Positions 1 to 64,000 of a stretch of 64,000 nt of DNA are shown here, one piece after another. The DNA is from Mytilus edulis (lineage: Eukaryota), in NCBI RefSeq assembly GCF_963676685.1, contig NC_092352.1, forward strand, positions 4,588,001-4,652,000. The letters are read 5' to 3'. Below the pieces are notes generated by a model. The model was not told the origin of the DNA and did no database searches. It was given only the letters and a program-made list of their open reading frames with translations. The position numbers and the translations under genes were made by a program. Position 1 is the stretch's first letter. Every line of letters starts with the position of its first letter.

Positions 1-416
1 TATTTGGTTATAAACTAAAACATTGACTATTCTTAATTAAATTCTGGATAAAACAAAGATTATAAGATGACTATCCCTCTTGTATATTTCGTCCCTCTTT
101 TAGCAAATGGCAAGATAAGATCCTAAAATTTGTTTTCAATTCTGACATATTTTGTACAACATTTGAGAAGCTTTCAATTTATCAACAAACAAAGTCCTAT
201 AACTCTGGCATTATTAAATTCAAATTTGTAAAATTGAGAATTATGAGACCAGGAAAAACATGTTTTGAGTTAAAATATAGTCTTTTTGTTTATTCCTTAC
301 ATTTATTTGGAAATATACCCGAAGTGATATATGGCTGTTTCTATCTCGTATCATTTTCTTCACATTTTCAACATTTAAATAAAACATCGGTATATAAATC
401 AGTAAAGACAACTAAC

Positions 417-670
417 CTGATCATATTTCAACGTTGAACCTCCAACTGAGATGCTATTCGATGTAACAAGCTGCTGTTCTAGATGATTTTTGACGTTATA
501 CCATCTCGGATCCCTGTTACTAAAACTGACACAATACAAAACAGCAAGGAATATCATATATAAAACTAGCTCTATGAATATCTCTTGCATTTTAAGGCGC
601 TGCTGTCTTTTTTCTTTCAATCTAGCAAGTTTCTTTGGTTTCAATGGAGCTTGCTTCTTTTGGTACACAT
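417..670 (-). CDS. PKD1L exon, TM6 and start of the extracellular TOP region
   Basis: 254 nt, phase 1-0; MQEIFIELVLYMIFLAVLYCVSFSNRD; donor CAG|gttagt. Confidence 0.9.
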
Positions 671-3600
671 CTATAGAAAATTAAGATAAACAGAACTTAG
701 GAAAGTTATGAATAGCAATAAAAAGGTCACTACACGCAATAACCTCTTTATGGACTGTAAATTATAGCCATATTGACATACTTACAGATTCCCTCTTGCT
801 GAAGGTTTTGCTTGATGATGTTTCGGTCCATTTACTATATTCTACCTAATAATGTCATGTTGACAAATAAGAAACTATGGTCCCAACTTCGCGAGGCACA
901 GTGTTCTTAGATGAGTTTATATTTAGCAAATATTTCAAAGTTTAAGGGTCCTTAATTTTGCCTTCAATCTGTGCCAATTTTACTATGACGTGTCGTACAC
1001 AATCATTCTCTACATCGGAAAAAATACACGCACTCCGTTTTTTGTAAAGGTCAAACATAAACGGTAGTGTGGCATATGAACCTATATGCCTCGGACTCTT
1101 TAGAGTTTAAACTTATAATAAAGTGCTGTACTACCAACAGATTGTTTAATTGATCAGTCAGACATAATTATTACAATAAAATCACGTGACAAAATGACGA
1201 TAAGATCAATAATAAGAACATCGTACCAAAAGAGAGGTGAAAGATATCAAAAGCGACATTCAAAATCAAAAATCGGGAATGAACTGAATACCCGGTGAAA
1301 ACTTTTTATTCGTTAAGTTATATTCTCGAAAAAAGGGTTGGATTGTAGATACCACAATTGACATTTCCGTGGTCTTAATAGAAAAACAGATATTCCATAA
1401 GTTTCAATAAACTCATCATAAATACCAGGATTAAATTTAGTATATACGCCAGACGCGCGTTTCGTCTACAAAAGACTCATCAGTGACGCTCGAATCCCAA
1501 AAAGTTAAAAAGGCCAAATAAAGTACGAAGTTAAAGAGCATTGAGAACCAAAATTCCTAAAAGTTTTGCCAAATACAGCTAAGGTAATCTATGCCTGAGG
1601 TAGAAAAGCCTTAGTATTTCAAAAAATTCAAATATTTTGTAAACAGTAATTTATAAATATAACCATATCAATGACAATTCATGTCAGCTCAAAAAGTGCT
1701 GACTACTGGGCTTGTGATACCCTCGGGGAAATAAATCTCCACCAGCAGTGGCATCGACCCAGTGGTTGTAAATAAACTCATCATACATACCAGGACTAAA
1801 ATTTGTATATACGCCAGACGCGCGTTTCGTCTACAAAAGACTCATCAGTGACGCTCGAATCCAAAAAAGTTAAAAAGGCCAAATAAAGTACGAAGTTGAA
1901 GAGCATTGAGAACCAAAATTCCTAAAAGTTTTGCCAAATACAGCTAAGATAATCTATGCCTGAGGTAGAAAAGCCTTAGTATTTCAATGATGATCAATTT
2001 TATATTTTTTTTTATTGATGACCGGAATGATTACTAGTTTTCAACCAAAAGCTGAACAATCAAATCAAATTTTTAAAAATGTAATTCTATGGGATTTTTT
2101 TTATTGAATATATGATCTTCTATAATGATGTCATACAAGCGTATTACTTCATAAGTTTAAATGAAAACGGGAAAAGGGGAAATAATGAGGTTGCACAATA
2201 AATAAGACTATGGAATTTATAGTTCAATTTAGACAAACTTTACCTAAAAGATATAAAAATGGACTTGTTGTACGTCTTTTCGTCTCCATAAGAAGTTTCT
2301 CTCTGTCGTATTTTCCAGTTTTTTCTTTATAACTTTTTACCATCCAGGAGAATACAAGCGACAGCAGTATGATCTAAAACCAAAGTGAAGTTTCAAAATA
2401 AAGGTAACTACATTTACTTTTTATCATGAGTTATATTTGTCCTTTAGTTCATATAAAATAATAGAAGTACTATACCCCATATCCTTATTTTATATATAAC
2501 ATGATAAATTAACATGTACACATTGAGTAAAATTTTTATTTCTGTTTAACTAAAAAGAAATATTAGATTAACTTTATAATGAAAAGATCCCAAATATTGT
2601 CAATTTACCAATTACATAGCGCTAACAATTCTCGTCCATAGTAAGACGTTTATATATCACAATTTATGCATTACGCTCGTTCATGTTCAACTGTACGGAC
2701 TTTATTTGCACGATTGTGATCCTTACATTAAAACTACCCCACCAAAGTAACAAGGAAGAACGAATAAAAACGACGCTATATGAGTAGTTACGGGCACCAG
2801 CAGGAATTGGTTGACTTATACGAAATGTCTATGTCTAACACACTAGCGACATGTTTACGACGTCTTAGATCGATTGTCAACAATTTCTTGTCTGATCTAT
2901 AATTTTATCGATTTTGAAATTCTGATTAAGTATGAATTACAATGATGTGTGATACACAGAGAGCAGTAGACTTTTAATCTCTCTGGGGAACCCAATAAAT
3001 AAAGGCAACAGTAGTATACAGCTGTTCAAAACTCATAAATCCACGGACAAAAAACAAAATCGGGGTAACAAACTAAAACCGAGGGAAACGCATCAAATAC
3101 AAGAGGAGAACAACGACACAACACCAAAATGTAACACACATAGTCAAAATCCCACGAGAATAACAAACATAACATATATATATATATAACATCAAAACCA
3201 AATACATGAATTTGGGATAGACAAGTACCGTGACACGTCTTATCGCAATGTGAATTTACACTAAAAAATGAGAGAAAACAAACGAAACTACGTTATAATG
3301 CAATACACACAGAAACGAACTATTATATAACAATGGCCATATTCCTGACTTGGTACAGGGCATTTTTAAAGGGAAAAAATGGTGGATTGAACCTGGTTTT
3401 GTGGCATGCCAAACCTCGCACTTTTATGGCCATGTGAAATATAACATCAAAATGACAACACAGGACTACAATATAAATAAATTGGAGAACACAATTGACA
3501 AAGAATCACACGAACAACAGCCAACAAAAGGCAACAAGTTCAAGTAAAACTCTTTTTATTTATATGATATGTTTCTCTGCTTCTTTGTTTGATCTTGAAC

Positions 3601-6600
3601 TGTCTTATTCATCAGTTGATAAAAATCTGAAGATTGATAAAGATCGGTAAACAGCTGATGTCTTTATTATAATTTGCGCCATGCATGATGTGCCGATCTC
3701 AAGGCAAGGGTTTATTATTCAGTAGTAGTTACTGATTTGCGCCTGTCACATATTTTGCAATTTGAAGTTTCATAATGAATCTGATTATACATTTTGTCCC
3801 CTTCTGTGGCCTTTTTGAGCTAGATTAGAGTGTTTTCGAATTTGTAAATAGTGCTATAAAATTAGATTCAAGCTCAGAAGCGCAGTGCCATAAATATTTG
3901 ACTGAGACATTAAAAGTTTAATATTTAGGTACGAATGTCAAATAGGGTTTTTAATGGACTTGAAACTTCGATATATTTTCGCAATCAATTTTCGTAAGAT
4001 GTAACACTACAAACGCTAATATTTTAGAAACTATAATCTGTGTCAGATGGATATGTTATATATCTAAAATATATATCAATGTTGATTATTGTATTCAATA
4101 TATGTTGATTTTAATTTGTGTTTCTGGAATCACTACGCATATATCATTTAATAGCTAAACACTGATGTACGATTCTACGTGTACAGCGAAACCTGGAATA
4201 TTTTACCTTAAGTGGATCAACGAGAAGCATCGATTCGATGAATGACACAAAGAAACATAGCAGCCATTCCTCTGACTTCGTCTTTCCCCATTCCATGCTA
4301 TACAGAATTAGAAAAAATCCGGATACAAAGACGGTTAATGTAACTATTCCCCATGCTACATATCTACACCAAAACGGAAGTGAAAATTGAGTGTCGTCTG
4401 TAAAATCTGCTTTAGGATGGGTTTCCGCATCGGTCTTGTCAGAGGTTTGAAGTGTCATGTCCTGGACTACGTCAGTATTTGGTAGAGGCTTCTTCTCGCT
4501 TGTTTTACGATGTCTCGAACTTCTAAACATATATGATACTAAGAATATTGGAGGTGCCGCAATTATGGCACTTATAAGTGAAATGTATATCCCAGAAAGT
4601 GATAATTTGATCGGTCCAATTGAAAAGTAACTGCTGGTATTTTGTCCATAAAACATTGCGTTTGAGATCATAGTAAGAAACAACAATGACAAACAACAAG
4701 CCAATCTTTCTATCCTTGTAAAGTTACTTTCTTCGGGTCGAATAGCAACCGATAGCCATAAGTGATTGTCTGTAGTGTTTTGTCTGGTTTCTTCGTGAAA
4801 TAAAAATGAGAATTTATGTTTATCCAACTTATCTGAAACAGGAATAGCACAATCAATGCAGCCATCATCGTGGTCCAAAGACAACCATTGATCACATATA
4901 AACAGATACCTGTCAAATAAACGAAAATATGTATTTATTGATATTACGGAAGCAGATGTATTTGAATTGTTTTTGGTAAAACATTTGTGTCTGTTTAAAT
5001 CAACACGTGTTTAAGATTACCTTAAATGTGTATAAAGGTTTTTATTGGATGTTATTTGTCGTATTGTTGGTATAATCTCCGAACATGTTCTTTAGGTACC
5101 GAAAGACTTATCTATAAAGGAATTTTTTGTTCTTGTATAAAAAGAAAAGGCTATTTATAATTCTTAAATACACATAATATTTTCTGTTTTGTAGATCGAT
5201 GTATGTTCATGTTGACTACATGGTTGTGTTTGACCCTGTATATGAATGATTGTTTTATATAATGTCTGAGAATAAGTCGTAATGTGTTTAAGCAGATCAT
5301 GGAGAAATTTGAACCGATTTTTTCAGAGTTTTACACGTTTGGTTTTTAGGGTATATTTCTCTCAAAAAGAGCTCATTTCTGGTATATGTATAGAGTTTTG
5401 TAGAAATATTTCATGCTCAGTAAAGCCTGACGAATTAGCACACGAAGAGGAAGAATGATAAGGTAAATTGTAAGCACCTTTAATTTAATAAATTTAATAA
5501 TTTACTTTTAATAAAAAGTATTATCAATCTACCAAAATCCGTCAGATTTACACAAGGCATTAATCTGTGTATTACCACTGGGTCGATGCCACTGCTGGTG
5601 GAGATTTATTTCCCCGAGGGTATCACCAGCCCAGTAGTCAGCACTTTTGTGCTGACATGAATTATCATTGATATGGTATATTTATAAATTTACTGTTCAC
5701 AAAATTTTGAATTTGTGAAACACTAAGGCTTTTCTAACTCAGGCATAGATTAACTTAGCTGTATTTAGCAAAACTTTTAGGAATTTTGGTCCTCAATGCT
5801 CTTCAACTTCGTACTTTATTTGGCCCTTTTAAACTTTTTTGGATTCGAGCGTCACTGATGAGTCTTTTGTAGACGAAACGCGCGTCTGGCGTATATACAA
5901 CATTTAGTCTTGGTATCTATGATGAGTTTATTTTCAAAATCCATAGTTGGTCTGAAATATGCGGTTGGCGTATAAAATTATAATCCTGGTACTTTTGATA
6001 ACTATTTACACCACTGGGTCGATGCGACTGCTGGTGGACGTTTCGTCTCCGAGGGTATCACCAGCCCAGTAGTCAGCACTTCGGTGTTGACATGAATATC
6101 AATTATATGGTCATTTTTATAAATTTTCTGTTTACAAAACTTTTGAATTTTTCGAAAAAAAAACCAAGGATTTTCTTACCCCAGGAGTAGATTACCTTAG
6201 CCGTATTTGGCACAACTTTTGGAAATTTTGGGTCCTCAATGCTCTTCAACTTTGTATTTGTTTGGCTCTTTAACTATTTTGATCTGAGCGTCACTGATGA
6301 GTCTTATGTAGACGAAACGCGCGTCTGGCGTATAAAATTATAATCCTGGTACTTTTGATAACTATTTATACCACTGGGTCGATGCCACTGCTGGTGGACG
6401 TTTTGTCCCCGAGGGTATCACCAGCCCAGTAGTCAGCACTTCGGTGTTGACATGAATATCAATTATATGGTCATTTTTATAAATTTTCTGTTTACAAAAC
6501 TTTTGAATTTTTCGAAAAACTAAGGATTTTCTTACCCCAGGAGTTAATTACCTTAGCCGTATTTGGCACAACGTTTTGGAATTTTTGGTCCTCAATGCTC

Positions 6601-9600
6601 TTCAACTTTGTATTTGTTTGGCTTTTTAACTATTTTGATCTGAGCGTCACTGATGAGTCTTATGTAGACGAAACGCGCGTCTGGCGTATAAAACTATAAT
6701 CCTGGTACTTTTGATAACTATTTACACCACTGGGTCGATGCCACTGCTGGTGGACGTTTCGTCCCCGAGGGTATCACCAGCCCAGTAGTCAGCACTTCGG
6801 TGTTGACATGAATATCAATTATATGGTCATTTTTATAAATTTTCTGTTTACAAAACTTTTGAATTTTTCGAAAAACTAAGGATTTTCTTACCCCAGGAGT
6901 AAATTACCTTAGCCGTATTTGGCACAACTTTTTGGAATTATGGGTCCTCAGTGCTCTTCAACTTTGTATTTGTTTGGCTTTTTAACTATTTTGATCTGAG
7001 CGTCACTGATCAGTCTTATGTAGACGAAACGCGCGTCTGGCGTATAAAATTATAATTCTGGTACTTTTGATAACTATTTACACCACTGGGTCGATGCCAC
7101 TGGTGGTGGACGTTTCGTCCCCGAGGGTATCACAACCCCAGTAGTCAGCACTTCGGTGTTGACATGAATATCAATTATATGGTCATTTTAATAAATTTTC
7201 TGTTTACAAAACTTTTGAATTTTATCGAAAAACTAAGGATTTTCTTACCCCAGGAGTAGATTACCTTAGCCGTATTTGGCACCACTTTTTGGAATTTTGC
7301 GTCCTCAATGCTCTTTAACTTTATTTTTTGTTTGGCTTTTTAACTATTTTGATCTGAGCGTCACTGATGAGTTTTATGTAGACGAAACGTTCGTCTGGCG
7401 TATAAAATTATAATCCTGGTACTTTTGATAACTATTTACACCACTGGGTCGATGCGACTGCTGGTGGACGTTTCGTCTCCGAGGGTATCACCAGCCCAGT
7501 AGTCAGCACTTCGGTGTTGACATGAGTATCAATTATATGGTCATTTTTATAAATTTTCTGTTTACAAAACTTTTGAATTTTTCGAAAAAAAACCAAGGAT
7601 TTTCTTACCCCAGGAGTAGATTACCTTAGCCGTATTTGGCACAACTTTTGGAAATTTTGGGTCCTCAATGCTCTTCAACTTTGTATTTGTTTGGCTCTTT
7701 AACTATTTTGATCTGAGCGTCACTGATGAGTCTTATGTAGACGAAACGCGCGTCTGGCGTATAAAATTATAATCCTGGTACTTTTGATAGCTATTTATAC
7801 CACTGGGTCGATGCCACTGCTGGTGGACGTTTTGTCCCCGAGGGTATCACCAGCCCAGTAGTCAGCACTTCGGTGTTGACATGAATATCAATTATATGGT
7901 CATTTTTATAAATTTTCTGTTTATAAAACTTTTGAATTTTTCGAAAAACTAAGGATTTTCTTACCCCAGGAGTAAATTACCTTAGCCGTATTTGGCACAA
8001 CTTTTTGGAATTTTTGGTCCTCAATGCTCTTCAATTTGTATTTGTTTGGCTTTTTAACTATTTTGATCTGAGCGTCACTGATGAGTCTTATGTAGACGAA
8101 ACGCGCGTCTGGCGTATAAAACTATAATCCTGGTACTTTTGATAACTATTTACACCACTGGGTCGATGCCACTGCTGGTGGACGTTTCGTCCCCGAGGGT
8201 ATCACCAGCCCAGTAGTCAGCACTTCGGTGTTGACATGAATATCAATTATATGGTCATTTTTATAAATTTTCTGTTTACAAAACTTTTGAATTTTTCGAA
8301 AAACTAAGGATTTTCTTACCCCAGGAGTAAATTACCTTAGCCGTATTTGGCACAACTTTTTGGAATTTTGGGTCCTCAATGCTCTTAAACTTTGTATTTG
8401 TTTGGCTTTTTAACTATTTTGATCTGAGCGTCACTGATGAGTCTTATGTAGACGAAACGCGCGTCTGGCGTATAAAATTATAATCCTGGTACTTTTGATA
8501 ACTATTTACACCACTGGGTCGATGCCACTGCTGGTGGACGTTTCGTCCCCGAGGGTATCACCAGCCCAGTAGTCAGCACTTCGGTGTTGACATGAATATC
8601 AATTATATGGTCATTTTAATAAATTTTCTGTTTACAAAACTTTTGAATTTTATCGAAAAACTAAGGATTTTCTTACCCCAGGAGTAGATTACCATAGCCG
8701 TATTTGGCACCACTTTTTGGAATTTTGCGTCCTCAATGCTCTTTAACTTTGTTTTTTGTTTGGCTTTTTAACTATTTTGATCTGAGCGTCACTGATGAGT
8801 CTTATGTAGACGAAACGTTCGTCTGGCGTATAAAATTATAATCCTGGTACTTTTGATAACTATTTACACCACTGGGTCGATGCCACTGCTGGTGGACGTT
8901 TCGTCCCCGAGGGTATCACCAGCCCAGTAGTCAGCACTTCGGTGTTGACATGAATATCAAATATATGGTCATTTTTATAAATATTCTGTTTATAAAACTT
9001 TTGAATTTTTCGAAAAACTAAGGATTTTCTTACCCCAGGAGTACATTACCTTAGCCGTATTTGGCACAACTTTTGGGAATTTTGCGTCCTCAATGCTCTT
9101 TAACTTTGTTTTTTGTTTGGCTTTTTAACTATTTTGATCTGAGCGTCACTGATGAGTCTTATGTAGACGAAACGCGCGTCTGGCGTATAAAATTATGATC
9201 CTGGTACTTTTGATAACTATTTACACCACTGGGTCGATGCGACTGCTGGTGGACGTTTCGTCTCCGAGGGTATCACCAGCCCAGTAGTCAGCACTTCGGT
9301 GTTGACATGAATATCAATTATATGGTCATTTTTATAAATTTTCTGTTTACAAAACTTTTGAATTTTTCGAAAAACTAAGGATTTTCTCACCCCAGGAGTA
9401 GATAACCTTAGCCGTATTTGGCACAACTTTTGGGAATTTTGGGTCCTCAGTGCTCTTCAACTTTGTATTTGTTTGGCTTTTTAACTATTTTGATCTGAGC
9501 GTCACTGATGAGTCTTATGTAGACGAAACGCGCGTCTGGCGTATAAAACTATAATCCTGGTACTTTTGATAACTATTTACACCACTGGGTCGATGCCACT

Positions 9601-12600
9601 GCTGGTGGACGTTTCGTCCCCGAGGGTATCACCAGCCCAGTAGTCAGCACTTCGGTGTTGACATGAATATCAATTATATGGTCATTTTTATAAATTTTCT
9701 GTTTACAAAACTTTTGAATTTTTCGAAAAACTAAGGATTTTCTTACCCCAGGGGTAAATGACCTTAGCCGTATTTGGCACAACTTTTTGGAATTTTGGGT
9801 CCTCAATGCTCTTCAACTTTGTATTTGTTTGACTTTTTAACTATTTTGATCTGAGTGTCACTGATGAGTCTTATGTAGACGAAACCCGCGTCTGGCGTAT
9901 AAAATTATAATCCTGGTACTTTTGATAACTATTTACACCACTGGGTCGATGCCACTGCTGGTGAACATTTAGTCCCCGAGGGTATCACCAGCCCAATAGT
10001 CAGCACTTCGGTGTTGACATGAATATCAATTATATGGTCATTTTTATAAATTTTCTGTTTACAAAACTTTTGAATTTTTAAAAAACTAAGGATTTGTTTT
10101 TAACCAAGGAGTAGATAACCTTAGCCGTATTTGGCACAACCTTTGGGAATTTTGGGTCCTCAGTGCTCTTAAACTTTGTATTTGTTTGGCTTTTTAACTA
10201 TTTTGATCTGAGCGTCACTGATGAGTCTTATGTAGACGAAACGCGCGTCTGGTGTATAAAATTATAATCCTGGTACTTTTGATAACTATTTACACCACTG
10301 GGTCGATGCCACTGCTGGTGGACGTTTCGTCCCCGAGGGTATCACCAGCCCAGGAGTCAGCACTTCGGTGTTGACATGAATATCAATTATATGGTCATTT
10401 TTATAAATTTTCTGTTTACAAAACTTTTGAGTTTTTCGAAAAACTAAGGATTTTTTTTACCCCAGGAGTAGATTACCTTAGCCGTATTTGGCACAACTTT
10501 TTTGAATTTTGGGTCCTCAATTCTCTTCAACTTTGTATTTGTTTGACTTTTTAACTATTTTGATCTGAGCGTCACTGATGAGTCCTATGTAGACGAAACG
10601 CGCGTCTGGCGTATCAAATTATAATCCTGGTACTTAAATTAACAAAAGTTTGTAAGGTTTAAATAAGTTGACCATTTTGGAATGTTCATGAACTACATAT
10701 TGTCTCTTGTCATTCCTGCTGAAAAAAAGCAGTACAAAATTAAAACAAAAATTCATTTTATTTACTCTTATCAATATACGGTTGAAAACTCTCATTGATA
10801 CATACATAGATGTATAGTTCTGTATAGGATCTTATTCATTAAAGGTAAACAATTAATTAGGTTTGTTAGCTTTACCTTTCACTAGTTTGTACATCCTCCA
10901 GTATTATCTTATTAAGATACCATGATGCCGAATTTCCTTGTCCACTATTATCATGCCAAATTTTTAACACCGACGGATCATTTATTGGTCCAGATACACT
11001 CATGACAAATTTCCGGATACTACCAACACCAAAACCCTATATCATAAATAAAACAACTTTGTTATGCCCGCTAAATAGTCATTTTCCTGTCCGATTTCAG
11101 TTGTCTTTTATTATATCTAATTTTATCTGTCATTTGAAGAATTTGTGGTGGGCAGATATATTGCTCCCTTTTAATTTTTAAATTGTTTTATTTTATTTTA
11201 TAGACTATGGACGGCTAAAGTCTAGCTACATTTTATAGACATCTGCCCATTGTTCATAATTGTTTGATGCCCTTTAGATTTATTATTTTATTGTGGTTGG
11301 GTTTGAAATATAACCAGCATTTAATATTCATAACAAAAAAGAGGAGGAATGTACCAAGGTCCATTAAACATCAAAGTTGATGTATTTAAAACAAACAACG
11401 CCGTTGCAACCCTCCCCAAATAATGAACACACATCAGTCTAAAGCTTACGACCGAGAAACACAAACAAAATTTGTGAGTGATCACAGGTGTTCCGATTTG
11501 GTTAGCAGACCCTGCTCGCAAAATGAATTATTTAACTACAGGTTGACCCGATCTTTGGTGGTCATAAACAAATCACATCTGCATGATCATTGTTGTGAGG
11601 ACTAAAAGGGAATGTCATACGTGAAATTGTCTTGCAACAACACGGTCACTGTTTCCTGTCTGTAACATTCTTATTGCATATAATTCAGATGTTCATTGCT
11701 AAGTCTAGACAATATTGAAACGCAACAATGTTTTTAAATGATTTTTGATTTACATCCTATGTCGTTTTCATATTCCAGTCAATACATTTCACTTATGAAT
11801 GTTCACTATACAGAATTCCTTTACAGGCGTTACATGAATAAAATCGGCGCGACACACGTTTTTATGGTCACCATCACGAATTGGTGACCGATACGATGTG
11901 TTTTTGTTTGTTGTATGTTTGTCGTATATTTGAACATAGGTTTTTAATCTGTTTTACCAAAGTCAGGAGCCTTTAATTCAGTGGTTGTCGTTTGTTCATG
12001 TGTTACATATTTGTTTTTCGTTCATATTTTTACATAAATAAGGCCGTTAGTTTTCTCGTTTGAATTGTTTTACATTGTCTTATCGGGGCCTATTATAGCT
12101 GATTATGCGGTATGGGCTTTGCTCATTGTTGAAGGCCGTACGGTGACCTATAGTTGCTAATGTCTGTGTCATTGTGGTCTTTTGTGGATAGTTGTCTCAT
12201 TGGCAATCATACCACATCTTCTTTTTTATATTACCACACAAATGTATGTAACTACAATTTTCCACATGCAAAGTTCACGTGTTTTATCATAAATTTAAAT
12301 CATAAACGATTTTATTTCACTACATTTATAAACAGAAAACTCACTCGATGTGTTTCGTCATCTAATAGTCGTATATCTGGTTCATAAAAATGGCTTTTCG
12401 TTGGTTTGCCATCAATTATCATGAAACCTATTCTTGATTTTGTTCCAGCATGTCTGTGTAGTCCTGTGAACACCGTTAGAATGTACAAGTAATCGTCGTA
12501 AGGTCCGTTGTCACTTAGGTATGATAAGGCCCACTGTAATAGTTACATTAAAACGTCAGTCATAATAAGAGAAATGTTTAATTGTTTTTCAGTTTTAATA

Positions 12601-15600
12601 CAGAAGTCTCCTTTCATTGACAATGTTAAAATCGAAGCCCATCGTTTATTTCTTTTCAATAAAAGGATAGCTATTGATGTCTGTTTGGATCTATTTATTT
12701 CTCAGTAAATGTCTCTGACGTATTAGCTACAGATGTTTTATGTATTCATATGTATGTATAAAGAAAATACTTATGCTCAAGTGTTCTCATTTGTACTTCC
12801 AATTTTTCCCTTTGGTTAGAATGAATGTTGTTTTTTGTATGCATGCTATCATAATCGAATGTACTACCTTAAACACTATACCTTAATGTATATCATGATG
12901 TATGTACATGGGATATGCATTGGGTTGATGGTATAGCTTGTTATTGTATACACATCCGACTTTATTATACTTTTCCAGAAGGAATCAGAACTTACGTTGT
13001 TACTTTTGTTGTACTTGTGTTGTAATTAATAAAAGACAATATTGATACACATCAGTTATAATTGTTTCTAGTAATTTAAAGTTAAGCTTTTTTATCTAGG
13101 GTTATATGTTTTGCTATCCGCTGACTTTATTTCGTTGAAACCATGGGTGTTATTCAACTTGTCATGAACTCCATATGCTATCATTTATTATATATCTTTA
13201 GTACTGCCGGTTACATAATTATAACGTTCAGTTTTGGGGAAAATATACATACCGTGTAATTTTTTTATAAATCAGCCATCAACATAACCCTTGTTGATCC
13301 TGTTTGTTCTGTCTAAATAGCAACATACTTAAATAAATATACATTATGTGTCAAGTATAATTAGTCAATTACATTATCCTTGTTTGATCCGTTCTGTCCC
13401 GTCTAAATGTCCATATACATAACAAAGTATAAATTATATGTTAAATGTTTTGTAAATTATCCAAAAACATTACCCTTGTATGATCCTGTCTGTCTTGTCT
13501 AAATGCCCATACACATAACAAAATAAACAACAGTACCAGTGATACAACTGTTGCAAACACCGCTGCATTGTTTTTTAAATCAAACTTTTCAAAGACACTT
13601 CCAAAATCGATCGTGTTTGGAGGCACGTAGAAAGTTGTGGCAAAACTGTTTCCGGGTGGACTGGAACATTCACAAACAGTCTCAGTGATTGTTGATGAGA
13701 CAGAAAGCTAAATAATAGAAAAATGGGTGTAGAAAGCATCATTTATATACAATACAATTATAGGCTAGTCAAGAGCAACTGGTATCACACCTGGCTTTTT
13801 ATGGGGTTGATACTGCTCTTTCATTTTCTATGTACTGTTGTGAAGACTTTTGCTCGCCTTTTCATCGATTTACGTTGTTTGTCTTTTTTATTGGTTTGAT
13901 CTCGACCTCTGAAGTTTGTTTATACCTTTTGTTTTCTTTTACTTCTTTTTACATTACATTAAATAAAAAAGCTACTTTATAAATTTGCATGATGCCTCTT
14001 AGCATTTTTGTATTAACCTCCATCTGGAACGCTGAAAACCATAAAATTTAAAGCAGTGCTTTCGGTATAATCCAGGAACTATATAACCAAAAAGGGACCT
14101 AAGTAGATACATATTACCAAAACTATCATGACGTCAACTTTGCCTAAAGGAGGAAAATCCTTAGATTCATAATCATTCTTAATTCATCAACGTATATTCG
14201 TCAGTGGCGAATATATGACTAATTATTCCACAAACAATGGTTTTCTGTGCTGGATAATGAATATAACACTAATAAATCTGCTTCGTCCGAAAGGTTGGAT
14301 GTTTCTATAATTCTTGGGTGCGAACTTTAGGAATACTATTAAAAGAACATGCCATTATTCTGCAACAAGAAATAATTGCAATTGTTTTCTTGTCAATATT
14401 TGAAAGTGATGATGCAATGATATACGTGAACGTTAAAGGAAATAATATAAAATGATATTACGTTATCTGTCTGAATTTAGGACAAAGAATATTAATACAT
14501 TTTTTTGTATATAAAACAGTTATGAAATGGGCTGAAAGAAAGGGTATATTAGTAAAGATATGTAGGTATTATTGAATTATATGATGTGTTAGTAATATGA
14601 ACTGTGTGAATTAATCGATTCGTTATTTAATATTGCGTATATACTAAACAAGGATATAATCTATATATCTTTTCAGTTACACTATGACTATCAATCTTTC
14701 AAATTATAAGTGACCTAAAAAATAAGAAGATGTGGTATAATTGCTACATGAAAATTATTCTAGATATGGTATTGCTCATGTACAATCTATTTCAAAATCG
14801 GTTAATTGGAAACATGGAAATTAAAAATAGGTTATAAACAAGGAGCCAAATCTCGGATGAGTTATGAAATTCCGATTGTCTTTTGCTTTTTATCGTCAGA
14901 TAATATAAATACATTGACCTTATGACAGAATTGAAACAGGGACTAGTATCACTGAAATAGCCGTATCAGAGGAGTAATTGTTATCAACGTGTTCAATATT
15001 GTTTTTGAATAAACAACAAAAAACTTAAATATTATTACTCGAAAGAGACGACATGCGTGCTAAAGTTAGAGTTCCTTCTCTGTCATAGAATATTACGTTT
15101 AGATTAAAAACGAACATGTTCCTTCGATGCACATTTTTCAATGGGCTCTACAAGGAGCGGCAAGGTTATAAGGTTGTTGGTGCAACGTTACCCATAGGGA
15201 GTATTTGTATGATGGTCTTGAATACCAAATTGAAATAGGACTACATTAATCATAAAAGACAAAATGTTAACCAGAATCATACCTGACATGACGTTTTGTT
15301 CCATTTCTGCTTTACAGTATCCCATACTCTACAACCAACCGTAGCACCAATAATTTCATATTCAACAATGGTAGTACTTAATGACCTTCTTCTTCTTGGT
15401 AATGTTGGTGCGGAAGCTTTTTCTGTTATTTTATAAACAACACAACGAAAAACAAACCGTATAATGGATATGAATTTGATAACACATAAAAAGTAAAATC
15501 ACAAAAATACTGAACTTAGAGGAAAATCAATTCGGAAAGTCCATAATCACATGGCAAAATCAAATAACAAAACGTCTGAAAAACGAATGGATAAGAATTG

Positions 15601-18600
15601 TCATATTACTGACTTGGTACAGGCATTTTCAAATGCAGTTTACTAAACTCATATTTTCAAAACGCAGTTTACTAAACTCATATTTTTACTTATACTAAAA
15701 AGACACGGTCTTGTACATATTATGTTATTTTCGAGTTTTTAAATACAGTATTAGTTTTTAAATACAGTTATTACTTAAAACATAATAAGATATGGTATGA
15801 TTGCCGAGGAGAAAACTATACATCAAAGACAACGTGACGTAGACGAGCATAGTTAAATAGCCACAAAACACATACCGTATGGAAAGCTATAAAAATTGTA
15901 TTAATTTTTGTAATTTATTTTACGGTAGAAGTTTTGTTACATTATTGTTTTGAAGCACTTTTAATTTTAATAGATGTATTCGTTGATTTGTTTATTTTTG
16001 TGTTTTTCACTTTTTTTTAATTGGAATGACAAATGCTGTAATAACGTTCATAGTAGTCTTAGGAACACCTCAATGATAATCAATAAATGAAAACTTTCCG
16101 TTTGTGTATTAGTTTATATTTATTTGTTAACGTTTTAAAATTAATATACCGTTTTGAATAAGGATTCCAATATACACGTTTGTTGGGTCGGCGTATATTC
16201 CCCGGTCCAGTATCACTGTTATTTCGCTGCTGCTCAACCAGTCGCTGGAATCTGTGATTTTCTTCAAGTCATACTCGTCTTCCGTTGGCGGTTCTTTCTT
16301 CCGAATGTAAATAGTGTGATTAAGGTGGTCCATGGCGTTATTTATACTGATTATCAAACTGTCTGCAGGAGTCTTCCAGTACATTTTATACATCAGCATC
16401 TGTGAAGTGGTTTCATTTTTATCTACTGGAATGGCTACATTGATAGTTTTTCTTGGTGGTACTAAATCAGTATTTTGTAGTTTAATTTTAGATGGTATTG
16501 CTGAGTTTGTTGTATTGCCTTCTCCCACTGACACAGTTACCGTCTTAGATGATATGAACTTAGACTCTTCATCCCAAGAAAATGGTGTGTGATCATATAA
16601 TGTTACCTTTAAAGAAAAATTACCATCATTAATTATATCGAAAAGTAGGTAAGACACTTAAATATTAATTCTACGTATACATAAAAAGGAAATAACTTTA
16701 TCTACTGCAATTCAATTGGTACCGTTATTAATACAAACACCGAATAACAGTAAAAGATCACTCAACAATGTTTCATACATAAGACATATATCTTTACCAA
16801 GCATTAATATTTATATCTATTCCAGTTTAGACAAGTTGTAAACGTCTTTAAGGATGTTTGCTCCTCCATTTTTTATATTTTTTGCCAGATGTTCAATATC
16901 CTCTGGTTTTATCCATGTATTGTCATTACAAAAATTTGCCCACTAACCCCTACTTTTCTTTTCATAATTTTATTACATAAAGTTTAAAAAGCCATATTTC
17001 AAAATTGTATAAAATTCTTGTTTTTTTTCGTAGTTTTTGAAACAAATAAGGTGCCAATGTTAAATATATGAAAAATCTAGAGAGAATTATTTCCCGCCAT
17101 ATTTTCAATGGCTTATATCTCGAAAATGAGCACACGGACCCTCCATTTTTTTTCTACTTTTTGAGTCTCTTTATTAATATACTATCAATTCATAATAGGC
17201 TTTTAAAAAGCTTAAAAGTTATTTTTTAACAGAGTAGCGAACATCCTTAACAGAATTAACAGATCATTAGAAGAACAAAAATTTAAACACAATACAAATG
17301 AATATTTTCAACACGTTTTCTTTTCCTTTGTTTTAAGTTTTGATCTTTAGTATATATTGACTTATGATAACAATCCATGTTTAGAATCTGTTATCATTGC
17401 ATGTACCTGTACGGCTTGCTCTTGTAGCGACTGGGAATCAGATTCTACAAAACTCAAATCTACTTCATTGTTCTGAAACCCATTCTGAATCAGCTCCCCT
17501 ATCAGTTTCTGGTCTTCTGTGGAATTAATGTGTCCATTCTGAACGTAGACAGGCATCTGTTTACGATAGTTCAACCTCTGAAGCACGTGGCCTATATTTG
17601 AAATACTGTCCAATAGTACTTGGACTTCATTTTTAACCTACATGTAGAAATTGTTCAGAAAATATTAATAAAATAAAACGAAATTTAAAAAGTTAATTTG
17701 TGAAAGATCCTGCGAATAAACTTTCCAGACATTTGTAAATATTCCTATAGAGATAAAAAAAAAGAAAGAAAAAAAAGAAAAAAAAAGAAGAAACAAATGT
17801 AACAATATGACAAAAATAAAAAAGATAGTAAAGCAAAACATCGCCACACAACTGTAAAGAGAAAACGATGATTGAGTTACGCGAAATTCAACATAAAAAC
17901 GAAGGTAGACACATGTGTTGGAAGGTTGACATCATGTCTTATCCTTGATAAACTCCGTTCGGCACTCGTTGGTTGTATGTTTTGTTTAGTCAAAGGAGAC
18001 AAACAGCTCGATGATTAAGGGCAAAATCTTTTTTAACTTATATGTTTTCGATTATTTTATTTATATTATGAACACAATAACTATGATTATTTTTTTTTTA
18101 TCTTATTGAAGCAAAATTCAATTAAATTCTCTTCACCTGTTACATCGTCTTCCTACTCTGAATGCTGGTAAATTAATGTATAGAAGTTTTACCCCAATGG
18201 AAACTTTAGACTTTTGACTGTCCAGACTATGTATTTTGACCGTGCCTAATCAAAGAAGTTACAGAAAGACAAGTTCTGTGAATAGAAACTTGTTTTATTC
18301 TTTTGAATTGCTTTTTTTTGGGGGGCGGGGGGGGGGGGGGGTATTTTAATAATTAAGGTTCAGAGATAACCCTTGTTTCAAGTCTCTAGTATCTTTCCTA
18401 TACGAAATGCAATTGGAAATTGAAAACCCTCACTGAATAATTTATGTAATTTTGAAGGCAGAAAGCTGACAACCTTCCTCAATGTTGTTGCTTATGCAAC
18501 GTCACTAGTGCAAAAGAAACCGATTACCATTCTAGAGCATGAGAATTTATATTAGTTTATAGTGCGATTTGTTTTGCCAAATTTGTATCATACTGTGTAG

Positions 18601-21600
18601 TGTTTTTATTGTCTGTTGATCGTTTTTATTTTCCTGGTTTTTTTTTTGGTTTTTTTTTATCTTTTTTTTATCATGGTGTTGTCTGTTGTCTTTGAGCTTG
18701 GTTTTTGATTGACTTCTTTGCATTTTGGTTCTCTCTCCTTTTAAATGGAAAACAATGTTAAGGACGTTTAAAAAACAGAAAGGAGTTTGAACTTAATAAA
18801 GTTTGAGGTGGGACTTTTTCCTTATCTTTCTTTTTAGATTGAAACTTTTTAATGAAAGAAATACGCTTCTCCATATTTCACATTCTAAAATAAAAAAAAT
18901 AAAAAAAATCTTATGTATTTAGTATTGCAATTCGTATTTTACGAGACCTGGTGTTAAAATATTTTAGAAACGATGAATAGCTGATATGCACAATTGTTTT
19001 TCTTGAATTAAATTTAATTGCTGGACAGATTTGTTATAGTAAAAGTGCAATGATAAGTTAATATTGATATTGAAAGACCTTCGAACAAAACGGGATGTTA
19101 AGATCACAGAGCCCGAAGAACGAGGGATTTGAAGCGCCCGTTTTGTGAGGATGTCTTATAATAGCAATGTAAACTTATCATTGAATATTTTCTTACTTGC
19201 AATCCGTCAAAAACGTAAGAAAAGTCCACATAAAAAGTACTTGAAGAAGCCTTACTCCTCTTAATTTGACGAGTCTAAATATATATTCAACTTAAATGAT
19301 AGTAAACAGAAGTCAGACTGATATATACAAATAACAGTTACCTAATTGCATTGAAAACAGACCGATTAAATGACAGTACATCATTTAATTATTTAATTAT
19401 TATCAAGTTTGTAGCTTTAAATTAACACCATAGAATAGTTTATAAATTTAAGGGATAGATTTATATTTGTGAATTCCAACGTTTCAAATGAACGATTTTT
19501 TTTCTTATAAAAGAGTAAATCAAAATCCTTTACAACTAGCTAATGGATGATCAGTGCAAGAACTATTTGATGTTTTTAACCTGTCAGTTATGATGAAATA
19601 GATTCGGCAAAGTCCAGACCATATGAAAACAGTAAGTAAACCTCTTCCAACAATTAGTTATTTTTAAAAACAGCTTGTTAAACAATTTTGAATCGAACAG
19701 ACCTAAATAATCATAAATGCATAAGGTCCTTCATACTATTCAGGTAGATGTTTTTTTTTTTTTTTTTTTTGGGGGGGCGAGGGGGGATTGACTCTGAAAC
19801 TCGCCTACACTATTTATTAAAAAAACTATGCCTTTGGACTTAAATGAATAATAGTTATCAAAGTTACCAGGCTTATAATTTGATACGCCAGACGCGCCTT
19901 TCGCCTACATAAGACTCATCAGTGACGCTCAGATCAAAAATAATAGCAATTGCTTTGAAATAGTCTAAATGTAACATCTTTAGAATCATGTAATGTGGGT
20001 TTGAGTGGCTCCATCAAAACGTGTATAAATAACATATTTTGGCAAGGTTGATCATCATTCTTAAAATGAAATACAATGTATTACATGAAAACACACACTT
20101 TTATTTTAGTCATCCGTCATTCCCTTTACACGTCTAAATGAAGCATAAACCCCTTGAAAAACAATCCCTTTTTTTAGTTGTATAACTGTCTGACATAATG
20201 ATATATAATAGATCATAATAAAACAGAAGTTCAAACAGTTGTTAGAAAATATTTAAAAAAAAATTAGATATTAATGTTCAGTCATGTATAGTTAATAACA
20301 AAAACGTAACTAAAAAATGAAAAAAAAAGTTTGCACTATTATTGAGTGATAAAAATGGTAATTTTACATTATAACATTGTACAATATCTTGTCTTTGTGT
20401 ACTGTTTACATGGAATAATTTATGAAGTTGATTGATTGTTGTTTGCCTAACTTCCGGTGGCATGTTAACGACGAGAACACATAAATTTGAAATACAATAT
20501 ACGTCTTGCAATAGGAGGTTGGACGGGAAACTTGGAATGCCACTGGAAAATGAGTAAAATTGAGAATGGAAATGGGGAATGTGTCAAAGAGACAACAACC
20601 CGACCAAATAAAAAACAACAGCAGAGGGTCACCAACAGGTCTTCAATGTAGCGAGAAATTCTCGCACCCGGAGCCGTCCTTAAGCTGGCCCCTCAACAAA
20701 TATATACTAGTCCAGTGATAATGAACGCCATACTAATTTCCAAATTGTACACAAGAAACTAAAATTAAAATAATACAAGACTAACAAAGGCCAGAGGCTC
20801 CTGACATGGGACAGGCGCAAAAATGCGGCGGGGTTAAACATGTTTGTGAGATCTCGACCCTCCCCCTATACCTCTAACCAATGTAGAAAAGTAAACGCAT
20901 AACAGTATATACTGGATAAGGACAGAAATATAGCCTTGCAACAGCTGGCCACATTCGGACCCCTAAAATAATTGGTGCAAGAATTTTTAATTTGCAGAGA
21001 GCGTTGGTGCATGGAATCTACTCTGAAGTCGGTCATCGATATCTACGTGTAGTTTCCAATATCATTTAACGTATCCAATTATGGTTAGATATATTTAGTT
21101 CGCTTTAGTAACTGTGAGAATTCTATGAAACTGTATTATTTATTGTACTTGAGTTTTGGTATGTCATTCTATTTTACCGACCGCCAGGATGGTCTCGTTG
21201 GAGCGTGTTTCTCGAGAGCGACCAGGTCAAACAAAGATGTTGAAATTGGTATTTTCTGTTTCAACGTTTAACATGCGGCATTTACGAGTAAGATAAAAGA
21301 CTGGTCGGCTCGGAGTCAGAGTAGGGTGACTTTTCATCATTTATTTTTCCGTTACTATATAGTGAAGTGATTTTCTTGTACTAGTTTATATAACACCTTC
21401 TTTGATTTCCACTGATCGAAATTAAAAAGGGCAGGTGATATTTTTCAACCACACAAAATGAGCTTGTGTCTGTTGGGATATCTTTGACGGTAAATAATAT
21501 TATATTAAATGTGCCTGTTGGGATATCACTGACGGTAATAATATTAAATTAACTCCGCATTTTTTAGTCATGGGGTGGTTTTGGGCTTATTATTATGTAT

Positions 21601-24600
21601 AGACATTTTCTATTACAACACTGTATGTTAACTCTTAATGTTTTGATGTGTCTGTGTCATTTTGTGGCTGCCGAATTAATGTATACCCTTATCCCCTTTT
21701 ATTCAAACACAAAGGATTGACTTGGGTTTAAATATATTGACATCTCTGGACTTCTCCCGTCCCACAGTAAACCATTGATAAAGGGTGCGTCTGTTTGGCT
21801 GTGTGGATGAATAGATACGCAGCTACGTCCGGTCGAAAAAGAAATGTCGTATATCCGATGCTTCGTGTAGTGATAGTTTCACACTATCTATACGTTAAGG
21901 AACCATTTGAATAACTCTTTGAGGGGGAAAAGAACTACACACAAGTTAAATGATTGAAATTTTTAAAAAGCAACAAAGGTCAGCTAAATCGTAAAATATA
22001 TCTCATGGCGGATTTTAACACATGTTTTGCGCCGTTTTCAAAGACAATTGTTGATGAAGAAAAACTTTATATAAATTGTTGCCCTTAAAAACATTTTCTG
22101 TTATCCATTTTTGCCTCTTTGACAACTATACATGTACCAGATTAACAAAAACACACCAAATTTTGTCACCAAGACACTGTCATTGTTGTTCGCTTCAACT
22201 ATACGAGTAATTGCCACTTGATGATGATTTTTTTTCTATTATACTCGCCTCTTCTTAGTTAGACTGGATGGGATACGATGTAACCCCTGGTATGGACAAC
22301 GTTATTAATTTGTTTTTTTAAATGGAAAGAGACAAACGAGGAAGGAAATGCTTTATTGCAGATCTTCTTGCTGTTTGTGAAAAAAATCTAAAATAAATAA
22401 ATAAAAAAATACAAAACATCAAAAGTCCTTACACTATTTAATTATGATTCCATTCTTGGTCTTCAAACGGCATATGATAAATCAATCATGTTGTCGGTCG
22501 CCCTTTTGCCATTCGACATTTGTTTTTAGCATTGGCATAATTAAAAATCCGAACTCAAATAACGGTTAAGTTAGTTTAATGTAATATTCAACTGAATGTT
22601 TGGTTACCATCATAAAACTTTTATTTCAGGTAAAACTGAGAACTATTTACAAAAAATATCAAACGTATGTAGGATCCACTATTATTGACGTCTTTAATCC
22701 GATCCATGTAAATGCAAATTCAAAGATGTCATGTCCACTGAAACCCTCGCTTAGAAAGCAAATATAAAATCAAATATCTAAAAATTGAAAAATGTTTGAG
22801 ACAAATATCAACTGCAGACTAATGATCATATATCACTAAATGAAGCTGATTAATTGGATGTTCCCTTTACGTTCAGTGGCAAACATGTCATGCATATTCA
22901 TGACGAGATGTAAAGTTTGTCAATCTGAAACAAATGTTAACAATTTTAGAGTGACGCTTTAATTAGATAGAGCGTTGGCTAGAGATAAAACGAATGTTGT
23001 ACTAGAATAAATTTAAACCATGATCAAAATCGTAAGTTAAGATATTAGCCCCCACCCCTTCTTTTTTTCTCCACGATTGACGAATGCCAAAAACAAAACG
23101 ACACGAATGTACAACAAATACCGGTCACTAAAAGTAGATGCACTTATTTTGCATATAAATTCCTATTGCAGCTAAAATTTTCCGGTTTCGGACAGGTTTC
23201 TATTTCCAATCAAATACCGTCTGAATATTAATCGGAGATAATAAACCAAAAGCACTTTAATTCTTTGAAATTATAAATTATGGTATTACGATGACTGTTT
23301 TATCCGATCCTATTTTTGATCCCCTGATTCTAAGCGGGTGTGTACATGCCCGATTAACTTTTGGTAAATAGAACCTCAATTTAGAGACCTACACAGGGTT
23401 AATAAGTTTCGTGGTACAATAAGTAAACCGAAGAACCTTTATTAAATGAGATCGTCCCAGGTATCTTAGACTATTTGTTTTGCGTTTAATAACAAAACAA
23501 TGAAAAATGCACGAGCAGGTTTGTAATTAAATTAACTGTATTAAATCTTAACTGTGTAAGATAACTCGGCTATGGTTGTGAACTTTACTTACAACATCAT
23601 TTTTAAAATCAGCATCCAGTTCATTTTTCATAGCGACCTGTGAAGCAATAAATGCTCTTTCTGCAGGCGTCAGATCAGCATTGTTTGGTTCCGATAACTC
23701 CTGTCTGCTGTAGATATATGTCATTATGGTATATATATCTAATGTTGCTGGTGTGTCCACTGATGTTTTGGGTAAGATGGCTTCCAAAGCATTGTTCAGG
23801 ACTCTTAACATACCTAAAACAGAATTCTTCTATTCACAACTTGCTGAAGAAATTAAGATAATTGTGTATAATGAAAACGTGTTTGCTACCAGACTTTAAA
23901 AATAACAATAAAGAATAAACATTTACATGTTGGATATTTGTACTGTAATTTGATGGTTTATTGTGTATAGCACAATACAAAGATTTATCATCCCCAATCA
24001 GACATCTAAAAACTGATGTAATTCCACTCATCTTTCTTTAAATGTTATAAATGAGGTACGAAAAGAAAGAAGAAGATTATTCTTTCAAATTGTGATAATT
24101 TCATTATGACATAATTATTACATAATTAATTGTTATGGAATTAGTTGCCGTATTGTGATGTTCATACTTAAAATGAATTTAGCTTCTTTGTTATTCATAG
24201 CATCCCAAAATATTTTATAGATTCTTGCACAACACAGTTTGACCTCCAAAACCGTGTCTCATATTTTTCCTATTGTATTTCATTCTCTCATTAATCTTAA
24301 AGTTTACAACATCAATTCATAAGAGACCACTAAATTCAATTGGGTATAAAATTTGTTCTATTGATGATTTTGGAAATCTGAGACACAGTTTTGGAGGTCT
24401 AGCTGTGTTGTACAAGAATCTATAAAATATTTTGGGATGCTATGAAGAACAAGGACACTAAATTCATTTAAGTGTGGACATCACAATATAGCAACTAATT
24501 ACATAATAATTATGTCATAATGATATTATCACAATTTGAAAGATTAATCTTTCTTCTTTCTTTTGGTACCTCATTTATAAAATATAAAGAAGGATGAAAT

Positions 24601-27600
24601 GAATTACTTCAGTTTAAAGTTGTCTGATTGTGCTACCTTAATACTGGTAACGTACGATATAAATTGTTCGAAGGATATGGATTATCAGATAATTGAATCA
24701 GAAATTTAATAAAAAAACTTTTTTTAAACCCTTTCTTATTTTCCAAAGAAAGAAAATCAAACAAACGAACAAATTAATTTTCTTCCTTTGACGATAAGAA
24801 AACTTTGTTTTGTAAGCATATGTACAATGTTACGCTGTTTACAAACTTTGTAAACTAATTATTTAAGACATTACCTTGACACGTAGAAATGTAGTCTTCA
24901 TACTTTGGATAGGTCTCATTATCTGTTAATATTAAAAGTTTTTCCAATAGACCTTTATTTCCTTCGAATGCCTTTGACTACAAAAATGTAAAAATAAAAA
25001 CATACTACCATTATTATTTAGAATTATTAAATTATCAACAATTATTTATTAATTTATTAGATATTTAAAAAAAATCACGTAGTGTAGTTAGTTAATGGCA
25101 AAAGACATTTATTATTCATTACTTCATGAATCACCTTCCTGAATACTTAAAATAAACACTTTTCAATATAAAAATGAGTGCTATAAATTTGTTACTTTTG
25201 GGATACCATACGGCATATTTTGTTAAAAGTGATCAAAAAGGTAAAATATACGACACAAGCTAAGGAAACAAGTGATCCATATGCTGGAGTTTCTTATTGA
25301 CAACATATTTGTCGAATTTAGAGGTAGACTTTTTCAACAAATTGTCGCATTCTTATGGGAACAAACTGTGCGCCTTTCCTTGTCGACCTTTTCTTATTTT
25401 CACATGAGTCGGAGTTCCTTCATACACTTATCAAAAACAAGAATATCAAAGAAGCCAGATCATTTAATTTTACATTCAGATATATTGATGATGTTCTTTC
25501 CATAAACAATCCAAACTTTTCTGATTGGGTTCCATAAATATATTTGCCAGAACTAGAAATTAAAGAAACAACAGACACGGCTTCCTCCGACTAATTTTTC
25601 TAATTATACCTCGAATTTGACAATAAGCGTTCATCTAAGTACCAGAATCTATGACAAAATAGACGATTTTAATTTTGAAATTATAATTCCCCCCACCTTA
25701 GTAGCAATTAATATACCATCTTCACTTCCATATGGGAAATGTATTTCAAAACTCAGTCGGTATCCAAGATATTGCAGCTGCTACTCATATTTTGTAAAAC
25801 GTCACTAGTGTCTGAGCAGAAAGTTGATGAACCAGGGTAATGTCAAAAAAACGTCTCGCTTCTTTTTCTGAAAAGGTTCACCGAAAGATACCCAGACCTT
25901 GCTGATAAACAGTTCGTACCAACTTTGCAAAAAATACATGATGGTGTTGATGTATAGATTCTAGGTACTGACGTCGTTTATCATCTTAAATACGTGTTAT
26001 AGTTCTTTTATTTGTCTTTGTAAATTATTAAAGTTTACTTTTTGGTCCATTTTTTGGTAATATTCTTTAGGCGTGGCTCGTCCTTTATTGCCATATTTTT
26101 TTGTTTTTATAGTGATTGAGATAATAACAAAATGTTGACAGCTGTACCCCTATTTTTGCCATTTTTACTTTTTATGTCTGTTTGTTCTGTTCACACATTG
26201 TTGTCAATATAAAGGAATTTAATGCGACTGTCATACATGTGGGAGGTTTAGCTAGCTTTAAAACCAGGTTTAATGCACCATTTTCTACATAAGGAAATGC
26301 ATGTACCAAGTCAGGAATATGACAGTTGTTTTCCATTCGTTTGATGTGTTTGAGTTTTGGATTTTGACCATTGTTAAGGGACTTTCCGTTTTGACTTTTC
26401 ATTGAAGTTCAGTATTTTTGTTGTTGCTCTTTTTCTGGAAGCGCGTCTTGTAAAAAATGTCATTTTTACTTGCTTTCATTTCGTATAGATTTTTAAAAAA
26501 CCCATTCAATTCTAATAGTTACAGATCGTCTTATTAAACTAAATTTTCTTCAAAAATGAGAATCGTAGATACAAATTCCTTATTTCAGGTCATGACAAAT
26601 CTAACTTTTTGAAGAACCGCACTTATTCAAACAACAAATACACCGAAGATGACTTTTGATCGTCAACATACTTGTTGAGTTTAATGGATTGATGTTTAAA
26701 CAGCTATTATTCCTATGGGTACTAATTAAGCATCCTACTAGCCGACATGTATGTGTATTGATATGAAGCAGTATTCATACACAACCTTATCGAGGAAAAA
26801 AATATCTTGCTAAGGTCTTTAACGTCACCTTCAGATATATTGATGATTTACCCCCTATTTCAGTGAGTGCTCGCATATCATATATCCCAGTGAATTTGAG
26901 ATACGGAATACTACCGAAACAAAAAAAAAATAGACTGTTTATATATAATTAATAACTTGATCTGTTCCTTTATATTGACAAAGATGGATAACTTCAAACT
27001 AAAATCTATAACAAACGTAATGATTACAGCTATCAAATTGTCAACACCTAATTTCGCGTAGTATACACTCTGTCCCATCGTACGGCCTTTACATATCTTA
27101 ATCAATACATTACGCTCGTACAGGTTCATACTATATCAATTCTTTAACAGGAGTTGGTACGTTCCTTGCGCAAAAACTGCTCCAACACAGTTTTAAAGAA
27201 ATACGACTGAAATTGACTTTACATCAGTTTTACGGTCACCTTCACGAAAAGGTTAACCTATACGATGTGTCTCAACAGACAAGAAATATCGATTTGCGTT
27301 GTATATCTTTATATAGCAGAATAGTTGTATAATGTTGTTCTATTTCCGACTGTTACTTTCCCATCAATTGTGGGTTCGCGTGGCAGGTGATGCACGCATA
27401 GCAGGAGACGCTTGCACTGACAAGGAATACGGTCGCGCTCCTTTTGAAGTTCATTCGATTGCATCACTTGTTTTTTTTCCTTGGATTGGATCTTCTCAAT
27501 CATCTTCGCTAGCCCAGGGTTACGATCCACTCCCGCTCTCTTCACCCTTGGCGGATTGAGATAAAATTTCGGAGACACAAGGTAAGGATTTTTATTGGTT

Positions 27601-30600
27601 GAAGTCAAAACTCGCTGCATCCAATCAAAATGCGCCTATAACATGATCACGTGTAAATGTAGAAAGTGTTTGTAAACAATTGCCACATGTTTTTTTGTGC
27701 AACAAGTCTTTACATCCCTAAACATACGACTATATTTAGTGAAAACTTAAATGTTTTTAATCAACAAATAGAAGTTCCTGTGTATGTTTCATGCACAAAT
27801 GCATGAATGTTGACGTATGTTTTCATTTCCGGCTTTACCAAGTGTGTAGAATCTAGACGCTACCGTGTTTTACCTCCAAATTGAAGAGTTCAAGTGCTAC
27901 CATTGGTCAAGAATGATTTATTTGGAATTGGCGTGATTTTTATCTTCCGATAGATGGCGCAACATTGTTATCAAAAATTTTGGCTCAATCCGCCAAGGGT
28001 GAAGAGAGCGGGAGTGGATCGTAACCCTTGGCTAGCGAAGATGCTTCTTAATAGACTTTTGAACATTTTTTTATATAAGCAAACAACTGTTGCCTCGAAT
28101 CTTATTCTCTCTGATTATTTTTCTGAATAAGTGGACGTAATTCGTACATTGAATTTCGAGCTTTTCATCCTCCTTCGGCCTTAAGGATTAGAGTAAGAGT
28201 GGGACATATTGATATCCAGATCTTAGATGAGCTTCCATAGTGGTATAATAACAGAATAAAGAACAATACATAACACATACGGCTGAGGAATTTGCGGTGA
28301 ATAGCTTGTTTCCGATAACTGTACCAATACTGTTAGCAACCTGGTCTAAATTCACAGTGGATGTTCCATCAACCACATTAGATGTTTCAACCAGTATCGT
28401 GGAAAAGTATGTCAATTGCTAAAATATATCAGAACATCTCTCAGTTATTTATAAACCGTTTATATGTAAGTAAAATCTTTAAATATTACATATATTTTGG
28501 ATATATATTTCAACACAAAGACAAATAAAGATTTATTCATATCATATACTACTTTGATATTGTATTCAAGTTACAATGCCTGTTGACAAAATTTTTCCTT
28601 AATGTTTTTATCATCAACTCTTATACGCAGATAATTTTCTATGTAATTATTTTTGTAAAATTGTTGGGTGTTTTTTCTCTCAAAAAAGTCATACACACAT
28701 AGCCATAGTATATACATGAAATGAACTACACACATTTTGTTTTGATTAGAGATTCAAGCTCGTAAAAATGGTTCCTTTTCCTTTTTTTTGGGAAGTGACA
28801 AATATTCAAGTAATGTGACATCGGAGGAACGATGACACCCAACTATGAACCCCATAGTTTTTTTTTTGGCTCAACTAATGTTTGGATTATTCGGTAATTT
28901 GTAAGTATATACATTTCCAATTTCTGGTCCTTTTGATTGTGATGGGTAATTGTCGTATTGGAATGTAATATATCTTACATCGTCTGTGATGGGTAATTGT
29001 CGTATTGGAATGTAATATATCTTACATCGTTCTTTTCAGATAATAAATGTTTTGGTCAGTTTTTAGAGACAACAGCTATTTTTTATACCCCACCTAGGAG
29101 CATTATGTGTTTTGGTCTGTGCGTCCGTTCTTTCGTTCGTTCGTCCGTCCGTTCGTCCGTTCGTCCGTCTGTACCGCTTCAGGTTAAAGATTTTTTGTCA
29201 AGGTAGTTTTTGATGAAGTTGAATTTCAATCAACTTGAAACTTAGTACACATATAAAAAAGAAGATGTGGTATGATTGCCAATGAGACAACTATCCACAA
29301 AAGATCAAAATGACACAGACATTAACAACTATAGGTCACCGTACAACAATGAGCAAAGCTCATACCGCATAGTCAGCTATAAAAGGCCCCGATAAGACAA
29401 TGCAAAACATTTCAAACGAAAAAACTAACGGCCTTATTTATGTAAAAGAAATGAACGAAAAAAAAAATATGTAACACATAAACAAACGACAACCACTGAA
29501 TTACAGGCTCCTGACTTGAGACAGACACATACATCAATAATGTGGCGGGGTTAAACATGTTAGCAGGATCCCAACGTTCCCTATGAGATGATCTTTCTAA
29601 TTGTAATGCCCCAATTTAACAGTCCACTGAACATAGATAATGATAGTGCGAGTGGGGCATCCTTGTACTATAGACACATTCTTGTTTATATAATATATTT
29701 TAAACAGTTGATTTAGAAATAGTTTCGAAACAGTTTATCTGACCTATATATATTATATATATATATTTCATTTTAATAAGAAATTGTTGTGAAATACAAC
29801 AATTTTCTATCTTATTGAGTAGCTGATATACAAACTTTTTTAGAGCTAGTTTAACAGAAAGTCATTAAAAAAAAACTTAAAACCAGCTCAATATATTTAC
29901 CTCTATTATATCATTTTGAGTTGTTACATCTCCGTAATCAGGATGTTCATACATATCCCACAGTTCATCAAATGTTTTTGTTACATTTGTTCCATCAGAC
30001 AGTATTTCTACCCCAATATTCACCCATTGTGCAGGTTCTGTATCAAATAGTGTTGTTGTTGTATTCTACAGAAATAAATTCCAACTGTAGAAACTGACAA
30101 TTATTTTGAATTTAGAATTGAGTCTTTTTGTGATATATTATTCTTGCATAATTCTATACTTTTTCTTATTGTGGTATCTTTCCATATTGTTTTTGCTAGT
30201 AACTAGCTCTGAATGTTAATGTTCATGTGAACATATACAACAAATGACAAACACAATGACAAACATTTCAGTAAACAGCGAAATTTGATACGGAAGGAAA
30301 TTTAAAGTTTTATATAAAATCTTAACATAAAGTAATAAAAACGCAATCAAATTGCTCACTGACGTTAGAAAAATAACATACCAAATCTGTGACGGGTGTT
30401 CCGGCTACCTCTGCATTCATGGCCACTTGTTTTACATTCCCTGTTTGCCAGTAATAATCCGTGCTGTCAGTCGCAGAATGTAAGAAGGATGATACACTAT
30501 TTTGGTCGGATGTGGTATAATTAGGTAAAACCTGAAACATGTCTCAGTATTATTTTTGTGTAGGTTAGAACTTTTCTGAGTGGATAAACATGCGATATCA

Positions 30601-33600
30601 CAAACTGATGAAGAATCAGAAAGTGAAAGAAGAAAATAACAGATATACTTTTATGTAAATGTAACTCAAACATATAATAGGTTAATTGGGGGAAAAATAG
30701 TTCAATACTAATGGTGCAGGATTTCTGAGGATCTAGGCTAAATACTATCTTTATTGGCGGGTTAGTATTGCTCAGTCTTTATTTTTCTGTTATGTGTATT
30801 GTAAACTGCTGGGGTTTTTTTCGTCGGTTTTCACTTTTTGCTATAGCGTTCCTAATTTCTCTGCGAGTTATTAGTTTAAATGTGTCCCCCATATCCTCCG
30901 CCTATTTTGGTATTTTTCTCCTTTCTGTTAAAATAGTTATGATTTGATGATTTGAGAGAGATTAGTATCTACCTAAACAATATGAAACTTATATGTGACA
31001 TGCGACTGATATTTTATTTTATTGGCAATTTGTACATTCTCCCTTTGATCTTACTGCCTAATATTTTAAGATCATGGACAGGACTTGATACTCAAAAATA
31101 TTAGGCACTGACTTCATTAACCAGTGTAGCAACGTCGCTGGTTCAGGTCCATCCGCATCAATTTATCAATGAAATGCACGCGACTTCATTCATACAACCG
31201 AAAAACAATCCCAACGTTTTGTACGAGTAAAAGTAGTTTTATGAACTATCCCATTTTACTTCATATTCTCAACAACAAATATGTACAATTAATATCAAAT
31301 TGCCGATAAACAGAATAATGGCATTTTATTTTTTGATACTGACTTCATCAGCTCGAATATCAGCTTGCCCTAGCTGATAAAGTCAGTATCAAAAACAAAA
31401 ATGCCATTAGTCTGTATGTCTTCGAATAAAACGATTAATATACAATATGTAGTCGTGCTATTGTCATACATACATAATTGTCGACTATATGTATAGTTGA
31501 CAATTATTTAAGTATGCCATGGCAGTCGGCAGGGTTTAAGAACATCCGTTGTTCGACCTGCTAGTTAAATGCGTTGTTTAAAATATACATTTTGGTCTTT
31601 TGGAAAATGTTGTTTGTGCTGTATTTGGGCCCCTCTACCTAGAAATTTGTTTATCATGCACACATATAAAAATTGCGGAAGAACAGAAAATTAGCAGATT
31701 TAACGTTGTTGTGCTAATATTTAGAGTAGTTATGAATATAAAATGTGTTTTCGGCCGTGTATCATCTTCACTGGTGATCCAAGGCATGGATCTGTCGTAG
31801 CGTCGTCACTTGTTTATACGAACTTATCAATATATACATATATATATTTCCTAATTTGTAAAGACAATGACTTCTACCCACCAAAGTCCAATATTCTTTC
31901 AAACGAGCATTAACTATGATTTTGACAAAAATTTAAATTCGATTTTCTTTGTTTCAAACGGAATTGTGAAAATAATATTTCGCAATTTGTAGTTAGTTTG
32001 ATTTAATTTCGTAAAGATAAGCTAACAAACATCATTATAAATTAATGGCTTGCAAGTCAATAATTCAACTCATTAGAATATGTATTCAACCGATCTTTAG
32101 TTTAACTATCGTTTATGTTTATGTCGATTCGATTGACAATCAGTATTCATCGGAGGTCATCTCGATGGTTAATACGATGGCGCTAGTCTAGAATAGCCAC
32201 GAAATGCTCATCCTTTCTAAAGGTGAAATGCTTGGAAATTATTTCTTTTGGAGTTTTTGTAATTTGAATATACGTTTTAATATGTCACAAATCAATTATA
32301 ATGAATAAAAGTCAAATCAGTGAACATGAATTTGACAACTAATGCCTCTTTAATCATTTTGTAAGCTAAAACATATAATAAACCTGTCCGATATATTATC
32401 TGTATTTCTATTTTGCAAATGATTTCGTGTAAATACCAATTTTTGTAAATTGGTATATACAAATATCTCTTGTTTGCTAAAAGCTGTCCAATACTATGTT
32501 TATTACTATGTGTCCATACCTGTTCGATGTTTTCGGTAATTGTAACGTGTTCTTTTTGTTTATTACTATGTGTTCATACCTGTCCGATATTATGTTTAAT
32601 ACTATGTAACCATACCTGTCCGATATTATGTTTATTGCTATGTGTTCATACCTGTCTGTTATTATGTTTATTACTATGTGTCCATACCTGTCCGATACGT
32701 TTATTACTATGTATCCATACCTGTCCGATATTATGTTTATTACTATGTATCCATACCTGTCCGATATTATGTTTATTGCTATGTGTTCATACCTGTCTGG
32801 TATTATGTTTATTACTATGTGTCCATACCTGTCCGATACGTTTATTACTATGTATCCATACCTGTCCGATATTATGTTTATTACTATGTGTTCATACCTG
32901 TCTGTTATTATGTTTATTACTATGTGTCCATACCTGTCCGATATTATGTTTATTACTATGTATCCATACCTGTCCGATATTATGTTTATTACTATGTGTC
33001 CATACCTGACTGATAGTTTTGATACATTCTGCACAATCGATAGCATACCTGTCCGATATTTTTGGTACATTCTGTATAATCGATACATACCTGTCCAATA
33101 TGTTTGGTACATTCTGTATAATCGATAAAAATATCATAGATTTGTATCTTTATTGTAACATCATAACCATCTGTCTCAATACCAGGCTTTATTTTGATGT
33201 AATTCTCTTCCTCTGCTGTAATCAAATATTAAAGTTGCATTAGCTAAGAGTATGGCAATAAATATATAATATATAAATTAACAACAATGAGCAAAACCAA
33301 TACCACATAGTCAGCTATAAAGGCCCCGAAATAGTAAATGTAAAACAATTCAAAGGAGAAAACTAACGGCATAATTTATGTAAAAAACAATGAATGAAAT
33401 GTGGCGGGGTTAAACATGTTAGCTAGTGACTAATCCCTACCCCAAACTGGGATAGTGGTGTAATAGTTCACCATATAAAAAAACTATTAAAAGTCAGTTG
33501 AAAAGGGCTTAACTCGTCAGATTGATACACAACACAGAACGGACATGGCATGGTATTTATACATCCCTACAGCACAAACACACTAATTACTTTCATGTTC

Positions 33601-36600
33601 TTCTTCGCTTTAATCATACGAATATAAAAAGTGTCTTAATAATACATAAATAAAACAAAAAGCAATTTGGGATGAGAAATTGTACTGATCAGTAAATTTT
33701 TCTCCACAAGAGAAAAGGCGCGAAATCTGGATATATATGTGTGAAAACCGAATTACTGATTTCATATGCGAATATTTATACGCCAAATTAAGAAATGAAT
33801 ACCTGAGAGTATCCGCAGTCATTGACAGCTAATTATAACTAATAAAAAAAATGTATCTAAGACTACAGTATTTATCAGTATACATCCAACACTCATACTA
33901 TTTGGTCTAAAGATGGCATTAACAGTCAGAGAAAAACATGACCTTGTGCCATGCCAAAATACAGGTATCGACAGATTATAGGACCATGAATGTACATATA
34001 GATGATATATATATATATGTATATAACAATGATATTTGTTTGGTTTTAATTTATTGATCACATAATCAAAATTTATTCCAATACAATAATGTTTAAAGAT
34101 CTAATTACACTGTTGAATTGGTAACCTTTAAGAATAAGTTTATTTAAAGGATCGATTAGTTTACCCGGGTCGCATTTTAATTTCCGGGCTCGGTTAACCA
34201 CGTCCCCGTATTATGTTGATATGTGATGAATCAGAAAGCTGTAATTTGTCGTTGCTGATAAATATGTAAAGGAAATTCAATGGAAAGACGGACGGACAGA
34301 TTGACGGACTGATTGACATGGGTAACACAGATTATATTAAACTCTTCCAAGAAGGGAATATTATCTCGACCAGTTTGGTTCACTTTGGCCAAAATAAGCT
34401 AATCAATATCGTAGATATGGTTTTGTAGGCAACAATTCGACCTTATTTGGGTCTGAAAAGTTTACGCTTAATTGATATTTGTTTTGCATGGGCTCAGTAG
34501 TGATATTTCGATAATTCAGCTGTTAAGGGAATCATCAGTTGAACTATTTTGCTGACTATTGGTGCACGAACAAAAATCATTTTTATTTAGATAAATGATT
34601 ATTTACATATTACTAGAACACACCCGCGAAATCGCGGGCATTCAGGGCGTAGTTTATAATAGTATGTAAAGTGTTGTTGGAAGAATTATGTAAAATATTG
34701 AATGACTGGAGAATTTCAGCAAAAGTATCATAAGTCAAAGGTTATGGGGGACAGGAAAATGTTTTTTTTTTTTTTTTTATCCCTCCTCCTTTATTTCCAA
34801 AATTCCCAATTTTGGTTTTCTATCAATTTCAATATGAACATAATACATTTAGTGGGGAATTTCAGCAAAAGTATCATAAGTCATAGGTTATTGGGGAATG
34901 TTTTTTTGTATCCCTCCTCCTTTATTTCCAAAATACCCAATTTTTGGTTTTCTATCAATTTCAATATGACCATAATACATTGAGTATGTTATGAACATTT
35001 AAGTAAGGAGCCTGTAATTCAGTGGTTGTCGTTTGTTTATGTGTTACATATTTGTAATTCGTTCATTTTTTGTACATCAATAAGGCCGCTAGTTTTCTGG
35101 TTTGGATTGTGTTACCTTGTCAGTTCAGGGCATTTAAAGCTGATTATGCGGTATGGGCTTTGCTCATTGTTGTCTTGAAGGTCGTACGGTGAACTATAGT
35201 TGTTAATTTCTGTATCATTTTGGTCTCTTGTGGAGAGTTGTCTCAACATGGCTATCATACCACATCTTCTTTTTTTGTAATCAATGAATTTTGTAAAAGA
35301 TTTAATAACTGGAGAATTTCAGAAAAGGTATCAAAAGTTTACATGAATAATTTTAGCGCTTATATAAATCTGTATATTATGAACATTCATTACTATATAA
35401 ATATAGTGTATTTACTTTCAATTTTAAGTTTACTAATCGATCCATGGTGGTCATTGATATAGTATATAGACCCTCTCTATTAAATAAACTATGTGACCGC
35501 CGTGGATAGTAAACTTGAAAATGATAGCAGATAGAATTCTTAAAATACAGTATACAGAAAAACGCAAACCGGAAGTCTAATCAGACTTAAAATTTCGTCC
35601 AATGACGGGACAATATCCGGTTGCCTTTTTTCTCGTTTTTCTCCCAAAATAACTCAATCTGAATAATCATATGAATGGATGACAAATGCGACTATGCACT
35701 GTACCTATAGGACACAGAGGCGTGTTGATTAATTTATTGTGGAAAGAAGAGAAGCGACACCAAAAATGAGGTCTTCTCGTTTAATAGTACAGTCAAACCT
35801 GATTAAACCGGACCCTGAATAAACCGGTTTCCTGTCCATTCCGGCCGAAAATGAAAGTCCCATATTTTTCCATTCAAAGTCTTTGTTAAAATACCCTTTG
35901 TAAACCGGACCCTGTGTATTCCGAATTCCGGTCTAATTATGAAGTCCCAATACTTTTAATTACATTAATTATTACCTGTCAAAACCGGTTTGTCTAATTA
36001 ATTTTAATGATCGATATGCAATCAAATCATATTTGTTTATACAATATGGCTTTTCGTGATAATCAATTAGTCAAGTGTCAAACTGTGAACCTTCAATCGT
36101 ACAGTAGTGAGCTGTATTATTTATTAAAAACATTATAAACGTGTCAATTAAACGAAAAGACACACCGAATATATCTCGGATTGAACTTACGTTTTAACTT
36201 GGATAAACAAATTAAAATCGCGGAGTAAGAAGTTCACATCATGATTTCGAAATCCTGGGTTCCCTATTGTGAACCCCTAAACAAATGACCTTGCTAATGA
36301 AAAACACCCGGATGACAACAATCAATGTATATTGTACACTGTACGACAACGTTTCGAAAGTGATGAAATTACGTTTGATAATATTCTGTCTTTTTAATCG
36401 GCCATTCCAACATTTCAAATTATTGATCATGAGAGTAAATCGAAACTCTCGTCTTACAATCCAAACAACGCGAGCATTATGATGCAAATGCAAACGATGA
36501 AAAACGAAGTGAAAGTATTTTAATTTATCAGATATAATTTACAATCAGAGAAAACTTTTCCATGCAAAATGTCGGACGTCACAAGTCATTAACTTCCGGT

Positions 36601-39600
36601 CAATACGGAAACCTGAATAAACCGTTTCACTGTCCAAATCGGCCCTTTTTCATAGTCCCGTAGCCGGCCGGTATTTACAGGTTTTACTGTATAGATTTGT
36701 TAAATCTAAGAAACTATAACCACCGTTAGGTAAAAATGAAACTGTATTTTTTTTTATCGACAACTTTGAAACTAGCAATCGTGTTTATTTGAAATGACAT
36801 TTTTCACTGAGCAGAACCTAAACAACTTACTTTTAAGTTGATTTTATTCGAAATTAACTTTAGGGTTATACAACTTACAACCATAATATAGGAGAGTCTC
36901 TTTTCCTTCGGAATTCGTCTGCACTATTCGATAATTCAGCTGTTCTTTCCAGTCATAACTGATGTCAGTTGATGTTCGGAATCCTTCGTCATTCCATCCG
37001 TTTGTTGTTACTTTCTTTTCCCCTAAAATGGAAAAGATAAAATATTGTCCGCTGGAATGAATTTTTTGACAATAGATTAGGAGTTGTGGTGAGGGGTTGG
37101 GGTGAGTCTATTTGATACAAAATTATGTTATAAATTTAAGAATTATATGTCAAATATCAAATTAAAAAAAAACGATCTACTGATCGCTGACTCTAGTAGT
37201 AAGCTGGTGGGCTCGGGTCAAATCAAAGTATTGAACATTGATAATTTCTACTTCGCCTCAAGCATGCGACATTTTGAATTACTACCATAGTCATTATACC
37301 GTATCAGAGTATAACTAAATGTATTCTGAAGGACTGCAACCTTATGAACTAGGATGTTAATGAAACGGCTCGGGATGTCGCTCTAGTACAAACAGGGATC
37401 ATATTTAAATAACATTAACATTAACATGCTAACGTCCAGTATGTGCATTCAGCTTGCCACTAAACATAACACATTCATCTTCCATCTATCTTATACAAAA
37501 TAAGCGGAAATTACAATTATAGATTATAGTTAAATTAGAATTATATAGGAAACAGAGTTCTTATTTTTTCCCAAAATAGAGTTAAATGAATATATATTCC
37601 GATAAAACAATATAAATTCGTTTTCCATGTTTGTAGCAATAGCTCTAAAAGATAGCATTATCACATTTTCGTCTAGCATTCTAAATCAACTTTTAGAAAA
37701 TTACTTCAAACTGAATTATAAGCCATGAATACCTTACTAAAACACATTCATTCATGATACTATGGGTCCGCTTTTCGAACTTATTCGTATAGTATGAGAA
37801 ACTTTAGAACTAGCATATAGACCATCGTCAGAAATGTCTCAGACTGAACATTAAAACTGTTTTAAGATAGTCCTCATCGAAAAGTTACCAAAGGGTCATA
37901 TAAGCTCATAATCGGTGATAAGTCCATTTTGGGGATGTCACATTCGGGGGAAAGAGAACGGAAATGATGGTTAGGACAACCGCCATTTTTGAAACAGACA
38001 TTCCATAACGCTCAACAATCTCGTGATGGTGTCCCTAAAATTTTCTAAAGGATGATCTCAACATCTTGCTTTGTTAGAAAGTATGGTATCATTGATGTTA
38101 AAATTGCTGTTAATAGTTTAGAAACATTCGGGAAGTTTAGCCAAATCTGCCAAAAATCAAAAGTATTAAAACGAATTCAGTAAGCAACAAAGCCCATCTC
38201 AGACAACTTACCCCAGATTGCATCCTCAATCTCACAAGACCCTCCATACGGTAGTATATTAGTATTAACAATCCAAATACTAATGCTCGTCTCTCCTGTT
38301 TCAAGCTGCATGTGAGCCTCTATGAGGTATCCTGCTTTAGCATTTAAAACATTGGCTTTCATAACAAATGCATTGGTTGTCGTTTCTGAGAATACAATAA
38401 TATAAAGCATTTACATTTGATCAGTTTATGATAGATTTATAAATGATTTGTTAATAAGAAGATATAAATATCGTTATGAATTTCACGTTATTGCTAGTAT
38501 ATATTTAATTAAGCATAGAGTTAGGTTGCAATAAAAGTAAAATAGCAAAAATACCAAGAAAATTCAAAATGGAAAGTTCTTTATCAAATGGCAAAATTAA
38601 AAGCTCAAACACATTTACAAATGGAAAACAACTGTCATATTCCTGACTTGGTACTTCAAAGACAAGAATACCAAAAATAACTATGGCATAATACAACAAA
38701 GGTGGAATGGACAACTACCGCGTCAAGCCAAAATTATATTACAAAAAAATGGATTAAACAGTAAAAGTTAAAAAAAGAATGAAAGACAAATAAAAAGACT
38801 ACTTTAAAACGTAGTTAAGATGATAAACAACGTCAGTACCTAGAATCTATACTTCAAGATCATCATGTATTATTAGTGAAGTTGACACGGAATAGTTATC
38901 AACAAGGTCTTTGTATCTTCCGGTGAACTTTTTTAGAGAAAGGACGAGACGCGTTCTTTGACATACTACTGGTTCATACAATTTCTGCTCAGATATTGAT
39001 GACGTTTTATAGTCTGAGTAGCAGGTGAAAGCTCTTGAATACCGAATCAGTTGGGACATGTATATCCCATATGATGTGAAGTTGATAGATTGCTGCTAAG
39101 GTGAAGGTGGGGAAAATTTATATCTTCAAAATTAACGTCGTCTCGTTATTCATAGATTATGGAACTTATAAAACCGCGGAATCCATTTCCCATGTGTGTT
39201 TAATGACATTTAAGCAAAAAAAAATATTGCGATAAGTTATAGAGGAAACTCTAACTGACTTATTCATTGCACTCGAACTGCAGATATTCCTTAAGTATTG
39301 TTTTATCACATTTGTTCTCATCTTCAATATAAACGAAATATATGTAAATTGGTGTTCCTCAATCTTGGCTTCTTTTTTTACGGCTGAGTTTAGCAATGAC
39401 GAAGATAGAAGCCAAGGGCGACACCAACGTGCGCTTAATTGATTCGTATTATGTCGACAACCATAGGTGCTGATAAACATTATTCTATCAACATTGGTCT
39501 AGTACTAGCAATGAATGAGAAATAACATTTGACTACCATTGAGTATAATTTATTATTAGACTACAACTGAGCATGTAGACTAATTGGAACTGCGAGAGAA

Positions 39601-42600
39601 AAGGTACCATGGGAACAATAAAAACAAAACTTAAGGACAACAGTCAAACCCTTGAAAAAAACGACAAAAAAAAAACGACCAAGTAAACTTTTTACTAAAG
39701 ATTAATCAGCATGCCCACAGAACAACTCATGCCCACAAATACACTCAACAGGAAAGAATTCTTTCCTGCGCTACTGACAACCGTCATTCCTTGATGTATC
39801 AATCAATAACAAGCTATATGCCAAACCATGGGCCATCGAAACGTATTATTAAAATAAGCTCAGACATAAATAAGGCCGTTAGTTTTCTCGTTTGAACTGT
39901 TTTACATTGTCTTATCGGGGCCTATTATACCTGACTATGCGGTATGGGCTTTGCTCATTGTTGAAGGCCGTACGGTGACCTATAGTTGTTAATGTCTGTG
40001 TCATTTTGGTCTTTTGTGGATAGTTGTCTTATTGGCAATCATACCACATCTTCTTTTTTATATTTATATATCAATTAAAAACACTTATAAATGTATTGGA
40101 TTTAAATCAAATTAAATGCCTAACTATAGAAATTAGGAGATAACTGTATTGTATTTTAAGCTTGGTCTTCATAAAACGTAGATTTTTCTATCGCAAATTG
40201 AATTTAACTAGCGACACGCAGCGGAGCTAGGTAAACAGACATTTGCGACAGTAAAATCAAGTTTTACGATGGCCAAGCTTAAAATACAATATAGTTATCT
40301 CCATTATAATGCCACATATAAATTAAATTCCATTTAATGAATATTTTGACTCAAAATTGCCATGAATGAAAAACTGCGAAACTGTTGCATCACCTTTAGC
40401 ATTTAGACAATGTGACGTCATATGTATAATCCGGATGTCAAACATAAACACTAGATGTATTTATACTTTTCGTACGCTTCCGAATGGTTTCAATATTGAC
40501 AAAAAGAAGATTTTAAGGCGTAAAATGTGACTTTCTTGTTCAAAATTCAAAAGGGGGCTTTCTTAGTTACGGACTGGTGAAACTTAGAATATAACCCCAC
40601 AAAATATTTATCAACGTCTAATGAAAATTATTAGAATATAGGATTGTCCAACAGGCTTAATCAAAATGTATTTAAAGTGTTTATCTAGCAGATGTTACTG
40701 CCCCATAGTTTTAATCAAAGTAGCATGTGTGGAAAAGTACCTGTCCGACAGATTAATTCAAATTGTCATCAGAAAGTCAATGTCTAACAGTTTTAATAAA
40801 AGTGTCATCTAACAGAAAGTGAATGTCTAACAGTTTTAATCAAATTGTCATCTAACAGAAAGTGAATGTCTAACAGTTTTAATCAAATTGTCATCTAACA
40901 GAAAAAGAATGATTAACAGTTTTAATCAAATTGTCATCAGAAAGTGAATGTCTAACAGTTTTAATTCAAAGTGTCAACTAACAGAAAGTGAATGTCTAAC
41001 AGTTTTAATCAAATTGTCATCTAACAGAAAGTGAATGTCTAACCGTTTTAATCAAATTGTCATCTAACAGAAAGTGAATGTCTAACAGTTTTAATCAAAT
41101 TGTCATCAGAAAGTGAATGTCTAACAGTTTTAATTCAAAGTGTCATCTAACAGAAAGTGAATGTCTAACAGTTTTAATCAAATTGTCATCTAACAGAAAG
41201 TTAATGTCTAACAGTTTTAATCAAAGTGTCATCTAACAGAAAGTGAATGTCTAACAGTTTTAATCAAATTGTCATCTAACAGAAAGTGAATGTCTAACAG
41301 TTTTAATCAAATTGTCATCTAACAGAAAGTGAATGTCTAACAGTTTTAATCAAATTGTCATCAGAAAGTGAATGTCTAACAGTTTTAATTCAATGTGTCA
41401 TCTAACAGAAAGTGAATGTCTAACAGTTTTAATCAAATTGTCATCTAACAGAAAGTGAATGTCTAACAGTTTTAATCAAATTGTCATCTAACAGAAAGTG
41501 AATGTCTAACAGTTTTAATCAAATTGTCATCTAACAGAAAGTGAATGTCTAACAGTTTTAATCAAATTGTCATCTAACAGAAAGTGAATGTCTAACAGTT
41601 TTAATCAAATTGTCATCTAACAGAAAGTGAATGTCTAACAGTTTTAATCAAATTGTCATCTAACAGAAAGAAAGTGAATGTCTAACAGTTTTAATCAAAG
41701 TGTCATCTAACAGAAAGTGAATGTCTAACAGTTTTAATCAAAGTGTCATCTAACAAAAAGTGAATGTCTAACAGTTTTAATCAAATTGTCATCTAACAGA
41801 AAGTGAATGTCTAACAGTTTTAATCAAAGTGTCATCTAACAAAAATTTATTGCCTAAAAGATTTTATCAAAGTTGAATCCTATAAAAAGTCACTATCGGA
41901 CAGTTTTTTTGTTATCTGTTATCTAACAGAAAATGACGATGAGACGGGTTTAATCAAAGTGTTATCTAACAAAAAATGACTGCTGACAGATTTTATCAAG
42001 TGTCATCCAACTCGAAGTTATTGTTGACAGTTTCAATCAAAATGTCATCAATTAAAAATTGATTATTTAACAGATTTAATTAAAAGTGTTATTTAACATG
42101 AAATGACCAGCTGACAGATTTAAACAAAGTATCATTGAACAGTAATTGACTGTCCGACAGTTTTTATGTATGTGGCATTGAATAAGATGTCACTGCCCGA
42201 AAGATTTTTTGAAATTGTAATCTAACAGAAAGTAACCGTCCAACTTATTTAATCAAAGTCTCATTTTTTACAAGAATGGACTGCCCGACAAATTTGATTA
42301 AAGTGGCACACTGTTCAAAGTCACTGCCTGATATATTTATTGAAATTGTTATCTAAAAGAAAGTGACTGTCCAACGGTGTAATCAACATGTCATCTATCT
42401 AGACGTGACTGCTGACACATTTAATCAAAGTTTCGTCTATCACGAATTTACTGTCCGACAGATTTGAAAAAAAGTAATATCTTGCAAGAAGGGAGTGTCC
42501 GACAGATTTATTCAAAGTGTCATCTTCATTTACTAAGAAGTGTCTGCTGACAGATTTTATCAAGTGTCATATAACTAGAAGTGTATGCTGACAGATTTAA

Positions 42601-45600
42601 TCAAAGTGTCATCTAAGAAGAAATTAATGTCTAGCAGATTTGATGGAAGTGTTATCTTGCAAGAAGGGACTGACCGATCAATTTTTACAAAGTGTCTTTT
42701 AATGGGAAGTGACTGCCAAAAAAATATATTCAAAGTGTCATTTAAACAAATTGTGAATGCCCGTCGGCTTTAATCAAAATGTCAACTTACGAGAAGAGAC
42801 TACTCTTTAGATTTGTTTTATCAAAGTGTCATTTAACAAGAAGTCACTATCCGACGGATATAATCAAAGTGGTAACCTATATAAAGTTGTTGCCAGACAG
42901 ATTTATTCAAACTGTTAAGTGACTGTTCGACGGATGTGTTATAAGTGTTATCTAACAGGAAGTGATTGCTGACAGATGTAGCCATGTATCATTTAACAAG
43001 AATTGACTGTCTGGCAGATATAATCGAAATGTAAACGTTATCTTACAAAAAGGGACAGCCCGACTTATCCAAAGTGTAATTTAACAAGATGTGGCCTCCG
43101 ATGTCGTTTATCAAAGTTTCAACTTACGAGTGGTGCCCGCCCAACAGCTTTCATCAAAATGTCATCTAACAATAAGTGACTTTCCGATGCATTTAATCAA
43201 GTATCACCTAACAAGAAGTAATGCTCAACAGATTTAATCACAGTGTCATTTTCACCAATAATACACGATGGTCTTGAAGTATAGATTCTAAGTACTGACG
43301 TTGTTTATCATCTAAATTGCGTGTTATAGTGGGTTTTTTATTTGTCTTTGCAAATTATTACTTTTACTGTTTACTTTATTTCTGGTAATATCTATTTGAC
43401 GTGTCTCGGTAATTATACATTGCGTTATTGTGCTATAATATTTTTTGTGTTCTTGTATTTCGTTTTTGCTTATGATTTTTGTCTATATAAAATTGAGAAA
43501 GGAAATGGTGAATATGTCAAAGCGACAACCACCCGACCATAGAGCAAACAACAGCCGAAGGCAACCAATGGGTCTTCAATGTAGCGAGAATTCCCGCACC
43601 CGTAGGTGTCCTTCAGCTGGCCCCTAAAATATGCATAATAGTACAGTGATAATGGACGTCATACTAAACTCCGAATTATACACAAGAAACTAAAATTTAA
43701 AATCATACAAGACTAACAAAGGCCAGAGGCTCCTGACTTGGGACAGGCGCAAAATTGCGGCGGGGTTAAACATGTTTATGAGATCTCAACCCTCCCCCTA
43801 TACCTCTAGCCAATGTAGAAAAGTAAAAGAATAACAATATGCCTTTTTGTTTTTTGTTGTTGACATATTTGTTTGTTTGTATAGTGATTAAGATTAAAAC
43901 ACAATGTTGACTGCTGTACCCCAATTTTTGACATTTTTACTTGTTATGTCTTTTTGTTTTGTTCACACATTGTTGTCAATATAATGAAATTTGTTGCGAT
44001 TGTAATACAAGTGAGAGGCTGAGCTAGCTATAAAACCAGGTTTAATCCACCATTTTCTACATCAGGAAATATCTGTGACAGTTATTATGCATATTTTTGA
44101 TGTGTTTCAGCGTTTGATTTTGCCATTTGATTAGGAACTTTTCGTTTTGTGAATTTTTCTCGGAGTTCGGTATTTTTGTTATTTTATTTCCAGATAGTGA
44201 CAGATTCAATCACAGTTGCATCTTGTTATAAGTGACTATGTTGCGTATAAATATTTTTTTCTGCTTTAAATATTACCAGATAACATCCAAGATTGCCAAT
44301 CATCATTTGTTGTTGATTTTCTACTGAATAAATCGAAATCTTTGACTTTCCACCAAAATTTTAATCCTTTTTGCTGTTGAAACGTACAAAAAGAACACGA
44401 AGCCTTTAACGACATTATGGAAGTCAAAGCAGTCTTCTTCATGCAATTCAATCTGCATCTACAAAAGAATATATTTGAAGTCGGAGATAGTAACATTAGG
44501 TCAGAATTCAAAGTATCAGTTCATGTTTGGTAATATTTAAATCATGTCTGATTTGGTAAGATGTTAAACGATTTAATTAGGTTTTTTATGTTCAAATATT
44601 TTGGCCTCGAGCATCACTGAAGGCTCATTATTTGTCAGAATGCGCATCTAGTGCAGTAAAATTGGTACTGATTTGTTATAAACCTGCACCTGAATGTAAA
44701 ATAAAAATACCAAAATATGCACAATGTTCTCTTCAGAAAGGGATTGCTAAAAACATTTAAACAGAAACGATTTTTAAGGAGGAAATGATATTTTTATAAA
44801 CAGTTCCGTTTTGGATTATAAAAAAGTCCAGATGGTGACACCGATTTTAATCCGAGCGCCACTAATGAGTCCTTCGTAGACAAAATAGTGTATTTGATAA
44901 CACATAGATTAATGTCAAGTTAGAACATATGACGAAAATTATCCAAAGGTAAGTTTAACACTGAAGATGTAGCTATATTCTAATTAAAATATTTATCCTA
45001 ATAAAGACAATCTTTGCACACACGTGCTGTACTGACAATACTAATACAAGAACAAATACAACATCCTTTTTGGTATTATATATCAATACATGAATTATGA
45101 ATTATGATGTTTGGTGCGTTCGAATCGATAATTTGGATTAACGTTAAAGGAGAAATATTCCAAAGTAAGGAGTAAGTAAAGTACGTAAATGCATGAAGAG
45201 CCATATGACCAAAAGGGACCTGAAAGAATAGCCAAAATCATCACTTTGCTTGAAACATTTTTTGTAATGAAAACTACTGGGATAAAAGCACATTCGTCTG
45301 TTGTAATATGATTGTTATTTTCTGGCAATAATTGATTCAAAATGGAACTGAAAACTATACTTACTCTATTTCCAGTACTTGAGGATTCCCAGGAACTGAT
45401 TGCGCATGTTGTATAAAGTAACTAACAGACTCCTCAAATTCTACTCTTAAATACACTAAAAATCCCATTCCCTCTGAGACATCTTGAGAGGTAACAGTCA
45501 GACTTCCGGTTCCATCATCGGTTCCGTTGAACAATTTACAAGCACTAGAGTGGAACAGATCATCCTCTAGCCAGTTCAAGTAATATTTTTCTTGATTTTT

Positions 45601-48600
45601 CATTTTATGCCAATCAATTGAGCTAATCTTAGCAAATCCGTTAAAAATGTTTACCAAATATTCCATCAAACATTGATCAGAGTCGTCAATGACAAGTTTA
45701 AGGAATCCTTCGATTCCGATTAGTTCTACTAACTGTGTTGCATTTTTTATGTAAGATTTAACATATTTAAAGCTATCCAACAAATCCTGCAGGTCATATG
45801 CAAATTGTTTCGATACATTTGCGTTTTGCAGCCATTCAAGTAGATTATCAAAAAAAGTAGCATTAGCACTTGCAGGCAACCCAGAAAGTTCACGTAATTT
45901 ATACAAACTATCAAGAGTCAACGAGCTGTCAGATAACCTTTCAAAAAAGTCGTCTGTATCCCGTAGAAAGGCTTCAGATTCTTCATTATATAAATCATTA
46001 AGAAATGCTAACATTTCATTTAAAACCAGTGTGTTATTATCTGGAAAAGGTAGGACATACTGTGTGTCTTTCAATTCGGATTTAGGTTTTGACTCCATTT
46101 CATACATAAAGTCAATATAAAAAAATCGCGTAAGAGCAATCAGATCATAAAGAGGCGCTGGTGTAGTTTTGTCCGGTGTAGTTGTCTCCAGTGCAGTTGT
46201 GTCCATTGCAGTTGTCATTGTTACAAATGATGTCGCTGGAGAAGTGTTGCTTGCTTTTGTTTTCACTTGGGGGTATTTGTCATGTTCAGCCTGGACGTAA
46301 AACTTACTTCCAAGCATGCATTGGGAATTAGAATTCTTTAAGCTATTTACAACGGTGTAAAGTGTAGAACCATCGATGAACGCGACTTTGTTTTCTATAT
46401 ACGGAATAAAGTTAGTTTCGTACCACTTCTTTTTATAGTCACGTATATCCTTAAACGCTGATACTGGTTCAATATTAAATTGCAGTAGATTATAGATACT
46501 ATTTGTGACAAAATTAAGACATATCCAAGTAAAAATAAGCCCAGATGGATCACCAGGGCCTTTAGTTAAACTAAACGACACAGAACGAGCATCAAATTCT
46601 ACGAGTCCTTGACCAATAGTCCTTCCGGCTCCACCTTTTATAAATGCATGTGGTGGTGGTTGTTCTATTTTCACATACATTGATTCTTCCATCCATTCTG
46701 TCATGCTTGCAGGATATCCTACTCTTGCATACAAACGATAATATCCTATTTCATGTTGTCCTGGGTTAAACTTGAACATAGCACTGTAATCATTCCCCCA
46801 CACCTGAACTTCGTTATTAGGAGTTATGTTAGTTATCTTGTATAATGCAAAATAGGTATGCATTATAGTTGCTGTTGTACAATTGTTTTTCGTCAGCAGG
46901 TATATATCCACTTGTGAAGAGGTATAAATTGACATAGCATTTTCTATTTTAAGAAATTTGTCGCTAAACATTTGGTATGTAAGACATGGAGGAACAACTG
47001 CAAAATACAATAAGTTTATCATCAAAAGGCATTAAAAGAAAAAACCCAAATTGAATAGAGTATAAAAGTATGGCAAAAAAGTAAACTAAAGTATCGAACG
47101 TCAAGGTAAATTCATAAAGTAAAAAAAAAAACTGACACAATTAGTAATAAGTTTTAGCTATCTAAATATTGCGGCCTTGGGCATCATTGACGAGACGTTA
47201 ATANNNNNNNNNNNNNNNNNNNNNNNNNNNNNNNNNNNNNNNNNNNNNNNNNNNNNNNNNNNNNNNNNNNNNNNNNNNNNNNNNNNNNNNNNNNNNNNNN
47301 NNNNNNNNNNNNNNNNNNNNNNNNNNNNNNNNNNNNNNNNNNNNNNNNNNNNNNGACCTTCACCACGATAGACTCACCTTGTAAAATTTCATTTTTAATA
47401 ATTTTTTTCGTCCTGGATCCACATGACATATCTGTCACGGGCCGTTAATAACAAAAAACCAGACAAATAACATTCGAAGGCATTCGTCGGGAATTCGGGT
47501 AGTGTTAATAATAAACACTTTAATTAGGTATTTTTTTTTATAAAACTATTCATTTCTAACGCTTGTCTTCTTTTTTTAATATGTTTAAGGAACCTACATT
47601 ATAGTCTAATAATCAGTTGCGATCAATTAATATTAATTGACATAGAAGCCTTATTTTGAGTTCAATATCTCTTAGTACTATTATTCCTTACCTCTGCAAT
47701 TTCCTTCAGTCTGATCTACTCCTATGCAGTATTCGCCTCCACAAATATTAACTGGATTATCACATTTTCGTGATCGTAGATAAGTACCAGTTCCGTAAAT
47801 GCCAGAATTAGTCTTAATGCAGTTCCCCAAAGCTCCCCATTCTCCCCATTGTCCTGCTACAGGTCCTAGTGAAATAACATAAACTGCGTTATATATTTTA
47901 CTTTATTGTTTTATCTATGTTAATGTTGTCTTCTAATGGAGAATGTCGAATTTCCTTTTAATTTTTTTTACATGTTCCGATGTTTTATGTATTTTGCGAT
48001 GTCTTTGGGTTATAAAAAAGACCCAAATCAATCAACTATTACATGATGCGTAATCATATATTAAGATGCATCATTATGTTTTACTAAATTAATAGTGGCA
48101 TACCAAACTACTCATAGGTAAAGGGACTATTGGTAATTTTAGAACAACTTCAGTACAACTGTGATTTTAATGATTAATCTTTAACAGTAGTTTTCTCTGT
48201 TTTTTTAACTGTTGTTTGCCATTTTGTCTTGTTATTTAGCAATGATATTGTCTATTTTGTCAAATTATGTTTTTTTTTTTGCAATCTTAGATTTACTCCC
48301 CTGTTTATGTAAAGAAACTTATTGAAATGTCAAAATATTATTACTCGATTGAACTTGAACGACCAAATTTGGCTATGGTGTTATTTGCTATTTGTTTTTG
48401 TTTTGTTTTGTATTTCTTTAATTTACATATGACTGACACTCTTTCATAAAATGAGCAATTCTGCAAGAATCTTTTCACGCTTTTTTTTCAATTCCAGAGC
48501 TCTTACCTAACTGCTTTGTATTTACACATCAGTCATTTCTAATACCTACCAGTATTACATCACTATTAACCGTAGTCTCTATCGCTATACTTTCAGAATG

Positions 48601-51600
48601 GAGGTATATACCAACGACTAAGCAACACGAACACCACCAAAAACTAGGGGTTATCTAAGGTGCTCCAGAAGGGTAAGCAGATCCTAATAGCTTTCAACTT
48701 TACAAAATTACGTTGTTCCTCATCTTTGGAAGTAGTTGATACGGATTTGAAAAGTTTATGGTTAGCAATGTCCATGATTATAACAACTAATCTATACAAA
48801 ATATAATTAGAATCAATAACAGAAGTATTTTGGGCCTCTTAAAATGGTATATGAAGTTTAGATAATGGAATGGAGTATAATTTAGTTCTGATATACTGAA
48901 TTCCTAAAGGTTTTTGAACAGATGATAACAGACTATAAATTGTCAGGGTGTGAACATGTACAGCAGGTGATGTATAATTTCTGTGACCATGACTTATATT
49001 TCGTCGAGCAGAGTGTTAAGATCATTAACATTATACCGATGGTCATTCATTCTAGAATTGAGTCTTTGTCGAGTTTCCCCGACGTAGTTCAGTCCACAAA
49101 GAGCACATTCAATACCGTACACAATTATGGATGTAGTACAAATTAAATCCTCATGACTGTGTGGTCAAGTTACAAATTGATGTTAATAATTTAGAAAGTG
49201 GTTAGTGGAGCATTTTGAAGACCCAGCAATATAACGTTGTTTGTAAGGAAACTTATGAAGTTAAGGTATTTAATACAATGAAGTAAGATCCTCTTCTTCG
49301 TCTTTGGTTGAAATTAAAGGAAACAAAGAACAAACCTTTGATTATCCAGGATTTCTTTCTTGGTAAGTGTCGTTGGAGTATATGTTGAATAATACAATTA
49401 TATTCAAGGACTGGATTAAGAGTGATCTGATTTACATACATGATGTCTTAGATGATACAATGTCATTATTGGAAATATACATACTCATATTAAAGGTCAA
49501 GACAAACTAGATTGACGAATTTCATAAATTAAAAAATCTACCCCAGAAGAATGAATCCAAGTTGTTCGAAAAGAAAATTCGGTTAAAAGTACAGTTTATG
49601 TTCAGATAAATAAGATTATATGGAAAAACAAATATACCGCGACTTTATTATTAACAAGTAAAATGTTATATAACTCTTTAATAAGTACAAAAATAAAGCA
49701 AGCAATTAGGGTAAACAGATGGCTTAGATACCTAGATATACAAGAAACCCTAAATATGAATTCATTTACCAATTTCTTTTTCAATATCTCACTAAAAAGA
49801 AATTAATAATATTTAGATGGAAATTATTACAATATATTGTTCTAACGAAAAACACTTTTATCGCTGTGGAAAATAACGAAGGCTGATATGTATAATCTTG
49901 GGGATCATGAAGAAAATTATCCACACCATTTTCTATATTGTTTATATTTGACTAGATTTTACCAAAACACGTAAGATCTCTTCAAAAGAAATAGTATTTA
50001 TTTGTTTTATTAAATTAAAACATCAAATATTTGGATATACAGTTACAGATAGTAAACATTACTTTTTTCAATTATTTAATAACGATACTTATTTTATTTT
50101 ATCTACAAATCATATAATGTATCCGAGCAGAGAACACACATTATTGATGTCTATAGTATATTTGAAAATTATTTAATAAGAGAGTAGACACAAATAGATA
50201 TATACTATATGTTCAATGTAATGGTTAAGTAAAAAGAATATATTCAAAAATAGTCTTATTATGAGACACTTATGGATTTGTATAAGTCTTTAAGTTGAAT
50301 CGGACGATAATTTCTCTTGATAATCAGAGGAGTGTCACATGGTATATCAAGAGAAGCTTGGACTCTTAGACATATAGAATAAAGGACTTTTTGTTTTTGA
50401 TACTGACTTTATCACAGTAAAATATCAGGTGAGCCCGAAGGGCGAGCCTGATATTTTCTGTGATAAAGTCAGTATCAAAAACAAAAAGTCCTTTATTCTG
50501 TTTATCGGTAATTCAAAAAAAATCAAAATTACTACAATAATAGAGAAAATAACAAACGAACTTCTTTTTCGCGTCGAATCACGGCGAATCACATTTGACG
50601 TCACAGGCTGCATTACGTCATTTCAAATTTTGTCACAGTGCAGTAAACATGGCGTTTTCTTGCACAAAGTATTGAAAAGGAATTATTGCATGTGTTTCAT
50701 TAATACTCTGCTTTGGACATGACTCTAACAATGGCAAATATAATGGTAGCATATCGGTAAGTCAGATTTCTTTATTTTTCACAAAGCATCAACATAGAGG
50801 GGGGATAGGAGGGTCCTGATCCCGATCCCCGGGTTTAAAAACGAAATCACGAGGTCCCGAATTTAAATCACAGGAGTTTGTAATCCTATCAATAAAGGGT
50901 TAAAAATATACCAAAGTCGACTATCACAGTAGAGCTTCTCTCGAAGAGCTCTCTTCGAGAAAAGCTCCTCTTCGAGAGAAGCTCTACAGTGCATGGAGCG
51001 TCCTAGAAAAAAAAATAGCCTTGCCAGACGTCATAATTATTTGGACTAGGAGCATAGTAAGTCAGAACATTAGAATGATACGGGGATACGATATGAATCT
51101 GCAGATTTTTCATCGATGACCACCGATCATCATTTTTAAGTTCAACAACGTCAAGTTACATAAATTATATTTTACTGAAACAGTGAAAGGCTGACTGTAA
51201 TTTGTAAATTATCTGAACAAGCTCGAGCTCATTTCTTGTCTACTTCATAATTATTTCAAACATTTTAATAGATGGTGCCCCGGTTACCCCCTTTTTAAAA
51301 TTTATCCCAGATCCGCATATATGAATCAGTTCACTTTTTTGTTCTTTGTTCTACGTTTTAAATTGACAATGAAACCACATCTTTTAAAATTGTATATGAT
51401 GGTCCCACATTAGACAAAAATGTCGAAAATGAGTAAATTTCATTTTTTCTAGCTTCTCTCATGCGATAGCGGTACCTTTTTGGTCACTATTTATGTGTTG
51501 CGTTTAAATATGAATTGTAACACTTTATAGTGACTGAACAGGTAAAACAAATACTTCTCAAGAAACAGAAAAGAAAACTACTAGGCTAATTGGAACGGCA

Positions 51601-54600
51601 CCAGGCTAGGTATTAGTATTGTATGAATAAAAACTCGAATTGGAAGTCTGTCGGCTTTTTCATGCATTTTCTGTTCACATTTTCACAACAAAAAAGGCTA
51701 AATAACTTTGTGAAAGTTCAAGTGTTTCATTCGCCAAAAATCTCGTGCGTTTCTGCGATAAAAATCACGCGCAATTTTGTGAATGAAAGGGGAAAGTAGA
51801 TCCTTACGCGTTGCATTCGCGCATGTCATTTGCGTACTAACCCAATAATTTTTATATCACGGCCAGTCCACTGATACTGACATTATCAGCGAGTACACAT
51901 CAAAGGAAAAATGTACAAATTACCGATAAAGCTTTATAACTAGCAAGCTTTGATGAATAGATATAATTTTGTTGTTAAAAATATCTGACAACTAAATGAA
52001 GTAAGCGAGTAAAATGCAGAATAATGGAACGTTCATCTGTAAACAATAGTTATAAAATTATCAAATTTTCATAATCAAAACCATTAAAGTTAACTGAAAT
52101 CAGATAATTCAAGGTGACGGAATATACATGTTTTATGTGTGATCTGATGACAAGAAAATTTAAGGGGGAATCTTTAAAAATCAGGTGATAAATAAAAATA
52201 CGATTTTTTTAGGTGAGTTCGTCGAGTTACATACGTATATCATTTTATCTGAAATATCTAATGGGTACGTTAGATCCGATGCTACATGAATCTTGTTGAC
52301 AGTGTATGTTTTCCCCTTTCGCACATACCATTCATACCCTTCTGAAAGAAAACTTCGTCAACGACCTGTTATGCAAAATGATACTAGTACAATTTATGAG
52401 AGGAAATTTGGTAAGTTTACTATTCCCCGTTAATTTTCTCCTACCTTTAGTTGCAAATTTTTCTGTATCTCTTCTAAGCTATCATCAGTCATAACAGCTG
52501 ATACTCATAATAATAAACCTTTGTCTATTTTTTTTGTGAAACTCTTCTAAATATTCTAAAGTCATGACAAATATTACTTCTTTATTCTTTTATTGTGTAT
52601 CTCGTTCTAATTCTTTACAGTTATACACATTTTTATTTACCACAACCTTATTGTTTTGTAAATGTTAACTATCTAATTACAATAGTTCGGCACCTCCATA
52701 ATTTATGACATAACTCTCTTAAATTCACCGTTATTAAAACAAGATTTTTAATAAAGAATAAGGTTTATACATTTTCAGAGTTAACCTTTGTCGGATTTAG
52801 AAAATCAAAAAAAAAGTCTCTTTTGATCAGATATATCCTCGCAGCATTTGTGGATAAACGTTTTCAATATCCGACTACAAATCTATTTTCTATAAATACT
52901 TACCGCATCCTTTTTCGAGTGTGTTTGTTCCAATATAACTAATACAATCTTTACCGCCATTGCATGGTGTGGGGTTATGACACTTTCGACTTCTAGTTGT
53001 TTTTTCTGTACATTTTTGGGAGCAATCATCCCATTCACCCCATAATGTGTAACCGCCATCAATTATTTCTAATTACATTAATGAATCATTATTTGTAAAG
53101 AGAACCATTCTATTGTATTCAAGATAATAATATAAGTATAGCTGACGTGCGTATTGCTACAATATGTATACATTAGAAATCTAAGTCAGAGAGGTAGACA
53201 ACTTTCATTACCAAAAATGTACGAATGATCTTGTTTCAATTCTTATGTAGATCGTAGATTTTGTTAAGTCGTTTGAGGGTCGTTCTGTAGAATAGTGAAA
53301 ACAAATTTGTTTTCTGGACTATTTGTATAAAACAATTCGCTTATCAAGAAAAGAGATCGGTCTCCTCACACACCTTAATGAAAGACGAAAAATATAGAAC
53401 ATTTTGAAATATGAAAACTTTAAGTTACAAAATAAACTACTACTCCAAACAATCCATATGTTACTTATAAGTCTTTTAAAAGATTCACAATAGGGCAAAA
53501 ACCATACATGTACTTGTCTTGGCTTTTCAGACATAAACTGTTGACTAATTACCTTAATTTTTGGATATGATATTGATATGTTTTTGCTTATACACATGTA
53601 AAAAAAGCAGAAAACATTTTCAATTGTTTGTTATTATGTTTTATATCATTACAAAGTAAAAGCACTTTTAACAATGTATTTATATGTTCCCAGATCCAAT
53701 ACAATTTGAATCAACTATTTATAGTGGTAAACAGTTAATCTCCGAGATTGTTTTCAGCCGAGAAATCAGTGTTTCAACACTAACATAATTTATGTATTTT
53801 AAGTATTCGCTTTTATTCTGTGGTTAACATGTCGAAATGCACTATAATTGTATTATTTATTTATGTATTTCTCTGTCCCTAGTGTTATTGCATTTATTTG
53901 TACTGTATTCCTGTCTTGTAATGATGTCATTTTGGCGGTATATTTAACATTGCCATAAAACTGCGAGGTTTTGGCTAGCCACAAAACCAGGTTCAACCCA
54001 CCATTTTTTTCTTAGAATGTCCTGTACCAAGTGAAGAATATTGCAGTTGTTATCAATAGTTCGTCATATATATGTTGCATTGTCGTTTGTTTTTTGTTGC
54101 ACTACTGTGTTTCTGTTGTTTCGTTGTTTTCCTCTAATAGTTGATGTGTTTCCCTCGGTTTTAGTTTGTAACCCGGATTTGTTTTCTCTCAATCGATCGA
54201 TTTATGACTTTTGAACAGCGGTATACTACAGTTGCCTTTATTTGAAGAATATTTTGTTAATTTGTACCACTCGTAACAACACGGCAGTTCCAAATTGTGG
54301 ATCAGAATCTATTTATCTTACAGGAGCACATAGAATCATCGCGAGTTTTGGTATGATTTGTGTTGTTCAGATTTTAGTTTTTTTTTTTAATGCAGTGTTT
54401 TGATACACTTTTGGTTGTTCTTTTTTTATGTATTGTTTCCATTGTGTTGACAACCCCTCTCCACCTGATGTGTTTTAATTGTTCCTTTTGTATCGTATAC
54501 AACTTTTGTCAACGACTTACCGTTTGTGAGATAACAATCTCTTGTCTCTGGATAGTAACTTTGAGTGTAATTTACAGTGTCCTCTATTACATTTAATCTT

Positions 54601-54706
54601 GTCTGTGTTCCTATGCAGTTTTGATCCGGACTTGAAATAGTTTTATCACATGATCCCCAAGAGGTCCATGTACTTGTTACTATAGCTTCAGAGATAACTA
54701 TTTGAT
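417..54706 (-). CDS. Polycystin-1-like (PKD1L/REJ family) receptor gene, 22 coding exons traced, incomplete at both ends
   Basis: The exons below join with GT-AG sites in compatible phases and no stops. They encode TSP1 x3, REJ, GAIN/GPS, TM1, PLAT (TGLHRHAGTKS, KIWHDNSG, SWYL, FICDQWL) and the PKD1-type TM region (HLWLSV...SNFTRIERLACCLSLLFLTMISNAMFY). Confidence 0.93.
1446..1489 (-). ncRNA. Type I hammerhead ribozyme
   Basis: Minus strand reads GCGTCA CTGATGA GTCT TTTGT AGAC GAAAC GCGC GTC^TGGCGT. Confidence 0.9.
1811..1854 (-). ncRNA. Type I hammerhead ribozyme
   Basis: Identical motif 365 nt from the 1446-1489 copy. Confidence 0.9.
2244..2373 (-). CDS. PKD1L exon
   Basis: 130 nt, phase 0-1; (DPLK)IILLSLVFSWMVK... 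Confidence 0.85.
2998..3545. repeat. Dispersed repeat, inverted relative at ~53850-54243
   Basis: ataaaggcaacagtagtatac..gttcaaaa matches the reverse complement of 54200-54243. Confidence 0.7.
4207..4909 (-). CDS. PKD1L exon, end of PLAT and TM2-TM5
   Basis: 703 nt, phase 2-0; YLFICDQWLSLD...HLWLSV...LPFWC...EWL...DPLK. Confidence 0.95.
5572..5933 (+). mobile_element. Single retrozyme monomer, variant A (hammerhead at 5849-5892)
   Basis: Near reverse complement of the 1407-1985 unit; intact core; loop II tttgt and different flanks from variant B. Confidence 0.88.
5966..10635 (+). mobile_element. Non-LTR retrozyme tandem array: 13 monomers of 355-360 bp, each with a type I hammerhead ribozyme (variant B)
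   Basis: Consensus unit motif GCGTCA-CTGATGA-GTCT(tatgt)AGAC-GAAAC-GCGC-GTC^TGGCGT. Predicted cleavage after 6325, 6681, 7037, 7395, 7754, 8109, 8465, 8823, 9180, 9536, 9892, 10249 and 10606. Confidence 0.92.
6288..6331 (+). ncRNA. Type I hammerhead ribozyme (representative array copy)
   Basis: Complete core CUGAUGA/GAAA/GUC; helix I GCGUCA:UGGCGU, helix II GUCU:AGAC, 2-bp helix III closed by palindromic GCGC. Confidence 0.92.
10876..11036 (-). CDS. PKD1L exon, PLAT domain part 2
   Basis: 161 nt, phase 0-2; LKIWHDNSGQGNSASWYLNKIILEDVQT. Confidence 0.94.
11960..12230. repeat. Abundant dispersed repeat (other copies ~29250-29580, 33280-33460, 35005-35275, 39865-40040, 60080-60210, 63220-63920)
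   Basis: Shared sequence ...gcggtatgggctttgctcattgttgaaggccgtacggtgacctatag...ggcaatcataccacatcttc. Confidence 0.8.
12345..12533 (-). CDS. PKD1L exon, PLAT domain part 1
   Basis: 189 nt, phase 0-0; LSDN...YLYILTVFTGLHRHAGTKSRI. Confidence 0.93.
13474..13707 (-). CDS. PKD1L exon, second half of GPS plus TM1
   Basis: 234 nt, phase 0-0; TVCECSSPPGNSFATTFYVPPNTIDF...VFATVVSLVLLFILLCVWAFRQD. Confidence 0.93.
15283..15422 (-). CDS. PKD1L exon, first half of GPS motif
   Basis: 140 nt, phase 1-0; PRRRRSLST...GCRVWDTVKQKWNKTSCQ. Confidence 0.9.
16150..16606 (-). CDS. PKD1L exon (GAIN-B)
   Basis: 457 nt, phase 0-1; YDHTPFSW...ISSKTVTVSV...YIRKKEPPTEDEYD...VYIGI. Confidence 0.88.
16852..17246. mobile_element. 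MITE with TTAA TSD (Kolobok-like)
   Basis: ttaa|GGATGTTTGCT ... AGCGAACATCC|ttaa. Confidence 0.7.
17407..17637 (-). CDS. PKD1L exon (GAIN)
   Basis: 231 nt, phase 0-0; VKNEVQVLLDSISNIGHVL...QAVQ. Confidence 0.82.
19850..19938 (-). mobile_element. Truncated retrozyme B fragment with mutated hammerhead
   Basis: CTGATGA core present; GAAAC changed to GAAAG, breaking helix III. Confidence 0.8.
20555..20905. repeat. Dispersed repeat, second copy at ~43490-43840
   Basis: Near-identical aaattgagaa..ggaaatgg..gggacaggcgcaaaa..tacctcta.ccaatgtagaaaagtaaa. Confidence 0.8.
21180..21330 (+). mobile_element. Decayed SINE with Meta-type core (similar remnant ~37195-37280)
   Basis: ggtcaaacaaaga..aaattggtattttctgtttc..gcggcatttacgagtaaga..aaagactggtcggctcggagtcag resembles the bivalve Meta-SINE core as I recall it. 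Confidence 0.45.
23593..23813 (-). CDS. PKD1L exon (GAIN-A helical region)
   Basis: 221 nt, phase 1-0; GMLRVLNNALEAIL...FKNDV. Confidence 0.83.
23995..24631. repeat. Long imperfect inverted repeat (foldback), ~260-bp arms
   Basis: 23995-24260 is the reverse complement of 24380-24631. Confidence 0.85.
24875..24977 (-). CDS. PKD1L exon
   Basis: 103 nt, phase 0-1; SKAFEGNKGLLEKLL...ISTCQ; needed to bridge phases of its neighbours. Confidence 0.8.
25150..25960 (+). pseudogene. Decayed Penelope-like element reverse transcriptase
   Basis: Frameshifted pieces MLEFLIDNIFV..FQQIV / MGTNCAPFLVDLFL / FRYIDDVLSIN / YDKIDDFNF.. Confidence 0.85.
26110..26430. repeat. Dispersed repeat adjoining Penelope RT 3' ends (copies ~43850-44190, 60985-61330; inverted fragments 15480-15640, 38540-38650, 57940-58140)
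   Basis: Shared atagtgatt..aatgttgactgctgtaccc..ccaccattttctacat..gttcagtatttttg. Confidence 0.7.
26510..27270 (+). pseudogene. Second, older Penelope-like RT remnant
   Basis: Recognisable IPMGTN, FRYIDD, IYPSEFEI and FYGH remnants with many stops. Confidence 0.65.
27501..28043. mobile_element. MITE with ~60-bp TIRs and 9-bp TSD (Mutator-like)
   Basis: CATCTTCGCTAGCC...GGCGGATTGAG inverted at both ends; flanks cttctcaat / cttcttaat. Confidence 0.82.
28281..28418 (-). CDS. PKD1L exon
   Basis: 138 nt, phase 0-0; QLTYFSTIL...TANSSA. Confidence 0.8.
29078..29688 (+). mobile_element. Helentron-associated (HINE/DINE-1-like) element interrupted by a dispersed repeat at ~29250-29580
   Basis: T-rich start TTTTTATACCCCAC, (GTCC/GTTC)n microsatellite 29125-29170, GTGGGGCAT sub-terminal inverse and a short 3' hairpin. 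Confidence 0.55.
29901..30065 (-). CDS. PKD1L exon
   Basis: 165 nt, phase 0-0, stop-free; NTTTTLFDTEPAQW...NDIIE. Confidence 0.8.
30382..30531 (-). CDS. PKD1L exon
   Basis: 150 nt, phase 0-0; VLPNYTT...TPVTDL. Confidence 0.82.
32490..33090. repeat. 36/33-bp minisatellite derived from an exon splice donor
   Basis: Unit tatgtttattactatgtgtccatacctgtccgatat; 15 extra CAG|GTATG copies on the minus strand. Confidence 0.9.
33091..33215 (-). CDS. PKD1L exon (end of REJ)
   Basis: 125 nt, phase 1-0; IKPGIETDGYDVTIKIQIYDIF; NAGNAG acceptor; alternative in-frame donor would extend the exon to 33049. Confidence 0.82.
34613..36695 (-). mobile_element. Non-autonomous Helitron with nested insertions
   Basis: Minus strand starts A|TCTATA(CTATTAA) and ends with hairpin CCCGCGATTTCGCGGG, then GTGTTCTAG|T. 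Confidence 0.72.
35790..36689. mobile_element. Tc1/mariner-pogo-type MITE
   Basis: TIR CAGT(C/A)AAACCTG..AAACCGG, TA duplication on both sides, internal AACCGG repeats. Confidence 0.8.
36879..37022 (-). CDS. PKD1L exon (REJ)
   Basis: 144 nt, phase 1-1; GWNDEG...QLNYRI...LLYYG. Confidence 0.85.
38212..38385 (-). CDS. PKD1L exon (REJ)
   Basis: 174 nt, phase 1-1; NILPYGGSCEI matches the REJ N-x-x-P-x-GG-x-C motif. Confidence 0.88.
38830..39140 (-). pseudogene. Penelope-like RT 3' fragment
   Basis: SQLIRYSRAFTCYSD...LKKFTGRYKDLVDNY, homologous to 25700-25960. Confidence 0.7.
40650..43250. repeat. 43-bp minisatellite, homogeneous core ~40750-41850 with degenerate flanks
   Basis: Unit aatcaaattgtcatctaacagaaagtgaatgtctaacagtttt. 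Confidence 0.9.
44277..44458 (-). CDS. PKD1L exon (REJ)
   Basis: 182 nt, phase 2-1; (IE)CRLNC...SLKASCSFC...KFWWKV. Confidence 0.88.
45365..46997 (-). CDS. PKD1L large exon, start of REJ domain with long insertion
   Basis: 1633 nt within the 554-aa ORF, ttgcag|..GA|gtaagt, phase 1-2; AFIKGGAGRTIG..FDARSVS..FTWIC. Confidence 0.9.
47204..47354. other. Assembly gap (151 N) inside a PKD1L intron
   Basis: Run of N. Confidence 1.
47692..47865 (-). CDS. PKD1L exon, TSP1 repeat 3
   Basis: 174 nt, phase 1-1; VAGQWGEWGALGNC...RSRKCDNPVNICGGEYCIG. Confidence 0.9.
49200..50230 (+). pseudogene. Highly decayed LINE (L1/Tx1-like) ORF2 3' end
   Basis: FRWKLLQYIV..WKI..EENY.H.F..C resembles the zf-RVT region; many stops. 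Confidence 0.45.
52904..53068 (-). CDS. PKD1L exon, TSP1 repeat 2
   Basis: 165 nt, phase 1-1; DGGYTLWGEWDDCSQKC...RSRKCHNPTPCNGGKDC. Confidence 0.9.
54521..54706 (-). CDS. PKD1L exon, divergent TSP1 repeat 1
   Basis: ttctag|..|gtaagt, 186 nt, phase 1-1; WTSWGSCDK...CIGTQTR...ETRDC. Confidence 0.8.
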
Positions 54707-54829
54707 CTAGAAATAAAAGCCGAATATATAGTTGCTTTCTTGTGAGTGTCCGTTCTATATGCTACTGTTGTAATTTTTACCATAGAAATAGAAAAGCAGA
54801 ATTACCAACAAATAACAAAAACTCAAGTG

Positions 54830-55720
54830 TAAAAACGATAGACGACAACACCATGGACAAAAGCAAACAGATGAAAAGACTAAAAGAGTCCACACAATAC
54901 TACACAGTAACTAACGATAGACGACAACATCATGGCCAAAGTAAACAGATGAATAGACTAAAAGAGTCCACACAATACTACACAGAAACTTACGATAGAC
55001 GACAACACCATGGACAAATGCAAACAGAAGAAAAGACGAAAAGAGTCCACACAATACTACACAGAAACTTACGATAGACGACAATATCATGGACAACAGC
55101 AAACCGATGAAAAGACTAAAAGAGTCCACACAATTCTACACAGAAACTTACGATAGACGACAACACCATGGACAAATGCAAACAGATGAAAAGACTAAAA
55201 GAGTTCACACAATACTACACAGAAACTTACGATAGACGACAACACCATGGACAAAATTAAACAGAAGAAAAGACTGGAAGAGTCCACACAATACTACACA
55301 GAAACTTACAATAGACGACAACACCATGGACAAAAGTAAACAGATGAAAAGACTAAAAGAGTCCACACAATACTACACAGAAACTTACAATAGACGACAA
55401 TATCATGGACAAAATTAAACAGAAGAAAAGACTGGAAGAGTCCACACAATACTACACAGAAACTTACAATAGACGACAACATCATGGACAAAAGCAAACC
55501 GATGAAAAGACTAAAAGAGTCCACACAATACTACACAGAAACTTACGATAGACGACAACACCATGGACAAAAGTAAACAGATGAAAAGACTAAAAGAGTC
55601 CACACAATACTACACAGTAACTAAAAGAGTCCACACAATACTACATAGAAGTTAAAAGAGTCCACACAATATTACACAGAAACTAAATGAGTCCACACAA
55701 TACTATACAGAAACTAACGA
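54830..55720. repeat. 79-bp tandem repeat (~10 units) ending in ~31-bp subunits
   Basis: Unit acgatagacgacaacaccatggacaaaagcaaacagatgaaaagactaaaagagtccacacaatactacacagaaactt. Confidence 0.9.
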
Positions 55721-58149
55721 TTGAGCAACACAAGCCAAAGTTCTATTATGTAGTTGTTGAAGATATATCAAAGTCAATCACGACCAATACAAAATCATTA
55801 CATGGATATAAGCAATTATATATCACCATACGGCATTTATCAATTAGAAAAAAAATCATACCGTATACTCGTTAATTTATATTTATATTTTGGAATTTGT
55901 ATACTTTAGAATTTCAGCCGTGTTTTAAGTATATCAACATAAAATTAGTCTTAAATATTTCCACAATTATATTTTTGTGATATCATAATGTTATGCCGGC
56001 TCCCCGTAGTTATTCAGTGTTATTTTTAATATACATGTTCGTTGTTGTTATCATCCATGATCAGAAGTTGGTTATCGAATGTGTTTGATAAGTCAGGAAA
56101 GGCTTATTTTTGTACATATAAAACTATTAATTTGTATGATTTAAACCTGTGTATTTTTGTTTTTGAGACAGATAACGTTTATGCTCGTACTGTTGGAAAA
56201 TGAACGTAGGCCATAAATTTTTATTTACCGCTGTAAATAATAATAATATGGTGATTCTTGTTGGCTCAATTTTACATCTGATAATTTTTTATGTTTGGGT
56301 TTCTTTTGTGTATGATTGCTAATTTCTCGGAACAGTTAGAGACTGTAAATAACTCTCGTTCCGATTTTTAATGTTTGTCACCGATTTAGGTGACAGTTAC
56401 ATGTTTGATGTGTAGTTAGAATGCTCGTTTCTTGTTGACTATCGATTGCTATATACAGTAGTTTGTATCTGTTTGTATCCATTACAAACGTTTTCCAAGC
56501 TTTTAGTTTCATTTTAAATACATAAATTATATTTATTTGTGAAGAACATGTCATTGTTTACTAGTTTGTCACCGTTAAGGGAATTTCCCTAAGAAGAAAG
56601 ATGGCTCGTGATTGGGCGTCTCTATATAAGCTCAATTCTCATTAGTCAATTTAGAATATAAATACGTGTGGTTGGCTGCGTCAAGGGAGATAGCTCAAAC
56701 TTGTGGAAAGAGTCGTATCAAATAGATAGATAAACTAAATACAAATATGTCGGATGTAATGAATTTAAAAGTTAGTATTGTGAAATATATTATAGGATTA
56801 TAATTATATAAAAGGTGACGGTGACAAATATAAGTTCCGATGATTAATTCCCGGTGACGGTGACGGTGACCATAGCTGTAGGTGACGGTGACTAAATATG
56901 CCGGTGACGGTGACTAAACTTGTGGGTGACGGTGACTTAATACTTTTGTCACCAGATTCGGAGATTCAGATGTGTATATTATAAATTAATGAAAATATAA
57001 CCGTGGCTATTGAGATAGTATTAAATATAAATAATTATAATTGAAAAACATATATGTTATGTTTTTAATATAACAGTTTGAGGAAGATCAAGCCTTTTGA
57101 TCTTGTTTAGTAAAAGTAATTATAACTATGATTGAAACGTTTGTATAAAGGATTTGTGTTAAAGAAAAGCTATACATATATAGCTTATGAGTAGTATTCT
57201 CCCACGTGAATAGTTGTAAGACCAACCATACCCGGGGGCACTGACCAGTGACAGCACCGAGATTCCAGACTTGTTCCAGTATTTTATCTCATTAATAAAA
57301 TGTTGAACTTCATAAATATTCTAGTTCATTTTAATAATACTCATGACAACAGGACTGCAATAGTACATTAATACACCTCTATTGGTATATAATTCCTTCG
57401 TCCTATTTCGGGTTTAGATTGGTGGTTTAAATTAAGATACGTTTCCCGACCTCTAATATATTCCTTTTTGTGTAACCCTGTTATCTCTGGTGACCGACTC
57501 TAACGCCAGAGAGGCAGCGTAACAATATTTCCTTAACCACCAATTGGCTCTCGTATTCCAGTAATTGTTTTCCGACAACTTGAATGCGCGCCATAGACAA
57601 TTGGTTGTCTATATAAACTATTACAAATAGCTCTTCATTCAAATCCATGAATCATTTTTCCATAAAACTTGTTAGTTTATGTTTTATTTATTTTTTTACT
57701 CAAAACGAAGTCATGCTGACTTAAAAAACAATTACAATTTTCTATATCATGTCGTTGGTGTCTTTTTTAAGTATCTACGTAAAAGATTTTTAAAATTCTA
57801 TATACTTGTATGCAATCATTTTCATCAGTTGTGATAAGTGTAATTGTTTTAATTGTTAATTACCTAAAAAAAGAAACAGAACAAAACCACACAGACGTGC
57901 ATTATTTTTGTTATTCAATTAGCCAATTGTATTTATTTGGTAAAAAGTAAAATAACAAAAATACCGATCTCCGATGAAAATTCAAAACGGAAAGTCCCTA
58001 ATTAAACGGCAAAATCAAAAGTTTAAACACATCAAAAATATGGATAACAACTAAAAGTACCGAGCCACGTCAAATGAACATTACCAAAAATAGACTAAAC
58101 AGTAAAAATGATAATTTACAGACAAATAAAAGAATATATAACACGTTAA

Positions 58150-59458
58150 TAGACATTTGCGAAAACTCGCATACACCTACGATTAGGATTACGATTACAC
58201 TTACAGGTAACATTTAAACTTTGGTCGTCTCAAAGTGTAAATACAAACTTTCGTTCAAAACCAATGCTATCTCATTTATGATGATTTTAAATGTTGAACA
58301 ATTGAGTTTTCAAGCAAAATATGTAACTATAATTAACATATTTAATATTGGTCGTTGTGTTAAACTATAGTTTAAGTATGCCACTCTAAAGTATGCATAT
58401 GTTGAAGGCCGTACATTGACCTATAATGATTTAATGATGAACTACATGTAGCGACATAAAGAATTTCGTTGATAACAAGCAACCGATATTCTTTCTTTGA
58501 AGTAACAGATGAAACTCCTGAAACTTCGCTCCAAATTGTAGCCGATGTGAACGTTCTTTTCAGACACCGGTCGAAATCATACGCTTTCTCCAAGAAACAG
58601 AATACTTCTTTTTATGCTCTAGTTACGATCGTATCCGTCATATCACATGCTTTCTGTAATATTTGACGTTAGTGTTTCGACTATTAAAGATGAAATGCAT
58701 GCATGTATACCTATTTTTGAAGAAACATATAGTCGTCTCATTCATTGGCCTTCTTTGGATGAATGGCAGGACTTACAAGGTGGGTAAGGGAAAAGTTCCG
58801 TTTGCAGTAGGGGCTATTGACGGAAATTCAACTGAAATTTATAGGCCGATAACAGAACCACAGGAACAATATTATTCGGGACACAGACAATATTACTGCA
58901 TTCATACTCAAGGTGTTACATCGAACGAAGGCAGGATATATGCTATGTCGAATGTGGATTTCTGGGACATCAAAACGATGCTCAGCAATATATATTCATG
59001 CGAAATATTGGACAACAACTTCCTGTCCCGGATGAGCTATTTCTGCTGGGCGACAAAATTTTTCAAAACAGACATCCAGTACTGACAGCTTATACTAGAC
59101 AACAAATTATTTGAAAACCCCGGAATATGCAGAGAAAATGTAGAAAGTTAAATAGACTGATAACCCACTTTAGAGTTAACTTAAAGGTTGAACACGCAAT
59201 CGGAGAATTAAAAAAATATAAAGTTATGGGGACTTTGTGGAGACATCCACGACAGCGATTAACACCTGTTGTGACCATATGCGCTGACTTCGTTTGTCGC
59301 CGTAAAGACGTATTTACATAATGAAAAAAATCAATTTACTATGTATCTTTATTTGTTTTTGTTTTTTTTCATTTTGAGATGACCCTTTGTTTTTTTTAAC
59401 TGTAATCGTAAGTCTAAGGTGTAATCCTAAGTGTAGACCTAGTTTCCGCAAATGTCTA
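58150..59458 (+). mobile_element. DNA transposon of the PIF/Harbinger-ISL2EU group with a disrupted DDE_Tnp_4 transposase
   Basis: TIR TAGACATTTGCG(A/G)AAACT at both ends, TTAA on both flanks. Fragments YPSYHMLSVIFDVSVSTI (HTH), GAIDG..IYRP..QEQYYSGH, GFLGHQND, LLGDK, VEHAIGELK are split by frameshifts and stops. Confidence 0.85.
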
Positions 59459-60474
59459 TTAAGATGACAAACAACGCCAGTACCTAGAATTTACACTTGA
59501 CGACCATCGTGTATTATTTGTGAAGTTGATATAGAATAATTAAAATTATTATTCAAATGCAGAAAATTAGTACAGTTTATATTATTATCTCTCTTTATCG
59601 GTTGAATTACAGAACAAACCGTAGATACTAATAAGTACATAACGGTTATTCCCTGTACATAACCCTAATCTTTGAAAGCTGACTGTTTTGCGGTACCTCC
59701 TAAAATCAATCCTGGAACAGGATACAAGTTAATTATAAATGCAGACTTTATCCTAGGTCAGGTCTTAAAAACAAAGCCTTGCCTTAAATTAATGTTTTGT
59801 GACCAGGGGTTGAAGTCATAAAACTTTGTTCAGTGCTCGGAGCATAAAAATCATGCTCGACATGAAATCCAACATTTTGATTGATTGATTTTCGAGTACG
59901 AGTACAACAAACTGACTCGAAAGTTTTATGACCGCAAGGCCAGATGTTTTGTGGGTTATTTGGATCGTTTGGTTTTCTGTCTCATTGATGTATACCCAAC
60001 ACCCCTATCATTCATATATGAAGGAATATAAATGATAATGTAGTGCCCTTTAGTCAATACTGAACAATCGAGGCTAAAAAAAGATGTGGTATGATTGCCA
60101 ATGAGACAACTCTCAACCAGAGACCAACTGACATAGAAGTTAACCCCTGTGGCCTGCAACGATGAGCAAAACCCATACCGCATAGTCACCTTTGAAAGGT
60201 CTCGAAATGACAATAACAGATTCATAAAGCAGTAACAAGAATTCTAATAAAAATTATATTGAAAAGTCTATAGATTGTAACTCAAAATAAGGACACTTTT
60301 ATATTAAGGGATTCCATATTACAGTTTGACAGCTTCAGACATACTTATTTTTGACCTTTATAAACTAGACAAAATCATTACTTTACCTAAAAATTCATAC
60401 TCATACATTTGGAACATAACACTTCACTACAAACACGGGCCTAACGAATCAGTCGGGAAAAATATAAACCTTTA

Positions 60475-60660
60475 TGAACTCATCATACATACCTAGATAA
60501 AAAAGATGTGTACGCCACACGTGCGTTTCTTCTACAAAAGCTTATTAGTGACGCTCAAGTCAAAAAAGTTACAAAGGTCATATTAAGTAGGAAGTTGAAG
60601 AGCATTGAGGACCTACAATTTAGAATGGTTCTGGGAAATACAAGTAAGATATTTTATTCC
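60475..60660 (-). mobile_element. Decayed retrozyme A fragment
   Basis: Aligns by eye to 1407-1600; core degenerate (CTAATAA). Confidence 0.75.
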
Positions 60661-63285
60661 TAGAAGAAGGTACAGAAAGAACATCAGCATTTAAAAAAAT
60701 AATATGAAGAATAGGGAACCAAAAATCGTCTTTTTCCGTTAAGTCATAAAACAAATTTTGAAAACAAATCGTAATTCTAATAAAAAACTAAGACAACATT
60801 CATCAACGCTAATGATATATAGGTGAAAAGTGAAACTAGTAAACCTAAAAAAATTATCCGAAATGGCCATTTTGGTATGGACAGCTCTTTAAAGATTGAA
60901 TAAATCGATGAGACACTTTGAGTCTTTCCGTCCATTTTCAGATTTATACACTGCGGTAAACTCATGACTGTTCAGACACTTGTTTTTCTTTGTTGACATA
61001 TTTGTTTGTTTTTATAGTGATTAAGATTATAACACAATGTTGACTGCTGTATCCCATTTTTGACATTTTTACTAATTATGTCCGCTTGTTTTGTTCACAC
61101 ATTGTTGTCAACATAATGGAATTTTATGCGATTGTCATACAATTGAGAGCTAGCTATAGAACCAAGTTTAATCCACCATTTTCTACATAAGGAAATGTGC
61201 GTATCAAGTCAGGAATTTACAGTTGTTTTCCATTTGTTTGATGTGTTTGACCTTTCAATTTTGCATTTTGATTATGGACTTTCCGTTTGAATTTTCCTTG
61301 GAGTTCGTTATTTTTGTTATTTTACTTTTTACTTGTTCGCTTGCTGTTAATTAAGATCTGTTAAGTCTACTTTCCGACTGTGAAGTAGATGTTATTTAAC
61401 TGTACACATAAACATCATACTAACAAAGAAGGTACCAAAGAATCATTCAAACTCATACATGTCATAAGTCGAAAATAAACGGACAATGATATTGCAACAA
61501 CAAAACAAACGAGAAAAAAAAACAACAAGAGACATGAATTGTCTGCAAAGTGCAAATGTATAAATAGCAGTGAATTAATCGTATTGCATAAGTCTGAACA
61601 TTGACGGGAAAATTTGACACGACTTAATGATAAATTTTTCGGTCTTTTCAGATGTTGGTAACATCAAAATGAACATTTAAGACTAAAATGCATTTTACTG
61701 GTTACTGGTGTAACATACATGTTTCCATTAGGGTTTAAAATTTTACAAACAAATAAAAAAGACAGGAGGAACAAACAAAAAACCTTAATATAATAAATCA
61801 AAAGACAGGAGGAACAAACAAAAAACCTTAATATAATAAATCAAAAGCAATCTACATTAAATAGGCGTGTTTTGAACACATTTTTGGTCAACGGAAGTGA
61901 AGGATTTTAAAATGGTTGAACCTTGATAAGAAAGAACATCTATTCTAAGCGATTAATAAAAGTTTCATATATATTCAATCATTTATTTAATCGTTAAAAC
62001 TACGATTTGTATATACTGTCTATGTAAGTGTTATATAAAGGAAAACCATCATCTATATCATTTTTGTAACATAAATTGGATTTTTTCCTTTGATGTTTTT
62101 ATGAAATAATTTGCTTAAAAAGTGTGGTGAGGGAAAACCATGGTATATCATATGCAAATTTATGTTGTACCATAGTTTGCTAATTAAATATACAACTCGA
62201 CTAGAATCTAAAGGAAAAAAGGCGGAGCTTCAGCCATGGTATAACATATTCATTTTCATGTTATTCCATGGCTGAAGCTCCTCCTTTTTTTTTTTTTTAA
62301 ATGTATCCGCCTCTAAAATATTAAGGAAACTGTAAGACGTACTAAAAGGTCAAGATCTTCATTTGTTTTCATTTTATAAGAAAAAGCAATAAATTATGTG
62401 TACCACATTTCAAGAAACCCTTTTCAAACTACATAGAATTGTTACGAATTCCCTTAATTTTGGAAACAATTACTAAATGTTTCTTCTTTCAGTTTTGAAA
62501 AAAATAAAATGTAAAACTATCATTTCCTTTGCGAAAATTCAATTTAAATTCGATTTAAAAAGGGGGTACCTATACAAAAAGGAATAAATATCGGCTACAA
62601 ATATCTGTGAAAAAACATGATTATAGGGGACATACACTATCTACGCCCTGGATCCGCCACTGTTAAAATATTGTTTTATCATTAAAATTGTGTTTTAATA
62701 AATACTCTAATAAAATAACGGAAGAGAAGCATTTTTCAATTAGATGAAAATTCTGTAAAATATGATTAACTTGTATGATACATTAAAAAAAAATGAAAAC
62801 AATTCTTACTGGAATCCGACATTTTTGTTTACCTCAGTCTGATGACATTATGAAATTACCTGCGCCTACAATCATACACGGGGCGCAAAACTAAAAACCA
62901 ATCGGGGAAAATCCGACATTTTCTTTACTTTCTGCAAATTCAGGGGTTCTATTACATGAAGTACAAAGACGACCATACACGAAGCGCAAAAGTGACTTGC
63001 GCGAGCTTCCATTTCATTGGATAAAACTGTAACGTGATCAATTTCCAATATTAGTTGAAGGTCTTGAAGCTGTAAATCATTTTATCTATATTACAAATTT
63101 CATATACCATGTGTCTTACTCATTAACATATTTAAACAAACTCATCCTTCGGATTCGTTTGTTTAAATAAGTTAACTCGTAAAAACCATGGTATATATAG
63201 TACTTATAATATAAAAAAGAAATTTGGTATGATTGCCAATAAGACAACTCTCCACAAAAGACCAAATTACTCAGAAATAAACAAA

Positions 63286-63863
63286 GGAGTAAGTCCGGTA
63301 AGGGCCGATTTTGGCCTCAAATTTCAGGTTCATCTAACGAACGTTTTTGGACACTTTTTAAACACTTAAGTGTCTATTTCAATTGATTCGATTAGTTTAT
63401 GTGAAAGATTTTAACTGATTTAGTCATTAAAAACGCTTTGATTCAAGCTTAAATATGAAAAATCTATCAAATATGCCAAAAAACGTAACTTTTTAGATGG
63501 TTTTTGTCAAAAATGAATGTGGCCGCATCTGTGTTCATCCTCAACCTTTATATATGTTTTGTATTATCATCAAATACAACTTACATTTCAATATTATGAA
63601 TGAACACGTATGCGGCCACTTTCATTTTAGACGGAAACCGTCTAAAAATAAACCAAAATGCTAACATTTTGAAGATTTCAGTAATTTAGCATGACTTAAT
63701 GATGCTAGAACGCGATATTTGTGCATTTTATCGTCAAAAACAGCTCATATTTATGTAGCAGAAGCATTTTACTTTCCAAAATATAGCTTAAAGATTACAT
63801 TTTCACAATTTTCTAAAACTGCTATATTTTGGGGCCAAAAAGGGGTCTTAGTGAACCTTCTCC
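63286..63863. mobile_element. TIR element inserted at AAA|TTT without a TSD (Spy-like MITE)
   Basis: aaa|GGAGTAAGTCCGGTAAG...CTTAGTGAACCTTCTCC|ttt, splitting a copy of a common dispersed repeat. Confidence 0.6.
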
Positions 63864-64000
63864 TTTAGGTCACAGTACGACCTTCAACAATAAGAAAAGC
63901 CCATACCGCATTAGTCAGCTTTAAGTTTACTTAATCGACACGCCTTTGTGTCGTAGTGTTAGCATATGAAAGAAATTTCACATCGATATAATCTTGATAC

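What the first reader, a model, noticed from the sequence alone, without database searches (positions are those of the whole stretch)
1407..1985. Two intact ribozymes sit sense to the host pre-mRNA and could cut it and excise a 365-nt circle
Seen: unlike the big array, these two perfect hammerheads (1811-1854, 1446-1489) are on the transcribed strand of the intron 671-2243, which separates TM5 from TM6. Two copies is the minimum for the dimeric active fold. Inference: each PKD1L transcript could self-cleave in this intron and release nt 1816-1452 as a monomer or circRNA driven by the host promoter. Cleavage would compete with splicing and could uncouple the receptor part from the channel-like C-terminal part.
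Basis: partly seen in the sequence, partly recalled or inferred. Interest (0 to 1): 0.8.

Follow-up and report, generated by a model that had tools for sequence, protein, structure and literature searches.

The report
Mussel retrozyme copy in polycystin intron
This is one ordinary copy, out of more than ten thousand in this mussel-type genome, of an already described mobile element that carries self-cutting hammerhead RNAs; it happens to lie in the sense direction inside an intron of a polycystin-1-like gene, and nothing shows that it affects that gene.

Summary
Two identical type-I hammerheads lie on the minus strand at 1446-1489 and 1811-1854. They bound a 365-nt unit (1816 to 1452). The intron 671-2243 has GT..AG ends, and an RNA-run contig joins its flanking exons. 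The host gene is polycystin-1-like, and the intron falls between TM5 and TM6.

The element is not special. It belongs to the published Mytilus non-LTR retrozyme family (Cervera and de la Pena 2020). Its ribozyme matches letter for letter the cloned Mg353 ribozyme, which cuts slowly (about 0.1 per min) from a construct carrying one copy. The exact core occurs 11,714 times in this genome. The copy is a 5'-truncated insert with the family's fixed 3' end and a 7-bp target duplication (ATTGAAA). A paralog 0.56 Mb away keeps the empty site.

Reads show no cutting here. Two raw RNA runs have no reads on the host exons. Retrozyme reads carry other copies' letters, and no ends pile up at the predicted sites. 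Slow hammerheads placed in introns are reported not to hinder splicing. Release of some monomer by read-through is the published general model. The scan has already noted at least eight other sense-intron copies in this genome. I rate it ordinary and of low interest.

The parts
1409..1981 (-). Retrozyme insertion proper, about 1.6 units, 5'-truncated at unit position about 195. BLAST to the family reaches 1406-1987 because the target duplication overlaps family sequence.
1402..1408 (-). Target-site duplication, 3' copy (ATTGAAA in gene sense)
   Evidence: The empty site in paralog L013 reads GATCATCATTGAAACTTAC
1982..1988 (-). Target-site duplication, 5' copy (ATTGAAA in gene sense)
1811..1854 (-). 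Upstream type-I hammerhead; predicted cut between 1817 and 1816
   Evidence: identical to the Mg353 ribozyme
1446..1489 (-). Downstream type-I hammerhead; predicted cut between 1452 and 1451
1452..1816 (-). 365-nt unit that double cleavage would release; 36.7% G+C; no open stretch over 50 aa
671..2243 (-). Host intron, 1573 nt, phase 1, GT..AG
   Evidence: Joint 670/2244 in an RNA-run contig; splice sites read
447..670 (-). Host exon holding TM6 (S1). The open frame runs on to 402; the lower exon end was not determined.
2244..2373 (-). Host exon, 130 nt (end of TM5 and the TM5-TM6 loop)
   Evidence: joints on both sides
4207..5010 (-). Host exon with TM2-TM5. The upper end was not determined; the open frame runs to 5010.
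5559..5937 (+). Copy of the same 365-nt family in opposite orientation, two introns upstream in the same gene. It could pair with the sense copy in the pre-mRNA.
   Evidence: I1-I5, 89-93%; duplex -584 kcal/mol
5849..10612 (+). Array of 14 hammerhead units (about 356 nt each), antisense to the gene

Best explanation
The stretch 1402-1988 is one retrotransposed copy of the known Mytilus non-LTR retrozyme. This is a promoterless, non-coding repeat of about 365 nt whose units each carry a type-I hammerhead.

Shown by anatomy: it was inserted by a target-primed, 5'-truncating reverse-transcription process. It has the fixed 3' end of the family, a variable 5' end and a 7-bp target duplication. It went into the TM5-TM6-loop intron of one member of a locally duplicated polycystin-1-like gene family, after that gene had split from its paralog.

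Inferred: because it lies in sense, host transcription makes an RNA with two competent hammerheads. [quoted passage not shown] This would happen in the pre-mRNA or, more often, in the excised intron. An RtcB-type ligase may circularise the unit. Cleavage is slow relative to intron removal, and slow intronic hammerheads do not stop splicing, so the expected effect on host mRNA is small. The copy is a passenger, not a regulator.
For: Identity:
- Hammerhead hits and exact core matches.
- 3,683 first-look relatives of the unit, with 95-96% identity for the best.
- 11,714 exact cores in the genome, control 0.
- The ribozyme is identical to, and the unit clearly homologous with, the cloned 'Rtz Genom mussel Mg353'.
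- Family traits as published: 350-390 bp units, low G+C, about 5,000 copies, circRNAs. Here G+C is 36% and there is no ORF.

Insertion mechanism:
- 10 of 10 copies end at unit position 45-50, while their 5' ends differ.
- Paralog L013 has the empty site, and ATTGAAA is duplicated in the window.

Host:
-.

Small effect:
- kobs about 0.1 per min.
- The canonical monomer fold is weak (-6.7 kcal/mol; helix III costs +0.8) and an inactive hairpin is favoured (-14.1).
- Slow intronic hammerheads leave splicing intact.
- Read-through transcription is the published model.
- Both sense and antisense intronic copies were noted elsewhere in this genome (unchecked notes).
Against: - There is no direct evidence that this copy is transcribed or cut.
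- Two raw RNA runs have zero depth on the host exons and the unique intron.
- At this copy's private sites almost all reads carry other letters: position 1689, 0 of 52 reads; position 1786, about 10 of 218.
- The spliced contig in run X6 shares 8 of 11 listed variants with the paralog, so it cannot be assigned to this gene.
- In-vitro T7 rates may not hold in mussel nuclei.
- In a tandem pair the far more stable double-hammerhead fold might speed cleavage.
- A 2026 preprint finds retrozymes somewhat depleted from Xenopus introns, so genic copies may carry some cost.
Confidence: 0.7

Rival explanations
1. One reading: the two sense ribozymes cut a large share of host pre-mRNAs before splicing. 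This lowers or gates expression of this paralog, and the host promoter becomes a real source of a 365-nt circRNA.
For: - The catalytic cores are intact and identical.
- The double-hammerhead fold is strongly favoured over two weak monomers (-31.5 against -13.4 kcal/mol).
- About 1.1 kb of intron must still be transcribed after the first site.
- The CPEB3 intronic ribozyme is a precedent for tuning by competition with splicing.
- Retrozymes are modestly depleted from Xenopus introns.
Against: - The measured rate of the identical ribozyme is slow.
- Slow hammerheads in introns do not block splicing.
- No read ends fall at the sites, and this copy's alleles are absent from the RNA.
- The insertion is young and absent from the paralog.
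- The HHRs show no sign of selection: 0 differences in 44 nt where 1.4 are expected.
- Thousands of similar copies exist.
- Cut fragments would lack a cap or a tail, so there would be no 'uncoupled' proteins.
Confidence: 0.07
2. Inert in this context: the hammerheads do not cut in the host transcript. Either they are trapped in the more stable inactive hairpin, or they are paired with the antisense copy (5937 to 5559) transcribed earlier in the same pre-mRNA. No unit is released from this locus.
For: - The MFE of each ribozyme, alone and in the 702-nt context, is a non-catalytic hairpin (-14.1 against -6.7 kcal/mol).
- A duplex of about 380 bp with the upstream antisense copy is possible (-584 kcal/mol).
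- No reads carry this copy's letters.
Against: - The same ribozyme in a very similar unit did cleave during transcription in vitro.
- The upstream intron may be spliced out before the sense copy is made.
- The absence of reads is uninformative, because the host gene was silent in the raw-read samples.
Confidence: 0.2

Closest known systems
Mytilus galloprovincialis non-LTR retrozyme (cloned unit Mg353; Cervera and de la Pena, NAR 2020, PMC7229834)
   Same: The ribozyme is the same letter for letter from helix I to helix I. The unit is homologous and of similar size (365 against 353 nt). G+C is low, there is no ORF, and the genome holds thousands of copies in dimers and arrays.
   Different: Nothing essential. 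This is one particular copy, 5'-truncated, lying sense in a gene intron.
Penelope-like elements and their non-autonomous retrozyme derivatives (bioRxiv 10.64898/2026.07.22.740005; PMC8557442)
   Same: The insertion signature is the same: 5' truncation, a constant 3' end, a short target duplication, and a hammerhead in the terminal repeat.
   Different: No reverse transcriptase or GIY-YIG gene is present here. The partner PLE in this genome was not identified here.
Conserved intronic ribozymes of amniotes (HH9/HH10 hammerheads; CPEB3 HDV-like ribozyme, PMC10919898)
   Same: A self-cleaving RNA lies sense in an intron and could compete with splicing.
   Different: Those are single-copy and conserved at orthologous positions over long times, and for CPEB3 an effect was shown by experiment. 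Here the copy is young, absent from the paralog, and one of thousands.
Newt satellite 2 and axolotl retrozyme hammerheads (double-hammerhead dimers)
   Same: Helix III is very short with a palindromic loop (ACGCGCGU), so two motifs can pair into an extended helix III.
   Different: The amphibian motifs need the dimer for good activity. The mussel motif cleaved from a construct with a single copy.

Membership tests
Metazoan non-LTR retrozyme (Mytilus family) | Type-I hammerhead with intact catalytic core (CUGAUGA ... GAAA ... GUC cut site) and helices I-III | tested here: met
   RF00163 scores 32.5 bits, E 3.4e-4 (GA 34), at both sites. The core is exact. Helix I has 6 bp, helix II 4 bp, helix III 2 bp plus a GCGC loop.
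Metazoan non-LTR retrozyme (Mytilus family) | Head-to-tail units of about 350-390 bp, one ribozyme per unit | tested here: met
   365-nt spacing; repeat 1406-1622 / 1771-1987.
Metazoan non-LTR retrozyme (Mytilus family) | Sequence homology to the cloned, self-cleaving mussel unit | tested here: met
   Compared by eye with the Mg353 construct in the supplement. 49 nt around the ribozyme are identical and the rest is clearly alike. It was not aligned by a tool, because sequence from a paper was not typed into tools.
Metazoan non-LTR retrozyme (Mytilus family) | Low G+C; non-coding; no LTR, PBS or PPT | tested here: met
   36% G+C; longest open stretch 50 aa when read circularly.
Metazoan non-LTR retrozyme (Mytilus family) | High copy number, dispersed and in arrays | tested here: met
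   11,714 exact cores; 3,683 first-look matches of the unit.
Metazoan non-LTR retrozyme (Mytilus family) | Expressed as linear and circular RNA of unit length | tested here: inconclusive
   Family reads are abundant in four runs. None can be assigned to this copy, and short reads cannot show circles in a tandem repeat.
Host-serving intronic ribozyme (HH9/HH10, CPEB3 type) | Kept at the homologous position in related genes or species | tested here: not met
   Paralog L013 has the empty site. Orthologs in other species could not be searched.
Host-serving intronic ribozyme (HH9/HH10, CPEB3 type) | Cleavage of the host pre-mRNA in vivo with an effect on mRNA level | tested here: inconclusive
   No ends at 1816/1817 or 1451/1452. 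The host gene was silent in both raw-read runs.
Polycystin-1-like (PKD1L / PKD-REJ type) host gene | 11-TM layout: TM1-5 part, then polycystin domain and PKD channel; REJ region upstream | tested here: met
   6a70_B E 2e-20. PKD_channel 2.8e-42 and Polycystin_dom 7e-26. REJ is only weak (22.5 bits, GA 25). PLAT and GPS exons were not confirmed.

The most novel reading that the evidence does not exclude
The young sense insertion changes how this one paralog is processed. Either ribozyme cutting attenuates its mRNA, or the newly created inverted pair (sense copy 1987-1406 with antisense copy 5937-5559, about 380 bp, bracketing exons 4207-5010 and 2244-2373) drives dsRNA formation or exon back-splicing. 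The empty-site paralog 0.56 Mb away would serve as a natural control.
Probability: 0.06. Interest if true: 0.5.

Novelty: already known. Interest (0 to 1): 0.13.

Why it matters
In itself it matters little. It is one more copy of a described mobile element in the kind of place where such copies often land.

Two things are of modest use. First, the filled gene and its empty-site paralog in one genome form a ready natural control for asking whether a sense intronic retrozyme costs its host anything. Second, the held literature reports some depletion of retrozymes from Xenopus introns but no orientation analysis.

Tried and rejected
- The Rfam gathering search found nothing because the motif scores 1.5 bits below the cut-off. 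The E-value search was needed.
- Pfam on single exons was mostly blank. PDB sequence search on exons 402-680, 12315-12542 and 13444-13707 gave nothing.
- Folding the 365-nt unit gave no unusual stability (z -0.09), so the linear fold gives no support for a rod-like structure.
- Reads gave no verdict on cutting. The host gene was silent in both raw-read RNA runs, run X1 is of guessed kind, and its contig stops where 31-letter words become repetitive.
- I first took the X6 spliced contig as proof that this very gene is spliced. I withdrew that after finding at least 8 paralogs and 8 of 11 variants shared with L013.
- An orientation-bias test was considered and dropped. No gene annotation is available, and the paralog cluster would yield too few independent insertions.
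- Three papers (PMC2933863, PMC2755206, PMC3334697) are not held. Dye 2006 and Fong 2009 are cited only second-hand.
- The N run at 47204-47354 was left alone.

Full report
**What is there**

Read on the minus strand, the stretch holds two identical type-I hammerhead motifs.
- The 32-nt core matches exactly at 1817-1848 and 1452-1483. The window has 16 matches at up to three mismatches, against none in 100 shuffles.
- Rfam's Hammerhead_1 model scores both at 32.5 bits (E 3.4e-4) at 1811-1854 and 1446-1489. That is 1.5 bits under the gathering score, which is why the default search was blank.
- The cut after GUC falls between 1817|1816 and 1452|1451.
- The repeat 1406-1622 / 1771-1987 differs at 7 of 217 positions, none of them in the ribozymes. 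With 1.4 differences expected in 44 nt, that is no sign of selection.

**The host**

- An RNA-run contig (X6, 593 nt) lies on the minus strand as 4399-4207 | 2373-2244 | 670-447. Both skipped parts end CT..AC, which reads GT..AG in gene sense. This fixes the intron 671-2243 (1573 nt, phase 1) and the neighbouring intron 2374-4206.
- Exon 4147-5010 matches human polycystin-1 (6a70_B, E 2e-20). The match includes the membrane segment before the PLKV motif.
- Exon 447-670 carries the next membrane segment.
- The exons just left of the window (locus L012) carry Polycystin_dom (7e-26) and PKD_channel (2.8e-42).
- A weak REJ match (22.5 bits) and weak TSP1 matches lie upstream on the same strand.

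**What it is**

The unit belongs to the Mytilus retrozyme family described by Cervera and de la Pena (PMC7229834). They report about 5,000 type-I hammerheads in M. galloprovincialis, in repeats of 350-390 bp. These are expressed as abundant circRNAs. A cloned genomic repeat cut itself at about 0.1 per min.

The supplement prints that clone (Mg353). Its ribozyme, from helix I to helix I, is identical to the window's, and the rest of the unit is plainly the same family (compared by eye).

In this 1.37-Gb, 14-chromosome-scale assembly:
- the unit has 3,683 first-look matches, and the best are 95-96% identical;
- the exact core (either loop-2 variant) occurs 11,714 times, against 0 for the control.

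**How it got there**

In ten copies compared with their flanks, the 3' end is always at unit position 45-50 (...GATGAGTTTATTT), while the 5' end falls anywhere. This is the signature of target-primed reverse transcription with 5' truncation.

The host gene has at least eight paralogs on the same chromosome at 88-95% identity. One of them, at C9:5.149-5.156 Mb (L013), aligns through both flanks at 90-93% and lacks the element. It reads ...GATCATCATTGAAACTTAC.... The window reads ...GATCATC[ATTGAAA]TACTAAGG ... GAGTTT[ATTGAAA]CTTATGG....

The element is thus a discrete insertion of about 573 nt with a 7-bp target duplication, and it is younger than the gene duplication. A contig of run X1 that is 4.4% diverged runs from the unique intron 27-30 nt into the element. 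This suggests the insertion is also present in another individual, but the bridge is one letter short of the tool's own criterion.

**Does it cut the host RNA?**

No read shows it.
- In two raw-read RNA runs (12.7 and 8.7 million reads sampled), depth is zero on all host exons and on the unique intron.
- The reads on 1406-1987 are 95-99% alike and nearly all carry other letters at this copy's private sites: position 1689, 0 of 52 reads; position 1786, about 10 of 218; position 1801, about 9 of 230.
- No pile of read starts or ends falls at 1816/1817 or 1451/1452.
- The spliced X6 contig shares 8 of 11 listed variants with paralog L013, so it cannot be assigned to this gene.

The data neither show nor exclude cutting, because the gene was silent where ends could have been seen.

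**Plausibility**

- Energetics. The monomer hammerhead fold is weak (-6.7 kcal/mol). Its 2-bp helix III costs +0.8, and an inactive hairpin is preferred (-14.1). The palindromic ACGCGCGU allows a double-hammerhead at -31.5, against -13.4 for two monomers.
- Timing. At 0.1 per min, about 10% of sites would be cut in one minute and about 40% in five. This is my inference from the in-vitro rate. After the first site, 1,146 nt of intron remain to be transcribed.
- Effect on splicing. Hammerhead-cut introns were still spliced (Dye 2006), and only fast ribozymes abolished splicing (Fong 2009), as told in PMC2995048 and PMC10919898.
- Expression model. Retrozymes carry no promoter and are thought to be expressed by read-through (PMC7761336).
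- Fate of cut fragments. A cut, unspliced transcript would lack a cap or a poly(A) tail, so it would be degraded rather than yield separate 'receptor' and 'channel' proteins. This is general knowledge.

**Context**

A 2026 preprint reports that 42-44% of Xenopus retrozymes lie in introns, with modest depletion relative to intergenic DNA, and gives no orientation analysis. This scan's unchecked notes list at least eight other sense-intron and five antisense-intron retrozymes in this genome. One follow-up judged such copies ordinary.

**Verdict**

The element is an ordinary, already described retrozyme copy. Some host-driven release of the 365-nt unit is likely when the gene is on. A meaningful effect on the host is unlikely and untested.

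Noticed in passing
window 5559-5937 (+) with 1406-1987 (-): The sense insertion created an inverted pair with an older antisense copy of the same 365-nt family. The partners lie two introns apart and bracket exons 4207-5010 and 2244-2373. A duplex of about 380 bp (-584 kcal/mol) is possible in the pre-mRNA. It could mask the ribozymes, feed dsRNA pathways or favour exon back-splicing. Paralog L013 has a matching antisense piece (about 72-79% identity, L013 1671-2056) but not the sense one.
   Followed up: partly
L001-L010 (copies of the unit elsewhere in G000): All ten copies end at the same unit position (45-50, ...GATGAGTTTATTT), and their 5' ends vary from position 7 to 358. Reverse transcription therefore seems to start at one fixed site about 46 nt past the cut site and to run round the template for 1.1 to 4 units. 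Several copies keep only one complete ribozyme.
   Followed up: partly
G000:C9, 2.3-7.9 Mb (places listed): The polycystin-1-like gene is one of at least nine linked paralogs (88-95% identity in the TM6 exon) on one chromosome, which indicates a local gene-family expansion.
   Followed up: partly
L012 2023-2223, 3740-3940, 5456-5656 and the end of 7173-8561 (minus strand): The coding 3' end of the gene (...NNTTTKDKMKLSPDYILSKEVPKQIEIIRQEAAKQIEMV...) recurs four times at a period of about 1.7 kb downstream of the gene. This is a tandem duplication of the last-exon tail and its flank.
   Followed up: no
window 2876-3680: A stretch of the neighbouring intron has very high depth on both strands in all four runs, and nearly all reads carry other letters. 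It is another expressed, high-copy repeat of unknown kind.
   Followed up: no
window 19891-19922 (-): A third, sense-strand hammerhead relic has 3 mismatches. One of them breaks the second pair of helix III (G opposite G), so it is probably dead.
   Followed up: no
window 1421 and 1786 (homologous sites of the two repeats): The two repeat copies carry two different letters (A and C on the + strand) where almost all family reads carry G. These are either two independent changes at one site or a heterogeneous template.
   Followed up: no
window 62197-62304: A long perfect hairpin gives sub-threshold matches to several unrelated miRNA models on both strands (40-46 bits, all far under gathering). 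It looks like an inverted-repeat element rather than a known miRNA.
   Followed up: no
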